Below are positions 1-64,000 of a stretch of DNA of 64,000 nt, piece by piece. Location of the stretch: the NCBI GenBank assembly GCA_039028615.1, contig JBCCHT010000013.1, positions 96,001 to 160,000 of the forward strand. The letters run 5' to 3'. The DNA is from Myxococcota bacterium. Lineage in GTDB: Bacteria; Myxococcota_A; Polyangia; Nannocystales; Nannocystaceae. The stretch's first letter is position 1, and each line of letters begins with the position of its first letter. The position numbers and the translations under genes are program-made. Under the pieces are notes generated by a model. It saw only the letters and a list, made by a program, of their open reading frames with translations. It searched no databases and was not told where the DNA came from.

Positions 1-1
1 C

Positions 2-475
2 GCGCCGGCCATGGCCAAGATCGAGGAAGGTCGCGCGGCCGCAGCGGGTGGTTCGGGCACGGGGGGTAGCTCGGGCACCGACGGCGGCTCCGACGAGGGC
101 TCCTCGGACGACGGGTCCACGGGCGAGGCCGAGACGGGCGAAGCCGTTCCCGAAGAGGTCGAGCCGATCGAAGAAGAAGTCGCGCAGCCGGCCGAGCCGG
201 AGCCGACCGGTCGCAGTCGTCGACGTCGTCGTCGACGCCCGCGCCCGCGTCCGACTCCCGCCGGAGACGGTGGTGGAGACCCGCCGCCGCCCGCCGAGCC
301 GGCGGAGCCGACCAAGCCGGAGCCCGTGAAGCCCGAGCCGGTCAAGCCCGACCCGAAGCCGGAGCCCGCGAAGCCGGAACCGGTCAAGCCGGAGCCAGCC
401 AAGCCCGAGCCCAAGCCGGAGCCGGCCAAGCCCGATCCCAAGCCGAGCGTGCCCGAGCCGGGCGCGGGCGGCTGA
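2..475 (+). CDS. C-terminal part of a Pro/Glu/Lys-rich low-complexity protein (5' truncated by window)
   Basis: Frame open from window start to TGA at 475; acidic Gly/Ser linker, Arg run, then tandem KPEP(A/V) repeats. Confidence 0.7.
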   Translation, partial: APAMAKIEEGRAAAAGGSGTGGSSGTDGGSDEGSSDDGSTGEAETGEAVPEEVEPIEEEVAQPAEPEPTGRSRRRRRRRPRPRPTPAGDGGGDPPPPAEPAEPTKPEPVKPEPVKPDPKPEPAKPEPVKPEPAKPEPKPEPAKPDPKPSVPEPGAGG

Positions 476-599
476 ACTCGACCCGATCGGCAGCGGGGCC
501 TGCGGCGAGCGAGTCCTCGTCGTCGCGGTGTACGAAGCCCGCTCGTCAGCGTTCTGGCCCGTCACGGATGGCCCGCTGACGCGTTTCGTCCCGTGTCGG

Positions 600-1253
600 T
601 CAGGCGCCGATCGTCGCGGCGAGAATCAGCTGCGCGACGTAGTACAGCGGCAGGCCCCACAGGCGATTGCTGTACTCGCGCCGCACGAAGCGGTCTCGAG
701 CCACCGACAGGTCCGACAGATAGAACGCGACCGCTCCGATTGCGATCCACACGGTTCCGCCCTGCGCGGTCGCGGCCACGGCCAGCGCGACCATCACCGT
801 GATCACCATGATGTACGCGTCGACCGGCTTCCGCATCCCGCTGGGCACGTGCGGCGTGAGCCAGTGCCGGACCACGAGGGCCGGGGCGAGCAACGCCAGC
901 GCCGTGCCGAGAAACCACGCGGACGCAGTGCCGTGCACCCAAAAGGCGACCCCGAACGCGACATGTCCGAACAAGAACGCACCCAGCCCCGCCAGGAACC
1001 AGCCCTGACGTCGCGAGAGCAGGCAGACATCGCCGACCCACGACAGCACCAGGGCGCACAGCACCGCGGTCCCATACGCGCTGTCGAGCGCGTCCATCGA
1101 CAGCGCGGCCAGGATGAAGCCGGTGGAGGCGATCGGCTTGGCGATGCGAATCAGCGGGCCGTGCTCGCGAGCCTCGGCCCAGAGCACGACCGCGAGCGCG
1201 GCCATGGTGATGAGGCAGGGGAGCAGCATGGCCCCGGCATCAAAGCACGTCAC
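600..1253 (-). CDS. YhhN/lysoplasmalogenase-family membrane protein
   Basis: About 7 hydrophobic helices with family motifs KPIAS, GDVCLL, FLAGLGAFLFGH, FYLSD, LYYVAQ. Confidence 0.85.
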   Translation of the reverse strand: MTCFDAGAMLLPCLITMAALAVVLWAEAREHGPLIRIAKPIASTGFILAALSMDALDSAYGTAVLCALVLSWVGDVCLLSRRQGWFLAGLGAFLFGHVAFGVAFWVHGTASAWFLGTALALLAPALVVRHWLTPHVPSGMRKPVDAYIMVITVMVALAVAATAQGGTVWIAIGAVAFYLSDLSVARDRFVRREYSNRLWGLPLYYVAQLILAATIGA

Positions 1254-1269
1254 CGCCGCTCGTCGCGGG

Positions 1270-1461
1270 TCATTCCGCGTCTTTTTCGGTAGGCGCGGGC
1301 GCTTCGGCTCCGGCCTTCGCGGGGGCGGACGCAGCCGGCTTGGGAGACTTCGTTTCCGGGCTCGGCTCGGGCGCCGGAGTGCTGGTCGCCTGCCAGACGT
1401 AGTAGGCGATCAAGATGAACGCAGCGATGGCGGGCAGGACGTAGACCTTGGCGCGCTCCAT
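1270..1461 (-). CDS. Small single-TM hypothetical protein (63 aa)
   Basis: GGGAGG RBS-like sequence before ATG; N-terminal hydrophobic helix, Pro/Ala-rich tail; co-oriented with neighbours. Confidence 0.6.
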   Translation of the reverse strand: MERAKVYVLPAIAAFILIAYYVWQATSTPAPEPSPETKSPKPAASAPAKAGAEAPAPTEKDAE

Positions 1462-1564
1462 GGGCCTCCCGAAGATACCTCGCCCGACCGAGTCCTTCGA
1501 AACGACTCGACCCGAGCGATGATCGTCGCTCGGGTCGAAACGGGCGGGCCCGGGGCCCGTGCGG

Positions 1565-2896
1565 CTAGCCCTGCGGGCCCACCGAGTTGGCGAGGCCGAA
1601 GCCGGTCATGTCGGAGTAGGTGTAGGGGCTGTTGAGGCCCTCCACCGTGTCCACCGTGCCGGTCAGGGGGTCGACGCGATAGGCCCGGGTGTCTCGCGAG
1701 GCGCCCCAGACATAGCCCTCGAAGTCGATGCTCGTGCCGTGGATGCTGCTCGGGATCGGCCAGTTGTAGTCGAGGCCCATCGTGTTGAGGTTCACCCCGC
1801 GCACGTTGCTGGAGCCCGCGAGCCAGATGTGGGTCGCGTCGGCCATGCACCCGGTGGCGCTGCCGCCCGTGTTGCCCGTGCCTTGGGTGTCGAAGGTCCC
1901 CGTGGCGTAGTTGAAGCGCGCTACACCGCCGCCGCCACAGATCCACGCGCGGTCCATGTTGTCGACCGCCATGCCGTAGCCGGAGATCGGCATCGGCCAG
2001 ATCTCGTAGGCGGCGGGGTTGTCGATGGGCACTCGCACCAGGCGGCCGGTGCCGAGCTGCGAGAACCAGAAGTTGCCCTGGCTGTCGGAGGCGCCGCCGT
2101 AGGCCCCGAAGGAGTCGGCGTTGGTGCCGTTGACGGTGACCATGTCCACGACCATGCCAGTGTCGCCGTCGAGGCGCAGCACGTCGACGCTGGTGCCCCC
2201 GTTGTAGCCGGAGGTCCACACGTACTCCTGCTCCCACTGGCAGTTGGCCTCGTTGAACACGCCCGGGGTCCAGGCGATGGGCCGCTGCGAGTTGTAGGCG
2301 AGGTTGGTGGACCACGCCATGCAGCCGTCGGAGCCGAAGGGGTAGACGTCGCCGGGCCCGGTCGAGGTGTTGACCGGGTCGGGGCAGTCGTAGGCGTAGA
2401 ACTTGGTGATGCCGCCGGAGCGGTTGGCCACCGCCATGTGCCCAGAAAGCGCCACCGAGGTTCGCGACGGGTTACCGAAGGTGTCGCGCGTCTGGTAGCG
2501 GCCCTCTTCGACGAGGGTCTGGGTGTTGATCTTGGAAATCGTGCCCTCGGGGCTGTTGGCGATCCAGATGTACGAGAAGTCCTGGCCACCCACGCCCTGG
2601 CCGGCCCCGCCGCAGGGGAGCTCGCCGTCGGGCGGGCCCACGTCGAACTTGGGAAGGCCGCCGTCGTTGTCGTCGCCCGCCGAGCCGCCGTCGAGGGAGT
2701 CCTGCTCGGTCCCGCCCTGACTCTCGCCGTCGGTGTCGACGGCATCGGTGGCACCATCGTCGAGACCCGCGCTCTGAATGCCCCCGCCGTCTCCGCTACC
2801 GTCGCGGCCGTCGCCATCGCCTCCACAGGCGCTAAACAGGCCCAGGCTGAGTGCGGCACCAACGAGTGTTGCGGAAGAGGGGATACGATGGGACAT
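1565..2896 (-). CDS. Secreted lipoprotein with predicted beta-propeller (NHL/Vgb-like) domain
   Basis: GAGGAG RBS before ATG 2896; lipobox LFSA-C; Asp/Gly linker; blade-like motifs IWIANS..TISKINT, PSRTSV, AYGGASD..GNFW, GYGMAVD, C-terminal PYTYSDMTG. Confidence 0.75.
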   Translation of the reverse strand: MSHRIPSSATLVGAALSLGLFSACGGDGDGRDGSGDGGGIQSAGLDDGATDAVDTDGESQGGTEQDSLDGGSAGDDNDGGLPKFDVGPPDGELPCGGAGQGVGGQDFSYIWIANSPEGTISKINTQTLVEEGRYQTRDTFGNPSRTSVALSGHMAVANRSGGITKFYAYDCPDPVNTSTGPGDVYPFGSDGCMAWSTNLAYNSQRPIAWTPGVFNEANCQWEQEYVWTSGYNGGTSVDVLRLDGDTGMVVDMVTVNGTNADSFGAYGGASDSQGNFWFSQLGTGRLVRVPIDNPAAYEIWPMPISGYGMAVDNMDRAWICGGGGVARFNYATGTFDTQGTGNTGGSATGCMADATHIWLAGSSNVRGVNLNTMGLDYNWPIPSSIHGTSIDFEGYVWGASRDTRAYRVDPLTGTVDTVEGLNSPYTYSDMTGFGLANSVGPQG

Positions 2897-3072
2897 GGCG
2901 TGGGACTCCTCGAGGCAGGGGGGCGCGCTGCGCGTGCGCATAGACCGGGCCCGCTACCTTGGACACCGGAGACGGTGAGACTTCCGGTGCAAACGTGGGA
3001 AAATGTGGTGAAGTTTCACTCATGTCCCCGCGAAATGGCTCGCGGGGACTACGGGATGGCTCCAGCGTCGGA

Positions 3073-4488
3073 TCAGCTCTTGGCGTCCGCGTCTTCGCTT
3101 TCGGTATCGGGCGTAAGGAGCGTTTCTTTGATTGCGTCGAAGAACGCGCGCACGCCGAAGACCTCGCCGCCATTGGGTCGACCCGGACGGTTGCCGCTGT
3201 TCCAGCCCATCGTGTCGACGTGAGCCCAGCGCTGGCCGTCGGGGACGAACTCCTTGAGGAACAACGCGGCCGTGATCGCGCCGCCTTGGCTGACGCTGGC
3301 GATGTTGTTGATGTCGGCGATCCGGCTGTCGAGGTGGCGCCGATAGTCCTCGTGCAGGGGCATGCGCCACAAGGGATCGGTGCGCCGCTTGCCCGCGCCG
3401 AGCACTGCGTCGGCGAAGTCGTCGTCGGTGGAGAATAGGGCGGGCAGCTCGGTGCCCAGCGCGATCCGGGCCGCCCCGGTCAGGGTGGCGAAATCGATGA
3501 GCAGGTCGGGCTCCTCGGTGACCGCTTCGGCGATCGCGTCGCACATGATGAGCCGGCCTTCCGCGTCCGTATTGCCGACCTCGACCGTGATCCCGGCGCG
3601 GGTGGTGAGCACGTCGCCGGGCCGATAGGCGTTGCCCGCCACCGAGTTTTCCACGGTAGGGATGAGCACGCGCAGCCGCACGGGCAGGTTCGCGCCCATG
3701 ATCATGTGGGCGAGGGCGAGCACCGAGGCGGCGCCTCCCATGTCCTTTTTCATGAGCTTCATGCCGGTGGCGCTCTTGAGATCGAGGCCGCCGCTGTCGA
3801 AGCACACCCCCTTGCCGACCAGGGTCAGCTTGGGGGCCTCGGGATCGCCCCAGCGCAGGTCGGCGAGGCGAGGTCCGTTGGTCGCGGCGCGGCCGACCGC
3901 ATGAATCGTGGGGTAGCCCTCCTCGAGCAGGGCATCCCCCGCGATGACCGTGACCTCGGCGCCATGCTGCTCGCCCAAGGTCTCGACCGCGGCCGCGAGC
4001 TGCTCGGGGCCCAGGTCCGACGCGGGGGTGTTGATGAGATCTCGACCCAGGGCGATCGCTTCGTAGGTGCGCTCGACCGTCGCGCGATCACAATCGTCGG
4101 GGAACACCAGCTTCGGCGCGCTCTTGCTCGGGGCGTCGTAGTAGCGGGTGAAGCGGTAGCTCGACAGCGCCCACGCCAGCGCCGCGGTATCGGCCAGCTC
4201 GGGGGCGAGAGCGTCGTAGCGATAGCGGCCTTTGGGGAGTCGCTCTCGAACCCCGGCAAAGGTCCAGAACTTGGGCGTACGGCCCAGTCCGAGCACGGCG
4301 ACGGCGATCGAGCCATCGCGGGCAGGGATCAGCGCGAGCCTCCCCGTCTCTGCCTTGAAATCGGTGCTCTTGAGCCAGCCCTGGGTCAGTTTGGACTGTT
4401 TCTTCAGCCAGGCGCGATAGGCAGAGGTCGTCAGAGCGCGAATCGGGACCGTGCGCGCATTGGGTCGGGCGGCGAAGCAGTCGAGCAT
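3073..4488 (-). CDS. Leucyl aminopeptidase, peptidase M17 family (PepA/PepB-like)
   Basis: VGKGVCFDSGGLDLK, MKKDMGG, NTDAEGRL, ATLTGA metal-binding motifs. Confidence 0.95.
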   Translation of the reverse strand: MLDCFAARPNARTVPIRALTTSAYRAWLKKQSKLTQGWLKSTDFKAETGRLALIPARDGSIAVAVLGLGRTPKFWTFAGVRERLPKGRYRYDALAPELADTAALAWALSSYRFTRYYDAPSKSAPKLVFPDDCDRATVERTYEAIALGRDLINTPASDLGPEQLAAAVETLGEQHGAEVTVIAGDALLEEGYPTIHAVGRAATNGPRLADLRWGDPEAPKLTLVGKGVCFDSGGLDLKSATGMKLMKKDMGGAASVLALAHMIMGANLPVRLRVLIPTVENSVAGNAYRPGDVLTTRAGITVEVGNTDAEGRLIMCDAIAEAVTEEPDLLIDFATLTGAARIALGTELPALFSTDDDFADAVLGAGKRRTDPLWRMPLHEDYRRHLDSRIADINNIASVSQGGAITAALFLKEFVPDGQRWAHVDTMGWNSGNRPGRPNGGEVFGVRAFFDAIKETLLTPDTESEDADAKS

Positions 4489-4690
4489 GGAGCCAGACGC
4501 TACCGCGTTTCATGCGCTGCACCCAACGCCTTTGCACGGGGACTTGGCGGGGAAAAAGGGCCGTAACGCCGATTTGATGGCCGTGTCGGGTAGATCGTCA
4601 CCCTCGGTCGGGCCGCGGGGCGGCATGGTCGAGCGGATCGACTACGACCGCCATGAGCCGTGGCACTGGCACGATGGGGGGGCGGCGAGG

Positions 4691-5170
4691 TCATTGTCCG
4701 CAGTGGCAGGCCGCGTCGTATTGCTCTTCGGGGGGAATGCCCTCGGGGGGAGCATCGGCGAGCGAGACGGCGGGGCGGCACCCGAGCGAGGGCCCGATGT
4801 CGCGACACACGGCCTCGCACGGGTGTGTTTCCCAGCGCTGTTGGCCGTTGCACGCCAAGAGGGTCTGGTCGTCCTGGCACCGGAACTCCCCGGGGGTACA
4901 GGCGAAGGGCGCCGCATACTCGCAGTAGCAATCGGCGCTGCCGAAGATGTTCCGCTGACACCAGGCGCCCACGGCGAACTCCCATTTCACCCCGCACAGC
5001 TCACTGCAGGACGTTCGCTCCCACTTGCGGTCGACGCATCGCTGGATGCGGTCGTCGTCGAGGCAGCCCGCGAACTCCGTGTGGCAAGGGTCGCCTTCAC
5101 CCATCAGGTACGGCGCACGCGCTTGGTCGCACGCCACGAGGAGCAGCAGGGCCAGCGCGGACCGTCGCAT
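4691..5170 (-). CDS. Cys-rich lipoprotein (159 aa)
   Basis: ATG at 5170 overlaps upstream stop (TGATG); MRRSALALLLLVA-C lipobox; two Cys-rich repeats (C..D..xQRC...KWE..SC..LC / C.D..LxAC...RWE..PC..VC). Confidence 0.75.
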   Translation of the reverse strand: MRRSALALLLLVACDQARAPYLMGEGDPCHTEFAGCLDDDRIQRCVDRKWERTSCSELCGVKWEFAVGAWCQRNIFGSADCYCEYAAPFACTPGEFRCQDDQTLLACNGQQRWETHPCEAVCRDIGPSLGCRPAVSLADAPPEGIPPEEQYDAACHCGQ

Positions 5171-6237
5171 CAGTAGGGCCTCGCGATGGTGGTGGAGGTG
5201 GGACTCAGGTCGAGGTCGGCGGTGAAGGACTCTTGGTCGCCGACGTGCCGGACGCAAACCCAATGGGGCCCCGCCCGAAAGAAGACCTCGCGTTCGCCCG
5301 CCAGGAAGGAGTCGATCGGGATGCCCACTTGGGAGGTGACGGGTACGGCGTCGGGATCGGGCTCGAGAGGATCCTGGATGATGTCGGGGTTGCAGCGGGA
5401 GAAGAACCCGGGAAGCTCGGACTCGAGGAGATAGAGGCCTTCTTCCGGGATGTCGAAGCTTCGGCACGAAGAGAGTTGCTCGAAGCCGTACGAGAAGGTG
5501 TCGTCGGCGCTGCAGTCGAGGGTGATGGTCTCGTGCCAGCCATCCTCGCTCGGGTGCAAGGGCGCATGCGGGCAGGGGTCGATGCGGGGGTAGAACCACG
5601 GCGCCGTCTCGAGCCAGCGCTCCTCGGCGGTCAGGATCGACTCGCCGTACACCGCGGAAAAATCGGCGCCGTCGAGCAGCGACATGATTGCGGCCGGGCC
5701 GTGTTCTTCGAGGAGCCACCGGGTGAAGTGCCCGGCGACCGGGTAGCTGACGTTGGAGGATTGGAGACGACCGAGGTTTTCGCTCGGGAGGGATACCCGC
5801 CTCGGGAACCGTTCGGAGGACTCGAGGGCCTCGGCGATGCCTTCGGAGAAGAACGTGTCACCGCGAATCCGCTTGGCGTTCCAGGTCACCGCATGGACCA
5901 GCTCGTGGTTGATGGCGATGACGTTGGAGCTGATGCGGTGGCGCCCCGGCTGGTAGCACCCCGCGGCCGTGCCGGAGCATCCTTCCGGGTCGCCGAGGTA
6001 CAGGACCACGTCGACGGGGGAGCGCATCTGGAGGCCGAGCCGTTCCTCCACACGATCGACTTGGTTTTGCAGGAACTGCATGTCGCCCGCACAAAACCCC
6101 GCGTCGAAGTCGTCCGTGAGGGCGACGCGAACCTGCTCGGTCTCGTAGCGATACTCGGGCGCGCAGGCGACTCCGAGCACGCCGATGAGCGCCAGGGCGC
6201 AACGATGCCGATGGCTCGATGGGGACGTCGTGGCCAC
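5170..6237 (-). CDS. Lipoprotein with gluzincin-type metallopeptidase motif
   Basis: Lipobox LGVA-C; HELVH (HExxH) followed about 17 aa later by FSEGIAE. Confidence 0.7.
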   Translation of the reverse strand: MATTSPSSHRHRCALALIGVLGVACAPEYRYETEQVRVALTDDFDAGFCAGDMQFLQNQVDRVEERLGLQMRSPVDVVLYLGDPEGCSGTAAGCYQPGRHRISSNVIAINHELVHAVTWNAKRIRGDTFFSEGIAEALESSERFPRRVSLPSENLGRLQSSNVSYPVAGHFTRWLLEEHGPAAIMSLLDGADFSAVYGESILTAEERWLETAPWFYPRIDPCPHAPLHPSEDGWHETITLDCSADDTFSYGFEQLSSCRSFDIPEEGLYLLESELPGFFSRCNPDIIQDPLEPDPDAVPVTSQVGIPIDSFLAGEREVFFRAGPHWVCVRHVGDQESFTADLDLSPTSTTIARPY

Positions 6238-6368
6238 GATGAAGAACTGCCGGGGGGGCTGCTTCTTTTCATTAGCACCCGACCCTCGGGTTCATGGACG
6301 ACAATTCGACCGCCGTCGCGGCAATCGGTCACAACGTCGGGGCACTGGCCGCGAGGGCGCGACGCGAG

Positions 6369-7895
6369 TCAGTCGCGGGCCCGGTTGAGGGCCAGCCACA
6401 CCTTGCTCCACAGCTTGCGAGCCCCCCACGGCTTGCGCAGCACCGACAGCACGCCCATGCGCTCGAGCGCGGTGGTGTGCTCCGGTTCGACGCGGCTCGA
6501 GGACACGAGGATCTGAGCGTCGGGCACGAGCTGGCGGAGCAGGGGCACCACCGACTCGATGGAGGTGCCGGGCAGGTTGTCGCCCACCAAGACCACGTTG
6601 GGCATGGTGGTGGAGCTCTCGACGATCTCCGTGGCTTCGTCCGCATCGGCGGCGACCTCCACGTCCAGCCCGAAGCGTCGCAGCAATCGGCGGGCGGTGG
6701 AGCGCACCAGACCTTCTTCGTCGATGACCAGCACGGAGCCCGCCAGCTGGGTCAGCGAGGCCTCGGTGGCGGCGGGGACGGGGCGGCTGGGACGAACGGT
6801 GGGGAGGTAGACCGAGACGCAGGTGCCCTGATCGACCTCGCTGTCGATGGTGATCTCGCCCCCGTGGTCACGTACGACGCTCTGGGCCGTGCTGAGCCCG
6901 AGCCCGGTGCCCTCGCCCTCGGGCTTGGTGGAAAAGAACGGCTGGAACGCGCGCTCGGCCGTCTCGACGTCCATGCCGAGGCCGTTGTCTTCGAGGTCGA
7001 TGCGAAGGTAGCGGCCCGGACCCAGCCCCACGGGGAGGGGGTCGGAGTGCATGGCCGATTGCTGCGCGCGGATGATGAGCTGGCCCCCGCCCGGCATCGC
7101 CTGCCCGGCGTTGATCCCCGCGTTGAGCAGCACTTGCAGCAGCAACGCCGAGTCGCCCATGACGCTGAGGTCGACGTCGATCTCGCAGCGAATGTCGACC
7201 GTGCGGGGCAGGGTGCGCCGCAACAAGGCGGCCGCCTCGTCGACCAGGGCGGGGACGTCGACGGGCTCGAGCACGGCGTCGCGCTTGCGGGTGAACGACA
7301 ACAATTGCCGGGTCAGCTGCGCGGCCCGGCGGGCGGCGGTCTCGATTTCCGACAGGCACTCGTCGACGTCGTCGGGCGACCCGTCGCGCGCCTTGAGGTA
7401 GTCGACGTTGCCGAGGATCGCGAGCACGAGGTTGTTGAAGTCGTGCGCCACCCCGCCGGCCAGCTGCCCGAGCGCTTGCATCTTCTGGGCGCGGACGACC
7501 TGCTCTTCGTAGCGATCGTTGCGGGTGAACAACAAGATCGTGCCCGACCCCACCGCGATCTTGTCGCCCGACTGCAGCGGCGCCGCTTCGACGCGTTGGC
7601 CGTTGACGTAGGTCCCGTTGCGGCTGCCGAGGTCCTCGACGAGGTGGGTTCCGTCGGCTTGCCGAGACACCCGCATATGGCGTCGAGACACGCCCTCGTC
7701 CAGGATGAGTCCGCGTCCGTCGACGTCCCGGCCCACGATGACCCCATCGCCCACGACGACCCTACGGCCGGTGTCGGGGCCCACCAGGACCACGAGCAGG
7801 GCGGCGTTGTGGCGGCCGCTGCTCTGCCGCGTGTTCGCGGCTCGTCGTGCACCTGCGGAGGAGCGCTGCGTTGTTGTGTAGGGGTCTTGGCCCAT
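6369..7895 (-). CDS. FHA-domain hybrid histidine kinase with degenerate receiver domain
   Basis: FHA (VGR..VSRRH..DLGSRNGTYVNG), H-box AHDFNN, N-box QVLLNAGINA, DNGLGM, PFFSTK, GTGLGL; C-terminal REC-like domain. Confidence 0.9.
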   Translation of the reverse strand: MGQDPYTTTQRSSAGARRAANTRQSSGRHNAALLVVLVGPDTGRRVVVGDGVIVGRDVDGRGLILDEGVSRRHMRVSRQADGTHLVEDLGSRNGTYVNGQRVEAAPLQSGDKIAVGSGTILLFTRNDRYEEQVVRAQKMQALGQLAGGVAHDFNNLVLAILGNVDYLKARDGSPDDVDECLSEIETAARRAAQLTRQLLSFTRKRDAVLEPVDVPALVDEAAALLRRTLPRTVDIRCEIDVDLSVMGDSALLLQVLLNAGINAGQAMPGGGQLIIRAQQSAMHSDPLPVGLGPGRYLRIDLEDNGLGMDVETAERAFQPFFSTKPEGEGTGLGLSTAQSVVRDHGGEITIDSEVDQGTCVSVYLPTVRPSRPVPAATEASLTQLAGSVLVIDEEGLVRSTARRLLRRFGLDVEVAADADEATEIVESSTTMPNVVLVGDNLPGTSIESVVPLLRQLVPDAQILVSSSRVEPEHTTALERMGVLSVLRKPWGARKLWSKVWLALNRARD

Positions 7896-8111
7896 CCGTC
7901 GCGACGCGTCTGCGCCTCAAATCAGGGTAGCACCATCGGGCCCTAGACCCCCCGGTCTAGGCCCGGTTTCAGGCACGGTGGGGTGGGGCAGTAGGGGCAG
8001 TGTCGGCGTGCGTCCGACAGGCTCGTGGAACGATTCGGAAGCGCATCGTGAAATCGAGATCGCAGTCCAGACAAGGCGCGGCGCTCGTCCCTTGGTATCG
8101 TCGGGCGTACG

Positions 8112-8921
8112 ATGACAAGATCGTCCCATCCCGTGACCCCGGAGCGTGTCTGGGTGCGCGCACCCACGAAGGCGTATGCACGGTGTCTTCGCTCTCATGG
8201 TGGAGGTGATCCGGATCCACGCGCAGCCGTCGTCCAGCACCAAGGCTATGTTGCGGCGCTGCATGACGCGGGGATCGACGTCGAGGTCGTGCCGCCGGCC
8301 GAACCGCTCCCGGATGCTTGTTTCGTGGAGGATGGTGCCGTTGTGCTCGGCGACCGGGTCGTGATGACCCGGCCCGGTGCGCAGGCTCGTCGGGCCGAGC
8401 TTCCGAGCTTGGAAACCGCGTTGGCGGGGCATCTCGCCGTGCAGCACCTCGAGGCCCCAGGCACCCTCGATGGCGGCGACGTGATGCGCATGGGGGACCG
8501 GTTATTCGTCGGTCGTTCGGCGCGTACCAATGACACTGGTATCGAGCAACTGCGGGCGCTGGCGTCCGAGGTCGGGCTCGAAGTGGTGCCGGTCGCCGTG
8601 CCGGATGCATCCCTTCACCTCAAGTCCGTGTGCTCCGCCCTCGACGATCGGCGCGTCGTGGTCGACGCCACCGCCTTGCCGCCCGCGGTGCTCAGTGATC
8701 TGGGTCTCACCGTGCACGAGGTTCCAGAGCCGGCCGGCGCCAATGTGCTGTGCTTCGGCGATCGGGTCCTCGTCTCCGCTGACGCTCCCCGCACGGCCGC
8801 CTGGTTGTGCGCCGAAGGTTTCACGGTGGTCGAGGTTCCGCTCGGTGAGTTCCACCGCGGTGACGGTGCACTCAGCTGCTTGTCGCTTCGGCTGCCACCG
8901 CCGGGCCAGTGGTCGGTGTAA
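8112..8921 (+). CDS. Dimethylarginine dimethylaminohydrolase (amidinotransferase superfamily)
   Basis: QHQGY, PDACFVED, LDGGDV, RTN, LHLKS, C-terminal GALSCLS with catalytic Cys. Confidence 0.9.
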   Translation: MTRSSHPVTPERVWVRAPTKAYARCLRSHGGGDPDPRAAVVQHQGYVAALHDAGIDVEVVPPAEPLPDACFVEDGAVVLGDRVVMTRPGAQARRAELPSLETALAGHLAVQHLEAPGTLDGGDVMRMGDRLFVGRSARTNDTGIEQLRALASEVGLEVVPVAVPDASLHLKSVCSALDDRRVVVDATALPPAVLSDLGLTVHEVPEPAGANVLCFGDRVLVSADAPRTAAWLCAEGFTVVEVPLGEFHRGDGALSCLSLRLPPPGQWSV

Positions 8922-9158
8922 CTCCACGGCCCACCTGGAGTCGCGAATCGCCACGGCGGTCGGGCGACTTGCCTGACTGGGGCGAAGAGCCCCGGTGAAC
9001 TACGGGACAAAGTGAAGCCTCGGGGTGGGGACGCGTTCGGTCACGTCGGCCTCCAAACGCCGCTCGGCGACGTCTGACGTGGGCTTGGGCGGCTACCACT
9101 CCGCACTGTTACCCACATCACCCTCCTTCGGCACGGAGCTTGCGAGGGCAGGGGGGCG

Positions 9159-9878
9159 ATGGAGTCGATGATCAACGAGGACGCCGACACGCTACGGATC
9201 CCCCGCAAGTGGATGCGCTCGGCGCTCGCTGCTGCGGCCGAGGTCGAGATCTCCTCCGAGCCGCTGCGCGGACCGGACCGACGCCTCGGGCCGACGGGGC
9301 AGGCGCTGGACCTGCTCGACTGCATCGACGACAGCTTTGCCTGGGCCGAGAAGGCACTGCAGGGCGCCGAGGCGCTCATCGAGGCTCTGCCCGCCCGCGC
9401 CGCCGAGGTCGGTTGGTCCACGACGCAGCTCCGCACTGTGGCCGCCCTGTGCCTCGAGGAGCTCGGCTCGACCTTCGATCCCTACGCGATGGTCCCCGAA
9501 CGCGGCCACCGCCTGGTGCACGAGCTGTTCACGTTGGGCGACACGCTGCGATCGGTGCGCTCGCGCTCGCGCTCCGCCGGCAAGCACGTGCTGCGCTTGG
9601 CCCTGCAGGCCCCCGGCGTCGTGGCGCGAGCTCGTCGGGCGGTCGAGCTCAGCCATGCGGATGACGCCAGCTCCACCCTGGCCTGGCTGCAGGGATTGCC
9701 GTCGCGTGCCAAGGACTCGGCGTACGCGGTGCGTCTGCGCTTGTCCGCGTTGCCGGCTCGGGCCGAGGCGCTCCGGCAGCGGCTGCAAGACCTCAGCGTC
9801 GAGTCGTCCATCGACCTGCCGGCCCGGCGTCGAGCGGGAGCCAAGACGGTCGAGATCGAGGTGGTCTCCGAGGACTAG
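9159..9878 (+). CDS. Hypothetical helical protein (239 aa)
   Basis: Coding-like codon usage, G-rich RBS-like sequence; no recognised motif. Confidence 0.6.
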   Translation: MESMINEDADTLRIPRKWMRSALAAAAEVEISSEPLRGPDRRLGPTGQALDLLDCIDDSFAWAEKALQGAEALIEALPARAAEVGWSTTQLRTVAALCLEELGSTFDPYAMVPERGHRLVHELFTLGDTLRSVRSRSRSAGKHVLRLALQAPGVVARARRAVELSHADDASSTLAWLQGLPSRAKDSAYAVRLRLSALPARAEALRQRLQDLSVESSIDLPARRRAGAKTVEIEVVSED

Positions 9879-9889
9879 CGACGCTCGCG

Positions 9890-11107
9890 TCAGCCGCCGC
9901 GGCGGTCGGGATAGTGCACCCGCATCACGATGCCGCCGACGATGAGCTCCGCGCCGTTGGGCACGCGGGCGACCTGATCGACCTTGTGTCCGTTGATGGT
10001 GATGGGCGCGCCGGGAGCGGCCGGGCGGATGACGGCGCGCCGCGGAAAGCCGCTCCAGTCGAGCATGGCGTGCACGTCGAGCAGGTCGCCGCCGGTCACC
10101 TGCACCGCACAAATCTCGCCTGCACCCACGCGTCGGCGCCCGGGGATGAGCGGCACGTGGCGGCTGGTGCCGCCCGTCTGGATCTCGACGGTGGCCGCGG
10201 GGCTCGCCCCCAGGTCGTGGTGCAGGATGTCGCCGAGCGCGGACGCCACTTCCCCCGCCAGCTGCGGGCGGTTCATCGGATCCTTGTCGAGGGCGCGGGT
10301 CAGCAGCTCGAGCAGCGACTCGGGCAGGCCGCCGCAGCCGGGATAGCGGGTGATGGGCACCACCTCTTGCGTCGCGTGGGCGTCGAGCCACCCGAGCGGG
10401 TTGTCGTGCAGGGCTCGAATCACCTCGCTGACGCGACGGTCCTCGAACAGCACCGCGTGCCCCGACAGCAGCTCGTACAAGATCGTGGCGAGGCTGTAGA
10501 TGTCGCTGGCCGGCGTGAGCTGATGGGTATGCAGCTGCTCCGGCTGGCAGTAGTGCGGCGTGCCGACCACGGTGCGGGCCGCGGTGGCGTTGCGACCGTA
10601 GACCCAGGGCACGCCCCATGCCCGCGCGAGGCCGAAGTCCAGCAGCTTGATCAGCCCATCGGGTTGCACCCAGATGTTGGCGGGCTTGATGTCGCGATGG
10701 ACCACGCCCTTGGCATGCGCCCCGGCCAGGCCCACGCACACCTGCAGCAAGGTCTCGACCGCATGGGAGACCTGCATGGGCTGATCGATGTCGTGCAGGT
10801 GGTCGAGCTGTCGCCCCTGCAAGAACTCCATGACGAGGTAGAAGTAGCCCTCGCCGATGCTCGAGCCGTGCAGCTTCACCACGTGCGGGCTCGACAGGGC
10901 GCGGAGCACCGCGATCTCGCGGATGGCCCGCTGCACCAGGTCCACCGACATGTTGGGCAGCGCGGTCAGTTTCATCGCGACCGGCTCGGGGCGCTCGGGG
11001 CTCCGCACTTTGTAGACGCGAGCGAACGAGCCGCGCCCCACTTCTTCGAGGATCTCGAAGTCCTCGAACGTCTCCCCCGGCGAGGGGAATGCAAACGGAG
11101 CGTCCAT
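9890..11107 (-). CDS. Ser/Thr protein kinase with C-terminal degenerate FHA-like domain (start uncertain; 11107 chosen, ORF open to 11248)
   Basis: GRGSFARVY, VAMK, HRDIKPAN, DFG, GTPHYCQPE, SDIYSL; C-terminal ITINGHKV...GAELIVG beta-strand pattern. Confidence 0.9.
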   Translation of the reverse strand: MDAPFAFPSPGETFEDFEILEEVGRGSFARVYKVRSPERPEPVAMKLTALPNMSVDLVQRAIREIAVLRALSSPHVVKLHGSSIGEGYFYLVMEFLQGRQLDHLHDIDQPMQVSHAVETLLQVCVGLAGAHAKGVVHRDIKPANIWVQPDGLIKLLDFGLARAWGVPWVYGRNATAARTVVGTPHYCQPEQLHTHQLTPASDIYSLATILYELLSGHAVLFEDRRVSEVIRALHDNPLGWLDAHATQEVVPITRYPGCGGLPESLLELLTRALDKDPMNRPQLAGEVASALGDILHHDLGASPAATVEIQTGGTSRHVPLIPGRRRVGAGEICAVQVTGGDLLDVHAMLDWSGFPRRAVIRPAAPGAPITINGHKVDQVARVPNGAELIVGGIVMRVHYPDRRGG

Positions 11108-11215
11108 CGTCACCGCCAGGATACTTGCGACAGGCCCGACGATGCGACCACCACCGTTTGCGTGAGGATCCGGCGGGGGGTCGGTTGGGTCATGGTAGAC
11201 CGGAGGGGGTATCTC

Positions 11216-11749
11216 ATGCGTGGACGGAGGCAACGACGAGGGGCGCATGCGGTGGCGACGATGGGCGTGGCCGCGCTCGTAGGCTGTACCTCCACGATGT
11301 CACGCGAGGCCCTGGAGCAGGAGGTTCGCGCGTACCTGAGCGAGCGCGGCATCGAGCCGAGCGGCGTTTCGTGCCCCCCAGGGCTCGAAAAGGCCCGTGA
11401 TGCCCATGTGGTCTGCGAGGCCCGGTTGGGCACGATGACGGTGCCGATCGTGGCGACGGTGACCGACGACGAGGGGAACGTCGAACTCCGGCCGCGTTTC
11501 GCCGCCCTCGTCACCGAGCGGCTGGTGCCCGAGATCACCAAGGAACTCGGCAACCAGGGCTACCCGGTCGAGACCATCGACTGCGAGGGCAGGCTGTGGG
11601 TCGCCTCCGCGGGCGCCGAGCATCGTTGCGAGTTCGAGACCGAAGACGGGCGGCAGTTCGTCTGGAAGGCCGTGTTCAAGGGCGACGGCTCCGCCAAATA
11701 CCGCGCGACGCTCGTTCCCAAGCGAGCAGGCCAGGGAGGCCCCTCGTGA
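11216..11749 (+). CDS. DUF4333-like lipoprotein
   Basis: Lipobox LVG-C; two repeats of V/IxCP/E...G/DA.xxC pattern typical of DUF4333; alternative ATG at 11261. Confidence 0.65.
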   Translation: MRGRRQRRGAHAVATMGVAALVGCTSTMSREALEQEVRAYLSERGIEPSGVSCPPGLEKARDAHVVCEARLGTMTVPIVATVTDDEGNVELRPRFAALVTERLVPEITKELGNQGYPVETIDCEGRLWVASAGAEHRCEFETEDGRQFVWKAVFKGDGSAKYRATLVPKRAGQGGPS

Positions 11750-11844
11750 GGCGCGGGAATCGAAGCGGGCCGTGGGGCGTGCAAGGGGCCGTGGCGGACG
11801 GCGCAGCATCGAGGGCAACGACGACTGGCGCACGGCGGCCCCGG

Positions 11845-13221
11845 ATGATCTCGGGCCTCGCCCTCGCGCTCGGCGTGGCCTGTGGCGGTCCGGCGGGCAG
11901 CGAGGCCACGCCACCCCGGGACACCACGGCGCAGGCTGCCGCTCACGGCGAGGCCAAGCCCGCGGCCGAGTGCCCCACCGAGCCGATCGATGTCGAGCGA
12001 GCACCCGGCACCCGCGAAGAACATCGCGACGTCGAGTTCTGGCTGGCGAAGCTGACTCCGGACAAGGCCGACGAGGTGCTCGTCCCCGCCACCGCCATCG
12101 CGGAGCTGAACACCCGTTTCTCCGAGGTCGAAGGGGCGTGGCACGACCCGCTCGATCCGGCGCTGTCCGATCCGGCCGAGATCGCCGAGGACCTCGACGA
12201 GCGCATGGCCTGGATCCGGGGCCGCGTCGAGGACGGGCGCTACGTCGAGGGCACCGCGGGCAGCTTCGCGCGGGCCGAGCAGATCACCCGCGACGCCCAG
12301 CGGGTCGACGAGCTCCGCATGGTCGTCGAAGAGGCCAGCGTCTGGTGCGTCGCGCTCGACGACGGCCTCTACAAAACGCCCATCGACCTCGACTTCGACC
12401 GCAACCGCTGCGCCAGCCTGCATCCGGGCGAGATCATCCGGGTCCTGCAGCGCAGCCCCGATGAATCCTGGGTCTACGTGCACTCCGGTCACACCACGGG
12501 CTGGCTGCACGCACCGCAGCTCACCCCGACCTTGCCTGGCAAGCATCTCCAGCAGTTGCTCGACGGCCCGCGCCTGGTCCCCACCGACGACGACCAGCGC
12601 ACCGAGGGCGGGCGAAGGCTCCGCCTGGGCACCAGCGTGCCCATCGTGGGGCGTCAGGACGATGTCCGAAAGATCCTCGTGCCCACCACCACCGGGCTCG
12701 TCGAGGACACCGTGCGTCTGTCCCCGGGGGCCTCCGAAGGGGCGCTGCCGCTGACCCGTCGCCACGCCTGGTCGCTCGCGCTATCCGAGCAGGACACCCC
12801 GTACGGCTGGGGCGGCCGGGCCGGGCACCGCGACTGTTCTCGGCTCATGCGGGACGTCATGAGCACCTTCGGCCTCCAGCTCGCCCGTCACTCCGGGGTG
12901 CAGGGCAAGCTCGGCACCGACAACATCGACGTCTCCGAGCTTTCCGAGCAGGGCAAGATCGAGGCTCTGCGCCAGGCGGCCCAGCGCGGCGTGGTGCTGC
13001 TGTACATGCCCGGGCACATCATGATGTACCTCGGCGAAGACGACGGGCAGCAGTACGCCGTCTCGGCCATCAGCGAGTACCTCGTGCCGTGCGAGGGCGG
13101 CCCCGACACCGTCTATCGGCCGGGGAGGGTGGCGGTCACCACCCTCGAGCTGGGCCGCGACAGCGAGCGCACCGCGTACATCGAGCGGCTCAGCAAACTC
13201 GTCGTGTTCGCGCCGACCTGA
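11845..13221 (+). CDS. NlpC/P60 peptidoglycan endopeptidase lipoprotein with SH3-like domains (YkfC-like)
   Basis: Lipobox LGVA-C; TPYGWGG..RDCS catalytic Cys, PGHIMMY catalytic His; GTG 11746 is an alternative start. Confidence 0.85.
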   Translation: MISGLALALGVACGGPAGSEATPPRDTTAQAAAHGEAKPAAECPTEPIDVERAPGTREEHRDVEFWLAKLTPDKADEVLVPATAIAELNTRFSEVEGAWHDPLDPALSDPAEIAEDLDERMAWIRGRVEDGRYVEGTAGSFARAEQITRDAQRVDELRMVVEEASVWCVALDDGLYKTPIDLDFDRNRCASLHPGEIIRVLQRSPDESWVYVHSGHTTGWLHAPQLTPTLPGKHLQQLLDGPRLVPTDDDQRTEGGRRLRLGTSVPIVGRQDDVRKILVPTTTGLVEDTVRLSPGASEGALPLTRRHAWSLALSEQDTPYGWGGRAGHRDCSRLMRDVMSTFGLQLARHSGVQGKLGTDNIDVSELSEQGKIEALRQAAQRGVVLLYMPGHIMMYLGEDDGQQYAVSAISEYLVPCEGGPDTVYRPGRVAVTTLELGRDSERTAYIERLSKLVVFAPT

Positions 13222-13276
13222 GCCCCAGCGGCCCTCGAAATAGGAGCTTGCGTCCTGTCGCTCCCAGCCCCTCGCT

Positions 13277-14023
13277 TCAGCCGAACGGACCAACCGTGGA
13301 AAGCTGTCGCTTCCTCCTCTTCTTCAGCTCTTTCTTCTTCTCGGAGAGCTTCCGTAGCTGATCTACTTTCTGGGCGGTGTTTGGGGTTCGGCTGGGTGGA
13401 TTGAGGGCACTCGAATGGTCCTGGTGTCCCGTTTCTTGGACGTTAGCATCACCTTGGGAAACCGACCCGACCTGGCGCAACGAAGGAGGGCTGGTTGAAA
13501 TCGCCCTGTTTTCGAAGTCTCGCGGGGATTGCTCGGGTTCTCTACACTCGAGGTGTCGATCCCAGGCTTTTTGGAGTGCGGGGTCGCTTCCCAACAACTG
13601 TTGCAGCTGTGTATCGATGCCGCCGAGTTCTCGGTCGATCTCTTCCATCTCGGCCTTGACGTGTTGCTCGGTCTTCTCCATTGCAGCCCGTTCACGGCTG
13701 ACCCAAGCTTTGAGCCGCGCGTCGTCGACCAGGACTTGGTCCACGAAGTCGAGAATCTGGCGTCGTTTTCCGGTCGTATTGTTGTCGACCGTGAAGTACG
13801 AGGCGAGGACCGATTTTCGGATGTCGGCGAGTGTCTGATCAGACAGAGAATCGCTAAATAGCCAAGCTGAGAACGAGCCAGCGAGCGACGCTATGAGCAC
13901 TGGGACCGTGAGTCGGACCGTCCAGGGTCGTGCTTGCCGCTCCTTGAGTTCTGAGATTTCGAGCCGCAGCTTCTCGAGCGCAGGGTCTGGGTCAGTCGCG
14001 ACGGTGGACTGGTTCTCGTCCAT
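13277..14023 (-). CDS. Hypothetical coiled-coil protein with one TM segment, lower GC than flanks
   Basis: AAGGAG RBS; 248 aa ORF; hydrophobic VPVLIASLAGSFSAWLF; basic C-terminus; many A/T-ending codons. Confidence 0.6.
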   Translation of the reverse strand: MDENQSTVATDPDPALEKLRLEISELKERQARPWTVRLTVPVLIASLAGSFSAWLFSDSLSDQTLADIRKSVLASYFTVDNNTTGKRRQILDFVDQVLVDDARLKAWVSRERAAMEKTEQHVKAEMEEIDRELGGIDTQLQQLLGSDPALQKAWDRHLECREPEQSPRDFENRAISTSPPSLRQVGSVSQGDANVQETGHQDHSSALNPPSRTPNTAQKVDQLRKLSEKKKELKKRRKRQLSTVGPFG

Positions 14024-14138
14024 GAACAGGCTCCTTCATCGCAAGTGTCCCACACCGGTCGGGATCCCAGCGTGCTTGGGATGCGTAGCCATGCTCGTAG
14101 CGGTGGCAGGGTGGCGGTACACCGAACCCCAGGATCAC

Positions 14139-14162
14139 AGAACCCCGCCGAAGCGGGGTTCT
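14139..14162 (-). terminator. Hairpin directly after tRNA-Thr
   Basis: AGAACCCCGC-TTCG-GCGGGGTTCT perfect 10-bp stem with C(UUCG)G loop; weak U-tract. Confidence 0.7.
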
Positions 14163-14165
14163 TGT

Positions 14166-14241
14166 TGGAGCCATCTAGCGGAGTCGAACCGCTGACCTGC
14201 TGATTACGAATCAGCTGCTCTACCAACTGAGCTAAGATGGC
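14166..14241 (-). tRNA. tRNA-Thr(CGT)
   Basis: GCCATCTTAGCTCAGTTGGTAGAGCAGCTGATT-CGT-AATCAGCAGGTCAGCGGTTCGACTCCGCTAGATGGCTCCA, 76 nt cloverleaf with CCA. Confidence 0.97.
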
Positions 14242-14291
14242 GAGGCGGCGCTTGATACGACGCTCCGTGCGGCGCCGTCAAGACCATCGGT

Positions 14292-15242
14292 TCACGGCTT
14301 CCACTGCAATCCGCGGGCGCCGGGGTCGAGATCGGGCGCGGCGGCGGAATTGCCCACCAAGCGCACGAGGACCTTGCCTCGGATCGCGTCCGCGGGGACC
14401 CAGCCGATGGCGCGAGAGTCGCAACACGCGCCGTCGTCCCGGTTGTCGGCGACCACCAGGAAGCCGGGGGCCTCGAGCTCGACGGGGCCGGCCTCGGCGG
14501 GGGGCAAGCCCAGGCCGAGCCAGGGGTCCGAGGGGGCGTCGAGGGGCACGAGGACCTGGTAACGGCGCTCCTCGGTGCTCTCGTAGGCCACCGAGCGCAT
14601 GCGCGGCGGCCCGGCGGGGCCCTCGGGGTCGTCCACGTCGTGCAGGGCCAGGCGTAGGGGCTCGGCGCTCTTGTGGGTCAGCGGCTGCCCTTCGATCGCG
14701 ATGCCGAGCACCGCTCCGGGCACATGGAAGGCCACGCGCTGCCCCGGGACCGCCAGCACTCGGCCCACGCGGAGCACGGGGGCTTCGTAGGTGGCGAGGC
14801 CGTCGCTGCGGTCCTGGACCTTCTGCCAGTTGTCCTCGAGATCCTCGGGATCGATGACCGCGGTGTTGCGCAGGTCTCGACCGGGCTCCTGGCGCACGTC
14901 GGGCAGCTCGTCGCCGTCGTGGTTGTCGGCGTCGGGGTCGTCGCCCTCGACGGGCTCGGGGGAGGCGGGCGCCAGCGGAGCGGCGGCTCCGGGCTCGTAG
15001 ACGACCACGTCGCCTCGCTCCACGCTCCAGCTGCCGCGCACGAGCATCACGTGCTCGCCGTCGAGCAGGGTGGGGGCCATGCCGTCGCCGTGGATCTGGA
15101 CCACGGTGGCCAGGCTGACGCGCGTCGCGATGAGCGCGATTCCTCCCACCAGGGTCATCCAGGCCAGGCGTGTCGACCAGCTCCGACCCGAGTGGCCTCG
15201 GCGGGGTAGGGGTTCCTCCTGATCAGGGCGTCGACGCAGCAT
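14292..15242 (-). CDS. Signal peptidase I (S26) homologue, catalytic Ser and Lys both replaced by Gly
   Basis: N-terminal TM; box B QIHGDGMAPTL, box C RGDVVVY, box D RVGRVLAVPG, box E ADNR...DSRAIGWVP. Confidence 0.8.
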   Translation of the reverse strand: MLRRRPDQEEPLPRRGHSGRSWSTRLAWMTLVGGIALIATRVSLATVVQIHGDGMAPTLLDGEHVMLVRGSWSVERGDVVVYEPGAAAPLAPASPEPVEGDDPDADNHDGDELPDVRQEPGRDLRNTAVIDPEDLEDNWQKVQDRSDGLATYEAPVLRVGRVLAVPGQRVAFHVPGAVLGIAIEGQPLTHKSAEPLRLALHDVDDPEGPAGPPRMRSVAYESTEERRYQVLVPLDAPSDPWLGLGLPPAEAGPVELEAPGFLVVADNRDDGACCDSRAIGWVPADAIRGKVLVRLVGNSAAAPDLDPGARGLQWKP

Positions 15243-15918
15243 CGTGGGCCGGCTCGGTCATCGCTCGGACCCAGCGGCCCACATTGTCGACGACCTCGCG
15301 GCGGGGGCCAAAGAAACTGCGGATGGCGGCGAGTCCCCAGGCGCCCGCCTGCAGGCACGCGGGCGCCGTCTGGCCGGTGATGCCTCCGAGGGCGAACACG
15401 TGGGGCTCCCGGGCCGCGAATGCTCGCAGCGGCTCCAGGCCGACCGCCACCTTGGGCGGGCGGTCGCCCGAGGGGCCCGTCTGCGGCGTGAAGATGGGGG
15501 CGAGCACCGAGTAGTCGACCTCGGGTCCACCAGATCGAGGCGTGCCGTGGCACGAGCGGCCGAGTCGTCGCCGTGGTCCCAGGACACTGCGCGCGGCCGC
15601 GACTGCGGCTTCGCTGGGGTCGCCCCGCAGCTGTACGCCGACGATGCCCGCGGCCCCCAGCGCGGGCTCGAGGTCCTCCCGCGCACCTGCGTCGACGGAC
15701 AGCAGGCACGGAATCCCCGCGCGTTCACAGGCGAGCCTCAGCGGGGTGAGGCGATGGCTCGGCTCGACCAGCGCGGCAGGGCTCGCCCCGGGATCCCGCA
15801 GCAACACGGCCAGGCCCACGGCACGCGCGGGCGCCCAGGCCTCGACGAGGCCTTCGTCCACCGCGCCGTGCGGAGGGGTGATCGCCAGCAGCCGGAAGCC
15901 CGGTCGCCCCGCGCTCAC
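15223..15918 (-). CDS. thiE: Thiamine-phosphate synthase / TenI-like protein
   Basis: GTG overlaps thiG stop; [25 protein letters not shown] motifs; downstream of thiS-thiG; divergent, could be TenI-like. Confidence 0.75.
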
Positions 15919-16700
15919 TCGATGAGGCCGCCAGTGGGGCTCGACGCGTTGGCGTGGGCGCGAATTGGCATGCGCCCGGCGAGGTAGGCCTGACGCCCCG
16001 CGATGATGCCCATGCGCATGGCGTCGGCCATCCGCTCTGGCTCCTTGGCTTGGGCGATGGCGGTGTTCATCAGCACGCCGTCGATGCCCAGCTCCATCGC
16101 CTTGGCCGCGTCGCTGGCCGTGCCCACCCCGGCGTCGACGATGACAGGCACGGTGGCCTGCTCGACGATGAAGCCGATGTTGTGCGGGTTGCGGATGCCC
16201 ATGCCGCTGCCGATGGGCGCGGCCAGGGGCATGACCGCCGAGCAGCCCATGTCCTGGAGCTTGCGGCACACGATGGGGTCGGCGGAGACGTAAGGCAGCA
16301 CCTCGAAGCCCTCGTCGATCAGGATCTTGGCCGCGGCCAGGGTCTGCTCGTTGTCGGGCAGCAGCGTCTTGGGATCGCCGATGACCTCGAGCTTCACGAT
16401 GTCGGCGATGCCGAGCTCGCGGGCCAGTCGCAGGGTGCGGACCGCCTCGTCGGCGGTGTAGCAGCCGGCCGTGTTGGGCAGCAGCGTGTAGCGATCGCGA
16501 TCGATCCACGACAGCAGGTTGTCCTTGGCCGACAGGTCCACGCGACGCAGGGCCACGGTGACGATCTCGGCGCCGCTGCGCTCGAGGCAGGCCTTGGTTT
16601 GCTCGGCGTCCCGGTACTTGCCCGTGCCCACGATGAGTCGCGAGCGAAGGGTGCGTCCGGCGAGGGTCCAGGTGTCGTCGCTCGTTTGCTCAGTTGCCAT
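15915..16700 (-). CDS. thiG: Thiazole synthase
   Basis: [41 protein letters not shown]. Confidence 0.97.
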
Positions 16701-16703
16701 CGG

Positions 16704-16919
16704 TCAGCCTCCACCCACGAAGGTCACGATCTCCAAGACGTCGCCGTCCGCCAGCGAGCGAGCCTCGTGCTCGGCTCGGGGGACGATCTCGCGGTTGCGT
16801 TCGACCGCGACGTGCTCGCGTTGGAGGCCCAGGGCGGTCACCAGACCCGCCACCGTGGTGCCGGATTCGACCGCGCGAGCCTCGCCGTTGACGACGATTT
16901 GGAGCATCGAGCCGGACAT
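16704..16919 (-). CDS. thiS: Sulfur carrier protein ThiS
   Basis: [19 protein letters not shown]-terminal FVGGG; upstream of thiG. Confidence 0.95.
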
Positions 16920-17132
16920 ACCGCTTGGCTTCCCGGGTCGTCCAGCACCTGCGGAGCGGGCGCGGCGCGAGGTCGGCGCGGCCCGCTCCGAGGCAAATCA
17001 CCACGGTCACCGTGGCTGAGGCCACTCAGTGTGGTTTTTTCACAACATGCGATCTCCGCTGGATACAAACGTAACCTAGAGAATTTCTAAATGATCTCAG
17101 TATATTCCGTCGGCGTCGCAAAGTGTGCTGTA

Positions 17133-17148
17133 TGGCACGACTCCTGCT
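17133..17148 (+). promoter_or_regulatory. Sigma-54 (-24/-12) promoter of the Crp/Fnr gene
   Basis: TGGCACGACTCCTGCT: GG at 17134-35 and GC at 17146-47 separated by exactly 10 nt; AT-rich DNA upstream. Confidence 0.7.
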
Positions 17149-17160
17149 TTATGGGTCGAC

Positions 17161-17913
17161 ATGCCCATCGCCGCCGACGCCCGCCGCCCGATGATCCCGC
17201 TCGAGCGAATGCCCGTGCCCGACGTGCTCTCCTGCGTAGAGCCGTTCACTGCCGCTCGACCCCAGGAGATCGAAGCCCTCGCCAAGTCAGCCGTGCGCTT
17301 CCGCAAGGCTGCCAGCACCGTGCTGATCGGCGAAGGCCACGTGCCGGATGGTCTTTACGTCGTGCTCCGCGGCCGCGTGAACCTGGTGCGCATGGGCGAC
17401 GGAGGCCGTGACCTCATCCTCTCCACGCTCGGCCCCGGCGATGTCCTGGGCGAGAGCTGTGCCTTCGACCAGTCCGGCATGTCGACCTCGGCCGTCGCCG
17501 CTACGCCGGTCGAGCTGCTGCGCGTGCCCGCCGAGATCATCTCGGCCCACGTTCGCCGCGAGCCCGAGACCATGGTCCGCCTGGTGCGCCTGCTCAGCGA
17601 CAAGCTCCGCGACATCGAGAACGTGGCCAGCAGCCTGGCTCTGCACGACGTCGAAGAGCGCCTGCGCCGGACTCTCGTCCGCCTCGTGCGTCGCCAGGGC
17701 CGTCGGGCACCCGCTGCCAGCGGCTGGATCCTCGCCCCCGTGCCCACCCAGTCCGAGCTGGCGCGCATGGTCGGCTCCTGCCGCGAGACGGTCTCTCGCA
17801 CGCTGTCCGCCATGGCCCGCAACGGCCTGGTGAGCTCCAGCGGTCGCCGCATGGTGCTCGACGAGAGCCTGCTCAGCAGCGAGGTGGCCGAGCCCGAAGT
17901 CGCCGCCGCCTGA
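17161..17913 (+). CDS. Crp/Fnr-family transcriptional regulator
   Basis: cNMP-binding fold (LYVVLRGRV, PGDVLGE) plus HTH TQSELARMVGSCRETVSR; start may be 17191. Confidence 0.9.
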   Translation: MPIAADARRPMIPLERMPVPDVLSCVEPFTAARPQEIEALAKSAVRFRKAASTVLIGEGHVPDGLYVVLRGRVNLVRMGDGGRDLILSTLGPGDVLGESCAFDQSGMSTSAVAATPVELLRVPAEIISAHVRREPETMVRLVRLLSDKLRDIENVASSLALHDVEERLRRTLVRLVRRQGRRAPAASGWILAPVPTQSELARMVGSCRETVSRTLSAMARNGLVSSSGRRMVLDESLLSSEVAEPEVAAA

Positions 17914-18106
17914 CGCCGCGGGCCGGCCACACGCGGGCGGTGACACCCGAAGGGCACGAGGACGCCACCGCGACCGAGCCGACCCACGAGGGCTCCGAGA
18001 TCATCTCGGGGCCCTTCGCTTTTGGTTGCTCCATGGGAATGATGCGCAGGCCGAGACCGTCGGGGTGCGTGCTATAAGCCCGCCAATGGGCGGAACGCAG
18101 GTCCCG

Positions 18107-19309
18107 ATGAGCCCGCTGCAAGCCGTCGTAGGTGCACCCCATGCCGAGCCTCTGGTCGAGGTTCGGCCCACGTACGCGCGCATCGATCACGCTGCGCTCG
18201 CCCACAACCTCACGCGCGTGCGCTCGCACGTGGGGCCCGGCTGTCGGGTGCTGGCGGTGGTCAAGGCCGACGCCTACGGGCACGGGGCCATCGATGCCGC
18301 CCAGACCTTCGTGGAGCACGGGGCCTGGGGCTTGGCGGTGAGCTTGGTCGAAGAGGGCGTGGAGCTGCGCGAGGGCGGGGTGCATGCCCCGGTGGTGGTG
18401 CTGGGCGGCGTGGTGCCGGGCTCCCAGGACGTCATCGTGCATCGCAAGCTGACCCCAGTGGTGTGGTCCCGTGAGCACCTGCAGATGCTCGCGGCCGCGG
18501 TGCGCCGGGCGGGGGCGCGACCCTTGTCCGTGCACCTGAAGATCGACACGGGGATGTCGCGGCTCGGGGTGCTGCCCGAAGACCTCGGGGGCGTGCTCGA
18601 CTGGTTCCGCTCGGAGGCAGGACGGCACTTGGTGCTCGAGGGGGTCATGACCCACTTCGCCTGCGCCGACGATCCCGACGACGACCTGAGCAACGCGCGG
18701 CAGCTGGCCAGCTTCAACGCGTGCCTCGACACCATCTCGGCGCGGGGGCTTCACCCCACGCTGCGCCACGCCAGCAACAGCGCGGCCATGGTGCGCTTCC
18801 CCAACGCCCGCTACGACATGGTGCGGCCCGGCATTGCGCTCTATGGCGCGGCCTCGGGGCGCGAGGTCGAGCTCGACGGGCTTCGCCTCGCCATGCAGGT
18901 GGTCAGCCGGGTGCTGGCGGTGCGGCGGCTGGAGGCGGGCGCTCGCATCTCCTACGGCGGTCGTCACCAGCTCGAGCGCGATGCTCGGGTGGCGGTGGTG
19001 CCGGTCGGGTACGCCGACGGCTACCCGCGCTCGATGTCCGGTCACGCGCAGATGCTGGTGCGCGGGCATCGATGCCGCGTGCTCGGCAACATCACCATGG
19101 ACGTGTGCATGCTCGACGTCACCGACCTGCCCGACGTGCGGGCGGGCGAGCGCGTCACCTTGATGGGGCGCCAGGGCGGCCAAGAACTCGACGTGCACAC
19201 GCTGGCGGAGTGGGCCTCATTGATCCCGTACGAGATCATGTGTGGGATCTCCAAGCGAGTGCCGCGTCACCGCACCGAGCCAGCAGCGGGTCAACGCGCC
19301 AGCTCTTGA
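18107..19309 (+). CDS. alr: Alanine racemase
   Basis: AVVKADAYGHG PLP-Lys motif, HLKIDTGMSRLG, MTHFACAD, VRPGIALYG, ISYGG, GYADG. Confidence 0.97.
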   Translation: MSPLQAVVGAPHAEPLVEVRPTYARIDHAALAHNLTRVRSHVGPGCRVLAVVKADAYGHGAIDAAQTFVEHGAWGLAVSLVEEGVELREGGVHAPVVVLGGVVPGSQDVIVHRKLTPVVWSREHLQMLAAAVRRAGARPLSVHLKIDTGMSRLGVLPEDLGGVLDWFRSEAGRHLVLEGVMTHFACADDPDDDLSNARQLASFNACLDTISARGLHPTLRHASNSAAMVRFPNARYDMVRPGIALYGAASGREVELDGLRLAMQVVSRVLAVRRLEAGARISYGGRHQLERDARVAVVPVGYADGYPRSMSGHAQMLVRGHRCRVLGNITMDVCMLDVTDLPDVRAGERVTLMGRQGGQELDVHTLAEWASLIPYEIMCGISKRVPRHRTEPAAGQRASS

Positions 19310-19349
19310 CGCGCCGCGTCGCGACCGGTTCCATCGGCGTGTCCTCGCC

Positions 19350-22300
19350 ATGAAGCCGCGCATTCTCCTGTTCCTCGTCGTGCTCGCGCTCGCGGCGGGG
19401 CTGTGGTGGATGCTGTCGGGGCGCGGCGGCGAGCAGGCCGAGCGCGAGAGCACGGCCGAGCCGGTCGAGACCATCGATCGCGATGCCATCGTGGCGCGCA
19501 AGAAGCAGGCGCGGAGCGGCGGAGCATTCGATGCATCGCCGGCCGGAGCCTCGGGGCAAGTCCGCGACGCGAAGACCGACGCGCCCCTGCGCGGTGCGGT
19601 GGTGCTGCTGACGCCCAAGGGGCTCGACCAAGTCGCGCGGGCGATCGAAGCCGGCGAGCCCTCGCGGCCGCTGCGAGCACGGACGGACGCCGAGGGGCAG
19701 TGGTCGCTGAGCACACTGCCGCCCGGGCGCTACTCGCTTTCGGCGACCGGTCGCGGCTACCTGCCGGCCACGCGTAGCGACGTCACCTTGGTCGCGGGGC
19801 AGGACAACCCCGGCTTCGACCTCCGGCTCGTTCCCGGCGGCCACGAGGTGCGGGGCACCCTCTCCGATATCGGCGGCGGCCCGGTGGAAGACGTCCTCGT
19901 TCGCGTCACCCGGCTGGACGAGGGCAGCCCGTTCAACTTCGACCGGCCCGCGCTCGGGGCGGTGACCGACGACGACGGTCGCTTTCACGTCCAGCTGCCC
20001 GACGGCGTCTATCAGCTGACGACCTATCACCCGGACTACGTGGCGGCGAAGGAATCGGTGCACGTCGACGGGGGTCCGCGCTCGCTGGCGCTGCAGATCA
20101 TTCCCGCCGGATCGATCGAAGGGCGGGTCATCGCGCGCGCGACGGGCAAGCCGGTGGTGGGGGCCATCGTCAGCCCGCACCAGGAGCGCGACGGCGGTCC
20201 GCTGGTGCAGGGCACGGGAGACGGCCAGGTCACCACCGATGAGCAGGGCCGCTTTGCCTTGCAGGGCCTCGGCTCCGGCGTCGTGCGGCTGGCGGCGGTG
20301 GCTCGCGGCTACACCACGCGGCAGCCGGTGGAGGTCGTGCTCGGGGTGGCCGAGCAGGTCGCCGACATCGAGATCATCGTCGACGACGCCCTGAACATCT
20401 CCGGCTTCGTGGTGCCGCGCGGCGACGAAGAACGCGGGCTCGAAGGGGTGCTGGTGGGGGCGTACTCCGTGGACCCGGCGCGCCTCTATGTGGCCGCCGC
20501 CCCGAGTGCACCCGATGGGTATTTCGAGGTCTTCGGGGTCTTGCCCGGGCGCTACACGGTGGCGGCCATCGGCGAGGACTCCCTGCCCAACGTGCTGGGC
20601 GCGAGCGCGACGGTCGAAGACCAGGACGTCACCGACGTGTTGGTCATCATGGACGGCGGTGTGCACGTGCGCGGCCGGGTCTCGCCGCCCGGCGCCGCGC
20701 AGCTGAGCGTCGCCGTCGACACCGAGGACGTCTCCATCGGCACCATGATGGAGACGCTGAGCAACGCGCTGGTGCGCGCCCGCAGCGGCTCCGACGGCAC
20801 CTTCGACTTGCATCCCGTGGCGGCCGGCTCGATGACCCTCGTGGCCGAGGCGGACGATGGCAGCCGCGGGGAAATCTCGGTCGACGTGGGCGACCTCGAC
20901 GTCGACGGCTTGGTGATCGAGCTGCAGCCCCGCGCGAGCGTTCGCGGGCAGGTCATCGATGCGGCGGGGATGGCCGCCGCCGGTCTCGAGGTCTCGTTTC
21001 GTCGTCGCGATGCCGCGGCCGGCACCAGCTACTCGTTCGACATCAACGGGGCCGGAGCGCTGGGGCTCATCGCCACCACCGACGAGAGCGGCAACTTCGT
21101 GCGCAAGGGCCTCGATGCCGGGGAGTACGAGGTCAGCGTCTCCGCGACTCGGGGGCAGGTGCTCGAGTGGGCGCAGCCGGCCGATCCGGCCAAGCCCAAG
21201 GCGCCCATCTCGGTCACGGTGTCCGAGGCGGAGCGTCGCGAGGGGATCTCGCTGGTGGTCGAGGCCCGCGACGGACGGATCGCGGGGGTGGTGTTCGGGG
21301 CCGAGGGGCAGCCGGTCGCCGATGCGTGGGTCACCGCCGTGCGCAACGACTCCGCCCGCGAGTTCTTCGAGCAGCTCTCGCCGCTGCCGACGCCCAACGC
21401 CGACCAGGAACGGGACCTGCGGCAGTGGGAGCTACAGGGCTTCGCCGAGTCGCCCGTGCTGACCGACGAGGCGGGGCGCTTCGAGGTCGATGGCCTTCGC
21501 AACGGCACCTACCGGCTCCGGGCCGAGGCCCACACCGATGGTGCCCGCGGCTTCGTCGACGACGTGGGGCTGGGCTCCGAGGTCCGCATCGATCTTTCGC
21601 CGCTGGCCGGTCTGAGCGGGGTCGTCAGCTTCGGGGGGGAGCCGGTCCGCGAGTACTCGTTGGAGCTGCGAGGGCCGAGCCCGCGGCGCCAGCAAATCTT
21701 CGACGCCGAGGGCCGATTCTCCATCGAGCGGCTCGATGTCGGGGACTACGAACTGATCGTCGGCAGCGCCGACGGGACCGCCCACGTCGAGGTCGATGTC
21801 CTACCGGGCCCCCCGAGCCCGGTCACCGTCGAGATCGGCGGGTGGGGCACGCTGCGCGGGGTCGTGATCGATGCCGCGACCGGTGACCCCGTGCCGGACC
21901 TGGCCATCTCGGTGGTGGGCGACGGCGGCTCGGGTACCCACTCGGTGGTCGGGGTCTTCACGGGAGACGGGCCCAAGACCGACGAAGACGGGCGCTTCGA
22001 GATCGACGGTGTTCCTCCCGGCCAGGGACAGCTGTTCTTCTTCGACCGTGACGCGGCCGGCCTCGGCGGTGTCGTGGCGCAGGCCGACTACGACATCGAT
22101 CCCGAAGAGACCCACGACCTGGGGACGGTCAGCGGCGTCGCACCCAGTCACATCGACCCCGAGGAGCGCGGCACGGTGGGCCTGCAGGTACGCGTGGCCA
22201 CCTACGCCGATCGCCCCCGCGCGCCGCGGTCCGAGCACGACGAGGAGCGGGCGGTCTTCGACAAGACCCAGCGGCTGTGGATCACTCGCGTGACGCCCTA

Positions 22301-22505
22301 CGGTCCCGCGGCGTTGCAGGGGCTGGTGCCGGGCGACGAGATTCTCGCCGTCGACGGCACGAGCGTGGTGCGGATCCAGGCGCTCAACGCCGCGCGCTTG
22401 ATGTCACCGCAGAACCTCCGCATCGGCGACGATCTCGAGCTTCAGATCGAGCACGACGGAGACCGCCGCACCCTGACGCTGGTGGCCGAAGCGCAGAGCC
22501 TCTGA
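19350..22505 (+). CDS. Large membrane-anchored protein with carboxypeptidase-regulatory-like repeats and C-terminal PDZ domain
   Basis: N-terminal TM; repeated GxVxD..G.PV....V / TD..GRF / L.PG.Y units; C-terminal GPAALQGLVPGDEILAVDG. Confidence 0.85.
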   Translation: MKPRILLFLVVLALAAGLWWMLSGRGGEQAERESTAEPVETIDRDAIVARKKQARSGGAFDASPAGASGQVRDAKTDAPLRGAVVLLTPKGLDQVARAIEAGEPSRPLRARTDAEGQWSLSTLPPGRYSLSATGRGYLPATRSDVTLVAGQDNPGFDLRLVPGGHEVRGTLSDIGGGPVEDVLVRVTRLDEGSPFNFDRPALGAVTDDDGRFHVQLPDGVYQLTTYHPDYVAAKESVHVDGGPRSLALQIIPAGSIEGRVIARATGKPVVGAIVSPHQERDGGPLVQGTGDGQVTTDEQGRFALQGLGSGVVRLAAVARGYTTRQPVEVVLGVAEQVADIEIIVDDALNISGFVVPRGDEERGLEGVLVGAYSVDPARLYVAAAPSAPDGYFEVFGVLPGRYTVAAIGEDSLPNVLGASATVEDQDVTDVLVIMDGGVHVRGRVSPPGAAQLSVAVDTEDVSIGTMMETLSNALVRARSGSDGTFDLHPVAAGSMTLVAEADDGSRGEISVDVGDLDVDGLVIELQPRASVRGQVIDAAGMAAAGLEVSFRRRDAAAGTSYSFDINGAGALGLIATTDESGNFVRKGLDAGEYEVSVSATRGQVLEWAQPADPAKPKAPISVTVSEAERREGISLVVEARDGRIAGVVFGAEGQPVADAWVTAVRNDSAREFFEQLSPLPTPNADQERDLRQWELQGFAESPVLTDEAGRFEVDGLRNGTYRLRAEAHTDGARGFVDDVGLGSEVRIDLSPLAGLSGVVSFGGEPVREYSLELRGPSPRRQQIFDAEGRFSIERLDVGDYELIVGSADGTAHVEVDVLPGPPSPVTVEIGGWGTLRGVVIDAATGDPVPDLAISVVGDGGSGTHSVVGVFTGDGPKTDEDGRFEIDGVPPGQGQLFFFDRDAAGLGGVVAQADYDIDPEETHDLGTVSGVAPSHIDPEERGTVGLQVRVATYADRPRAPRSEHDEERAVFDKTQRLWITRVTPYGPAALQGLVPGDEILAVDGTSVVRIQALNAARLMSPQNLRIGDDLELQIEHDGDRRTLTLVAEAQSL

Positions 22506-22511
22506 GTGCAC

Positions 22512-23603
22512 TCAGGAGGGCTCGGGCTCTTCGGCGGCGGCTTCGGTCGCGTCGGCGGCGGGCGGTGCCTGCTCGGTGCTCTCCGCGGGCTCTTCACCGT
22601 CCGTGGCCGCCTCGGGTTCGGGCTCGGGCTCGGGCTCGGGTTCCGGCGCAACTTCCTCGGTCGCGCACTCCTCCGGCCCCACGTAGTCGGGGTTGCAGGG
22701 GTCCTTGATGACCTGCACGTCTCCGGTCACGGGCGCGATGAGCTCGGGTACCAGACCACGGAAGCGCGACCACTCGGCCCGCGTCTTGCGGAAGGTGATG
22801 CCGCGCTCCGGGTCGAACTCTCGCGTCTCGCGATCGAGCTCCGCGGGATAGCCCTCGGTGGCGAACATCAGCAGCGAGCGAATCTCTCGCTCGACCACGA
22901 TGGGCCCCTGCGCCGAGGCCCGCTGCTCGCGGCGTCGCTGCTCGACCATCAGCCGCGAAAATCGCTGGTCCTCGTCGCGGAGCTGGTACTGCCCCTGCAA
23001 CGTCAGCTCGTGGTCCATCTCCTGGCGCAGGCCGCTGGCCGTCTCGTGCGAGAAGCTCTGGCTCCACACGTCGTCGCGTCGCGTCATCGGCGTGGAGGGC
23101 AGGGGGACGAAGAACGCCTCGAGCCCCAGCAGGAGCGTCTCGATCACCTCGACGAGCTCGGGCGGCGCATCGGGGGGCAGGGCCGGCATCGCGTGCAGCC
23201 GTCCGTCGGGGCGGACGACGAAGCGCACCTGCATGCCGCGCAGGCGATCGTGGGCGAGCTCGAGCAGCTCGGCCGACGAGTAGGTCGCCGACGGCGGCAG
23301 GTCCCAGTCGAGGTCGATGCTGGTGAAGGTGGTGCGAATCTCCGTGCCCTCGGCCACCGGACCCAGCACCACCATGTTCACGTCGCAGGTGGCGGTCTGG
23401 CTCAGCGGGGCGTCGAGGCCATCGATGGCGCGGGTGTTGCCCACGTGCAGCTTGCCCTCGTAGCCCTGACCCACGGGCAGGTCGTAGGCCAAGCTCACCC
23501 CTTCGCGCGGGGTCTTGACGCGCTTGACCTCGGTCGAGGGGCTGCACCCCAACGGCGCGGCTACGGCGAACGAGAGGGCCAGCGCGAGGCGTTTCACGAG
23601 CAT
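22512..23603 (-). CDS. Hypothetical lipoprotein with acidic Pro/Glu tail
   Basis: MLVKRLALALSFAVAAPLG-C lipobox; beta-rich body; PEPEPE tail. Confidence 0.7.
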   Translation of the reverse strand: MLVKRLALALSFAVAAPLGCSPSTEVKRVKTPREGVSLAYDLPVGQGYEGKLHVGNTRAIDGLDAPLSQTATCDVNMVVLGPVAEGTEIRTTFTSIDLDWDLPPSATYSSAELLELAHDRLRGMQVRFVVRPDGRLHAMPALPPDAPPELVEVIETLLLGLEAFFVPLPSTPMTRRDDVWSQSFSHETASGLRQEMDHELTLQGQYQLRDEDQRFSRLMVEQRRREQRASAQGPIVVEREIRSLLMFATEGYPAELDRETREFDPERGITFRKTRAEWSRFRGLVPELIAPVTGDVQVIKDPCNPDYVGPEECATEEVAPEPEPEPEPEPEAATDGEEPAESTEQAPPAADATEAAAEEPEPS

Positions 23604-23680
23604 GCGGGCAGCAGGGTACGCACGGCCCGCGCGGCCCGACAAGCACCACGGGCCAGGGCCCGGGTCACGCCCGCGATGGC

Positions 23681-25156
23681 TCACAGAGACGGGGCTTCGA
23701 TGCGGGGCACGACGCCGTCCTCGCGGAGGGGACTCTCACCCGCGCCTTGCTCCACCCAGCCTTGCTCCTCGGCCTCGGCGGCTCGGCGGCGTTCGGCCGC
23801 TTCGGTCTTCAGGCGCTCCGCCTCGAGATCGGGCGGCCCCACCGGGCGCTGCTGGGTGAAGGTCGCGCCATGCGGGCGGCTCGAGTCGCGCACGTGCACC
23901 ACCGGGCTGCGGTCGAGATCGGACGGCAGGTAGCCGGTCCATCCCCGCGGCATCATCACGCTCGCCCACTCGAAGGCCCAGCGCGCGTCCTGGGGCGCCA
24001 GGTTCACGCAGCCGTGGCTCTTGCGGTTGCCGAATCGATCGTGCCAGTAGGCGCCGTGCAGCGCGTTGTGCCCCTGGAAGAGCAACACCCACGGCACGCC
24101 CTGCACCATGTAGGGCTTGTCCTCGTAGTCTTGGTTGCCCATGTCCATGCTCGCCACCTTGGCCCACACCGGGTAGTTGCCCAGCGGGGTGGGGGAGCCG
24201 CGGCCGCTCGAGATCAGGGTGGCGAACTGGGGGGTCGAGCCGAGATAGGCCACGAGCACTTGCTCGCCCACGTCGACGTCGAACCACTGCGTGCTGCCCG
24301 TGGTCGTGGTGCGGAACTCGGAGAGCACGCCCTTGGGGGGCTCGGTGATGTGCACCTCGTTGAGAGCGTCGGCCTCGATCCACTCGCCCTCGCCCACGCG
24401 CCACCACAGCGGGCGGATGGACTCGCTATCGGCCTCGAATAGGGGCACGCGCTCGCGCAGGTCTACGGTGCGCACGACCTCGGCCCCGCGATCCGGCGCG
24501 GCGCGGACCGGGGTCTTCTTCTTGCGTACCCAGGCAAACAGGGCGCCGGGGCGATGGGCGTCGATGTCCACGCCGCCCCAGGCCGACCCCTGGCCCATGA
24601 AGCCCACGCCGTCGCGGGGCACGAGCTTGCCCGCCGCCGTCTGCACGAAGCGGCGATCGCCGATGTCCACGCTGCGGGCGACTACCAGGCTCATGCCCTT
24701 GGTCAGGTTGCCCTCGGGTTGCTCGAGCTCGGCATCTTCGATGCTGGCGTAGCTGGGCGTGTCGTCGGCGCGGACCATCGCGTAGGCGTGGGGCAACCGA
24801 CGTCCCTCGGGCACGGGCAGGGCGGGCTCGGTCTCGGGGGGCAGCTCGGAGGCGCGCACGTGCTTGGAGCACACGAAGCCGAAGGGCCACACCGCGTACC
24901 AGGGCTTGCCGCTGCAGCCTTTGTCGTCGCGACTCTCGACCTCGCCGCGCACGACCAAGCGCGTGCCCTTGGACACGGTGGCGATGCGCTTGCGGGGCAC
25001 CCAGGGCCGGCCGCGAATGACCGTCTCGCCGTAGCGGGCCTCGACGTACACCGTCTCCGAAGGCTGGATCTCGACGTCCTGCGGGGGCGCAGGCGGCTCG
25101 ACACCCGCGAAGGCGGCCACGGATTGGGCCAGGAGCATGGGGCCGAGCACGCTCAT
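23681..25156 (-). CDS. L,D-transpeptidase (YkuD family)
   Basis: TPLGNY, ALHGAYWHDRFG.RKSHGCVNL (Hx14-17SHGCxN motif). Confidence 0.92.
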   Translation of the reverse strand: MSVLGPMLLAQSVAAFAGVEPPAPPQDVEIQPSETVYVEARYGETVIRGRPWVPRKRIATVSKGTRLVVRGEVESRDDKGCSGKPWYAVWPFGFVCSKHVRASELPPETEPALPVPEGRRLPHAYAMVRADDTPSYASIEDAELEQPEGNLTKGMSLVVARSVDIGDRRFVQTAAGKLVPRDGVGFMGQGSAWGGVDIDAHRPGALFAWVRKKKTPVRAAPDRGAEVVRTVDLRERVPLFEADSESIRPLWWRVGEGEWIEADALNEVHITEPPKGVLSEFRTTTTGSTQWFDVDVGEQVLVAYLGSTPQFATLISSGRGSPTPLGNYPVWAKVASMDMGNQDYEDKPYMVQGVPWVLLFQGHNALHGAYWHDRFGNRKSHGCVNLAPQDARWAFEWASVMMPRGWTGYLPSDLDRSPVVHVRDSSRPHGATFTQQRPVGPPDLEAERLKTEAAERRRAAEAEEQGWVEQGAGESPLREDGVVPRIEAPSL

Positions 25157-25216
25157 GGGAGGCACGCTACCATCGTCATCACGGGCGTTGTCTCCCATAC
25201 GTCCTCGCGGGGCGCC

Positions 25217-26866
25217 GTGTTCCGGTGGCCGGTCCTGCTGGTGGGACTGGGGATCGTCGCGTTTGCGGCGCCCTGGTGGAACATCCCGCGGGACCAGGCC
25301 GACTCGGCGGGGATGCTCGCGCATTTGCACGCATTGTTCGTCGACGCCGATCTGCTCTTCGACGACGACTACGCCAAGCTGCGCATGTCTCCGCTGTTCG
25401 CGTTCGTCACGGACGAGGGGCTGGTGTCCAACCACTGGCCGGCCGGCGCGACTTGGCTCCAGGCGCCTGGCTACGCCCTCGGCGTGGCCGCGTCCAAGGT
25501 CCTGGCCGGCCTGGGGATCGGCCGGGACGATCCGCTCGGGGTGGTGGCGGTGCTGGGCGTGCGGGCGTGGGCGATGCTCGTCCTGGCCGGGATGACGGTG
25601 TTCGTCGCTCGCTTCGCGACCGCGGGCCAGTCCGACCCCGAGACGGCCGCGGCCCGCCGCGCGGGCCTGGGCGTGGCTGCGGTGTTCGTCGTGGGGACCC
25701 CCTTGGCCTACTACGCCGCCGAATCTCCGCTACGGCCTCATTTGTGGGGCGCGGCGGTGTGTCTGGCGTTCATCGGCGTCTGGTGGAAGCGCTCACTCGG
25801 GCCACCCATGGCGCGCACCGTCGCGCTCGCGTGCCTGGCTGGCCTGGCCACGTACGTGCGCCCGCAGCTCGCCCCGATCTGGCTGCTCGTGGTGCACGAC
25901 GCGTGGGACGGCCCCGACCGCTGGCGCCGGATCGCGGTCTCGGGCATGGTCTTCGGGTTGTGGCCCGCGGCGCACCTGCGGACGCAGCTGTGGATGTACG
26001 GCGAGCAGCTGGGCGAGTACGGCGGCTCGGTCAGCCATCACACCACGTACTTTTTGACCTCGACCCATCATGGCGTGCTGCCGTGGTGCCCCGTGCTGGG
26101 GTTGGCCGCAGTGGCGCTGGGCTGGGCCGTCGTTCGTCGGCAGCGCGGGGCCTGGCTCATCGTGGGGCTGGTGCTCGTGCAGATCTGGCTGGACGGGGGC
26201 ATGCGGGCCATCGAGCCCCGCACCGTGCTCGGCACGCGCACCTGGGCGGGCGGCGTGTCCTTTGGCCCGCGCAAGCTCGTCGACGTGCTGCCGCTGCTGT
26301 TGCCGGCCGCCATCGGATTCGTGGACGAGGTCCGACGCCGCGGCTACGGGTGGGCCTTGGCCGCGATCGCGGGTCTGCTGTGCCTGCCCACCGTGCTGCT
26401 GCTGGCCTCGGCGTGGCTCGATCCCGATGCCACCACGGGCGGGATCATGACGAGCACCGAGTACGTGGCCGCGCTGCAGCGGCCCTTCGATGGCGCCGCG
26501 TGGAGCAAGGCCTGGGCGCAGCGCAGCCTCCCGGTCGCGGTGGCGTTGGTGGTGGGGGCCGGCGTCGCCGTCGTCTACCTCGGTGGTGTCGCGCTGTGGG
26601 CCTGGGGCTCGCGTCGAGGTGCCGCAGAGCCCGAGACCCGGCTTCGTTCCGCGCCCGTGGTGGCCACCATGAGCTTGCTCGTCGTGCACGGCTGGCTCGC
26701 GGTGGTGATGATGCGCAGCGACAGCGCTCGCGTGGCGCAACCCGGCCGCATGCTCGAGGCCGCCCGACGCATGACGCCGCTGCACTACGCCACGGTGCGT
26801 CGCATCGGAGCCCACCACGCGCAGCTGCGGGCCAAGCTGGGCGACGGCGCAGCACCGCCGCACTGA
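25217..26866 (+). CDS. Polytopic membrane protein, probable GT-C-fold glycosyltransferase (start uncertain)
   Basis: More than 10 TM helices; acidic first loop D..GMLAHLHALFVDADL.FDDDY and NHWPAG; YVRPQ; W.GG.SFGPRK. Confidence 0.65.
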   Translation: MFRWPVLLVGLGIVAFAAPWWNIPRDQADSAGMLAHLHALFVDADLLFDDDYAKLRMSPLFAFVTDEGLVSNHWPAGATWLQAPGYALGVAASKVLAGLGIGRDDPLGVVAVLGVRAWAMLVLAGMTVFVARFATAGQSDPETAAARRAGLGVAAVFVVGTPLAYYAAESPLRPHLWGAAVCLAFIGVWWKRSLGPPMARTVALACLAGLATYVRPQLAPIWLLVVHDAWDGPDRWRRIAVSGMVFGLWPAAHLRTQLWMYGEQLGEYGGSVSHHTTYFLTSTHHGVLPWCPVLGLAAVALGWAVVRRQRGAWLIVGLVLVQIWLDGGMRAIEPRTVLGTRTWAGGVSFGPRKLVDVLPLLLPAAIGFVDEVRRRGYGWALAAIAGLLCLPTVLLLASAWLDPDATTGGIMTSTEYVAALQRPFDGAAWSKAWAQRSLPVAVALVVGAGVAVVYLGGVALWAWGSRRGAAEPETRLRSAPVVATMSLLVVHGWLAVVMMRSDSARVAQPGRMLEAARRMTPLHYATVRRIGAHHAQLRAKLGDGAAPPH

Positions 26867-26891
26867 GCGGCTTCTCGAATCAGCGCGGGTT

Positions 26892-28475
26892 TTAGAGCAA
26901 CGGCAGCTTGGGGCGATCGTCGATGAGCGCCGCCGCCCCGCGACGGCGGGCTCGCCGGGCTTCGTCGCCGTAGACCAGCGGGCGCTCGGTGGCGGGCCGT
27001 TTCTCGAATGCCCGCACCCAGTCTCGATAGCGACCGCCCGCGTGCACGGCCTCGAGGGCAGCGTGGCCCGCCTCGGGCCCGCGCTGGGCGAGCAGGTACT
27101 CGACATGAGCCCACCGCGGCGACTGGGGCCGGATCTCCACCTTGCCCTTGAGCCCGCGACGGATCCGGCGAAGCTTGGCATCGGCCGGCTTGACGCCCAC
27201 GAAGGGCTGACCATCGAGCGGCGTGTTGCGCTTGGCCACCAACGTGGAGAACGTGAGGGTGAGTCGAGTGATGCTGGCCAGCTCGAGGGCGAAGTCGATG
27301 AGCTCGTCGACGTCGTCGTCGGTCTCGCCGGGCACCCCAATCATCTCGTAGACCTTCAGCCCGCGATAACCCCCGTGGTCGGCCACCAGTCGGGCGGCGC
27401 GGCGCAGGTCGTTGGCGTGCACCTTGCGATGCAGCATGGTCCGCAGCCGCTCGCTGATGCCGTCGGAGGCCACCGTGATCTGTCGGTAGCCACCGCGGGC
27501 GAGCTGCTCGAGCAGCTCGGGGTTGAGCCGGTCGGCGCGAAGGCTCGACACCCCGATCCCCCGGCCGTCGTCGACGATGCGCGAGACCAGCTGTGCCAAG
27601 CGAGGGTGGTCGGTGACCGCCGCCCCCACGAGTCCGACGCGCTTGGCGTGATCGGGCACCTTGGACAGGGCCAGCTCCATGTCCAGCAGTCGCATGCCGC
27701 CCGTGGTCGCGCCCCGCATCACGCAGAAGGTGCAGCGCCGTGAACAGCCGCGCTCCGGCTCGACGAGGAACATGTCGGCGAGCTCGGTATTCGGCGTGGT
27801 GATGGCCGAGTAGGCGGGCAGGTACGACTTGTCGACCTTGGCCATGAGCGGCAGTGGCTCCCACAGCCCCGGGCTCACCTCGCCCTTGATGGTGTGGGGC
27901 AGAGACGATGCGTCGTCGATGCCCGCCTCGCGGCTGCCCGCGGACAGCAGCTTGTCGATGGCCGCGGGCAGCAGCTCCTCGCCCTCGCCGAAGATCAGCA
28001 CGTCGACGAAGGGCAGCAGCAAGCTGGGGTTGGTGGTCGTCACCGGGCCGCCGGCCACGATGATCGGATCACGAGGGCCTCGCTCGGCCGCGAGCACTGG
28101 GATACCCGAGCCTTCGAGCAGGCGAATGAGCCCGCTGATCTCGAGTTCGTACGCGACGGAGACCGCGAGGATCGGATAGCTGGAGACGGCGCGGCGCCCC
28201 TCGTAGCTGAGGATGGGAATCCGCGGCTGCGGCCAGGGCAGGGCGGCCGCCTCCCACTCGTCGGGCAAGAAGGCCCGATGGGCGCCGGGGCCCTCTTCGT
28301 TGAGCTGCCGATACAGGGTCTGAAAGCCCAGGCTCGACATGCCCACCCGATAGGGGCTCGGGTAGACCATGCACACGGGCGGCGCCCCTCGGTCGAGCCC
28401 GAGCGTACCCCGCTCATGCGAAAGCCGGGTCTCGATGAGAGCCCGGCTTTGCTCGATCGTCGCTCCTGCGCCCAT
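26892..28475 (-). CDS. Radical SAM protein with B12-binding-like N-terminal domain
   Basis: YPSPYRVGMSSLG, AGGP, RGCSRRCTFC (CxxxCxxC), SSLRAD, MIGVPGET. Confidence 0.9.
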   Translation of the reverse strand: MGAGATIEQSRALIETRLSHERGTLGLDRGAPPVCMVYPSPYRVGMSSLGFQTLYRQLNEEGPGAHRAFLPDEWEAAALPWPQPRIPILSYEGRRAVSSYPILAVSVAYELEISGLIRLLEGSGIPVLAAERGPRDPIIVAGGPVTTTNPSLLLPFVDVLIFGEGEELLPAAIDKLLSAGSREAGIDDASSLPHTIKGEVSPGLWEPLPLMAKVDKSYLPAYSAITTPNTELADMFLVEPERGCSRRCTFCVMRGATTGGMRLLDMELALSKVPDHAKRVGLVGAAVTDHPRLAQLVSRIVDDGRGIGVSSLRADRLNPELLEQLARGGYRQITVASDGISERLRTMLHRKVHANDLRRAARLVADHGGYRGLKVYEMIGVPGETDDDVDELIDFALELASITRLTLTFSTLVAKRNTPLDGQPFVGVKPADAKLRRIRRGLKGKVEIRPQSPRWAHVEYLLAQRGPEAGHAALEAVHAGGRYRDWVRAFEKRPATERPLVYGDEARRARRRGAAALIDDRPKLPLL

Positions 28476-28481
28476 CGGCGC

Positions 28482-29426
28482 CTAAAAGCGCAGGGTGGCC
28501 CCTGCTCCGCCGCCGCCACGCATGAACGTGGGGCCGACGCTGGTCAGGCGCGGGCCCTTGGCGCGCGCGTTCTTGTCGCCCGCCTTCTTGTCGCGAACGT
28601 CGAGCACGATGAGCGTCGCGCCCACGACGGCCAGGACACCACCACCGATGAACAGGGCGATGCTGGCGGTGTTGGCCGCGGGCAGCCCGTTGCGGTCGAG
28701 GTTGGCGACGTCGTCGTTGCTGTAGTCACCCTCGGGGAAGCCGGTGGCACCCGGCGACGCGAGGGCGGCCAGATCGTTGGCGCGCTTGCTGGCGATGCCC
28801 AGGCTGACACCACCACCGATGAGGCCGGCGACACCGACCGCGGTGAGGGCTGCACCCGCGATGAGCTTGCCGCTCGCTCGCTTCGCGTCGTCCTCTTCGA
28901 TCTCGTCTTCGATGGCGTCCTCGCGCTCGGAGCGACGGCTTGTCAGCTCGGGCGCGTCTTGGTTGTCGTGCTCGGCGGAGACCGGAGCCGACTCGACCAC
29001 GGCGGCGGGCTCGGGCGTGGCCGCCTGCTGCTCGTCGCACTTGGACCGCTCGATCTCCAGGAGCTTCTCCTGCGCCTGCGAACGCGCCGGGTGATCGGAC
29101 ACGAGGTCGAGGAATCGCTGGAAGGAGGTCTTGGCCTTCACACAATCACCGAGCTCGAGCGCCGCCAGGCCGATGTTGTGATTGAAGATGTGAAGGGACG
29201 GCGCGTAGTTGTTGTACGCGTCCTCGAACTTGGCGAGCGCCGTGGCGGCGTCGCCGTTGTTGAGCGCGGCATCACCCTCGCCGTAGAGCTGCTTGGCCAT
29301 GTTCATCTTGTCCTCGTCGGACATCGTCGAGGGGTCCTGGACGAGGTTCGAAGCGAGCGCGGGCAAGGGGGCCAGCGCCAACGACGAGGACAGGGCGAGG
29401 GCGAGGAAACCGTGAAGAGTGGTCAT
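28482..29426 (-). CDS. Secreted TPR-containing protein with C-terminal hydrophobic hairpin (myxobacterial type)
   Basis: Signal peptide; TPR-like helices (AK.LY..G..A...GD...AL..F, FNHNIGLA..LG..A...FQRFL); Gly-rich hydrophobic segments; terminal Phe. Confidence 0.75.
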   Translation of the reverse strand: MTTLHGFLALALSSSLALAPLPALASNLVQDPSTMSDEDKMNMAKQLYGEGDAALNNGDAATALAKFEDAYNNYAPSLHIFNHNIGLAALELGDCVKAKTSFQRFLDLVSDHPARSQAQEKLLEIERSKCDEQQAATPEPAAVVESAPVSAEHDNQDAPELTSRRSEREDAIEDEIEEDDAKRASGKLIAGAALTAVGVAGLIGGGVSLGIASKRANDLAALASPGATGFPEGDYSNDDVANLDRNGLPAANTASIALFIGGGVLAVVGATLIVLDVRDKKAGDKNARAKGPRLTSVGPTFMRGGGGAGATLRF

Positions 29427-29475
29427 GAGCTCGTGGGACAAAGGGCGGAGCGAAGGATTTTCGCCTCATGCTGCA

Positions 29476-29504
29476 CGGTCGGAAACCCGAGAGGTTCCCG
29501 ACCG
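29476..29504 (-). terminator. Intergenic hairpin after the poly-Lys gene
   Basis: CGGTCGGAAACC-CGAGA-GGTTCCCGACCG imperfect inverted repeat; no U-tract. Confidence 0.4.
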
Positions 29505-29515
29505 CGAACAGAACG

Positions 29516-30289
29516 CTAGCCAAACGGGTTGGCCGTCGCGGTCTTCTTCTTTTTCTTTTTCTTCTTCTTTTTCTTCTTGGGCTTGGTCTTGGGCGCTTGC
29601 GTCGGAGTGGCCGCAGGGGCGGCCGGATCCGCGGTGCCGGGCGCAGCCGTACCTGGGGCGGTACCCGGAGCGGCCGTGCCGGGAGCGGCGGCGGTCCCCG
29701 GCGCTGCACCAGGAGCGGCCCCCGGAGCACCCGGAGCCGCTGCGGCACCAGGAGCAGCACCCGGAGCACCCGGTGCGGCACCAGGGGCAGCACCCGGAGC
29801 CGCGACGGCGGCACCCGGAGCGCCCGGCGTACCGGGGGCAGCCGGAGTCGCACCTGGCGTGGGCGCGGGCGGCTCGGCCGGAGCCTCTTCCGTCTTGGTG
29901 TCTTGGGCAGCCGCGGCCGGTTTTTCCGGCTCGGGCTTGGGATCATCCCCGCCGAACATCACCATGGCGGCAACCACGCCGCCGAGCACGACGATACCGC
30001 CACCGATCCCCAACGCGAGGCCCGCGGTGGAGCTCTTTTGTTGGGGGGGAGGCTGTTGGTATTGCGCTGCCTGTTGAGCAGCTGCACCGCCTGCTGCACC
30101 AGCGGCAGCAGCAGCGGCCGCGGGGTCGGCCGGAGCCGGCGCCATCACGGTACCGCCGGGAACCGGTACAGGAGCTTCGGGCTCCTCCGGTTCCTCGGGC
30201 ATGGTCGGGGTCATCGCGAGTTCGTCGACCAGCTGACCCAGCAAGTCGTCGAATGCGTCGGCGTTCTGGCCTTGTCGAGAATTACTCAC
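29516..30289 (-). CDS. Single-TM low-complexity protein with APGA repeats and poly-Lys tail
   Basis: GTG start with GGAGGAAAGGA upstream; TM GLALGIGGGIVVLGGVVAAMVMF; (A/T)APG(A/T) repeats; about 12 consecutive Lys; NPFG end. Confidence 0.75.
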   Translation of the reverse strand: MSNSRQGQNADAFDDLLGQLVDELAMTPTMPEEPEEPEAPVPVPGGTVMAPAPADPAAAAAAAGAAGGAAAQQAAQYQQPPPQQKSSTAGLALGIGGGIVVLGGVVAAMVMFGGDDPKPEPEKPAAAAQDTKTEEAPAEPPAPTPGATPAAPGTPGAPGAAVAAPGAAPGAAPGAPGAAPGAAAAPGAPGAAPGAAPGTAAAPGTAAPGTAPGTAAPGTADPAAPAATPTQAPKTKPKKKKKKKKKKKKTATANPFG

Positions 30290-30370
30290 GGCCTAGCGTC
30301 CTTTCCTCCGGGCGTCACCGCGGGCGGAGTGTACCTTTTCGGTCTTTCGTCGGACAAGGGAAACACAGTC

Positions 30371-31474
30371 CTAGCGCACCGAGGGCATTGCCCGCGGCGA
30401 AGGGTCGGTGGTGCCTCGATCGTGGTCCGAGCCGAGGCTCGCAAGCGACCGGACCAAGGCTTCGACTCGTTGCCGAAGCTCGACCAGTCGGCGAGCCCGG
30501 CGCGGGTCGGGAGTGATTGGAGCCCGGTGAGGCGTGGCATGTTCAGCGGTCGAAGCACCCAGGGAAACCCCTCGTTCGCCGTACGTAGCACGGTCCTTGG
30601 CACGCTTTGTTCCGGGGTTGGAAGGTGGAGTTGCGTAGAGCCGATAGCGGCGCTCGTCCATGTACAGCGCCCGGCTCACCTCGAGTTGTAACGCATGCAG
30701 GCCCTCGGCTGGTCTGCCGAAACGACGCACCAGCTCGCCCCCGAGATACGGGTCGTTGAGCGTTACGCGCAGCGACGAATCGTGGCCCTGGCCCTTTTCG
30801 AGGGCGTTCATTGCGGTTTGCTCGAACCGGCGATCGCAGGCCTGGCCAGCGAGAGTGCCGAGCACCAGGTCGACGCCGACCGAGCTGGGCATGCTGTGGG
30901 CGTCCAGCAGCACGGCGAAGCCGAAGCGCTTGCGACGACGCTCGAGCAAGATTTCGAGGGCCTTCAAGTACGGCGCATGGAAGCGTTCGATCCGTTCGCG
31001 AAAGCGGGCGTAGGGAAGGGGCCCGTTCAGTAGTCGGACGTTGCCGATGGCCGCGGCCCACACGACCCCGCGCCCGGGTCGACCGGCGTCACGATCGGCC
31101 TCGGGCTCCTCGCGGGTCGGGACCACGCCGGGACTCTTGCGAGGCCGAGGCGCGGGGTGGTCGGGAACGATCCGACGAGAAACATCGTCGGCCGCACGGT
31201 TGAGATCTGCCACGAGCCGGCTGTAGATCGCGGTGACCGATGCACCGAAATGTGGGCATGAATCGTACAGTGTATGTACGTCGTAGTCCGAGTTCCGCGG
31301 GAAGTCGGCCTGAGGCTTCGGCGGGAGATCGTGCGGCCACGCCAACCCGACATGCGGGAAGCTGATCACCAACGGGGACCAGACGCGGCCGGGGGTGAAG
31401 CGCACCGGCATGCGTGCCCCGGGCGGCAAACCCAGGTCCTCGGAGGAAAGGCGCTCGTATGCAGCGTCGGTCAT
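30371..31474 (-). CDS. N-formylglutamate amidohydrolase family protein
   Basis: SFPHVG, SRLVADLNR, FHAPY, LDAHSM, NDPYLGG, LQLEVSRALY. Confidence 0.9.
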   Translation of the reverse strand: MTDAAYERLSSEDLGLPPGARMPVRFTPGRVWSPLVISFPHVGLAWPHDLPPKPQADFPRNSDYDVHTLYDSCPHFGASVTAIYSRLVADLNRAADDVSRRIVPDHPAPRPRKSPGVVPTREEPEADRDAGRPGRGVVWAAAIGNVRLLNGPLPYARFRERIERFHAPYLKALEILLERRRKRFGFAVLLDAHSMPSSVGVDLVLGTLAGQACDRRFEQTAMNALEKGQGHDSSLRVTLNDPYLGGELVRRFGRPAEGLHALQLEVSRALYMDERRYRLYATPPSNPGTKRAKDRATYGERGVSLGASTAEHATPHRAPITPDPRRARRLVELRQRVEALVRSLASLGSDHDRGTTDPSPRAMPSVR

Positions 31475-31608
31475 CGACGACAGAACCCGAAGAGCTTACC
31501 AGGCGTCGTCTCCAGACCCCAGAAAACGGGTGCGGAAGCGTAGGCAAATATCCTGTATTTGCCCTCAAACCCCCACCAAAATGAGCGTCTGGTCACTTTT
31601 TCTCGGAA

Positions 31609-31766
31609 AGACGTCGGGTTCCCGGCGTCTGAGTTTGTGGACATGGCGGGGCTCGAGTCTCTCCCGCGCGCCCCCGGTCGACTGGACCTCGACCGGGTGG
31701 GGTGAGCCCGAGCCCTAACGGAGCCTCTGACGACGCCGCAGCTTCCCGCTGCGGCGTTTCTTTTTT
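31609..31766 (+). ncRNA. Candidate structured small RNA (three hairpins ending in an intrinsic terminator)
   Basis: Hairpins at 31609-31630, about 31649-31715 and 31733-31757, then TTCTTTTTT; no credible + strand CDS upstream. Confidence 0.4.
31733..31766 (+). terminator. Intrinsic terminator on + strand
   Basis: ACGCCGCAGC-TTCCC-GCTGCGGCGT followed by TTCTTTTTT. Confidence 0.75.
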
Positions 31767-31826
31767 GGTTCGATCTCGGCGGGGTGATCGCCGGCCGTGT
31801 CGGCCTCGAGATCGCGATTGGATTCG

Positions 31827-31867
31827 AAAAGGCGAGAGGCCCACCGCTTGGTGCGGTGAGCCTCTCG
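31827..31867 (-). terminator. Intrinsic terminator of tRNA-Gln/tRNA-Glu transcript
   Basis: Minus strand CGAGAGGCTCACCGC-ACCAA-GCGGTGGGCCTCTCG then CCTTTT. Confidence 0.75.
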
Positions 31868-31869
31868 TT

Positions 31870-31944
31870 TGGTGACCCCACGGGGAATCGAACCCCGGTT
31901 TCTGGGATGAGAACCCAGCGTCCTAACCGCTGGACGATGGGGCC
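31870..31944 (-). tRNA. tRNA-Glu(CTC)
   Basis: GGCCCCATCGTCCAGCGGTTAGGACGCTGGGTT-CTC-ATCCCAGAAACCGGGGTTCGATTCCCCGTGGGGTCACCA. Confidence 0.97.
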
Positions 31945-31947
31945 GTG

Positions 31948-32021
31948 TGGTTCGGGGACAAGGATTCGAACCTTGATTAACTGGACCAGAACCAGTCGTC
32001 CTACCATTGAACGATCCCCGA
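31948..32021 (-). tRNA. tRNA-Gln(CTG)
   Basis: TCGGGGATCGTTCAATGGTAGGACGACTGGTT-CTG-GTCCAGTTAATCAAGGTTCGAATCCTTGTCCCCGAACCA; 3-nt spacer to tRNA-Glu. Confidence 0.97.
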
Positions 32022-32159
32022 CCAGGTCGTTCGTCGTTGCGTCTGGGTGCCGGAAGATGCGCAAAGCCGAAGGCAGTGTCAAGCGTTATTGGGTGTGAAA
32101 ACTCCGGCCTTGGTTTCGGGCCCGTTTGCCGGTCGATCCACTAGCGGTACCCTGCCGCC

Positions 32160-34016
32160 ATGTCGACTCGCGTGAAAACCGCAGATCGCGCTTCTCGTGG
32201 CCGTCGCTCGCTCCTGGTGGCGTTGGCGACGATCGGACTGGCTTCGGTTCCCGCGTGCCGAGGCGGCGCGCCGTCGGGCCAGGAGGACGGCGGCAAGCAA
32301 GCTCCGGCCGCTGCGGATTCGAAGAAGGTCGACGACCCCGCCGTCGCCGACGGTGCGCGCAGCATGCCCGCCGTCGAGGCCGAGCCGCCCCGCGTCGCGG
32401 TGGGCACACAAGGAGCCGTCTCCAGCGCCGAGGCCAACGCGTCTCGGATCGGCGTGGAGGTCCTGAAAAAGGGAGGCAACGCCGTCGATGCGGCGGTGGC
32501 CGTGGGGTTTGCCCTGGCGGTGACGCATCCGTCGGCGGGCAACTTGGGCGGCGGTGGCTTCCTGGTGGTGCGCTTGGCCGACGGCAAGACGGCGGCGATC
32601 GACTACCGGGAGGAAGCGCCCGGGGCTGCGTCGCGCGACATGTACCTCGACGCCAAGGGCGAGCCGAGCAACGAGCGCTTGCTGGGGCCCAAGGCGGCCG
32701 GCATTCCGGGCACGGTGGCCGGCCTGGCCAAGGCCCACGAGCGCTTCGGTACGCTGCCCTGGAAGGACTTGGTCGAGCCCGCGGTGCGCTTGGCCAAGGA
32801 CGGGCACACCCTCGATTCGTTCCACGCCAAGGACCTGTCGTCCGGCTCGGGGCGCATGATCAAGGCGGGCTTCAAGGACTCCGCGGCGTACTACCTCAAG
32901 GCCGACGGCACCGAGTACGCGGAGGGAGACACCTGGGTCCAACCCGAGCTCGCACAGACCCTGCAGGCCATCGCCGACGGCGGTCCCCGGGCGTTTTACG
33001 AGGGGCCGCTGGCCGAGCGGATGGCGGCCGAGGTCAGCAAGGCGGGCGGCATCTGGAAGGCCGCGGACCTCAAGGCCTACGACGCGGAAGAGCGCGAGCC
33101 GATCGCGTTCGACTATCGCGGCCACCAAGTGATCACGATGCCTCCGCCCTCCGCGGGCGGCATCGTACTGCGGCAGCTGCTGGCCGCGTCGGAGTCGATG
33201 AACCTGCAGCAGCACCCCTGGCGCGGGCTCGACGAGGTGCACCTGTTCACCGAGGCCATGCGCCGCACCTATGCCGACCGCAACATGCTGCTGGGCGACC
33301 CGGGCTTCGTCGAGCTGCCCATGGACTCGCTGCTCGACACCAAGTACGTCGCCAAGCGCATGTCGGACATCGATCCGAACAAGGCGACGCCCTCGGACGA
33401 GGTCGGGGCCGGGCTGCCCGTGGGGCGCGAGTCCGAAGAGACGACGCACTTTTCCGTCGTCGACGGCCAGGGCAACGCGGTCTCGAACACGTACACGCTC
33501 AACCTCGGCTTCGGGGCGAAGTTCGTGGTGCCGGGCACGGGCGTGCTGCTCAACAACGAGATGGACGACTTCTCGGTCAAGCCGGGCTCGGCCAACATCT
33601 TCGGCCTGGTCCAGGGGGAGCCCAACAAGATCGAGCCGGGTAAGCGCATGCTCAGCTCGATGACCCCCACCATCGTCGTGCACGAGGGCGAGCTTCGGGC
33701 GGTGGTCGGTACGCCGGGCGGCCCGACCATCACCACCACCGTGGCCACCATCATTCGCGGGATGATCGACTACGACCTCACCCTCGATCAGGCCATCGCC
33801 TCGCCCCGCGTGCATCACCAGTGGAAGCCGGACCAGATCTGGGCCGAGGATCGCCTCGACGACGCGGTGGAGACCGGGCTGCAGGGCAAGGGGCACGGCC
33901 TCCGCACCCGCGGGGGCATGGGCCACGCCAACTGCATCGAGGTCGACCCGAAGACCAAGGGCTTCGTGGCGGTGGCCGACGTCGAGCGCGACGGCGGAGC
34001 CGCGGTTGCCTACTGA
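32160..34016 (+). CDS. ggt: Gamma-glutamyltransferase (probable lipoprotein)
   Basis: GGNAVDAAVA, GGGGF, IDYRE, ETTHFS autocleavage Thr, LNNEMDDF, PGKRMLSSM. Confidence 0.97.
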   Translation: MSTRVKTADRASRGRRSLLVALATIGLASVPACRGGAPSGQEDGGKQAPAAADSKKVDDPAVADGARSMPAVEAEPPRVAVGTQGAVSSAEANASRIGVEVLKKGGNAVDAAVAVGFALAVTHPSAGNLGGGGFLVVRLADGKTAAIDYREEAPGAASRDMYLDAKGEPSNERLLGPKAAGIPGTVAGLAKAHERFGTLPWKDLVEPAVRLAKDGHTLDSFHAKDLSSGSGRMIKAGFKDSAAYYLKADGTEYAEGDTWVQPELAQTLQAIADGGPRAFYEGPLAERMAAEVSKAGGIWKAADLKAYDAEEREPIAFDYRGHQVITMPPPSAGGIVLRQLLAASESMNLQQHPWRGLDEVHLFTEAMRRTYADRNMLLGDPGFVELPMDSLLDTKYVAKRMSDIDPNKATPSDEVGAGLPVGRESEETTHFSVVDGQGNAVSNTYTLNLGFGAKFVVPGTGVLLNNEMDDFSVKPGSANIFGLVQGEPNKIEPGKRMLSSMTPTIVVHEGELRAVVGTPGGPTITTTVATIIRGMIDYDLTLDQAIASPRVHHQWKPDQIWAEDRLDDAVETGLQGKGHGLRTRGGMGHANCIEVDPKTKGFVAVADVERDGGAAVAY

Positions 34017-34035
34017 CAACGGGACACCTGCAAGG

Positions 34036-34746
34036 ATGGACGCGAAGATGACCGGTGCGACCGTCGTCCTGTTCGATATCGACGGAACCCTGCTCACCGC
34101 CAAGGGAGCGGGGCGTCGAGCCATGGAAGAGGGCTTTGCCGCGGTGATCGGCAGCAGCCACGGCTTGGCGTCGATCCGCTTCGCGGGCGGCACGGACCCC
34201 GCGATCGTGCGCGAGGGGCTGGAGGCGATGGGGCAGGCGGTGGACGACCGCCGGATCGACGCCGTCATCGAGGCCTATCTCGAGCGCCTGCCTCCGCAGC
34301 TCGAGGCGGCTCCGCCCGTCGTGCTGCCTGGGGTGCTCGCGATGCTCGATCGGCTGGAGCCCATGACCGACGTCGCCATCGGGATCGGCACGGGCAACGT
34401 GGAGGCCGGGGCACGGGCCAAGCTGCGGGCGGCCGGGCTCGATGAGCGCTTCGGGTTCGGCGGCTTCGGGTCCGACCACCACCTGCGGGCCGAGCTGTTG
34501 CGGGCGGGCGCACGCCGAGGGGCGGCCGCGTTGCAGCGCTCCGAGTCCGAGTGCGCGGTCCTGGTCATCGGCGATACGCCCAAGGACGTCGCCGCGGCGC
34601 ATGCCATCGGGGCCCGCTGCATGGCCGTCGCCACCTCCTACTACGACGCCGACGCGCTCCGAGCCACGGGAGCCGACCTGGTCGTGGAGGATCTCGAGCA
34701 GCCCGAGGCCATGGCCTGGCTGCATGACCAGATCCGGGCCGCCTGA
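34036..34746 (+). CDS. HAD-family hydrolase
   Basis: LFDIDGTL motif I, TGN, IGDTPKDV motif IV. Confidence 0.9.
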   Translation: MDAKMTGATVVLFDIDGTLLTAKGAGRRAMEEGFAAVIGSSHGLASIRFAGGTDPAIVREGLEAMGQAVDDRRIDAVIEAYLERLPPQLEAAPPVVLPGVLAMLDRLEPMTDVAIGIGTGNVEAGARAKLRAAGLDERFGFGGFGSDHHLRAELLRAGARRGAAALQRSESECAVLVIGDTPKDVAAAHAIGARCMAVATSYYDADALRATGADLVVEDLEQPEAMAWLHDQIRAA

Positions 34747-34857
34747 CGAAAAACGCTCGCGATCCCAAACCTTTGGGTCGATCATACGGACTGCGTGCGG
34801 CGTGCGCAGACCGCGATTAGCTCGATTCGAGTCGCCGTTCGTTAGGGGGCCTCGGCG

Positions 34858-36036
34858 ATGGAGCGTATTGGCGAATACCTGGTGTCTCGTCTCATCGGTG
34901 AGGGTGGGATGGGGAAGGTCTATGAGGCGGAGGAGCGGCTTTCGAAGCGCAAGGTCGCGCTGAAGGTGCTGCGACCCGAGCTGGCCCGCAACGAGGACGG
35001 CCGCCGGCTGTTCCTCAACGAGATGACGATCTTGGCGCATCTCGACCACGCCAACGTGGTGCGGTGCCTGGCCTGTACCGAGGTCGACGGCGACCTGGTG
35101 ATGGCGCTCGAGTACCTCGAAGGGCCCACCTTGCGGCAGGTGCTGTCGGATCGCGGGCGGATCTCGTGGACCGAGGCGGCCGCCATCGTGGTGCAGATCG
35201 CCGCCGGTCTGGGCGCGGCCCATCGCCAGGCGCCGCCCATCGTGCATCGCGACCTCAAGCCCGAAAATGTCATCGTGCTGCCCGACGGGCGGGTCAAGGT
35301 GATGGACTTCGGCATCGCCAAGGTGCTCGAGGCCATGCGCAAGGGCACCACGCAGTCGGTGGGCACCTTGCAGTACATGAGCCCGGAGCAGATCGACGCG
35401 GGCGAGATCGGGCCCGCCACCGACCTGTATGCGCTGGGGCTGGTGTTCTACGAGCTGCTCAGCGGGCAGCCGCCGTTTTGCTCCGCCTCGCCGCGAGAGC
35501 TGCTCAACCTGCAGTGCACCGAGCCGCCGCCGCCCTTGCCCGATGATGTCCGCAAGGGCTTGCCGCGAGGTGTCGAGCGCTTGGTGTTTGCGTTGCTGCA
35601 AAAGGACCCGAAGGATCGGCCGGAGTCGGCCGACGATGTGATCGAGACGCTCGAGCCCTTCGCCGCGGCCGAGCTGGATCTGGGCGTGGGCATACCGGCG
35701 GGCGGCAGCACGTCGAAGTCGCCATCGAGCTCGGGGGCCCGCGCGTCGTCCTCGGGGCGCGCGGCCGTCGATACCGATCTACCTTCGCCGGCCGAGGCGG
35801 GGGCAGGCAGCACCCCCTCGCCCGTGGCCCGGCCCCCGGTGGCGGCGGCGGACACCATCGGCCTCATCGAGCGCGCCAGCGGACCGAGGCAAATCTCGGG
35901 CTCCATGGCGCTGGTCATCATCGTGGTGCTCTCGGCGATGGCGGGGCTGGTCACCTATCTCGTGCGCACGGGCGAGGCCTCGGGCGCGCCGATCGACTCC
36001 AGCGCGGTCACGGCGGTGGCCCAGCCCGGGCGGTGA
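34858..36036 (+). CDS. Membrane-anchored Ser/Thr protein kinase (intact catalytic motifs)
   Basis: GEGGMGKVY, VALK, HRDLKPEN, DFG, GTLQYMSPE, DLYALG; C-terminal TM ALVIIVVLSAMAGLVTYLV with very short external tail. Confidence 0.95.
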   Translation: MERIGEYLVSRLIGEGGMGKVYEAEERLSKRKVALKVLRPELARNEDGRRLFLNEMTILAHLDHANVVRCLACTEVDGDLVMALEYLEGPTLRQVLSDRGRISWTEAAAIVVQIAAGLGAAHRQAPPIVHRDLKPENVIVLPDGRVKVMDFGIAKVLEAMRKGTTQSVGTLQYMSPEQIDAGEIGPATDLYALGLVFYELLSGQPPFCSASPRELLNLQCTEPPPPLPDDVRKGLPRGVERLVFALLQKDPKDRPESADDVIETLEPFAAAELDLGVGIPAGGSTSKSPSSSGARASSSGRAAVDTDLPSPAEAGAGSTPSPVARPPVAAADTIGLIERASGPRQISGSMALVIIVVLSAMAGLVTYLVRTGEASGAPIDSSAVTAVAQPGR

Positions 36037-36043
36037 GCCAGTC

Positions 36044-39000
36044 GTGACGGACCCGTCCAACTCCTCGACCTCAGAAGAGACTGCGCCCGCCCAGGCAGTG
36101 AAAGAGCGGCGAGACGTCGGGCGGGCTTCGTGCTCGACCCTCGTCGATGGCTCGGAGCTATGGCGGTGGTCCGACCCGGCAGACCCGGCGGTGGTTCGGA
36201 TCGGGGCCTGGGAGGGGCTCGGGGGGTTCACGAAATCCGGCGTCGACCAGCAGGGCGCCTGGCAGTGGCGACCCGCGGCGGCGCAGCGACTCGACGCCTG
36301 GCTTCGCGAAGGACCGCATGCGTGGGCCGAGGTTCGATCGGTGGTCGTCGCGGTGGTCGAGCGCCTGCAGTGGTGCGAAGCCCGGGCGTTGTTCCCCGGG
36401 CCGCTGGATCCGGCCGAGGTCGTGCTCGACGAAGCGGGCGAGGACGTCGTGTTGCGGGCCGACGCGATGCTGCGGTCGCTGTGTGGAGACACGGCCGCGG
36501 AGACGACGGGCAGCCCCGGGCTCTCGCGTTGGGTGCCGCCCGAGCAGGCCAACGGCGAGCCGTGGGACAACGCCGCGAATCGCTACGTGGTGGGCCTGGT
36601 GCTGTACCGCGCGCTGTGTGGGCATCATCCGTTTTCTGGGCAGGGGCTGCGCCGTGGGCTGCAGCAGCAAGCCCAGCAGGGGGCGGCGCCGTTCCCCGAC
36701 GAGGTCGCACGCGAGGTGCCGCCGGGGTTGCAGTCGCTTTGTCTGCAGCTGCTCGAGCCGCAGGTGTCCGGTCGGCCCGCGTCGGCGAAGGCGGTCGCGC
36801 AGCGCCTCGAGTCGCTCGAGTCGCCGCCAGCCGCCAGCCCGCCCGAGCGCCCGCGTACGCCGAACGTCACCCAGGCTCCCGTGGCGGTCGTTCGAGCCAA
36901 GAAACCGGCGACGCCCAGTCCTCCGCGTGCGGCGTCGGCCGGCCACCGTGGCGATCGCTGGTGGCGACGCGTCGGCATCGTGGCTCCGCTGGTCGGTGGG
37001 GCTGCGCTCGCGCTGGGCATGAGCACGTTCGTCGAACCGCCGGCCCCGGCCGCCCCGCCACCCCAGGTGGGAGACGCTGCCCCGCTGACGCTGGACCAGA
37101 CCTCCGCGGACGATTGCGCCGCCTGTCACCCGCGCCAGGTCGCGCAGTGGAGTCAGTCGGTCATGGCTCATGCCGCGCGCAGCCCGATGTTCCAGGCGCT
37201 CGAGATCCTGATCCAAGAGCAGGTCGGTCGTAGCTTCGATTGCCCCGAGGGCGCGGGCGCGCTGCGGAGCGTGGACCCGCGCACCGCCTGTCGCGAGCCC
37301 AACGAAGGGCGGGCCATCACCGGTTCCGGCGGCGAGCTGTGGTGCGTCAACTGCCACGCCGCGGGCGAGAACCTCAAACCGGTCATGCCCGCGTGGGACG
37401 GCCGCGCGCGCAACTCTGCCAGTCGTCGTCCGCTTCGTGACCTGCTGCCCGATTCGGCGATGGAGGGCATCTCCTGCGCCGTCTGCCACACCACGCACGG
37501 TCCGGTGCGCCCGGGCGACGAAGAACTGGGGCGCTACGAGGGCAACCCGGGCTGGGTCTCGTTCATCACGGGCGATCGGTTTTCGTCGCGACCGGAGGAC
37601 CGACGCGGGCTCTTCGGCATCGCCAACAGCGGCTACTCGCTCGACCCTGGGGTGCTGATCGCCGGGCCGGGCGATGACGACCGTGTGCCCGGAGGGGCCC
37701 ATCGACGCACGCCGCCCGAGACCCGGGAGTACCTGCGTCGCAGCGAGTTCTGCGGGGCGTGCCACGACGTGCGCCTGTTCGGGACCGACGTCGTGGGGGC
37801 GCGCGATCGGGGCGAGCACTTCAAGCGCCTGCGCAATGCCTACTCGGAGTGGGACGCCTGGGCCACGGCCGAGCGCCGGGCGGGGCGGCAGCCCGCGTCC
37901 TGCCAGGATTGCCACATGAGCGAATTCCCGGGCCTGTGCGTGCCCGATGGCGACGGCCTCGGGGCATCGTTCATCGATCCCGGCGCCACTGCGCTGTTGC
38001 GGGCGTGCCCGCCCGGAACCCACTTCGAGTCGCGACAGCCCGGCGACTACCCCAAGGGCCGGGCCTCCATCGCGTCCGACGAGGCGACGATCACCACCCA
38101 CTACTTCTCGGGCGTCGATGCTCCGCTGACTCCCGGCATGGTCGAGGAGCTGATCGAAGACCCGCGCCTCGACGAGACCGGCGTGCCGCGGGGGCTCAGC
38201 CCGCGACGCGACATCCTGCTGGGCCGAACCTTCCGCTTCGAGGTGCGCGGGGCCGAGGCTCGTGGGGGGCTGCTCACCATCCCCGTCGAGCTCGAGAACG
38301 AAAACGCCGGGCACCGGGTCCCGGCCGGCTTCTCCCAGGAGCGCGAGATCTGGGTGCACCTGAGGGTGACCGACGCCGAGGGACGGCTCGTCTACGAAGT
38401 GGGGCGGGTCGATCGCGGCGACGAGGACCTGCACGACAAGCAGTTCGTGCGCGTCAACGTCGATGATCGCTTGGTCGATGCCCAGGGCCAGCCGCAAGGC
38501 GTGTTCGGGGCCGACGTTCGCGACGGGCCCGACGTGCCGCAGTGGAGCCCCTCGCCCCGCCTGGGCGGCTCGCGGTTCCGCGGCAAGGGCCTCATCAACC
38601 TGCAAAACGGGTTCTTGCGCTGTGTGACCTGCATCGGGCGGATCGACGCGTCCGGGCGCTGCCAGCCCTTGCCGGGGCAGGGCAACTTCCGCGCCGATCG
38701 CTTTGCCGACGGCCAATACGACCTCGATACGGGGGAGTGCGGCTCGAACCTCGTGGGTGACGAAGCGTTGTTCGAGATTTACTTCCCGGTCGGCGCTCTC
38801 GATGCCACCCGCGGAGGCACGCGGGGCCCGGATGCGATCATCGACACCCGCTCGGCGCCGCCGGGCGTGCCGCTGCGCTACGCCTACGAGCTTCCCACCA
38901 ACGGCGCCTCGGGTCCGTTCACCGTCGATGCGCGGCTGATGTTCCGGGCCTTCCCTCCGTTTCTGGTGCGAGCGTTCGCCGACTACGAGGCGATTCAAGA

Positions 39001-39100
39001 CGCGCGAGGCAACCGACCCAGCGGGCCCCTGGTGACCCACGATATGCTCGAACGGCTCGAAGTGGTCGAGCTGAATCGGGTGCGCGTGACCCTTCCATGA
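36044..39100 (+). CDS. Pseudokinase - TM - multiheme cytochrome c fusion (5 CxxCH)
   Basis: Kinase C-lobe remnants (WVPPEQANGEPWD...YVVGLVLYRALCGHHPF); TM VGIVAPLVGGAALALGM; CAACH, CVNCH, CAVCH, CGACH, CQDCH; NAGHRVPAG C-terminal domain. Confidence 0.85.
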   Translation: MTDPSNSSTSEETAPAQAVKERRDVGRASCSTLVDGSELWRWSDPADPAVVRIGAWEGLGGFTKSGVDQQGAWQWRPAAAQRLDAWLREGPHAWAEVRSVVVAVVERLQWCEARALFPGPLDPAEVVLDEAGEDVVLRADAMLRSLCGDTAAETTGSPGLSRWVPPEQANGEPWDNAANRYVVGLVLYRALCGHHPFSGQGLRRGLQQQAQQGAAPFPDEVAREVPPGLQSLCLQLLEPQVSGRPASAKAVAQRLESLESPPAASPPERPRTPNVTQAPVAVVRAKKPATPSPPRAASAGHRGDRWWRRVGIVAPLVGGAALALGMSTFVEPPAPAAPPPQVGDAAPLTLDQTSADDCAACHPRQVAQWSQSVMAHAARSPMFQALEILIQEQVGRSFDCPEGAGALRSVDPRTACREPNEGRAITGSGGELWCVNCHAAGENLKPVMPAWDGRARNSASRRPLRDLLPDSAMEGISCAVCHTTHGPVRPGDEELGRYEGNPGWVSFITGDRFSSRPEDRRGLFGIANSGYSLDPGVLIAGPGDDDRVPGGAHRRTPPETREYLRRSEFCGACHDVRLFGTDVVGARDRGEHFKRLRNAYSEWDAWATAERRAGRQPASCQDCHMSEFPGLCVPDGDGLGASFIDPGATALLRACPPGTHFESRQPGDYPKGRASIASDEATITTHYFSGVDAPLTPGMVEELIEDPRLDETGVPRGLSPRRDILLGRTFRFEVRGAEARGGLLTIPVELENENAGHRVPAGFSQEREIWVHLRVTDAEGRLVYEVGRVDRGDEDLHDKQFVRVNVDDRLVDAQGQPQGVFGADVRDGPDVPQWSPSPRLGGSRFRGKGLINLQNGFLRCVTCIGRIDASGRCQPLPGQGNFRADRFADGQYDLDTGECGSNLVGDEALFEIYFPVGALDATRGGTRGPDAIIDTRSAPPGVPLRYAYELPTNGASGPFTVDARLMFRAFPPFLVRAFADYEAIQDARGNRPSGPLVTHDMLERLEVVELNRVRVTLP

Positions 39101-41418
39101 ACGACGCTTGGTCCGAGGTCTGGCGGGCGCCCGTATTGCGGGCGCTCGACGATCCGGCCCGACGAGCCCTGAGCGCGGCCGGTCGGATCCGAGACCTGCC
39201 GCCGGGGCATCGGATCTTCACCGAGCGCGATCCGGCCGACGCCCTGTACGTGGTGCTCGAGGGCAGCGTGGAGCTTCGGGCCCAGCGGCGTGGCGACGAG
39301 GCGGTGTCGCGACTGCGCACCGCGAGAGGGGGCGATACCTTCGGCGAGGAGGCGCTCGGCGGCGCAGGCTCGCGGCGGGGGCAGGCCTGGACCGAGGACG
39401 CGACGCGCGTGGCCGAGCTGCCCGCGGCCTTGTTTCTGCGCGGGGTGGGGCGCAGTGGAGGCGCGCCCCTGGCCGAGCGAGAGCTGCGAAGGCTGCGGCG
39501 CAACGCCACGGGAGACCTTCTGCGCACGATGGCGGCCACCCGCACGCTGGCCGAGGCCGAGCTCGATCGGGTGATCGATGCCGTCGTGCCCGAGACGCGC
39601 TCGCGCGGCGCCATCATCTACGCCCAGGGAGACCCCGCCGATGGCCTGTGGCTGGTGGTGGACGGGTTGGTGCAGCTCCAGACGGAGACCGACGACAAGA
39701 TCCACGTGCAGGCCTACCTGACCCGGGGCGACGGCTTCGGCGACCAGGAATCGCTGTCGGGCGACACGCGATCCGCCGCGGCGGTGGCGATGGGGGAGAC
39801 CCGGTTGCTGCGCTTGCCCGCATCGGTGCTTCGTAGCCTCGTCGACCGCAATCCGGGCCTGGTCGATGCGATGCGGCGTATCGCCCAGGCTCGCGAGCAG
39901 CGGCAGGTGGAGGCGGTGGGCGGTGCGGCGGCGCGCTCGACCCAACACGTGTTCAAGGACCTGTACCGCATGCAGATGGCCCGCTCGCTGCTGGTCATCG
40001 ACCAGGAATCCTGCGTGCGTTGTGGCCACTGCGCGTGGACCTGCGAGTCGCTGTATGGCGTGTCTCGTTTGGTGCGGCGGGGAGACAAGATCCTCACGCC
40101 GATGGGGGAGGGCGGGGACGCGTTGCACAGCCTGCTGGTGCCCAACTCCTGCCAGCACTGCAAGAACCCGGTGTGCATGATCGACTGCCCCACGGGCGCG
40201 ATCGGTCGTGACCTCGAGGGGGAGGTCTTCATTCGCGACGCGCTGTGCACGGGATGCGGCAACTGTGCCAAGGCGTGCCCCTGGGAGAACATCCGCATGG
40301 CGCCACGGCCCACGGCACCACGTCGCGAGGATCCGGTCGAGGCGTTGTCGGCCGAGCTGGCGACCAAGTGCGATCTGTGTCGCGGCTACGAGGCGCCCGG
40401 GTGCGTGCAGGCCTGTCCCACGGGCTCGCTGGTGCGACTCGACCCGAGCCGCGACGTGGCCGAGGTGGCCGCGGTGCTGGGCACGGGGGCGTCGGCGTCG
40501 GACGACACTCCCGCGATGGCCGGCCGGGCGCGGGTGCACGGGGTGGTGCGGGGCCTCGGTGTCGTGGTCGGCCTCGGTCTCGGCGCGACCGGGCTGCGGC
40601 TGCAGCAGGTCGGCACCTGGGTCCCCGGGCAAGACCAGGGGCTCGTCGCAGGAATCGTGGCGGCGGTCGGCATGCTCGGTTTGCTCTCCTACGCCGCGCC
40701 CAAGCGCATCTCGGGCCTGTGGATGAAGCGTCGGCGCAAGACCAGCGCCGCGCGTCGCCTGGCCGCGCAGTCCGAGGGCCAGACCGAGACGCGCCCCGTG
40801 CCTCGCTCCAAGGTTCGCGGCTGGCTCAGCCTGCACGCGGTGCTCGGCATGCTCACCATGGCTGCGGTGCTCGGGCACGCCGGCCTCCGGGTGCCCAACA
40901 ACCCCGCGGGAAGCCTCGTGGTCGCCTTTTGGGCGGTCTCGGTGCTCGGGATCTTCGGTGCCGTGGTCTATCGCGTGGTGCCCCGTCGCCTCGCTCGGCT
41001 GGAGCGCCGCGGTGACCTCCCCGAGGATCTGAAGGCCGAGCGCCAAGCCCTGCTCGATCGACTCTTCGTGCGGGCCAGCGGTCGCGACGACCTGGTCAAG
41101 ACGATCGCCAGCCGGGTGCTGGTGCCCTATGCCCGCGCCCCGCTGGGACCCTTGCGGCTGCTCGCCTCGGGGCGAAGCCTGGCCGAGGAGCGAGCACGCC
41201 TGACCGTTCGCATCGACACCATGCGGCAGGGCAGGGGCGATGCCCGCCTCGGCGGCCTGGACGAGCTGGTGACCATCGCGGTGCAGCTGCGGGCACTGCC
41301 CTTGCGTCGCGGGTTGACGGCGGGTCTGCGGGGATGGCTGCCGCTGCACATCGTGGTGTCGGCGGTGGCCTTGGCTTTGCTCGGTGTCCATGTGGCGCTG
41401 ATGCTGGGGGGACCGTGA
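39097..41418 (+). CDS. Tandem cNMP-binding + DmsB/NrfC-type 4x[4Fe-4S] + cytochrome-b-like membrane domain protein
   Basis: ATGA overlap with upstream gene; two cNMP domains (GDTFGEEAL, GDGFGD..RSAAAVA); CVRCGHCAWTC, CQHCKNPVCMIDCP, CTGCGNCAKACP, KCDLC..PGCVQACP; TM helices with two H-x13-H pairs. Confidence 0.9.
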   Translation: MNDAWSEVWRAPVLRALDDPARRALSAAGRIRDLPPGHRIFTERDPADALYVVLEGSVELRAQRRGDEAVSRLRTARGGDTFGEEALGGAGSRRGQAWTEDATRVAELPAALFLRGVGRSGGAPLAERELRRLRRNATGDLLRTMAATRTLAEAELDRVIDAVVPETRSRGAIIYAQGDPADGLWLVVDGLVQLQTETDDKIHVQAYLTRGDGFGDQESLSGDTRSAAAVAMGETRLLRLPASVLRSLVDRNPGLVDAMRRIAQAREQRQVEAVGGAAARSTQHVFKDLYRMQMARSLLVIDQESCVRCGHCAWTCESLYGVSRLVRRGDKILTPMGEGGDALHSLLVPNSCQHCKNPVCMIDCPTGAIGRDLEGEVFIRDALCTGCGNCAKACPWENIRMAPRPTAPRREDPVEALSAELATKCDLCRGYEAPGCVQACPTGSLVRLDPSRDVAEVAAVLGTGASASDDTPAMAGRARVHGVVRGLGVVVGLGLGATGLRLQQVGTWVPGQDQGLVAGIVAAVGMLGLLSYAAPKRISGLWMKRRRKTSAARRLAAQSEGQTETRPVPRSKVRGWLSLHAVLGMLTMAAVLGHAGLRVPNNPAGSLVVAFWAVSVLGIFGAVVYRVVPRRLARLERRGDLPEDLKAERQALLDRLFVRASGRDDLVKTIASRVLVPYARAPLGPLRLLASGRSLAEERARLTVRIDTMRQGRGDARLGGLDELVTIAVQLRALPLRRGLTAGLRGWLPLHIVVSAVALALLGVHVALMLGGP

Positions 41419-43496
41419 GCGAGCCGTCGCCGCCCTCCGAGGGCATGTTCTCGGCGCCCGCGTCCAGCGTAGGGCGGCGTCGGACCGCGCCTCGGGCCGA
41501 GCACACGAGCGACGTGCTGCGCTTCCGTGGCGTGTTGGTGGCGGCCGTGGGCGCAGCGTTGGCCATCGTGGCGGCGGTGGTGGGCAGCGTCGATCCGGTG
41601 CGCAGTCGATCTCCGGGGCCCTTGTCTCGCCCCCACGTCGCGGCGCAGCTGAGCTGTGCGAGCTGCCACGTGGACGAACAACCGATCGTGGACCAGTGCG
41701 TCGGGTGCCATGGTCCGCACCCCTCGGTGCGACCGGGTCATCGACGCCTGGCGCAGGCAGGCACCCTACGCTGCTACGACTGCCATGCGGTCCATGTCGA
41801 CAACGGCGGCGTGGCGTTCACGCCCGAGGGCGCCGTGTGGCGCTATGGCCCGGGGTCCGAGCAGCGCGTCCCGGACCTGCCGGGGCCCAGCGAGCTGGCG
41901 AAGGAACAGCGCGTGCCCGTGGTGCCCTTGGCTCGTTGCGCCCGCTGCCATCGCACCAACGCCCCGCTCGATCCGATGGGGCGCTGCGCCATCGGGTCCG
42001 ACGAGCAACTCGGGGAGGCGCGCCCCACCGTGTGCTTCGACGAACATCGAGCCTTTGCCACCGACGCGTTTTCCGGGGGCGAAGCGGTCTACGAGCGCTC
42101 CCGGCTGTGGGCGGTCGCCCGCGAGGCGGTCGCCCGAGTGCCCGTGCTGCCCCCACCGAAACGCGAAGGCCCCGGCTCCTGGTGGTGGCTCTTGCTCGCA
42201 GGCGGCGTCGGTCTGCTGTCCTGGGGCATGGTGCGGATCGGGGCTCGGTGGTTCGGGCGCCGGACAACCTCCACCACGACCACCCCGGTCGAGCCCCCCA
42301 AGATCCGCCGACTCCCGCAGATCGACACCACGACGTGCATTGGCTGCCACGCCTGCGTCGATGCCTGCCCCTACGACGTGCTCGAGGTCCGCAGCTTCGT
42401 GGCCCACGTCGTGCGCCCCGACGATTGCTGCGGGCTGACCCTGTGCGAGCAACGCTGCCCCAACGGCTCGCTGGTGATCACCGATGGCGAGCCCATCGAA
42501 GACCGCCCCCGCGTCGACGAGCACCTCCAGTCCATCGACACGCCTGGGGTCTTCGTGGCCGGCGACCTCACCGGGCTGCCGCTCATCCGCAACGCGATCA
42601 ACCAGGGCTCGCAGGCGGCCGCGGCCGCGATCGAGAGCCTCCGCGGCGAGCCCCGGTCCGGCGATGCGGAGCGGCTCGACCTGCTGATCGTGGGCTCGGG
42701 CCCGGCCGGGCTCAGCGCGTCCTTGGCCGCGACCGAAGCCAACCTGAAGTACGCCACCCTCGAGCAGGGCAGCGTGGCCGAGAGCATCCAGTCGTTCCCG
42801 CGCGGCAAGCTCGTGTTCGATCAGCCCCTGGGGCTGCCGCTCGAGGGCGATCTGTGGCTGCGCGAGTCGACCAAAGAAGAGCTGCTGGGGCAGTGGCGCC
42901 GCATCATTCGCGCCCGCGGGCTGGCCATCCACGAGCACACCCGCGTGGTCTCCATCGATGCGCGGCCCGGCGAGCATCCCTCGTTCGAGATCGAGGCCAG
43001 CACCCACGAGGGCCCACGGCAGTGGCGAGCGCGTCGGGTGATCCTCGCGCTCGGCCGCCGCGGGACGCCGCGCAAGCTCGCCGTGTCCATCCCCGAGGCG
43101 GTGGCGTCCCGGGTGCACTACAGCATGGCCGACGCCCGCAGCTTCGCCGGCCAGCGGGTGGTGGTGGTGGGGCTCGGTGACGTGGCCATGGAGGCCGCGG
43201 TGGCGCTGGCGCGACAGCCCGGCACCACCGTCACGATCTCGTATCGGGGCGACGACTTCCGCCGCGGCAAGGGGCGCAACATCGAGCAGGTCCAGCGCCT
43301 GGTGGCAGCGGAGCGCATCGACCTACGCCTGGGCACCGAGGTCCAGGCGGTGACCGAAGACGCCGTGACCCTCAGCCACGCGGACGGGCCCGTCGAGCTG
43401 CCCTGGGACACGCTGCTGGTCATGATCGGCTCCAAGGCGCCTTGGGCCTTTCTGGAAGCGGCAGGGGTCCGACGCGGCCGCGCGCCGTCGCTTTGA
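41415..43496 (+). CDS. Multiheme cytochrome c + ferredoxin + FAD/NAD(P)H oxidoreductase fusion
   Basis: GTGA overlap; TM, SPGPLSRPH, CASCH/CVGCH/CYDCH/CARCH, TM, CIGCHACVDACP and CCGLTLCEQRCP, PGVFVAGD, IVGSGPAG, VVGLGDVAME. Confidence 0.9.
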   Translation: MSEPSPPSEGMFSAPASSVGRRRTAPRAEHTSDVLRFRGVLVAAVGAALAIVAAVVGSVDPVRSRSPGPLSRPHVAAQLSCASCHVDEQPIVDQCVGCHGPHPSVRPGHRRLAQAGTLRCYDCHAVHVDNGGVAFTPEGAVWRYGPGSEQRVPDLPGPSELAKEQRVPVVPLARCARCHRTNAPLDPMGRCAIGSDEQLGEARPTVCFDEHRAFATDAFSGGEAVYERSRLWAVAREAVARVPVLPPPKREGPGSWWWLLLAGGVGLLSWGMVRIGARWFGRRTTSTTTTPVEPPKIRRLPQIDTTTCIGCHACVDACPYDVLEVRSFVAHVVRPDDCCGLTLCEQRCPNGSLVITDGEPIEDRPRVDEHLQSIDTPGVFVAGDLTGLPLIRNAINQGSQAAAAAIESLRGEPRSGDAERLDLLIVGSGPAGLSASLAATEANLKYATLEQGSVAESIQSFPRGKLVFDQPLGLPLEGDLWLRESTKEELLGQWRRIIRARGLAIHEHTRVVSIDARPGEHPSFEIEASTHEGPRQWRARRVILALGRRGTPRKLAVSIPEAVASRVHYSMADARSFAGQRVVVVGLGDVAMEAAVALARQPGTTVTISYRGDDFRRGKGRNIEQVQRLVAAERIDLRLGTEVQAVTEDAVTLSHADGPVELPWDTLLVMIGSKAPWAFLEAAGVRRGRAPSL

Positions 43497-43638
43497 CGGG
43501 CCCCGAAGTCCGGTCGACGCCGTGCCTCCAGCTGGCGTAAAATGCGCAAACGCTTGGTGTCGCAGGCCCGTCAGATCGACGGTGCTCGTCGTGCGTATCG
43601 ACCTCCGGGCGCGTTTGTTGCGCAAGGGAGTCGTCACC

Positions 43639-45147
43639 ATGAAGCTCGGGACCGTCGCGTTGCTCTCCACCTTGGGGATGGCCCTCACCAGTATGAGCGT
43701 GTGGGCCCTGACCCCGCCGACGGGCGGCCAATCGGGTTCTCCGGCCCCGCAAACGGCTGCCGCGGCGGTCCGGCCCTCCACCGGGGGCGGCGGAGGGGGC
43801 AGCTTGCTCGCCGATCTCGTGGGGGGCTCCGACGGCGCGACCTTCACCTCGGGCTCGACCCTCATGCTCGAGGGGCGCCTGGGTCATCCCACCGTCGATG
43901 GCGCCCGCGACAACGAGACCTTCCTGATGCTCAACGTGGCCGCGGCCGCCGAGGAGCTGGCCTCGACGCCAGCCCCGGTCAACCTCTCCATCGTCATCGA
44001 TCGCTCCCGCTCGATGGAGGGTCGACGCCTCGACAATGCTCTGTCCGCCGCACGGGGCATGATTCGCCGCCTTCGCGATGGCGACACGGTCAGCGTCGTC
44101 ACCTACAACACCGACACCTCGGTGGTGGTCCCGGCCACCGTGCTCGACCGCCGCACCCGCGAGAGCGTGCTGTTCTCGTTGCGTGGCGTCGAGGCCCGCG
44201 GCCATACCTGCATCTCCTGCGGCATCGAGACCGGCCTCGACACCATGGGCCAGCGCCCCGGGGTCTCCCGCATGCTGCTGCTCAGCGACGGCGAGGCCAA
44301 CTCGGGCATTCGCGACGTGCCGGGCTTCCGCACCCTGGCCGAGAAGGCCCGCAGCCGCGAGGTCGCCATCAGCTCCATCGGCGTCGACGTCGACTACAAC
44401 GAGCGAGTCATGTTCGCGGTGGCCCAAAGCTCCAACGGCCGCCACTACTTCGTGGAGAACGAGGCCGGGCTACCTCGCATCTTCGACGAAGAGCTCGACA
44501 GTCTGGTCCGCACGGTAGCCAACCGGGCCGAGGTCGAGGTCGACCTGGCGCCGGGCGTGGAGGTCCTCGAGGTGCTCGACCGCAGCTTCACCCGCGATGG
44601 CAACCGAGTCTTTGTGCCCTTTGGTGCCTTCGCGATGGGGGACACCAAGACCCTGCTCATGCGGGTGAGGGTCCCTCGCGGTCAGTCGGGCGACCTGCCC
44701 GTGGCCGAGGTGAAGATGCGCTACGAAGACCTCACCCGGTCTCGCCCCGGTCTTTGCGAGGGCTCGCTCATCGCCCAGCGCACCGACGATCCGGCGAAGG
44801 CCGATCCCCTCGATCCGATCGTCGAGGCCCGGCTGGCGCGGGCCGAGACCGGCGCCGCGCTGCGTCGCGCCAACGAGCTGTTCAACGAGGGCGACATCGA
44901 AGGGGCCCGACGCACGCTGGGCAGCAGCACCGGTCGCATTCAGAAGCGCCGTCGGGCCAGCCGCAACAAGGCGAAGAAGGCGGATCAGCCCCTGCTCGAC
45001 CAGGACTTCGAGCGTCAGCTCAGCACGCTCGAGCAAGCGCAGAAGGGCTTCGAGGAGGCGGCCTCCGAGGCCGCGCCGACCAGCAGTCGCCGCGGCAAGG
45101 CCCAGGTGCGGAGCAACGCCAGCTCTCTGGACGAACTCGGCCTGTAG
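43639..45147 (+). CDS. Secreted von Willebrand factor A (YfbK-like) protein
   Basis: AAGGGAG RBS; signal peptide; NLSIVIDRSRSM MIDAS, LLLSDGEAN, SIGVDVDYNE; helical C-terminus. Confidence 0.9.
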   Translation: MKLGTVALLSTLGMALTSMSVWALTPPTGGQSGSPAPQTAAAAVRPSTGGGGGGSLLADLVGGSDGATFTSGSTLMLEGRLGHPTVDGARDNETFLMLNVAAAAEELASTPAPVNLSIVIDRSRSMEGRRLDNALSAARGMIRRLRDGDTVSVVTYNTDTSVVVPATVLDRRTRESVLFSLRGVEARGHTCISCGIETGLDTMGQRPGVSRMLLLSDGEANSGIRDVPGFRTLAEKARSREVAISSIGVDVDYNERVMFAVAQSSNGRHYFVENEAGLPRIFDEELDSLVRTVANRAEVEVDLAPGVEVLEVLDRSFTRDGNRVFVPFGAFAMGDTKTLLMRVRVPRGQSGDLPVAEVKMRYEDLTRSRPGLCEGSLIAQRTDDPAKADPLDPIVEARLARAETGAALRRANELFNEGDIEGARRTLGSSTGRIQKRRRASRNKAKKADQPLLDQDFERQLSTLEQAQKGFEEAASEAAPTSSRRGKAQVRSNASSLDELGL

Positions 45148-45318
45148 CGGCCGGGTGCTCACGGTGCCGCGGCGGAGCGAGCGGCCGCGGTTCGGATGGT
45201 AGGCGACTGTGGGCGAGGGGACGGGCCGCCGTCTGAACACGGACGAGCCTCACGCACGGATTTGTCGCGCTTGCCCTGGTCTTTGGGCCAGGGGCAGGTA
45301 TCATCGTGCGCCCGAACC

Positions 45319-45777
45319 ATGCAGGTCGCAGTCGGAAAAGACGTCGAAGCAGTCTGTCGCAAGTGTGGCGAGGTCTGGCACGTCATCGTAGCCGTCGAGA
45401 CGGGCAAGATCATGAAGGTCCAATGCAAGCAATGCATGGCCTATCACCGCTACAAGCCCCCCGAGGGTGAGGCCCGGGTCGATGCCGCCCCGCGCCGCCG
45501 CGCCGCGTCGAGCTCCACCGCCACCAAGAAGAAGACGACTCGGAAGAAGACGGCGAAGAAGAAGGCGAAGAAGTCGCCCTACGACGAGCCGCTGACCGAG
45601 CCCGATCTTTCGCGGCCGATTCGGCCCTACAACATGAACGATCGCTACCAGCCGGGTGATCGCGTGCAGCACCGCAAGTTCGGCGAGGGCGTGGTCGAGA
45701 TCATCACCGGCCAGGGCAAGATGAACGTCTTCTTCGAGGACGGCCGCAAGACCTTGGCCCACGACCGGGGCGGCTAG
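45319..45777 (+). CDS. Zn-ribbon + Tudor-like small protein
   Basis: CRKC..H....CKQC...H N-terminus; Lys-rich linker; YQPGDRVQHRKFGEGVV resembling the PcrA/UvrD C-terminal Tudor-like domain. Confidence 0.75.
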   Translation: MQVAVGKDVEAVCRKCGEVWHVIVAVETGKIMKVQCKQCMAYHRYKPPEGEARVDAAPRRRAASSSTATKKKTTRKKTAKKKAKKSPYDEPLTEPDLSRPIRPYNMNDRYQPGDRVQHRKFGEGVVEIITGQGKMNVFFEDGRKTLAHDRGG

Positions 45778-45858
45778 TCGCCTCAGCTCGTCTCATCGTT
45801 GCCGCCGTCGGGCCCGTCGTGACCCGCGGCGGCTTCGCAATTGGCCTCGGGGCGTCGC

Positions 45859-46980
45859 CTACGGGTACTGGGCCCGCAGGTCCAGGGCGTCGAAGTAGCC
45901 GTCGCAGAAGCTGCCGGCCGCCTTGCGGCAGTTGGCCTCGACACGAATGGTGCGGGTGCCCGCGGGGACGATCCGGGACTCGTCGAATTGCGTCCACGCG
46001 TTCGTCGACGTCCAGTCCATGGTCCACGTCTCGAGGTTCGCTCCGCCGCCGTCGCGGTAGAAGATGCGGAAGCGGATCTCGTCGTTGTTGAATTCGAGCG
46101 AGCGAGCGAAGCCGCTGAAGGCAAAGCGCATGGCCCCCGCATCGATGGTGGCCGCCCACGCGTCGGCGGCCACGTCCTGTCGTAGCCGGAACGCTTCGTT
46201 GTTGGGGCCCCCGGCGGCCACGATGAAGTTCGAGCCTTCCTGCGGGGTGAGCCAGCCTCCCGTGGTCCAGCCCCCGACCACCGCGGTCCAACTCAGCGGG
46301 GGCTCGCCTCCGTCCTCCCCGCCGGGGTTGGCCAGCAAGTTGCCGCTCTGGCCCTGTCCGCCGCCGCTGAGGGGCCGCTCGGCGTCGCTGGCCGCGTCGT
46401 AGGACACGGCGACCATGCCGTCGTAAAGGCCCAGATCCTGCGGGCTGAAGCGAACCTCCAGCGTGCACTCCTCCCCCGGATCGAGGGTCTCGCCACACGA
46501 GCCTCCGTTGCCGGGGTAGCTGCCCCCGTTGAAGTCGAAGTCGGCGCCCGTGGTCGAGCCCGACATGCCCGTCGCCGTCCCGTCGCCACCGTTGGTCACG
46601 GTGAACACGTGGAGTTCTTGCTGCTGGATCGGCACGTTGCCGAAATCGAAGACCGAGCCGTCGGAAATCTCGAGGGCGGCGGCCCCTGGATCGTCTCCGG
46701 TGCCCACGGTGGTGTCTTCGCCGGGGCCCGTGTCGGGATCGGTGGTCGCGGGCGGGGGGTCGTCGTCGTTACCCGTGCCTGCGGGGGCAGTGGAGGAACC
46801 GTCATTGCCGGGGGTGTCGCTCGTGGCCATCCCCATGCTGGTCGCGCTCGAAGTCGCTCCGTCCGAAGTACTGCCGACCGGGTCGCCCACGGTATTGGCC
46901 GCGGCTGTGCCCGCCCCATCCGCGTTGAGCTGACACGCCATCAATGGAAGCAGCAAGCATGTCCCGCAATACAGTCGCAT
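45859..46980 (-). CDS. Lipoprotein with ASH/choice-of-anchor-D Ig-like domain and C-terminal carbohydrate-binding-like domain
   Basis: Lipobox LMA-C; Thr/Ser/Asp linker; FDFGNV...FTVTNGG..CG.TL.PG.ECT.EVRFSP; NLLANPGGE...W. Confidence 0.7.
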   Translation of the reverse strand: MRLYCGTCLLLPLMACQLNADGAGTAAANTVGDPVGSTSDGATSSATSMGMATSDTPGNDGSSTAPAGTGNDDDPPPATTDPDTGPGEDTTVGTGDDPGAAALEISDGSVFDFGNVPIQQQELHVFTVTNGGDGTATGMSGSTTGADFDFNGGSYPGNGGSCGETLDPGEECTLEVRFSPQDLGLYDGMVAVSYDAASDAERPLSGGGQGQSGNLLANPGGEDGGEPPLSWTAVVGGWTTGGWLTPQEGSNFIVAAGGPNNEAFRLRQDVAADAWAATIDAGAMRFAFSGFARSLEFNNDEIRFRIFYRDGGGANLETWTMDWTSTNAWTQFDESRIVPAGTRTIRVEANCRKAAGSFCDGYFDALDLRAQYP

Positions 46981-47084
46981 CTAGCCATGAACGTACCATG
47001 GCCGGCCGTCGGATGGCCCTGCGCGGCCCATCCGTGGCTCGATTGTCGACGCGGGTGACGAAATTCGAGTGGGCCAGCTCGACG

Positions 47085-47396
47085 CTAGGACTTGCTGCCG
47101 CCACGACATGGCGGTGAGTCGGGGATCTGCTCCCCCCGGTCGGACCATTGCTTGCGGGTATAGGCGTGGATCGACAGTGCGTGCACGCTGCCCGCGAGTT
47201 CGTCGGCCAGGGCCGCGTTGATTTTGCGGTGGCGGCGCACGAGCGGCACACCATCGAAGCCGTCGGCGACGATGAGGACCTTGAAGTGGCTCTCGGTCGC
47301 CGGCCCGCTGTGCATGTGGCTCTCGTTGATCACCTCGAGGGCGGCGGGCGCCAGGGCGTCCACGAGCTTGTCGTAGATCTGCTGCTGCATCGACAT
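47085..47396 (-). CDS. bolA: BolA-family protein
   Basis: LEVINESHMH, ESHFKV, F.G..LVRRHR.I...L, HALSI, SPPCRGG. Confidence 0.93.
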   Translation of the reverse strand: MSMQQQIYDKLVDALAPAALEVINESHMHSGPATESHFKVLIVADGFDGVPLVRRHRKINAALADELAGSVHALSIHAYTRKQWSDRGEQIPDSPPCRGGSKS

Positions 47397-47409
47397 GGGG
47401 CGCCGTTCC

Positions 47410-49677
<2,268 letters not shown>

Positions 49678-49881
49678 GGGCGGTCCCCAGTCGCGTCCTG
49701 ACCGACCGGTAGGCAGTGCGACTTCCGGGCCTATACCATAGGTCAGAGGCTCTGGCCCGGGTTTGTTCCGCGAATCGGCGCTCGCTCGCAGCTAGCGCCG
49801 AACTGGCAGTGGAGCTACTGTGAAAGAGATTGCCGACCATGGCGTGACCGCGCAGCATGCGCCAAGTACGATGAACCACCT

Positions 49882-51303
49882 GTGCCGGACCTCCTGCTGA
49901 TCAGCGATTTGCACCTGGGATCGCACCTGCGGCCTCGCATGCGAGGCGAGTGGGTGCACCTGGCGTCGCGCATCGAAGAGAGCTTCCCGCGCTTCGTGGA
50001 TCACTACCTCCGCGGCGGCCAGTGGCAGCTGATCATCAACGGGGATTTCATCGACTTCTGGAACGTGGATCTACCCGATCACGCGGGGGAGACGGGCGAG
50101 TCGCTGGCCGTCCGCCAGCTGCATGCCGTGTTCGATGCCCATCCCCGCGTCGAGGATGCGCTGGCCCGCTACCTCAAGTCGGGCTCGGGCATCGTGTTCG
50201 TGGCGGGCAATCACGACGCGGAGCTGCTGTACGCGGGCGTTCGCGAGGCGCTGGTCGAGCGCCTCGAGGGGGCCATGGACGACGATGACGACGACGGAGA
50301 CGCCAGCGCGACCCGGACGGGCATGGTGCGGCTCGATGCGATGCCCCCGGGTCGCATCCGCTTCGTGCGGTGGTTTCTGCGCGAGGAGGGCGGCGCCTGG
50401 ATCGAACACGGGCACAAGTTCGACGCCTCGTGTGCCACTCCGGCCGCGCTTTCGCCCACGCGGGGCGGAGCCTTGGTGCAGACGGTGGCCGAGGTCGCCA
50501 CGCGGCACTTCTCCAACCTGACGCCCGAGATCGACTACGACGTCGCCGACAAGTTCTCGGGCATGGACTATGTCCGCTGGGCGCTGGCTCGGGGCTGGCG
50601 GTTCCTCGTGCGGGTGGTGCTGCTGTATCTGCGCATGATGGGGCGGGTTCTGCAGTGGTGGGCGGCGACCGGTCGGGTCGACGAGGCCGCCCAGCGGACC
50701 CACGACGAGCGCATGGCCAAAGTGGCCGCCAACGCGGGGCTCCAGATGAGTGCCCTGACCGCGCTGGAGAACATGGCCCCGCCGCCCAGCGTGACCACCG
50801 TGGGCGGCTTTCTCACCGTGACCGCGCTGGACTACTTGCTGTCCATCTTCTTGCCCACGCCCATCTTGATGCTCGTGGCGGTGCTGTTCGGCGCCTCGGC
50901 GCTGTGGGGCTTGCTCGGCGGTTTGGCGATGACCGCCTGCCTCGTGACCTGGATCCAACGCGCCCGCAAGCCTCGCGATGTCGCGCGGGACATGGCCGAA
51001 GTGGCGGCGGGCGTGGGCCATGTGACCCAGGTGCCGCTGGTCTTGATGGGCCATAGCCACCGCGGCGAGCTCGAGCGGCAAGGGGACGTCATCTATGCCA
51101 ACAGCGGCAGCTGGCTCGATGGATCCCACCTCGTGGTGAGGCGCGATCGCGAGAGTGGTCGGCTGGTCGAAGTCGAGCTGCGACAGTGGCGCAATGGGGG
51201 GATCACCCGCGTGGACGCAATGGATGTACCGCACCCTGCAACGGCGTCCGTCGCCGAGGAGGCCGCCGTAGAGACCCTCGATCCGGTGGCTCGGGCGGGG
51301 TGA
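49882..51303 (+). CDS. Calcineurin-like metallophosphoesterase with inserted TM segments
   Basis: ISDLHLG, INGDFID, AGNHD, EHGH, MGHSH, NSGSW; hydrophobic hairpin before the last motif. Confidence 0.85.
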   Translation: MPDLLLISDLHLGSHLRPRMRGEWVHLASRIEESFPRFVDHYLRGGQWQLIINGDFIDFWNVDLPDHAGETGESLAVRQLHAVFDAHPRVEDALARYLKSGSGIVFVAGNHDAELLYAGVREALVERLEGAMDDDDDDGDASATRTGMVRLDAMPPGRIRFVRWFLREEGGAWIEHGHKFDASCATPAALSPTRGGALVQTVAEVATRHFSNLTPEIDYDVADKFSGMDYVRWALARGWRFLVRVVLLYLRMMGRVLQWWAATGRVDEAAQRTHDERMAKVAANAGLQMSALTALENMAPPPSVTTVGGFLTVTALDYLLSIFLPTPILMLVAVLFGASALWGLLGGLAMTACLVTWIQRARKPRDVARDMAEVAAGVGHVTQVPLVLMGHSHRGELERQGDVIYANSGSWLDGSHLVVRRDRESGRLVEVELRQWRNGGITRVDAMDVPHPATASVAEEAAVETLDPVARAG

Positions 51304-51360
51304 CGGACTGCCCGCGGTTGTGCGATGGTCGGGGTCCAATCCGGGAGACTCTGAGTCGAC

Positions 51361-51735
51361 GTGACGGGCAACGCGAAGAAGATCTTGGTCATCGAGGACG
51401 ACGCGTCCGTACGCACCCTGCTGTCGAAATCGCTGCGCGCCAAAGGCTACGACGTCGAGACCTGCGATGACGGCCTCGACGGCCTGACGCGGCTCGAGAG
51501 CACGCGGCCGGACCTCATCATCGTCGACATCATGATGCCGCGGCTCGACGGGATGACCTTCGTCAAGGCGATCAAGGGCAACCAGGCCACGCAGCCGATT
51601 CCCATCGTGTTCCTGACCGCGAACAACGATCCCAAGACGATGATCGCGGGCATCAACCTCGGCGCCCGGTACTACGTCACCAAGCCGTTCCAGCTCGACG
51701 ACCTGCTCGGCAAGGTGAAAAAAGCGATCGGCTGA
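51361..51735 (+). CDS. Single-domain response regulator (CheY-like)
   Basis: ILVIEDD, DLIIVDIMMP, FLTA, YVTKPF. Confidence 0.95.
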   Translation: MTGNAKKILVIEDDASVRTLLSKSLRAKGYDVETCDDGLDGLTRLESTRPDLIIVDIMMPRLDGMTFVKAIKGNQATQPIPIVFLTANNDPKTMIAGINLGARYYVTKPFQLDDLLGKVKKAIG

Positions 51736-51743
51736 CGCCGGGC

Positions 51744-53297
51744 TCAGGCGCGGCTGAGCAGCGGTGACCGCGAAAACGGCGACTTCGCGGGCGCGGCCAC
51801 CATGCCCGCCGCGATGGTGCCGGCGGCGAACTCCCCCTCGAGCCCGAGGCCGGGCAGGGTGAGGCGACCGGCGAAGTGCAGGTTCTTGATGCCCGAGCCG
51901 TGGGGCAGCACGCCGACCCCCAGGCTGGGTTCACCGTCGACCCCGTAGATGGCGGTCATCGGCAACTGCATGGCGGTGCCGGGCGGCAGGTCGGAGCGGG
52001 GGCGGCCGCGACCGTTTTCCGCTTCGCGACCGTCGTGGGGCGAGTGCAGCAGGCTCAGGTGCTCGCGGCAGAAGGGCAGCACCCCGCGGGCATCGAGCTC
52101 CTCGAGGATGCGCTCGCGCAGCGTGGACAGGTCCTCGCGCGGCGCGATGATGCGGGTGATGGACAGGCGACGGTGTCCCTCCCGCGAGCCCGGGCTCATG
52201 CGCAGATAGGTGTGGCCCACGCCGTGGGCGGCCCAGGTGGCACGGGAGGCCGAGTCGGCGGGCGTGATGGGATGGTCGGGCGCGGGCACGCAGATGGCGG
52301 TGCCGGCCAAGGCGGGAGACAGCCCCCGCTCGTCGATCTCCGCGTGCATCACGAACCGATAGGCCACGGGCATGATCGCCTGCGCGGTGGTGGCCAGCGG
52401 CTTGGGAATGTACTCGGGCGCGAGCATCCCCTCGACCAGGCGGCGGGGCTCGGTGGCCACGATCATGTGGCCGCAGCCGTAGTGGTCGCGCTTGCCCAGC
52501 AAGCTCAGGCCCACCACCTTGCCGCGCTTGATGCGAAGCTCGGCGACCCGTAGGTCGGGCTTGATCTCGCCCGAGTGCAGCTCGATACGCTGGAGCAGGG
52601 CCTTGCGGATCTGGGGGAGCCCCTTGGGCACGTCGCCCGGGCCCCGGGCCCACAACCCGGCCAGCCGCAGGCGCGCCGCCTTGCCGAGCTGTACCGGGCT
52701 CAGGTGCTGCAGCCAGGGCTCGATGGCCCGCGTGGCGTCGCGCAGCGGGTGGTCGGTGGCCAGCGGCTCGAGCTCGTCGACGTCGCGGGCGGGCAGCTGG
52801 CTCTCGACGCGGGACAGGAAGCGACGGCTCCAGAACCCATCGGCCACCAGCGCGTTGTCGCTGGTGAGCAGTTGGTCGAGCATGTCGTCGGTGGCGGAGA
52901 TCCAGCGGTCGCGCAGGGCCCAGGCCTCGCTCACCGGGTCGTCGGGCCACTCTCGCGCCGTCTCTTGGGCGAAGCGACCCAGGGGCGGCTGCACGTCGAG
53001 GCGCTGGCCGGGCAGCACCCAGTGCACCATGCCGTCGATGAGCCCGTGGTCGCGGCGAATCTGCTGCCACAGCCCCAGCTCTTGAAACACGCGATGCACG
53101 GCCGGCGTGCCCATGTGAACCACGGGCGCGGTGTCCAGCGGCATCACCAGGTTGCCCAGGCGCACGCTGCCCTCGGCCGGCCCGTGCGGCATGACCAGCA
53201 CCCGCTTGTTGCGGCGCGCCACCAGGGCGGCCGCCACCAACCCGGCCACGTCTTGGCCGATGACGACGAGGTCGTAGTGGTTGGTGGTCTGCGCCAA
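51744..53297 (-). CDS. FAD-dependent oxidoreductase-like protein (phytoene dehydrogenase-like fold)
   Basis: N-terminal YDLVVIGQDVAGLVAAALVAR (variant dinucleotide motif); C-terminal KNLHFAG..LPGLG.EG. Confidence 0.7.
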   Translation of the reverse strand: MAQTTNHYDLVVIGQDVAGLVAAALVARRNKRVLVMPHGPAEGSVRLGNLVMPLDTAPVVHMGTPAVHRVFQELGLWQQIRRDHGLIDGMVHWVLPGQRLDVQPPLGRFAQETAREWPDDPVSEAWALRDRWISATDDMLDQLLTSDNALVADGFWSRRFLSRVESQLPARDVDELEPLATDHPLRDATRAIEPWLQHLSPVQLGKAARLRLAGLWARGPGDVPKGLPQIRKALLQRIELHSGEIKPDLRVAELRIKRGKVVGLSLLGKRDHYGCGHMIVATEPRRLVEGMLAPEYIPKPLATTAQAIMPVAYRFVMHAEIDERGLSPALAGTAICVPAPDHPITPADSASRATWAAHGVGHTYLRMSPGSREGHRRLSITRIIAPREDLSTLRERILEELDARGVLPFCREHLSLLHSPHDGREAENGRGRPRSDLPPGTAMQLPMTAIYGVDGEPSLGVGVLPHGSGIKNLHFAGRLTLPGLGLEGEFAAGTIAAGMVAAPAKSPFSRSPLLSRA

Positions 53298-53311
53298 TGA
53301 ACGATCCGGCT

Positions 53312-54376
53312 TCAGGAAATGAAGGTCACGGCGGGGGCATCGGCCCCACGCGAGACCACGCGGCCCACCCGGTGGCTGGGCTCGTCGACGGACTGCAACG
53401 CGGCTTCCACCGCGTCGATTCCATCGGGGTCGACGGCGAGCAGCATCCCGATGCCGCAGTTGAAGGTGCGCCGCATCTCGTCCTCATCGACGCCCTGAGC
53501 GGCAATGGCGCCAAAGATCGGCGGTCGTTCGATCTCGCGGAGATCCAGCTCCATGCCCATGGCGTCGGGCAGCACGCGCGGCGGGTTCTCGATCAGCCCG
53601 CCGCCCGTGATGTGAGCCGCCGCGTGCAGCGGGCTGCCGGGCAGACCGGTGATGGCGGCAAAGGCCCGGGCGTAGATCCGCGTGGGCACGAGCAAGGCGT
53701 CGGCCACCGACTGGCCGTTTGCGCCCGGCAGCGGGTCGTCGAAGCTCAGGCCGGCGTGCTTGGGGTCGAGCAGCGCCTTGCGGGCCAGGCTGTAGCCGTT
53801 GGAGTGCAGCCCGGAGGAGGGCAGGGCGAGCACGATGTCGCCTTCGCGCACGCGCTCGGGGCCCAACACGGCCGAACGCTCGACCACGCCCACCGCGAAG
53901 GCGGCCAGATCATAGTGGTCTTCGGCGTACATGCCGGGGAGCTCGGCCGTCTCGCCGCCCAGCAGGGCGCAGCTCGACTGCTGGCACCCCTCGACGATCC
54001 CGGCCACCAGGGCCTCGATGCGGTGGGGGCGGAGCTGGTCGCAGGCGATGTAATCCAGCAAGAACAAGGGCTTGGCCCCGCACACGAGCAGGTCGTTCAC
54101 GCTCATCGCCACCAGGTCGATCCCGACCGTGTCGTGGCGATCGGTGGCGATCGACACGAGCAGCTTGGTGCCGACCCCGTCCGTGCAGGAGACCAGCAGC
54201 GGCTCCTTCATGCCCGGGGGCAGGCCCATCATCCCGGCGAAGCCGCCGATGTCCGAGACCTGCTCTGGTCGCCGGGTCTTGGCGACCATGGCCGAGATCC
54301 GCCGTACGGCCTCGTTTCCGGCCTCGATGTCGACCCCTGCGTCTCGGTAGGAAAGGCCCTCGTCCTCGTCCGCCAT
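53312..54376 (-). CDS. purM: Phosphoribosylformylglycinamidine cyclo-ligase
   Basis: YRDAGVDI, TDGVGTK, GGETAELPG, SSGLHSNGYSL, HITGGG, FNCGIG. Confidence 0.97.
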   Translation of the reverse strand: MADEDEGLSYRDAGVDIEAGNEAVRRISAMVAKTRRPEQVSDIGGFAGMMGLPPGMKEPLLVSCTDGVGTKLLVSIATDRHDTVGIDLVAMSVNDLLVCGAKPLFLLDYIACDQLRPHRIEALVAGIVEGCQQSSCALLGGETAELPGMYAEDHYDLAAFAVGVVERSAVLGPERVREGDIVLALPSSGLHSNGYSLARKALLDPKHAGLSFDDPLPGANGQSVADALLVPTRIYARAFAAITGLPGSPLHAAAHITGGGLIENPPRVLPDAMGMELDLREIERPPIFGAIAAQGVDEDEMRRTFNCGIGMLLAVDPDGIDAVEAALQSVDEPSHRVGRVVSRGADAPAVTFIS

Positions 54377-54568
54377 GTTCGCCGTGTCTCCTGCCGCGTC
54401 AACGGCTTCACACCGGCCGCGAACGGCCGAGCTTCCGCCGCTTTGGGCGGTTCGCCAGTTGGGCTTGGGCCCAATAGCAGGCCCCGGGGGCCGCCGTCCA
54501 CGCTTCTGGTGGCCCGCGTCTCGCGCCCTGCCCATGGCCGCCGATTTGGGCTAGAACCCGCCTCGAAC

Positions 54569-55495
54569 ATGGCCTGGTGGCGACGCAAAAAAGACGCCCT
54601 CGAGAAGGACGCGACCAAGTCCAAGACCTCGGTTCCCAAGGGATTGTGGTCCAAGTGCGAGTCCTGCGGTGAAATCACCTACACCCAGGAACTCATCGCC
54701 AACCTCCGAGTCTGCCCGGTGTGCCAACACCACGCGCCGATGCCGACCGCGGAGCGAATCGCGGCGACCATCGACGAGGGCACTTGGGAGGTCCTCGACG
54801 AGGATCTGCGCTCGGGCGACCCCCTGGAGTTCGTGGACTCCAAGCCCTACGCGGAGCGCTTGGTCAAAGCCCATCGCAACGCCGGCCCGGCCGATGCCTT
54901 CGTGTCCGGCCTGGGCGACATCGACGGGGTTCCGGTCAGCGCGGGCTTCTTCGCCTTCGAGTTCATGGGCGGCTCCATGGGCTCGGTGGTGGGGGAAAAG
55001 TGCACCCGGGTGTTCGAGCGAGCTCTCGAGCACGAGCGCCCCGCCATCGTGTTCTCGGCCTCGGGCGGCGCCCGCATGCAGGAGGGCGTGCTCTCCTTGA
55101 TGCAGATGGCCAAGACCTCGGCCGCCCGCGGTCGCCTGCGCGACAAGGGGCTGCCCTATATCTCCGTGGTCCTGCACCCCACCACGGGTGGCGTGGCGGC
55201 GAGCTTCTCGATGCTCGGTGACATCATCATCGCCGAGCCCAAGGCGCTGGTCGGCTTCGCCGGACCTCGCGTCATCCAGCAGACCATCGGCCAGGACCTG
55301 CCGAAGGGCTTCCAGCGGGCCGAGTTCCTGCTCGAGCACGGCATGCTCGACCGCATCGTGCCCCGGCTCGAGATGGTCGAGCAGCTGGGCACGCTGCTGC
55401 GGCTGCTCCAGGGCGCGCCTCCGCGTCCGCCGAGGCCCGACGAGCCGAGCAGCTCGACCTCGACCGGCCAGGCTCCAATCGAGCGCGCGCCGTGA
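54569..55495 (+). CDS. accD: Acetyl-CoA carboxylase carboxyltransferase beta subunit
   Basis: GLWSKCESC...VCPVC zinc finger, FMGGSMG, SGGARMQEG, PTTGGV, GFAGPRVI. Confidence 0.97.
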   Translation: MAWWRRKKDALEKDATKSKTSVPKGLWSKCESCGEITYTQELIANLRVCPVCQHHAPMPTAERIAATIDEGTWEVLDEDLRSGDPLEFVDSKPYAERLVKAHRNAGPADAFVSGLGDIDGVPVSAGFFAFEFMGGSMGSVVGEKCTRVFERALEHERPAIVFSASGGARMQEGVLSLMQMAKTSAARGRLRDKGLPYISVVLHPTTGGVAASFSMLGDIIIAEPKALVGFAGPRVIQQTIGQDLPKGFQRAEFLLEHGMLDRIVPRLEMVEQLGTLLRLLQGAPPRPPRPDEPSSSTSTGQAPIERAP

Positions 55496-55505
55496 GCCAC
55501 GCTCC

Positions 55506-56726
55506 GTGAGCGACACGGCCGCTTGGGAGGCGCTGTTTGCCCGCCGCACGTTTGGCGTGCGGCTGGGGCTGTCGATCGTTCAAGGGGTCTTCGAGGCCTT
55601 GGGGCGACCGGGGCAGGGGACCCCGGCCATCCACATCGTGGGCACCAACGGCAAGGGCTCCACGGCCGCGCTGATGGAGCACGCCCTACGAAGCCGGGGC
55701 TGGCGCACGGGGCTGTACACCAGCCCGCACCTGCACCGCGTGGGTGAGCGGGTGCGGCTCGACGGCGAGCCGGTCTCCGACGAGCGACTCGAGCGGCATG
55801 TCGATCGCGTGCTGGCCACCGAGCCCGGGCTCTCGCTGGAGCGGCCGCTGTCATTCTTCGAGGTGCTCACCCTGGCCGCGCTGGACCTGATGGCCCAGGC
55901 CCCGGTCGACATCGCGATCGTGGAGGCCGGCCTCGGGGGGCGCCTGGATGCCACCCGCGTCGTGGATGCACGGGCGGTGGCGGTGGCTTCGATCGCGCGG
56001 GACCACGAGGCCATGCTCGGCTCGACGCTCACCGCCATCGCGACGGAAAAAGCGGCCGTGCTGCGACGGGGGGTGCCGACGTTCAGTGCGGCCCAAGACC
56101 CCGAGGCGGCGGCCGTGTTGGAGCGGCGAGCGACCGAGGTGGGCAGTGAGCTCCACTGGGTGTCGCCGCTGCCCGAGGCGCCGCGGGGGCTACCCGGCGT
56201 GCATCAGCGGGCCAACGCCGCGGTGGCGCTGGCGACCGCGCAGGTCTTCGAGCCCACGCTGACCGCGGCCGACCTCGACGGGGTGACCTGGCCCGGTCGG
56301 CTCGAGCCCATGGCGACCGGCGGCGGCACGCTGGTCTTCGACGTGGCCCACAACCCGGCCGGCATTCGAGCGATGGTCGACGCGGTGCGGCAAGGCGCGG
56401 TGGCGATGCCGGGCTTGGTGGTGTTCGGCTGCCAGGCGGACAAGGACGCCGCCGCGATGGTCGAGACCCTGGCCGAGTTGGGGCAGCAGCGCTGGTGGGT
56501 GAACCCCACGCCCACCGATGTGCCGCCCTCGCTGCCGTCGGAGCACTGGCCGCGGCGCTTCGAGGCCGCGCTCGATCCGGCCCTCGTCGATGGCATCGCG
56601 GCACACCTGGCGCGAGGCGAGACGGTGCTCGTGTGCGGCTCGCACCGCGTCGTCGGCAGCCTTCGTGGCTGGGCCCGCGGAGCGGACCGCCCGCCGGAGC
56701 CGAGCGATCCGCGCCCGACCGGGTAG
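55506..56726 (+). CDS. folC: Folylpolyglutamate synthase / dihydrofolate synthase
   Basis: HIVGTNGKGST, YTSPHL, EAGLGGRLDAT, WPGRLE, DVAHNP; follows accD. Confidence 0.95.
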   Translation: MSDTAAWEALFARRTFGVRLGLSIVQGVFEALGRPGQGTPAIHIVGTNGKGSTAALMEHALRSRGWRTGLYTSPHLHRVGERVRLDGEPVSDERLERHVDRVLATEPGLSLERPLSFFEVLTLAALDLMAQAPVDIAIVEAGLGGRLDATRVVDARAVAVASIARDHEAMLGSTLTAIATEKAAVLRRGVPTFSAAQDPEAAAVLERRATEVGSELHWVSPLPEAPRGLPGVHQRANAAVALATAQVFEPTLTAADLDGVTWPGRLEPMATGGGTLVFDVAHNPAGIRAMVDAVRQGAVAMPGLVVFGCQADKDAAAMVETLAELGQQRWWVNPTPTDVPPSLPSEHWPRRFEAALDPALVDGIAAHLARGETVLVCGSHRVVGSLRGWARGADRPPEPSDPRPTG

Positions 56727-56807
56727 GGCGCGGCGCGGCCCGAGAGCGCGGGCGCGATGCGGCGGATCTTTGGATAAGCCCCGCGCGCCCGGCTATTCTG
56801 TGCAGCG

Positions 56808-57656
56808 ATGGGATCTCGGATGAATGCCGTCTCGTTGTTGGCGCTCGGCCTCGGCCTGGGTAGTGCCATTCCCGATGCCGAGGCGGCCCCGTCCACCCCT
56901 CCGCCTCCGAATGCGCGGAACAACACTCCGCCGCCGCCGGGCAACTCGAGCGCGAATCCGTTCTTGCCCACGCAGCCGGGGTCCACGGGCGGGACCGCTC
57001 GGAGCCCGTCGCCGAGCCCCACGCCTCCGCCGCCCACCGCCCCGCCGCCTCCGAGCGGCAACCAGCCGCCCCCGGGAGTCGACGGCCCCCAGACCGAGCT
57101 CGAGCCGCCGCCTCCGCCCCAGGATCTCTCGCATACGTGGGGCTACTCGAAGTCGTCGTCGCTCAAGCCCCGCTACGTGCGGGCCAACGATCCGACTCTC
57201 GCCGCGCCGAATCCCGTCGGCTTCTATTCGGGGGTCTCGCTTCAGGGCAACCACGTCCCGCCGCTCCCGGCGAAGAAGCTCGGCCAGACGCCGGCCAAAA
57301 TGACGTGGACCGGCTTCGAGCGCACCGAGACCGGCTCTCGGGTGTTCTTCCAGCTCTCGGCCGAAGCCGCCCACGAGCTGAACACCTCCAAGAACGGGCT
57401 CGTGCTCAAGCTTCGGATTCGCAACACGCGGGTCAACGTCAAGAACAACCGCCGACGCCTGGATCTGCGCTACTTCAAGACGCCCGTCCGCGAGGTCAAG
57501 GTCCGCCACAAGGGCCGCGACACGGTGGCCACGATCCACCTCAAGCGCACGGCGAGTCCCTCGGTCCGCATCATCGACAGCAACGCCGGCTACAAGCTGC
57601 TGGTGGTCGACTTCACGCATGCCGGACCCGAGCGTCCGTCTCCGCCCGCGTCCTAG
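56808..57656 (+). CDS. Secreted Pro-rich protein with C-terminal AMIN-like domain
   Basis: Signal peptide; poly-Pro linker; GSRVFFQLS...NNRRRLDLRYF.TPV pattern. Confidence 0.65.
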   Translation: MGSRMNAVSLLALGLGLGSAIPDAEAAPSTPPPPNARNNTPPPPGNSSANPFLPTQPGSTGGTARSPSPSPTPPPPTAPPPPSGNQPPPGVDGPQTELEPPPPPQDLSHTWGYSKSSSLKPRYVRANDPTLAAPNPVGFYSGVSLQGNHVPPLPAKKLGQTPAKMTWTGFERTETGSRVFFQLSAEAAHELNTSKNGLVLKLRIRNTRVNVKNNRRRLDLRYFKTPVREVKVRHKGRDTVATIHLKRTASPSVRIIDSNAGYKLLVVDFTHAGPERPSPPAS

Positions 57657-57784
57657 CCGAGCACGACGCCTCGCGATCGACGAGCCCGCTTCGCATCAGC
57701 GAGGTCGGGGCGTCGTTGCGTGCGATCGATGATCGACGAGCATCGTGCGCCCGCCATCACGACACCCGGTGGCGACAGAGGCGA

Positions 57785-58375
57785 CTAGCGCCCGTCGTCG
57801 TCGGCTTGGTTGTTGCGCCACAGGCCCGCGACCAGCGTGCCGACGGCTGCCACCGCGCCGATGACCGGGGTGCCCAGCAGCGGTCCCGCGGCCGCCATAC
57901 CGAGCGCAGCGAGGGCCCAGCGGTGCCGCGCGATGCGAGCGATGCGAGCGTTGCGAGCCAGCCCCGCAATGACCACGGCGAGCTGTGCTTCCTCTTCCGG
58001 GGCTAAAGGCTTTGCTTGAAGCCTTGCGGGTAAGTGCTGGTGATTCTGAAACAAAAGTCGAGTGGCGATGTGGTTGAGCCGCGACAGCTCGGCGTCGGGC
58101 CGGGGCTCGGTGGCCATGACGAAGGGCAGGGCCAAGGTGCGGATCCGAGGGTTGTAGATCCGGGCGCGGGACAACGAGGTGACCGCTTCGGCGATGAGGC
58201 TGCGGGCCTGGTTGGCGCGCCAGCGTCGGTCGCCGTTGTCGTTGGTGTCCTCGAGACACAGCAACGCCATCGCCAAGGCATCGGCGGCGGCTTCGAGATG
58301 AGGGCGGGCCCGGGCGTCGGCGCCCACGTCGCGATACGCGTGGTCGAGCCGAAGGGTATGGGGCAGCGCGGTCAT
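57785..58375 (-). CDS. Hypothetical protein with C-terminal TM hairpin
   Basis: Helical N-terminus, two hydrophobic segments near the C-terminus; start uncertain. Confidence 0.55.
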   Translation of the reverse strand: MTALPHTLRLDHAYRDVGADARARPHLEAAADALAMALLCLEDTNDNGDRRWRANQARSLIAEAVTSLSRARIYNPRIRTLALPFVMATEPRPDAELSRLNHIATRLLFQNHQHLPARLQAKPLAPEEEAQLAVVIAGLARNARIARIARHRWALAALGMAAAGPLLGTPVIGAVAAVGTLVAGLWRNNQADDDGR

Positions 58376-58530
58376 CGAATGAACTTGGGGTGAACGGGCC
58401 CACCGCGTGACAGGCCTCATTACTCAAGTTAGGTGATGAAACTGCCTGCGGCCACCGTTGGGGTGACCGTTTCGACGCCCAAAAGTGGCCGCTGATTCTC
58501 TCGTTGTCGGGTCAATCGACCCGGTCGGGT

Positions 58531-59436
58531 CTAAGTGTCGTCTTCAGACCCCGGCGACGGCGGCGTGGACTGCCGCTCCTGCGCCTTGGCTTCGTTCCAG
58601 AAGCCGTCGAGGACCTCGAGACCCGCCGTCGAAGGATCGATCGACTTCTCGTGGCAACGCTGCATGACGCCCGCAAAACGTCGCTCGAACTTGGCGTTGG
58701 CCGAGCGCAGCGCGTCCTCGGCTTCGATGCCCAGCTTTTGTCCCACGCGAACCATGACGAACAGGAGATCGCCGAACTCCTCGGCCACCTGCTCCGGCGT
58801 CCCTTCGGCGCGGGCCTGCTCGAGCTCGTCCCACTCTTCGCGCACCTTGGCCAGCGCGCCGTCGATCGTCGGCCAGTCGAAGCCGATGTGGGCCGCCTTG
58901 TCTTGCAGTCGCCACGCGCGTTGCAGCGCGGGCAGTCCCTTGGGCACGCCGCCCAGGGGATCGGCCGGACCGTCGCTGCCGCGCTCGGCCTCCTTGATCG
59001 CCGCCCATTGGCGCGCGACCTCGTCCGCGGAGAGTGCGCGCTGTTCCTCGGTGCCGAACACGTGGGGGTGTCGGCGCAGCATCTTGGAGCGAATCGCCTC
59101 GATGACGCCCTCGAGATCGAAGTGCCCCTGTCGCTCCCGCAGCGCCGACTGGAACACCACCTGGAACAAGAGATCGCCCAGCTCGGTGCGATGGGCGCCA
59201 GGGTCGTGCATCGCCTCGAGAACTTCATGCGCCTCCTCGAGCAAATAGGGGCGCAGGGTGTCGAGGGTCTGGGCCTTGTCCCAGGGACAGCCGTGTTCGG
59301 GATCGAGCAGCCGGTCCATCAGGTCGCGGAGCCCGTCCATGCCGTCGCGAAGGCCCGCCTCACGATAATCGGGCACGGTCACCTCGGGCGTGGAAGCGGC
59401 CGTCGACGGCGGAGCGGAGCGGGGCGCGTCGGTCAT
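58531..59436 (-). CDS. mazG: Nucleoside triphosphate pyrophosphohydrolase
   Basis: GCPWDKAQT, EEAHEV, ELGDLLFQV, RRHPHVF, GFDW, EEFGDLLF, KFERRF. Confidence 0.96.
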   Translation of the reverse strand: MTDAPRSAPPSTAASTPEVTVPDYREAGLRDGMDGLRDLMDRLLDPEHGCPWDKAQTLDTLRPYLLEEAHEVLEAMHDPGAHRTELGDLLFQVVFQSALRERQGHFDLEGVIEAIRSKMLRRHPHVFGTEEQRALSADEVARQWAAIKEAERGSDGPADPLGGVPKGLPALQRAWRLQDKAAHIGFDWPTIDGALAKVREEWDELEQARAEGTPEQVAEEFGDLLFVMVRVGQKLGIEAEDALRSANAKFERRFAGVMQRCHEKSIDPSTAGLEVLDGFWNEAKAQERQSTPPSPGSEDDT

Positions 59437-59563
59437 GACGGGCGGCTTCTACCACGGCGTCGCTGGGGCAATGAGCCCCAACGAGCGTTCAATGCGCGGA
59501 TGGAGCGTGCTACCGTCGAAGGGCGGACGCGGGCCTTTGTGCGGCGTCCCGAAGCCCCCCGAT

Positions 59564-60622
59564 TTGTCTGCCCACGAAAAGCTCACCTTCGACGAGCGAG
59601 ACCCTCTGCAGCTCATGCTCCAGGCGGTCGTAGGCCCCGACGGAGCGGCCGCGACCCTGGAGCGAGACACGGGAACCAAGCTCCATGTCCGCGGCAGCGA
59701 GGTCATGGTCGACGGCCCCGAGGCGCCGCTGGTCGCTCGACTCCTTCGCCAACTGTACGGGCTGGCGCGCGCCGGTCACCCCGTGGAGGCCAGCGACGTC
59801 GGTCGTGCGCTCGAGGTGCTGCGCCACAGCGCCGACGTCGAGCTCCGCGAGGTCTTCCAGGACGTCATCTTGGTCCGACCCGCCGACGGCCGCGGCATCA
59901 TGCCGCGAAGCCTGGCCCAAAAGCGCTACGTCAGCGCCATGCGGACCCATACGCTGAGCTTCGGCGTAGGCCCGGCCGGTACTGGCAAGACCTACCTGGC
60001 CGTCGCCATGGCGGCCCGGGCCCTGGCCGACAAGCAGGTCCGCCGCATCATCCTGTCCCGCCCCGCCATCGAAGCGGGCGAGCGTCTCGGGTTCTTGCCC
60101 GGCACGCTCGAGGACAAGATCAGCCCCTATCTGCGGCCGCTATACGACGCGCTGTACGAGATGTTCGCGCCCGAGAAGGTCATGCGGATGCTCGAGCAGC
60201 GGGTCCTCGAGATTGCCCCGCTGGCCTACATGCGCGGCCGGACGCTCAACGATGCGTTCGTCATCCTCGACGAGGCGCAGAACACCACCCGGGAGCAGAT
60301 GAAGATGTTCCTGACCCGGATCGGCGCCAATACCAAGGCGGTGGTCACGGGCGACCCCTCGCAGGTCGACCTCGGCTCGGGGCAGCGCAGCGGTCTTTCA
60401 CACGCGCTCCGGTTGCTGCGCAACGTCGACGCGGTCTCGATCTGCCGCTTCACCAAGACCGACGTCATGCGCCACCCGCTGGTGCAGGCGATCATCGAGG
60501 CCTACGACGAAGACGACGCGCGGCGTCGGTCCAATGGCCACCGCGCCGCGCACGACAACGGTGACGGCAAGCGGCGGCGCGAGGCCGAGCATGCGCCCGC
60601 TCGCCATCCCGAGACACGCTGA
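59564..60622 (+). CDS. phoH: PhoH-family ATPase (start uncertain; TTG 59564 chosen)
   Basis: GPAGTGKT, RPAIEAGE.LGFLPG, PLAYMRGRT, LDEAQN, TGD..Q.DL, RHPLV. Confidence 0.93.
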   Translation: MSAHEKLTFDERDPLQLMLQAVVGPDGAAATLERDTGTKLHVRGSEVMVDGPEAPLVARLLRQLYGLARAGHPVEASDVGRALEVLRHSADVELREVFQDVILVRPADGRGIMPRSLAQKRYVSAMRTHTLSFGVGPAGTGKTYLAVAMAARALADKQVRRIILSRPAIEAGERLGFLPGTLEDKISPYLRPLYDALYEMFAPEKVMRMLEQRVLEIAPLAYMRGRTLNDAFVILDEAQNTTREQMKMFLTRIGANTKAVVTGDPSQVDLGSGQRSGLSHALRLLRNVDAVSICRFTKTDVMRHPLVQAIIEAYDEDDARRRSNGHRAAHDNGDGKRRREAEHAPARHPETR

Positions 60623-60628
60623 CGCCGT

Positions 60629-61600
60629 TCAGCCGCGGCGTGCCGCTTCGCGGGCCCCGTCGCGCACGGGGGTGGTGCCGACGAAGCGCTGCACCGCCGC
60701 GTACGCGTTGTCCTGGAAGGCCTCGTTGCCGAGGTCCTCGAATAGGGGCGTTTGCTCGACGAGCGGGCCGCTGGTGGTGTTGCCCGCGCTCGCATAGAAC
60801 CCGCCGCTCTTGTACGTGCTCGGATCGGCGAGCACCTCGAGGTAGCGCCGCGCCCCCACGTCGATCCCGTGCGCACGGCCGAAGGCGGTGAGCATGGGGA
60901 ACGCCACGTACTTGTAGAGAAAGCGCAAGGCGGCGGGGAGCTGGTCGGGCCCGTTGGTCCCGCGGGTGGCCCCGGGGCTGACGGTCACGAAGCGCAGCTG
61001 GGGGTGACGCCGGGCCATGGCCGACATCCACATCGTGCCCACGTACTTCACCACGCCGTACGCGGCCATCGCATCGAGGCCGTCGAACCACGAGCCGTTG
61101 ACGATGGAGGCGAACTCCTGCTCCGAGGACGAGCGCAGGTCGGGGGCCGGGATGCGCATATAGGGCACGCCGCGGGTGGCCTCGGTGCCCGCAAACAGGA
61201 CGGTCGAGGAGACCTTGCCCTTGTGCAGGAGCGCTTCGGTCAGCGCGACGTGGCCGAGCACGTTGAACGCGAACAGCTCGAGCACGCCGTCGGCGGTGGT
61301 GCTCATGGCGTTGGGGCCTCCGGCCCCGCCCGCGTTCAGGAGCACCGCGTCCACGGGCTCGGGGAGGACCTCCGCGGCCGCCCGGGCCGACTCGAGGTCG
61401 TTGAGATCGAAGATGAGTAGCTCGAAGATCGAGCGGCCGGTCGCGTCCTCGAGGCTCCGCTTGGCCTCGCGTGCTCGCTGCTCGTTACGGGCGCCGAGAT
61501 AGATCTTGGTGATCGAGGGGTCGAGCGCGAGCTGGCGTGCGGCTTCTTTGCCGAGGCCCGCGTTCGCTCCGGTGATGAGGACGGTCTTGATGGTGGCCAT
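60629..61600 (-). CDS. Short-chain dehydrogenase/reductase
   Basis: ITGANAGLG, LNAG, YGVVK (YxxxK), SPG. Confidence 0.9.
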   Translation of the reverse strand: MATIKTVLITGANAGLGKEAARQLALDPSITKIYLGARNEQRAREAKRSLEDATGRSIFELLIFDLNDLESARAAAEVLPEPVDAVLLNAGGAGGPNAMSTTADGVLELFAFNVLGHVALTEALLHKGKVSSTVLFAGTEATRGVPYMRIPAPDLRSSSEQEFASIVNGSWFDGLDAMAAYGVVKYVGTMWMSAMARRHPQLRFVTVSPGATRGTNGPDQLPAALRFLYKYVAFPMLTAFGRAHGIDVGARRYLEVLADPSTYKSGGFYASAGNTTSGPLVEQTPLFEDLGNEAFQDNAYAAVQRFVGTTPVRDGAREAARRG

Positions 61601-62013
61601 GGGCTGCTCCGGGTTTCGAGACGCTCCATGCTCCGGGGCGGTTACGACGGGGGCGTGGTCGCTCGCGTCCCAGCATCGTTGCGCTCATGCGACGGTCGGT
61701 TCTGGGCCGGCACCGGGCGCAGACCGATCGCTACGCGGGTCGTGTCTGGAGTCTCGCAAAGTGCCGTCGACGACGGCCCGTGGTTTGCTCGTCGCGGCGT
61801 ACCGCCGGGTCTCGGGGGCTCGGGGAGCGAGGGGCAGGCCGCGTGAGCCCACCGACACGGCGAAAAATCGCGTGATCCCGACGCATTGAGCGACTCGCCG
61901 GAGGCGCATCGCGGGCGGCCCCGGGTGGGGTTAGGCTCCTCGGCCCGCCGCCACTCGTACTCCGCGAGGGCAGGCCCCAAACCGACCTTCGCCCGAACAG
62001 GCCCACCGCTTTC

Positions 62014-63747
62014 ATGTCCCGTCGCCCCAAGGCCAACGCTGCTCCCCCGAGCGACCCCGATCCCGTGCTCGACGTCATGGTGCGCGAGCTGGCCCGATCG
62101 ATGGAGGGCTACGACGTGCCGGGAAACCCTCGGCCGTACTTCATGAGCTACTCGATGCGTCGGCTGCAGAAGCTGCGTCTGGGGGCGGCCTACGGCTCGC
62201 TCGTCCGCTCGCGGCAGGCCCAGCGCGCGCGCACCTATTGCGAGGTGCGGGTCGGTGACAAGCGCTTCGACAACGTGATGGACGCGGGGCTCGACGTCGA
62301 CGCCCACGACCGCGAGAGCGCCGACTGGGTCGCTGCCCCCGACGATCTCGATCCGGTCGCGCTGCAGGTGTCGCTGTGGAAGCTGGGCCAGGTCAAGTTC
62401 GACGAGGCGCTCGAGGACTACTACGACCACAAAAAGGCGATGGTCAGCGAGTACCTGCGCGACGAGGTCGAGGCGCTGACCCCCGAGCCCCCGCTCGAGC
62501 ACCGCGAGACGCTGCACGACGACCCGCTACCGCGCGAGGCGTGGGAGTCGATGCTCTGCGAGGCTTCGCGGGCCTTCTTGAAGCACCCCGAGTTCCATGA
62601 CCCCACCATCAGCCTCAGCGTCAACCGCGTGCAGCGGTGGATGGCCTCGACCGAGGGCACACGGGTCATCACCGAGAACTTCTACGCGCAGCTCGACGTG
62701 GGCGGCTGGATCCTCACCGACGATGGCGTCTATGTGGATGCCGCGCGCTCGGTCTACGCCCGGAGCGTGGAGGCGGTGCCCGATGCGGCGGGACTGACCG
62801 CGATGGTCGAGCAGGTGCTGGCCGACCTGGCCGCGCTGCGCAAGGCCGGTTCCCCCGGGGCGTTCATCGGTCCCGCACTGCTGGCGGGGCAGGCCGCGAG
62901 CACGCTCTTTCACGAGGCGCTGGGCCACCGACTCGAAGGCGATCGCCTGGTGGCCCGCGGCGAGACCCGAACCTTTGCTCACAAGCTGGGCGAGACCATC
63001 CTGCCCGCCGGGCTCGATGTGTACGACGACCCCACCGCGACGCTGGACGACGGGACTCCGGTGTGGGGGGGCTATCGCGTCGACGACGAGGGCGTTCCCG
63101 CCCAGCGGGCGCGGTTGGTCGCGGACGGCAAGCTGCGAGGGTTTTTGCACGGGCGCACGCCGACCCGGCACAGCGGTCGCTCCAACGGCCACGGGCGCCA
63201 CGAGGGGATCTCGGCCCCGATGTCGCGGATGGCTCACTTGGTGGTCGAAGGCCGGCCCGAGGAGTCCTTGACGTGGGAGGCACTGGAAGAGCGTTTGGTG
63301 GAGCTGGCCAAGGCGCAGGGGCGCACCGAGGCGATGATCATCAGCCGGATCCACGGCGGTGAGACCTCGACCGGCGCCTACGATTTCCAGGTCTTCAAGG
63401 GGGAGCCGGCCGAGGTCTTCATCCTCGACGTGGAGAGCCGGAAACGTCGCCGCGTTCGCGACGTAGAGCTCATTGGGACGCCGTTGGCCGCCCTGCAGCG
63501 GGTGGTGGCGTTCGGCGGGTCCACCGGTTCCGACCGCGGCCACTGCTACGCGGAGAGTGGCTCCATTCCGGTGAGCGGACGCTGTCCGGCGCTGTTGTTG
63601 TCGGAGATCGAGCTCCAGCAGCACAGCAGCAGCGGGTTCCACGAGCCGCTATTGCCGCCTCCGTTCGCGGACGACGGCAGTCGCGGGCGGACCACCGACG
63701 AGCACAAGCGGGGCCGTCGTCGGCGCCGCAAGAACAAAGGGGGATGA
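62014..63747 (+). CDS. tldD: TldD-family metalloprotease
   Basis: FHEALGHRLE (HExxxH), DDPT, DDEG, SNGHGR, C-terminal GHCYAESG. Confidence 0.85.
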   Translation: MSRRPKANAAPPSDPDPVLDVMVRELARSMEGYDVPGNPRPYFMSYSMRRLQKLRLGAAYGSLVRSRQAQRARTYCEVRVGDKRFDNVMDAGLDVDAHDRESADWVAAPDDLDPVALQVSLWKLGQVKFDEALEDYYDHKKAMVSEYLRDEVEALTPEPPLEHRETLHDDPLPREAWESMLCEASRAFLKHPEFHDPTISLSVNRVQRWMASTEGTRVITENFYAQLDVGGWILTDDGVYVDAARSVYARSVEAVPDAAGLTAMVEQVLADLAALRKAGSPGAFIGPALLAGQAASTLFHEALGHRLEGDRLVARGETRTFAHKLGETILPAGLDVYDDPTATLDDGTPVWGGYRVDDEGVPAQRARLVADGKLRGFLHGRTPTRHSGRSNGHGRHEGISAPMSRMAHLVVEGRPEESLTWEALEERLVELAKAQGRTEAMIISRIHGGETSTGAYDFQVFKGEPAEVFILDVESRKRRRVRDVELIGTPLAALQRVVAFGGSTGSDRGHCYAESGSIPVSGRCPALLLSEIELQQHSSSGFHEPLLPPPFADDGSRGRTTDEHKRGRRRRRKNKGG

Positions 63748-63781
63748 ACTCCCGCGGCCGCTGGCCGCTATACTCCGGCGC

Positions 63782-64000
63782 GTGACGACGGGGAACCGGC
63801 CCGGTCTCGAGAGCATCGCGCAAGTCCGCGAGTGGTTGCTCGGCAAGCGCACGGGTTCCACGTGGCGCATCCACGCCGCGACCGACGACTCGATCGAGGT
63901 CGCGCGGAGCCGAGCGTCGGTGACCATCGTCCCTCCGGGCCGGCCTCGACCCGAGCGCTTCGATCACCTGCTGGTCGTGGGCGAGCGCGGGCAGCTGGCG
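63782..64000 (+). CDS. Start of a hypothetical protein (3' truncated by window)
   Basis: GTG 63782 opens a frame (MTTGNRPGLESIAQVREWLLGKR...) with no stop to window end; GC-rich third positions. Confidence 0.5.
   Translation, partial: MTTGNRPGLESIAQVREWLLGKRTGSTWRIHAATDDSIEVARSRASVTIVPPGRPRPERFDHLLVVGERGQLA

Follow-up and report, generated by a model that had tools for sequence, protein, structure and literature searches.

A kinase-linked gene cluster of Myxococcota related to the ptd gene set, with a predicted transmembrane electron chain

The stretch of DNA analysed here (the window) comprises 64,000 nucleotides from a Myxococcota bacterium. An earlier note on it had described five co-oriented genes at 34858..45147, and five open reading frames, all on the + strand, are found at these coordinates. 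The genes, their products (P1 to P5) and their features are:

34858-36036, + strand: gene 1 (P1), 392 aa
34858..36036, + strand: Hanks-type Ser/Thr kinase of P1 (Pfam Pkinase, E 7e-55)
36044-39100, + strand: gene 2 (P2), 1018 aa
36044..37033, + strand: pseudokinase and TM helix of P2 (Pkinase, E 1.6e-4, C-lobe only)
37070..39100, + strand: periplasmic pentaheme and Ig-like domain of P2 (PtdA / cytochrome c552 / MccSep family)
39097-41418, + strand: gene 3 (P3), 773 aa
39097..39906, + strand: tandem cyclic-nucleotide-binding domains of P3 (Pfam cNMP_binding x2, E 8e-31)
39982..40446, + strand: four-cluster NrfC/DmsB-like iron-sulfur domain of P3, PtdE equivalent (PtdE profile, E 5e-50)
40540..41418, + strand: five-helix membrane domain of P3, predicted di-heme b, PtdF equivalent (PtdF profile, E 1e-14)
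41415-43496, + strand: gene 4 (P4), 693 aa
41415..42245, + strand: TSD motif, TM1, periplasmic tetraheme c and TM2 of P4 (4 CxxCH)
42315..43496, + strand: cytoplasmic two-cluster ferredoxin and permuted FAD domain of P4 (YpdA/Bdr and 3AB1 matches)
43639-45147, + strand: gene 5 (P5), 502 aa
43639..45147, + strand: exported vWA protein P5 (Pfam VWA, E 5e-17)

Reading of the junctions in the DNA confirmed the close spacing that had been claimed, with a 7-nt gap between genes 1 and 2, an ATGA overlap at 39097 and a GTGA overlap at 41415; the vWA gene (gene 5) starts 142 nt downstream of gene 4. The module content also agreed with the earlier description, both by motif counts and by Pfam, which recovered the kinase, two cNMP domains, Fer4, Pyr_redox and VWA across the five proteins. 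Co-conservation of the neighbourhood had been proposed as a check, and in 36 related genomic loci the order of genes 2, 3 and 4 is kept wherever the contig reaches, indicating that the cluster is not a product of chance. Many myxobacteria have the five genes as neighbours, cultured carriers being Plesiocystis, Enhygromyxa and Paraliomyxa, and a second copy of the cluster, with its own kinase, is present in the genome from which the window comes. Flanking GGT, HAD and Fe-S oxidoreductase genes were rejected as members of the cluster given that they are common to at most 6 of 46 loci, a count of loci that leaves out L060 (a duplicate of L006). The scan of the cluster for promoters and terminators remained at chance level, with one promoter-like site before the vWA gene versus 0.4 expected, and four terminator-like sites versus 4.0 expected. 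Elsewhere the modules are fused in other ways, as FAD-cNMP-FeS in Sphingobium, as a TM helix with a pentaheme in P0259, and as FHA-cytochrome-Fd-FAD in four loci. A pentaheme match on a Shinella plasmid lies in an unrelated iron-uptake/nos context, and a flavoprotein match in Pseudoalteromonas is surrounded by glycosyltransferase genes; therefore, single modules exist outside this system too.

P1 is, from its sequence, a Hanks-type kinase with intact catalytic motifs and is predicted to be active. The alignment contains the Gly loop, Lys, HRD, DFG and APE motifs, and the Asp of HRD, the Asp of DFG and Thr164 of the activation loop are invariant (27/27). A C-terminal TM helix spans aa 351-369, and the periplasmic part is nearly absent. 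The closest kinase to P1 in its own genome is that of the second cluster copy (285 bits versus 163 for the next), and P1 belongs to a cluster-specific kinase lineage. In P2, a cytoplasmic pseudokinase (about aa 30-265) is followed by a TM helix (aa 312-330). Its HRD and DFG motifs are replaced, with FPG standing for HRD, and its C-lobe is conserved (GLR motif in 29 of 30 rows). The pseudokinase clusters with the P1 kinase in two trees (support 97/93 and 96/99) and is likely a duplicate of it; two P2 homologs, L059 and P0138, lack it. As a working analogy only, a membrane pseudokinase that is possibly kinase-controlled is found in MviN/PknB/FhaA of Mycobacterium tuberculosis, as described in the available text of a review from 2025 on the pseudokinase families of bacteria (PMC12599244), but MviN has no redox cofactors, and no FHA protein is encoded in the kinase-linked cluster. 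That text mentions no heme-fused pseudokinase, the terms 'cytochrome', 'heme' and 'Myxococc' being absent from it.

Downstream of its single TM helix, P2 carries five CxxCH motifs. Searches of the PDB with the single sequence and with a profile of close homologs gave no match, while a deeper profile and a fold search succeeded. The family profile matches 5ZE8, the cytochrome c552 of Thermochromatium tepidum (E 2e-26), and 9WT8, the polysulfide reductase MccSep (ExtKL) of Geobacter sulfurreducens (E 5e-15). With a P2 model of middling quality (pLDDT 65), 5ZE8 is the sole Foldseek match at E<=0.001 (E 5.6e-9), and the structure comparison gives Z 12.8 and rmsd 4.2 for 333 aligned residues. P2 shares with both proteins the five hemes, the Ig-like stem and the GH-x-x-P-x-G loop. 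It differs from MccSep in that Phe763 (21/21) takes the position of Sec325 in the segment after this loop, no Cys lies between heme motifs 4 and 5, and the distal segment of heme 2 has Leu596/Arg597 at the aligned positions and no Cys. It differs from both in the replacement of one distal His by Met, in four extra conserved Cys pairs and in the fusion to a TM helix and pseudokinase. An assignment of P2 as MccSep was rejected given that both the Sec/Cys loop residue and the distal Cys of heme 2 are missing.

The predicted distal ligands of the P2 hemes are Met374, His553, His686 and His757, all conserved in 21/21, with Met374 in place of a distal His. Arg595 and Arg597, near heme 2, are equally invariant (21/21), the latter occupying the position of Glu, Gln or Cys in relatives. 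Given that the Cys/Sec pair of MccSep is absent, heme 2 of P2 likely has an open site, its ligation being read from alignments with an uncertainty of one residue. The reductase MccSep acts in the periplasm, and its authors state that substrates of multiheme enzymes usually bind where a heme position is unoccupied (bioRxiv 10.1101/2025.11.18.688581). The P2 pentaheme could therefore plausibly serve as the terminal subunit, either catalytic or ligand-binding. The earlier note was right that no molybdo- or NiFe subunit is encoded, but its claim that a terminal subunit is missing altogether is doubtful. Its deduction of a signalling-only machine is not supported, given that the pentaheme family includes an enzyme and that the heme site of P2 seems open.

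The cNMP domains of P3 resemble, in the model, those of CRP and PKA-R (Z 16-18). Both binding cassettes are retained, Gly83-Glu84...Arg93 (G83/E84 19/19, R93 17/19) and Gly215-Asp216...Arg225 (G215/D216 19/19, R225 18/19). The genome contains six matches to class III cyclases, none inside the cluster. The domain content of the cluster suggests that the wire may be gated by cNMP or phosphorylation. The 16 Cys of the iron-sulfur domain, arranged as four ferredoxin-type motifs, are invariant in 43 rows, and the match of this domain to NrfC (E 7e-19) is below the cut-off. In the membrane domain, two His pairs, His580/594 and His751/765, lie on parallel helices as in the di-heme b domain of NOX and ferric reductases, and all four His are conserved across close and distant members (21/21), which points to two putative b hemes. 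No solved structure in the PDB matched a 21-row profile of this domain, and the matches of the structure search with the whole P3 model were taken up by cNMP domains; an Atlas lead reached 0.89 only. For this reason, the description 'ferric-reductase-type' given earlier stands for the His pattern only.

The four periplasmic CxxCH motifs of P4 and His74/109/127/211 are conserved in 43/43, predicting four bis-His hemes; a fifth CxxCH sits within a ferredoxin motif. The ferredoxin that had been claimed is present, but its second cluster is atypical, with just three canonically spaced Cys. The motif CCGLTLC is invariant (61/61). The top PDB matches of the FAD domain are YpdA/Bdr (E 5e-19) and the TrxR-type FNR 3AB1 (E 2e-16). 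Residues 5-268 of YpdA align with the back of P4 and residues 274-314, weakly, with the front, and no Cys occurs beyond residue 348, which means that the CxxC of TrxR is absent. The TrxR fold proposed earlier was thus recovered in altered form: the P4 flavoprotein is a circularly permuted YpdA/TrxR-type fold that lacks CxxC. It shares the FAD/NADPH two-domain fold without CxxC with YpdA/Bdr and the TrxR-type ferredoxin-NADP+ reductases (7A76, 7A7B, 3AB1), and the cytoplasmic part of P4 is likely a ferredoxin-NADP(H) reductase. Unlike YpdA/Bdr, P4 is permuted, combines the FAD domain with a ferredoxin and a membrane cytochrome in one chain, and has Ala at the Cys of the GGGPC motif, which in YpdA has a catalytic role. 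With this substitution and a score of 122.6 bits versus a cut-off of 339.9, an identity as YpdA/Bdr was rejected, as was that as thioredoxin reductase, for which the redox-active CxxC of the NADPH domain is missing.

Complex prediction, another check proposed at the outset, gave P3(280-773)/P4(30-360) a score of 0.72 versus 0.01 for the best control. This mark is reached by 116 of 157 solved pairs and 2 of 215 mismatched ones, in a calibration that contained no hemes, unlike the P3/P4 job. Contact agreement among runs is at least 72% and partner pLDDT at least 72. In the predicted complex, TM1 and heme 1 of P4 touch P3, heme 1 lying at its periplasmic heme side; the confident interface contains no contact between the P4 ferredoxin and P3. 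Together with the module fusions found elsewhere, the predicted complex supports the postulated chain that runs without a break from NAD(P)H through FAD, FeS and heme b to heme c.

The claim that nothing like this architecture had been described did not hold, given that the core matches the ptd operon. The gene set ptdABCDEFG was described and named from bioinformatics (Elbon et al., bioRxiv 10.1101/2023.11.21.568154); 5ZE8 is named as a PtdA homolog in the same paper. Using profiles built from loci that match the ptd paper by gene order and description, P2 was matched by PtdA (nine ptd-type metagenome loci; E 1.4e-28), P3 by PtdE (cNMP and 4Fe-4S; E 4.9e-50), and the TM domain of P3 by PtdF (ptd-order loci; E 1e-14). 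By these matches, the redox core is the ptd gene set in fused and rearranged form: the P2 heme domain corresponds to PtdA, with pentaheme and beta-sandwich, PtdE and the ferric-reductase-like PtdF are fused as P3, and both sets include a flavoprotein for NAD(P)H as well as a multiheme c anchored in the membrane.

The differences are also clear. The PtdC profile (FNR/flavohemoprotein-like) has no match on P4, whose permuted YpdA/TrxR fold with ferredoxin likely replaces functionally the FNR/2Fe-2S type of ptd. The profile of the c554-like tetraheme PtdD does not match the P4 tetraheme and gives merely CxxCH-level matches on P2. Where ptd has the decaheme PtdG, P4 has four hemes, with aa 43-97 weakly similar to the beginning of PtdG (E 6e-5 for the domain, 0.023 for the whole protein). 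The PtdA counterpart is here membrane-anchored and fused to a pseudokinase, and kinase and vWA genes are added. The profile of the porin PtdB (six loci, threshold E<=1e-3) found no homolog in the five proteins, in the genome ORFs of at least 250 aa or in 47 kinase-type loci, and no other shared gene that might be a porin was seen across the 46 loci; an unrelated porin may be encoded elsewhere. The core is thus already named in the literature, and what is new is its link to a kinase; a search of the open-access literature found no description of a kinase-linked version of ptd. The cluster also shares the four-cluster FeS relay of NrfC/DmsB-type respiratory complexes, but without molybdo-subunit or NrfD anchor, and the NADPH-FAD-two-heme transmembrane logic of NOX and ferric reductases, but with a different FAD fold and with cNMP domains and c-type hemes attached. 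A molybdoenzyme complex (Dms/Nrf/Psr) was rejected given that the molybdopterin subunit and NrfD anchor are absent from the five genes and from the genes shared by the 46 loci.

On balance, we consider it probable that P2 to P4 form a chain from NADPH through FAD, FeS, b hemes and c hemes to the P2 pentaheme, likely tuned by cNMP and by the kinase. Judging by fold and motifs, the permuted flavoprotein of P4 would take electrons from NADPH and hand them to the ferredoxin of the same protein, from which they would pass to the four clusters of P3. They would then cross the membrane through the two putative bis-His b hemes of P3 and enter the four predicted bis-His c hemes of P4, heme 1 being modelled at the periplasmic exit of P3. 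Heme 2 of P2 would finally reduce or bind a small periplasmic acceptor, probably containing N, O or S. The electrons likely go no further than the periplasm, as the search for a porin of the PtdB type found none. The outward direction is argued from typical cofactor potentials alone. The tandem cNMP domains would likely switch the P3 step, and P1 likely phosphorylates the complex, with P3 Thr282 and P4 Thr31/Ser32 as candidate sites; alternatively, P1 may dock on the P2 pseudokinase, as PknB acts on the MviN pseudokinase.

The same parts could serve signalling only, with the wire charging the hemes of P2, a receptor whose redox or ligand state would pass through the TM helix to the pseudokinase and switch P1, with little turnover. 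P2 is indeed built like a receptor (heme domain, one TM helix, pseudokinase), its pseudokinase keeps a conserved C-lobe and groups with P1, P1 itself lacks a sensor domain, the changes at Met374 and Arg597 set P2 apart from its relatives, and the porin was not found. Nonetheless, the pentaheme also occurs without a pseudokinase in ptd operons, L059 and P0138, the one characterised member of its family seen is an enzyme, and ptdAB are reported to be highly transcribed, which fits a metabolic role better; we regard this explanation as possible but unlikely. Equally possible but unlikely is a closed redox-signalling loop in the periplasm, in which the cNMP-gated NADPH wire would charge the P2 receptor, the open heme of P2 would respond to a small ligand or to the redox state of the periplasm, the pseudokinase would switch P1 as its parent kinase, P1 would feed back by phosphorylating the wire, and the CxxC of the vWA protein would provide a second redox input. 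If true, a receptor-pseudokinase/kinase pair would be wired to an electron-transfer chain.

Electrons might also flow inward or through quinone, P2 oxidising a periplasmic donor, or heme b trading with quinone, with the flavoprotein generating NAD(P)H or supplying an assimilatory reductase. Quinone binding is frequent among membrane domains of the di-heme b type, and a stand-alone PtdE/PtdF-like pair in the genome adjoins DmsB-like, NasA-like and NirB genes in a back-to-back arrangement. Still, transfer from c hemes (one predicted as His/Met) to NADP+ is uphill with no energy-coupling module encoded, and the predicted contact between P4 heme 1 and the periplasmic heme side of P3 needs no quinone, making this reading rather improbable.

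Of 401 Myxococcota genomes, 15 have an ortholog of the kinase, and these are also the 15 with an ortholog of gene 2; none of the 14 genomes that bear other versions of the core has the kinase ortholog. Given that the 15 genomes represent two families, this co-occurrence is not independent evidence. The exported vWA protein has an intact MIDAS and, beside the MIDAS Thr, a conserved CxxC (TC(I/V)SC, 22/22), which is found in 2 of the 19 vWA matches of the genome, both orthologs. Its gene lies inside the fetched flanks at 29 of 46 loci. The vWA protein travels with the kinase: the two are divergent from the core in 8 loci, elsewhere in the genome in 4 cases, still paired away from the core at L064 and L066, and present as a diverged pair at L069, in a genome that yielded no core. 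In related operons, FHA domains with intact phosphothreonine-binding motifs at the N-terminus of P4 stand in the kinase's stead. The postulated link to Ser/Thr phosphorylation is thus supported by both the kinase and the FHA domains. It is doubtful, to about the same degree as inward flow, that kinase and exported vWA (perhaps a thiol switch) form a separate unit merely co-located with a ptd-type reductase whose wire is cNMP-regulated or unregulated, given that, despite their pairing off the core, the vWA ortholog in 2 genomes that yielded no core and the hundreds of kinases per genome (374 long matches here), the kinase ortholog was found only in genomes with P2 (15/15, and 4/4 when unlinked to the core), the P2 pseudokinase is related to P1 itself, and the sister operons carry the FHA domains.

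The distinctive part of the cluster is the signalling module of kinase and pseudokinase. The ptd module is widespread, and the present version packs its core into three membrane proteins. As it points to a subunit that is likely terminal and to a kinase dedicated to the system, the function of ptd and its control can be put to the test. Should cAMP/cGMP or phosphorylation act directly as a switch of the transmembrane electron chain, this would be a mode of control for which no description was found in the literature searched.

The cluster at window positions 34858..45147 (+) is real and conserved. All five open reading frames were translated with no internal stops, and one 7-nt gap and two 4-nt overlaps were read in the DNA at the junctions, bearing out the tight coupling of the first four genes described in the earlier note. 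Searches with Pfam and NCBIfam returned the following domains, while a curated NCBIfam family was reached by none of the five products:

34858..45147 (+), five genes in order
Gene 1 (P1): kinase
Gene 2 (P2): weak kinase C-lobe and multiheme region
Gene 3 (P3): two cNMP domains and Fer4
Gene 4 (P4): cytochrome c3-like, Fer4 and Pyr_redox
Gene 5 (P5): VWA

Genes 2-4 occur a second time in the 12.3-Mb genome (locus L037, C25:193819-203927), where an orthologous kinase fused to a PQQ-type beta-propeller is placed downstream. A second CxxC-type vWA gene is found, unlinked, on contig C16. Cytochrome c assembly genes are present, as are six matches to class III cyclases. At least five further pentaheme proteins (contigs C3, C33, C38 and C45) match the P2 profile weakly and lie outside such clusters. 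Near the cluster, a membrane-anchored Fe-S/CCG-domain oxidoreductase (window 47410-49677, -) is common to four close relatives only; genes for tRNA-Glu, tRNA-Gln and tRNA-Thr are located at 31870-32021 (-) and 14166-14241 (-), with GGT and HAD genes between tRNA-Glu/tRNA-Gln and the cluster kinase.

The P3 query retrieved 36 loci from GTDB genomes, named as Nannocystaceae, Polyangiaceae, Enhygromyxa, Plesiocystis, Paraliomyxa or unclassified (delta)proteobacteria, and genes 2-3-4 are collinear at every one as far as the contig extends. Together with the second copy and nine loci from the genomes of homologous proteins, and with one duplicate dropped, these form a set of 46 loci. A kinase ortholog (52% or more across 230 aa) is found at 35/46, the nine added loci having been preselected as kinase type; upstream DNA is incomplete at seven, and four with full flanks have no kinase ortholog, although all four genomes carry one elsewhere, at 68-72%. 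The vWA gene is present at 29/46 loci, and a gene for a large FecR-VIT-vWA-TPR protein lies near the cluster at nine (L032:16094-20401 and eight others). In an unselected test on a set of 401 Myxococcota genomes that contained this one, with two to six candidates scored per genome, the FeS and TM part of P3 was matched in 29 genomes, the kinase ortholog in 15, the P2 ortholog in the identical 15, and the vWA ortholog in these 15 plus two more; distant pentahemes occur in four genomes besides the 15 with the P2 ortholog. None of the 14 genomes in which the core takes another form has the kinase ortholog. The 14 carriers besides this genome fall in two families (2/4 and 12/29 members), so presence is patchy among kin and the genomes are not independent.

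The reading towards which we lean is that of an outward chain, in which electrons would pass from cytoplasmic NADPH to the periplasm and end at the predicted open heme of the P2 pentaheme, under the control of cNMP and the kinase. A system that only senses, as proposed in the earlier note given that no terminal subunit is present, is appreciably less probable. This argument is weakened by P2 itself, in which heme 2 is likely open, with a conserved pocket. The model of its periplasmic part (pLDDT 65) has 5ZE8 as sole significant Foldseek match (E 5.6e-9; Z 12.8, rmsd 4.2, 333 aligned), and the predicted distal ligands comprise three invariant His, with Met374 replacing a fourth. A deeper P2 profile also finds MccSep (E 5e-15), a periplasmic polysulfide reductase with Cys239 on heme 2 and Sec325, according to its description (bioRxiv 10.1101/2025.11.18.688581). 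P2 is not an MccSep, since Phe763 occupies the Sec position and no Cys is found between hemes 4 and 5, where the invariant Arg595/Arg597 stand; PtdA-type proteins likewise have Phe and no Cys. In PMC11976967 these pentahemes are grouped as one family of unclear function.

P4 comprises an Arg-rich N-terminus, TM1, four CxxCH motifs, TM2, a ferredoxin and a flavoprotein. The four CxxCH and four further His are invariant (43/43), as is the second-cluster motif of the ferredoxin, CCGLTLC (61/61). The TrxR-fold assignment of the flavoprotein stands as far as its closest solved relatives are concerned (YpdA/Bdr and TrxR-type ferredoxin-NADP+ reductase), but the C-terminal FAD segment is permuted to the front and the CxxC is missing. 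Its preference for NADPH is presumed from motifs. In P3, both cNMP domains keep the Gly/acid/Arg of the binding cassette, the 16 cluster Cys are invariant, and so are four His of the TM domain (21/21 close and distant members), in keeping with a heme-b domain; no match to this TM family was obtained among solved structures, so "ferric-reductase type" stays a resemblance. A chain running inward or coupled to quinone is quite improbable.

Fusions elsewhere tie the modules of the wire together: flavoprotein, cNMP and FeS domains form a single chain in other bacteria, and in the homolog P0259 a TM domain of PtdF type is naturally fused with a pentaheme/Ig domain. The prediction of P3(280-773) with P4(30-360) and four hemes supports their binding, with a score of 0.72 versus 0.01 for the best control, a mark attained by 116/157 solved and 2/215 mismatched pairs; runs share at least 72% of contacts, and partner pLDDT is at least 72. 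In the predicted complex, TM1 of P4 packs against the last helix of P3, the P4 heme-1 motif contacts the loop after P3 His594, and the N-terminal TSD motif of P4 contacts the FeS domain; the P4 ferredoxin is absent from the confident interface.

P1 keeps all catalytic motifs, and the kinase-like domain of P2 has lost HRD and DFG and kept the C-lobe. With the pseudokinase profile, P1 is the top active kinase domain of the genome (108 bits; next 85), one other ORF outranking it by whole-protein score. In two trees, pseudokinases and cluster kinases are set apart from the genome's other kinases, of which 24 and 14 were included (support 97/93 and 96/99). The pseudokinase likely arose by duplication of the cluster kinase lineage; its branch is long, and the trees drew on part of the 176 full kinases. 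A pseudokinase-kinase analogy comes from MviN/PknB (PMC12599244). Sister operons without kinase provide an independent link to Thr phosphorylation, with two to four FHA domains at the P4 N-terminus (4/4 examined) and intact GR...SxxH motifs. Conserved cytoplasmic P3 Thr282 (41/43), P4 Thr31 (39/43) and Ser32 (41/43) are candidate phosphorylation sites. The vWA CxxC beside the MIDAS Thr, found in 22/22 orthologs and 2/19 vWA matches of this genome, is possibly a periplasmic thiol switch or a structural disulfide; its motif G-x-T-C-(I/V/M)-S-C (window 44206-44226) is invariant across the subfamily. Kinase and vWA together leave the core in eight divergent loci and two unlinked ones, L069 has a diverged pair where the core was not found, and locus L059 and homolog P0138 have no pseudokinase, all of which speaks against tight coupling; that the two form a separate unit is quite improbable, the kinase and P2 orthologs sharing the same genomes.

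From 28 matching genomes of homologous proteins, 20 loci were retrieved: ten of kinase type, five with P3, P4 and other multihemes, and five PtdE-like, three of these flavoprotein-fused, with TM or multiheme genes separate. Loci L044-L048 encode P3, FHA-bearing P4 (two to four FHA in four examined) and extra 7-16-heme cytochromes, with no kinase in the retrieved DNA; L044 adds a barrel-like protein and a divergent pentaheme. The module occurs on plasmids of Sphingobium and Emticicia, the latter (L041:11004-19700) carrying, next to ccsA, a PtdF-like TM protein, the same permuted ferredoxin-flavoprotein, cytochromes with 23 and 40 hemes, and a barrel-like protein. For a stand-alone PtdE/PtdF-like pair in this genome (L039:8817-18536, contig C50), the back-to-back neighbours encode a DmsB-like FeS-membrane protein, a NasA/formate-dehydrogenase-like molybdoenzyme and a NirB nitrite reductase, a hint of a possible role for the module in nitrate assimilation.

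The ptdABCDEFG operon is described, in the preprint that names it, as of completely unknown function, encoding from A to G a pentaheme with beta-sandwich, a porin, an FAD/NAD(P) oxidoreductase, a tetraheme, a cNMP/4Fe-4S protein, a ferric-reductase-like TM protein and a decaheme (bioRxiv 10.1101/2023.11.21.568154). A PtdE-like query collected 80 metagenome loci, of which the 34 reaching 8 kb or more were annotated; the A-G order is complete in five, and one further locus is cut off after F. Profiles made from ptd-order metagenome loci alone match P2 (PtdA, E 1.4e-28) and P3 (PtdE, E 4.9e-50; PtdF, E 1e-14), with PtdG weakly matching P4 residues 43-97 (domain E 6e-5) and PtdB, PtdC and PtdD giving nothing meaningful on the cluster. 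The cluster, by these profile matches, therefore appears ptd-like in its working, short of full membership. No published description of the kinase-linked version was found in open-access text; it is a variant of a named, uncharacterised type of gene set.
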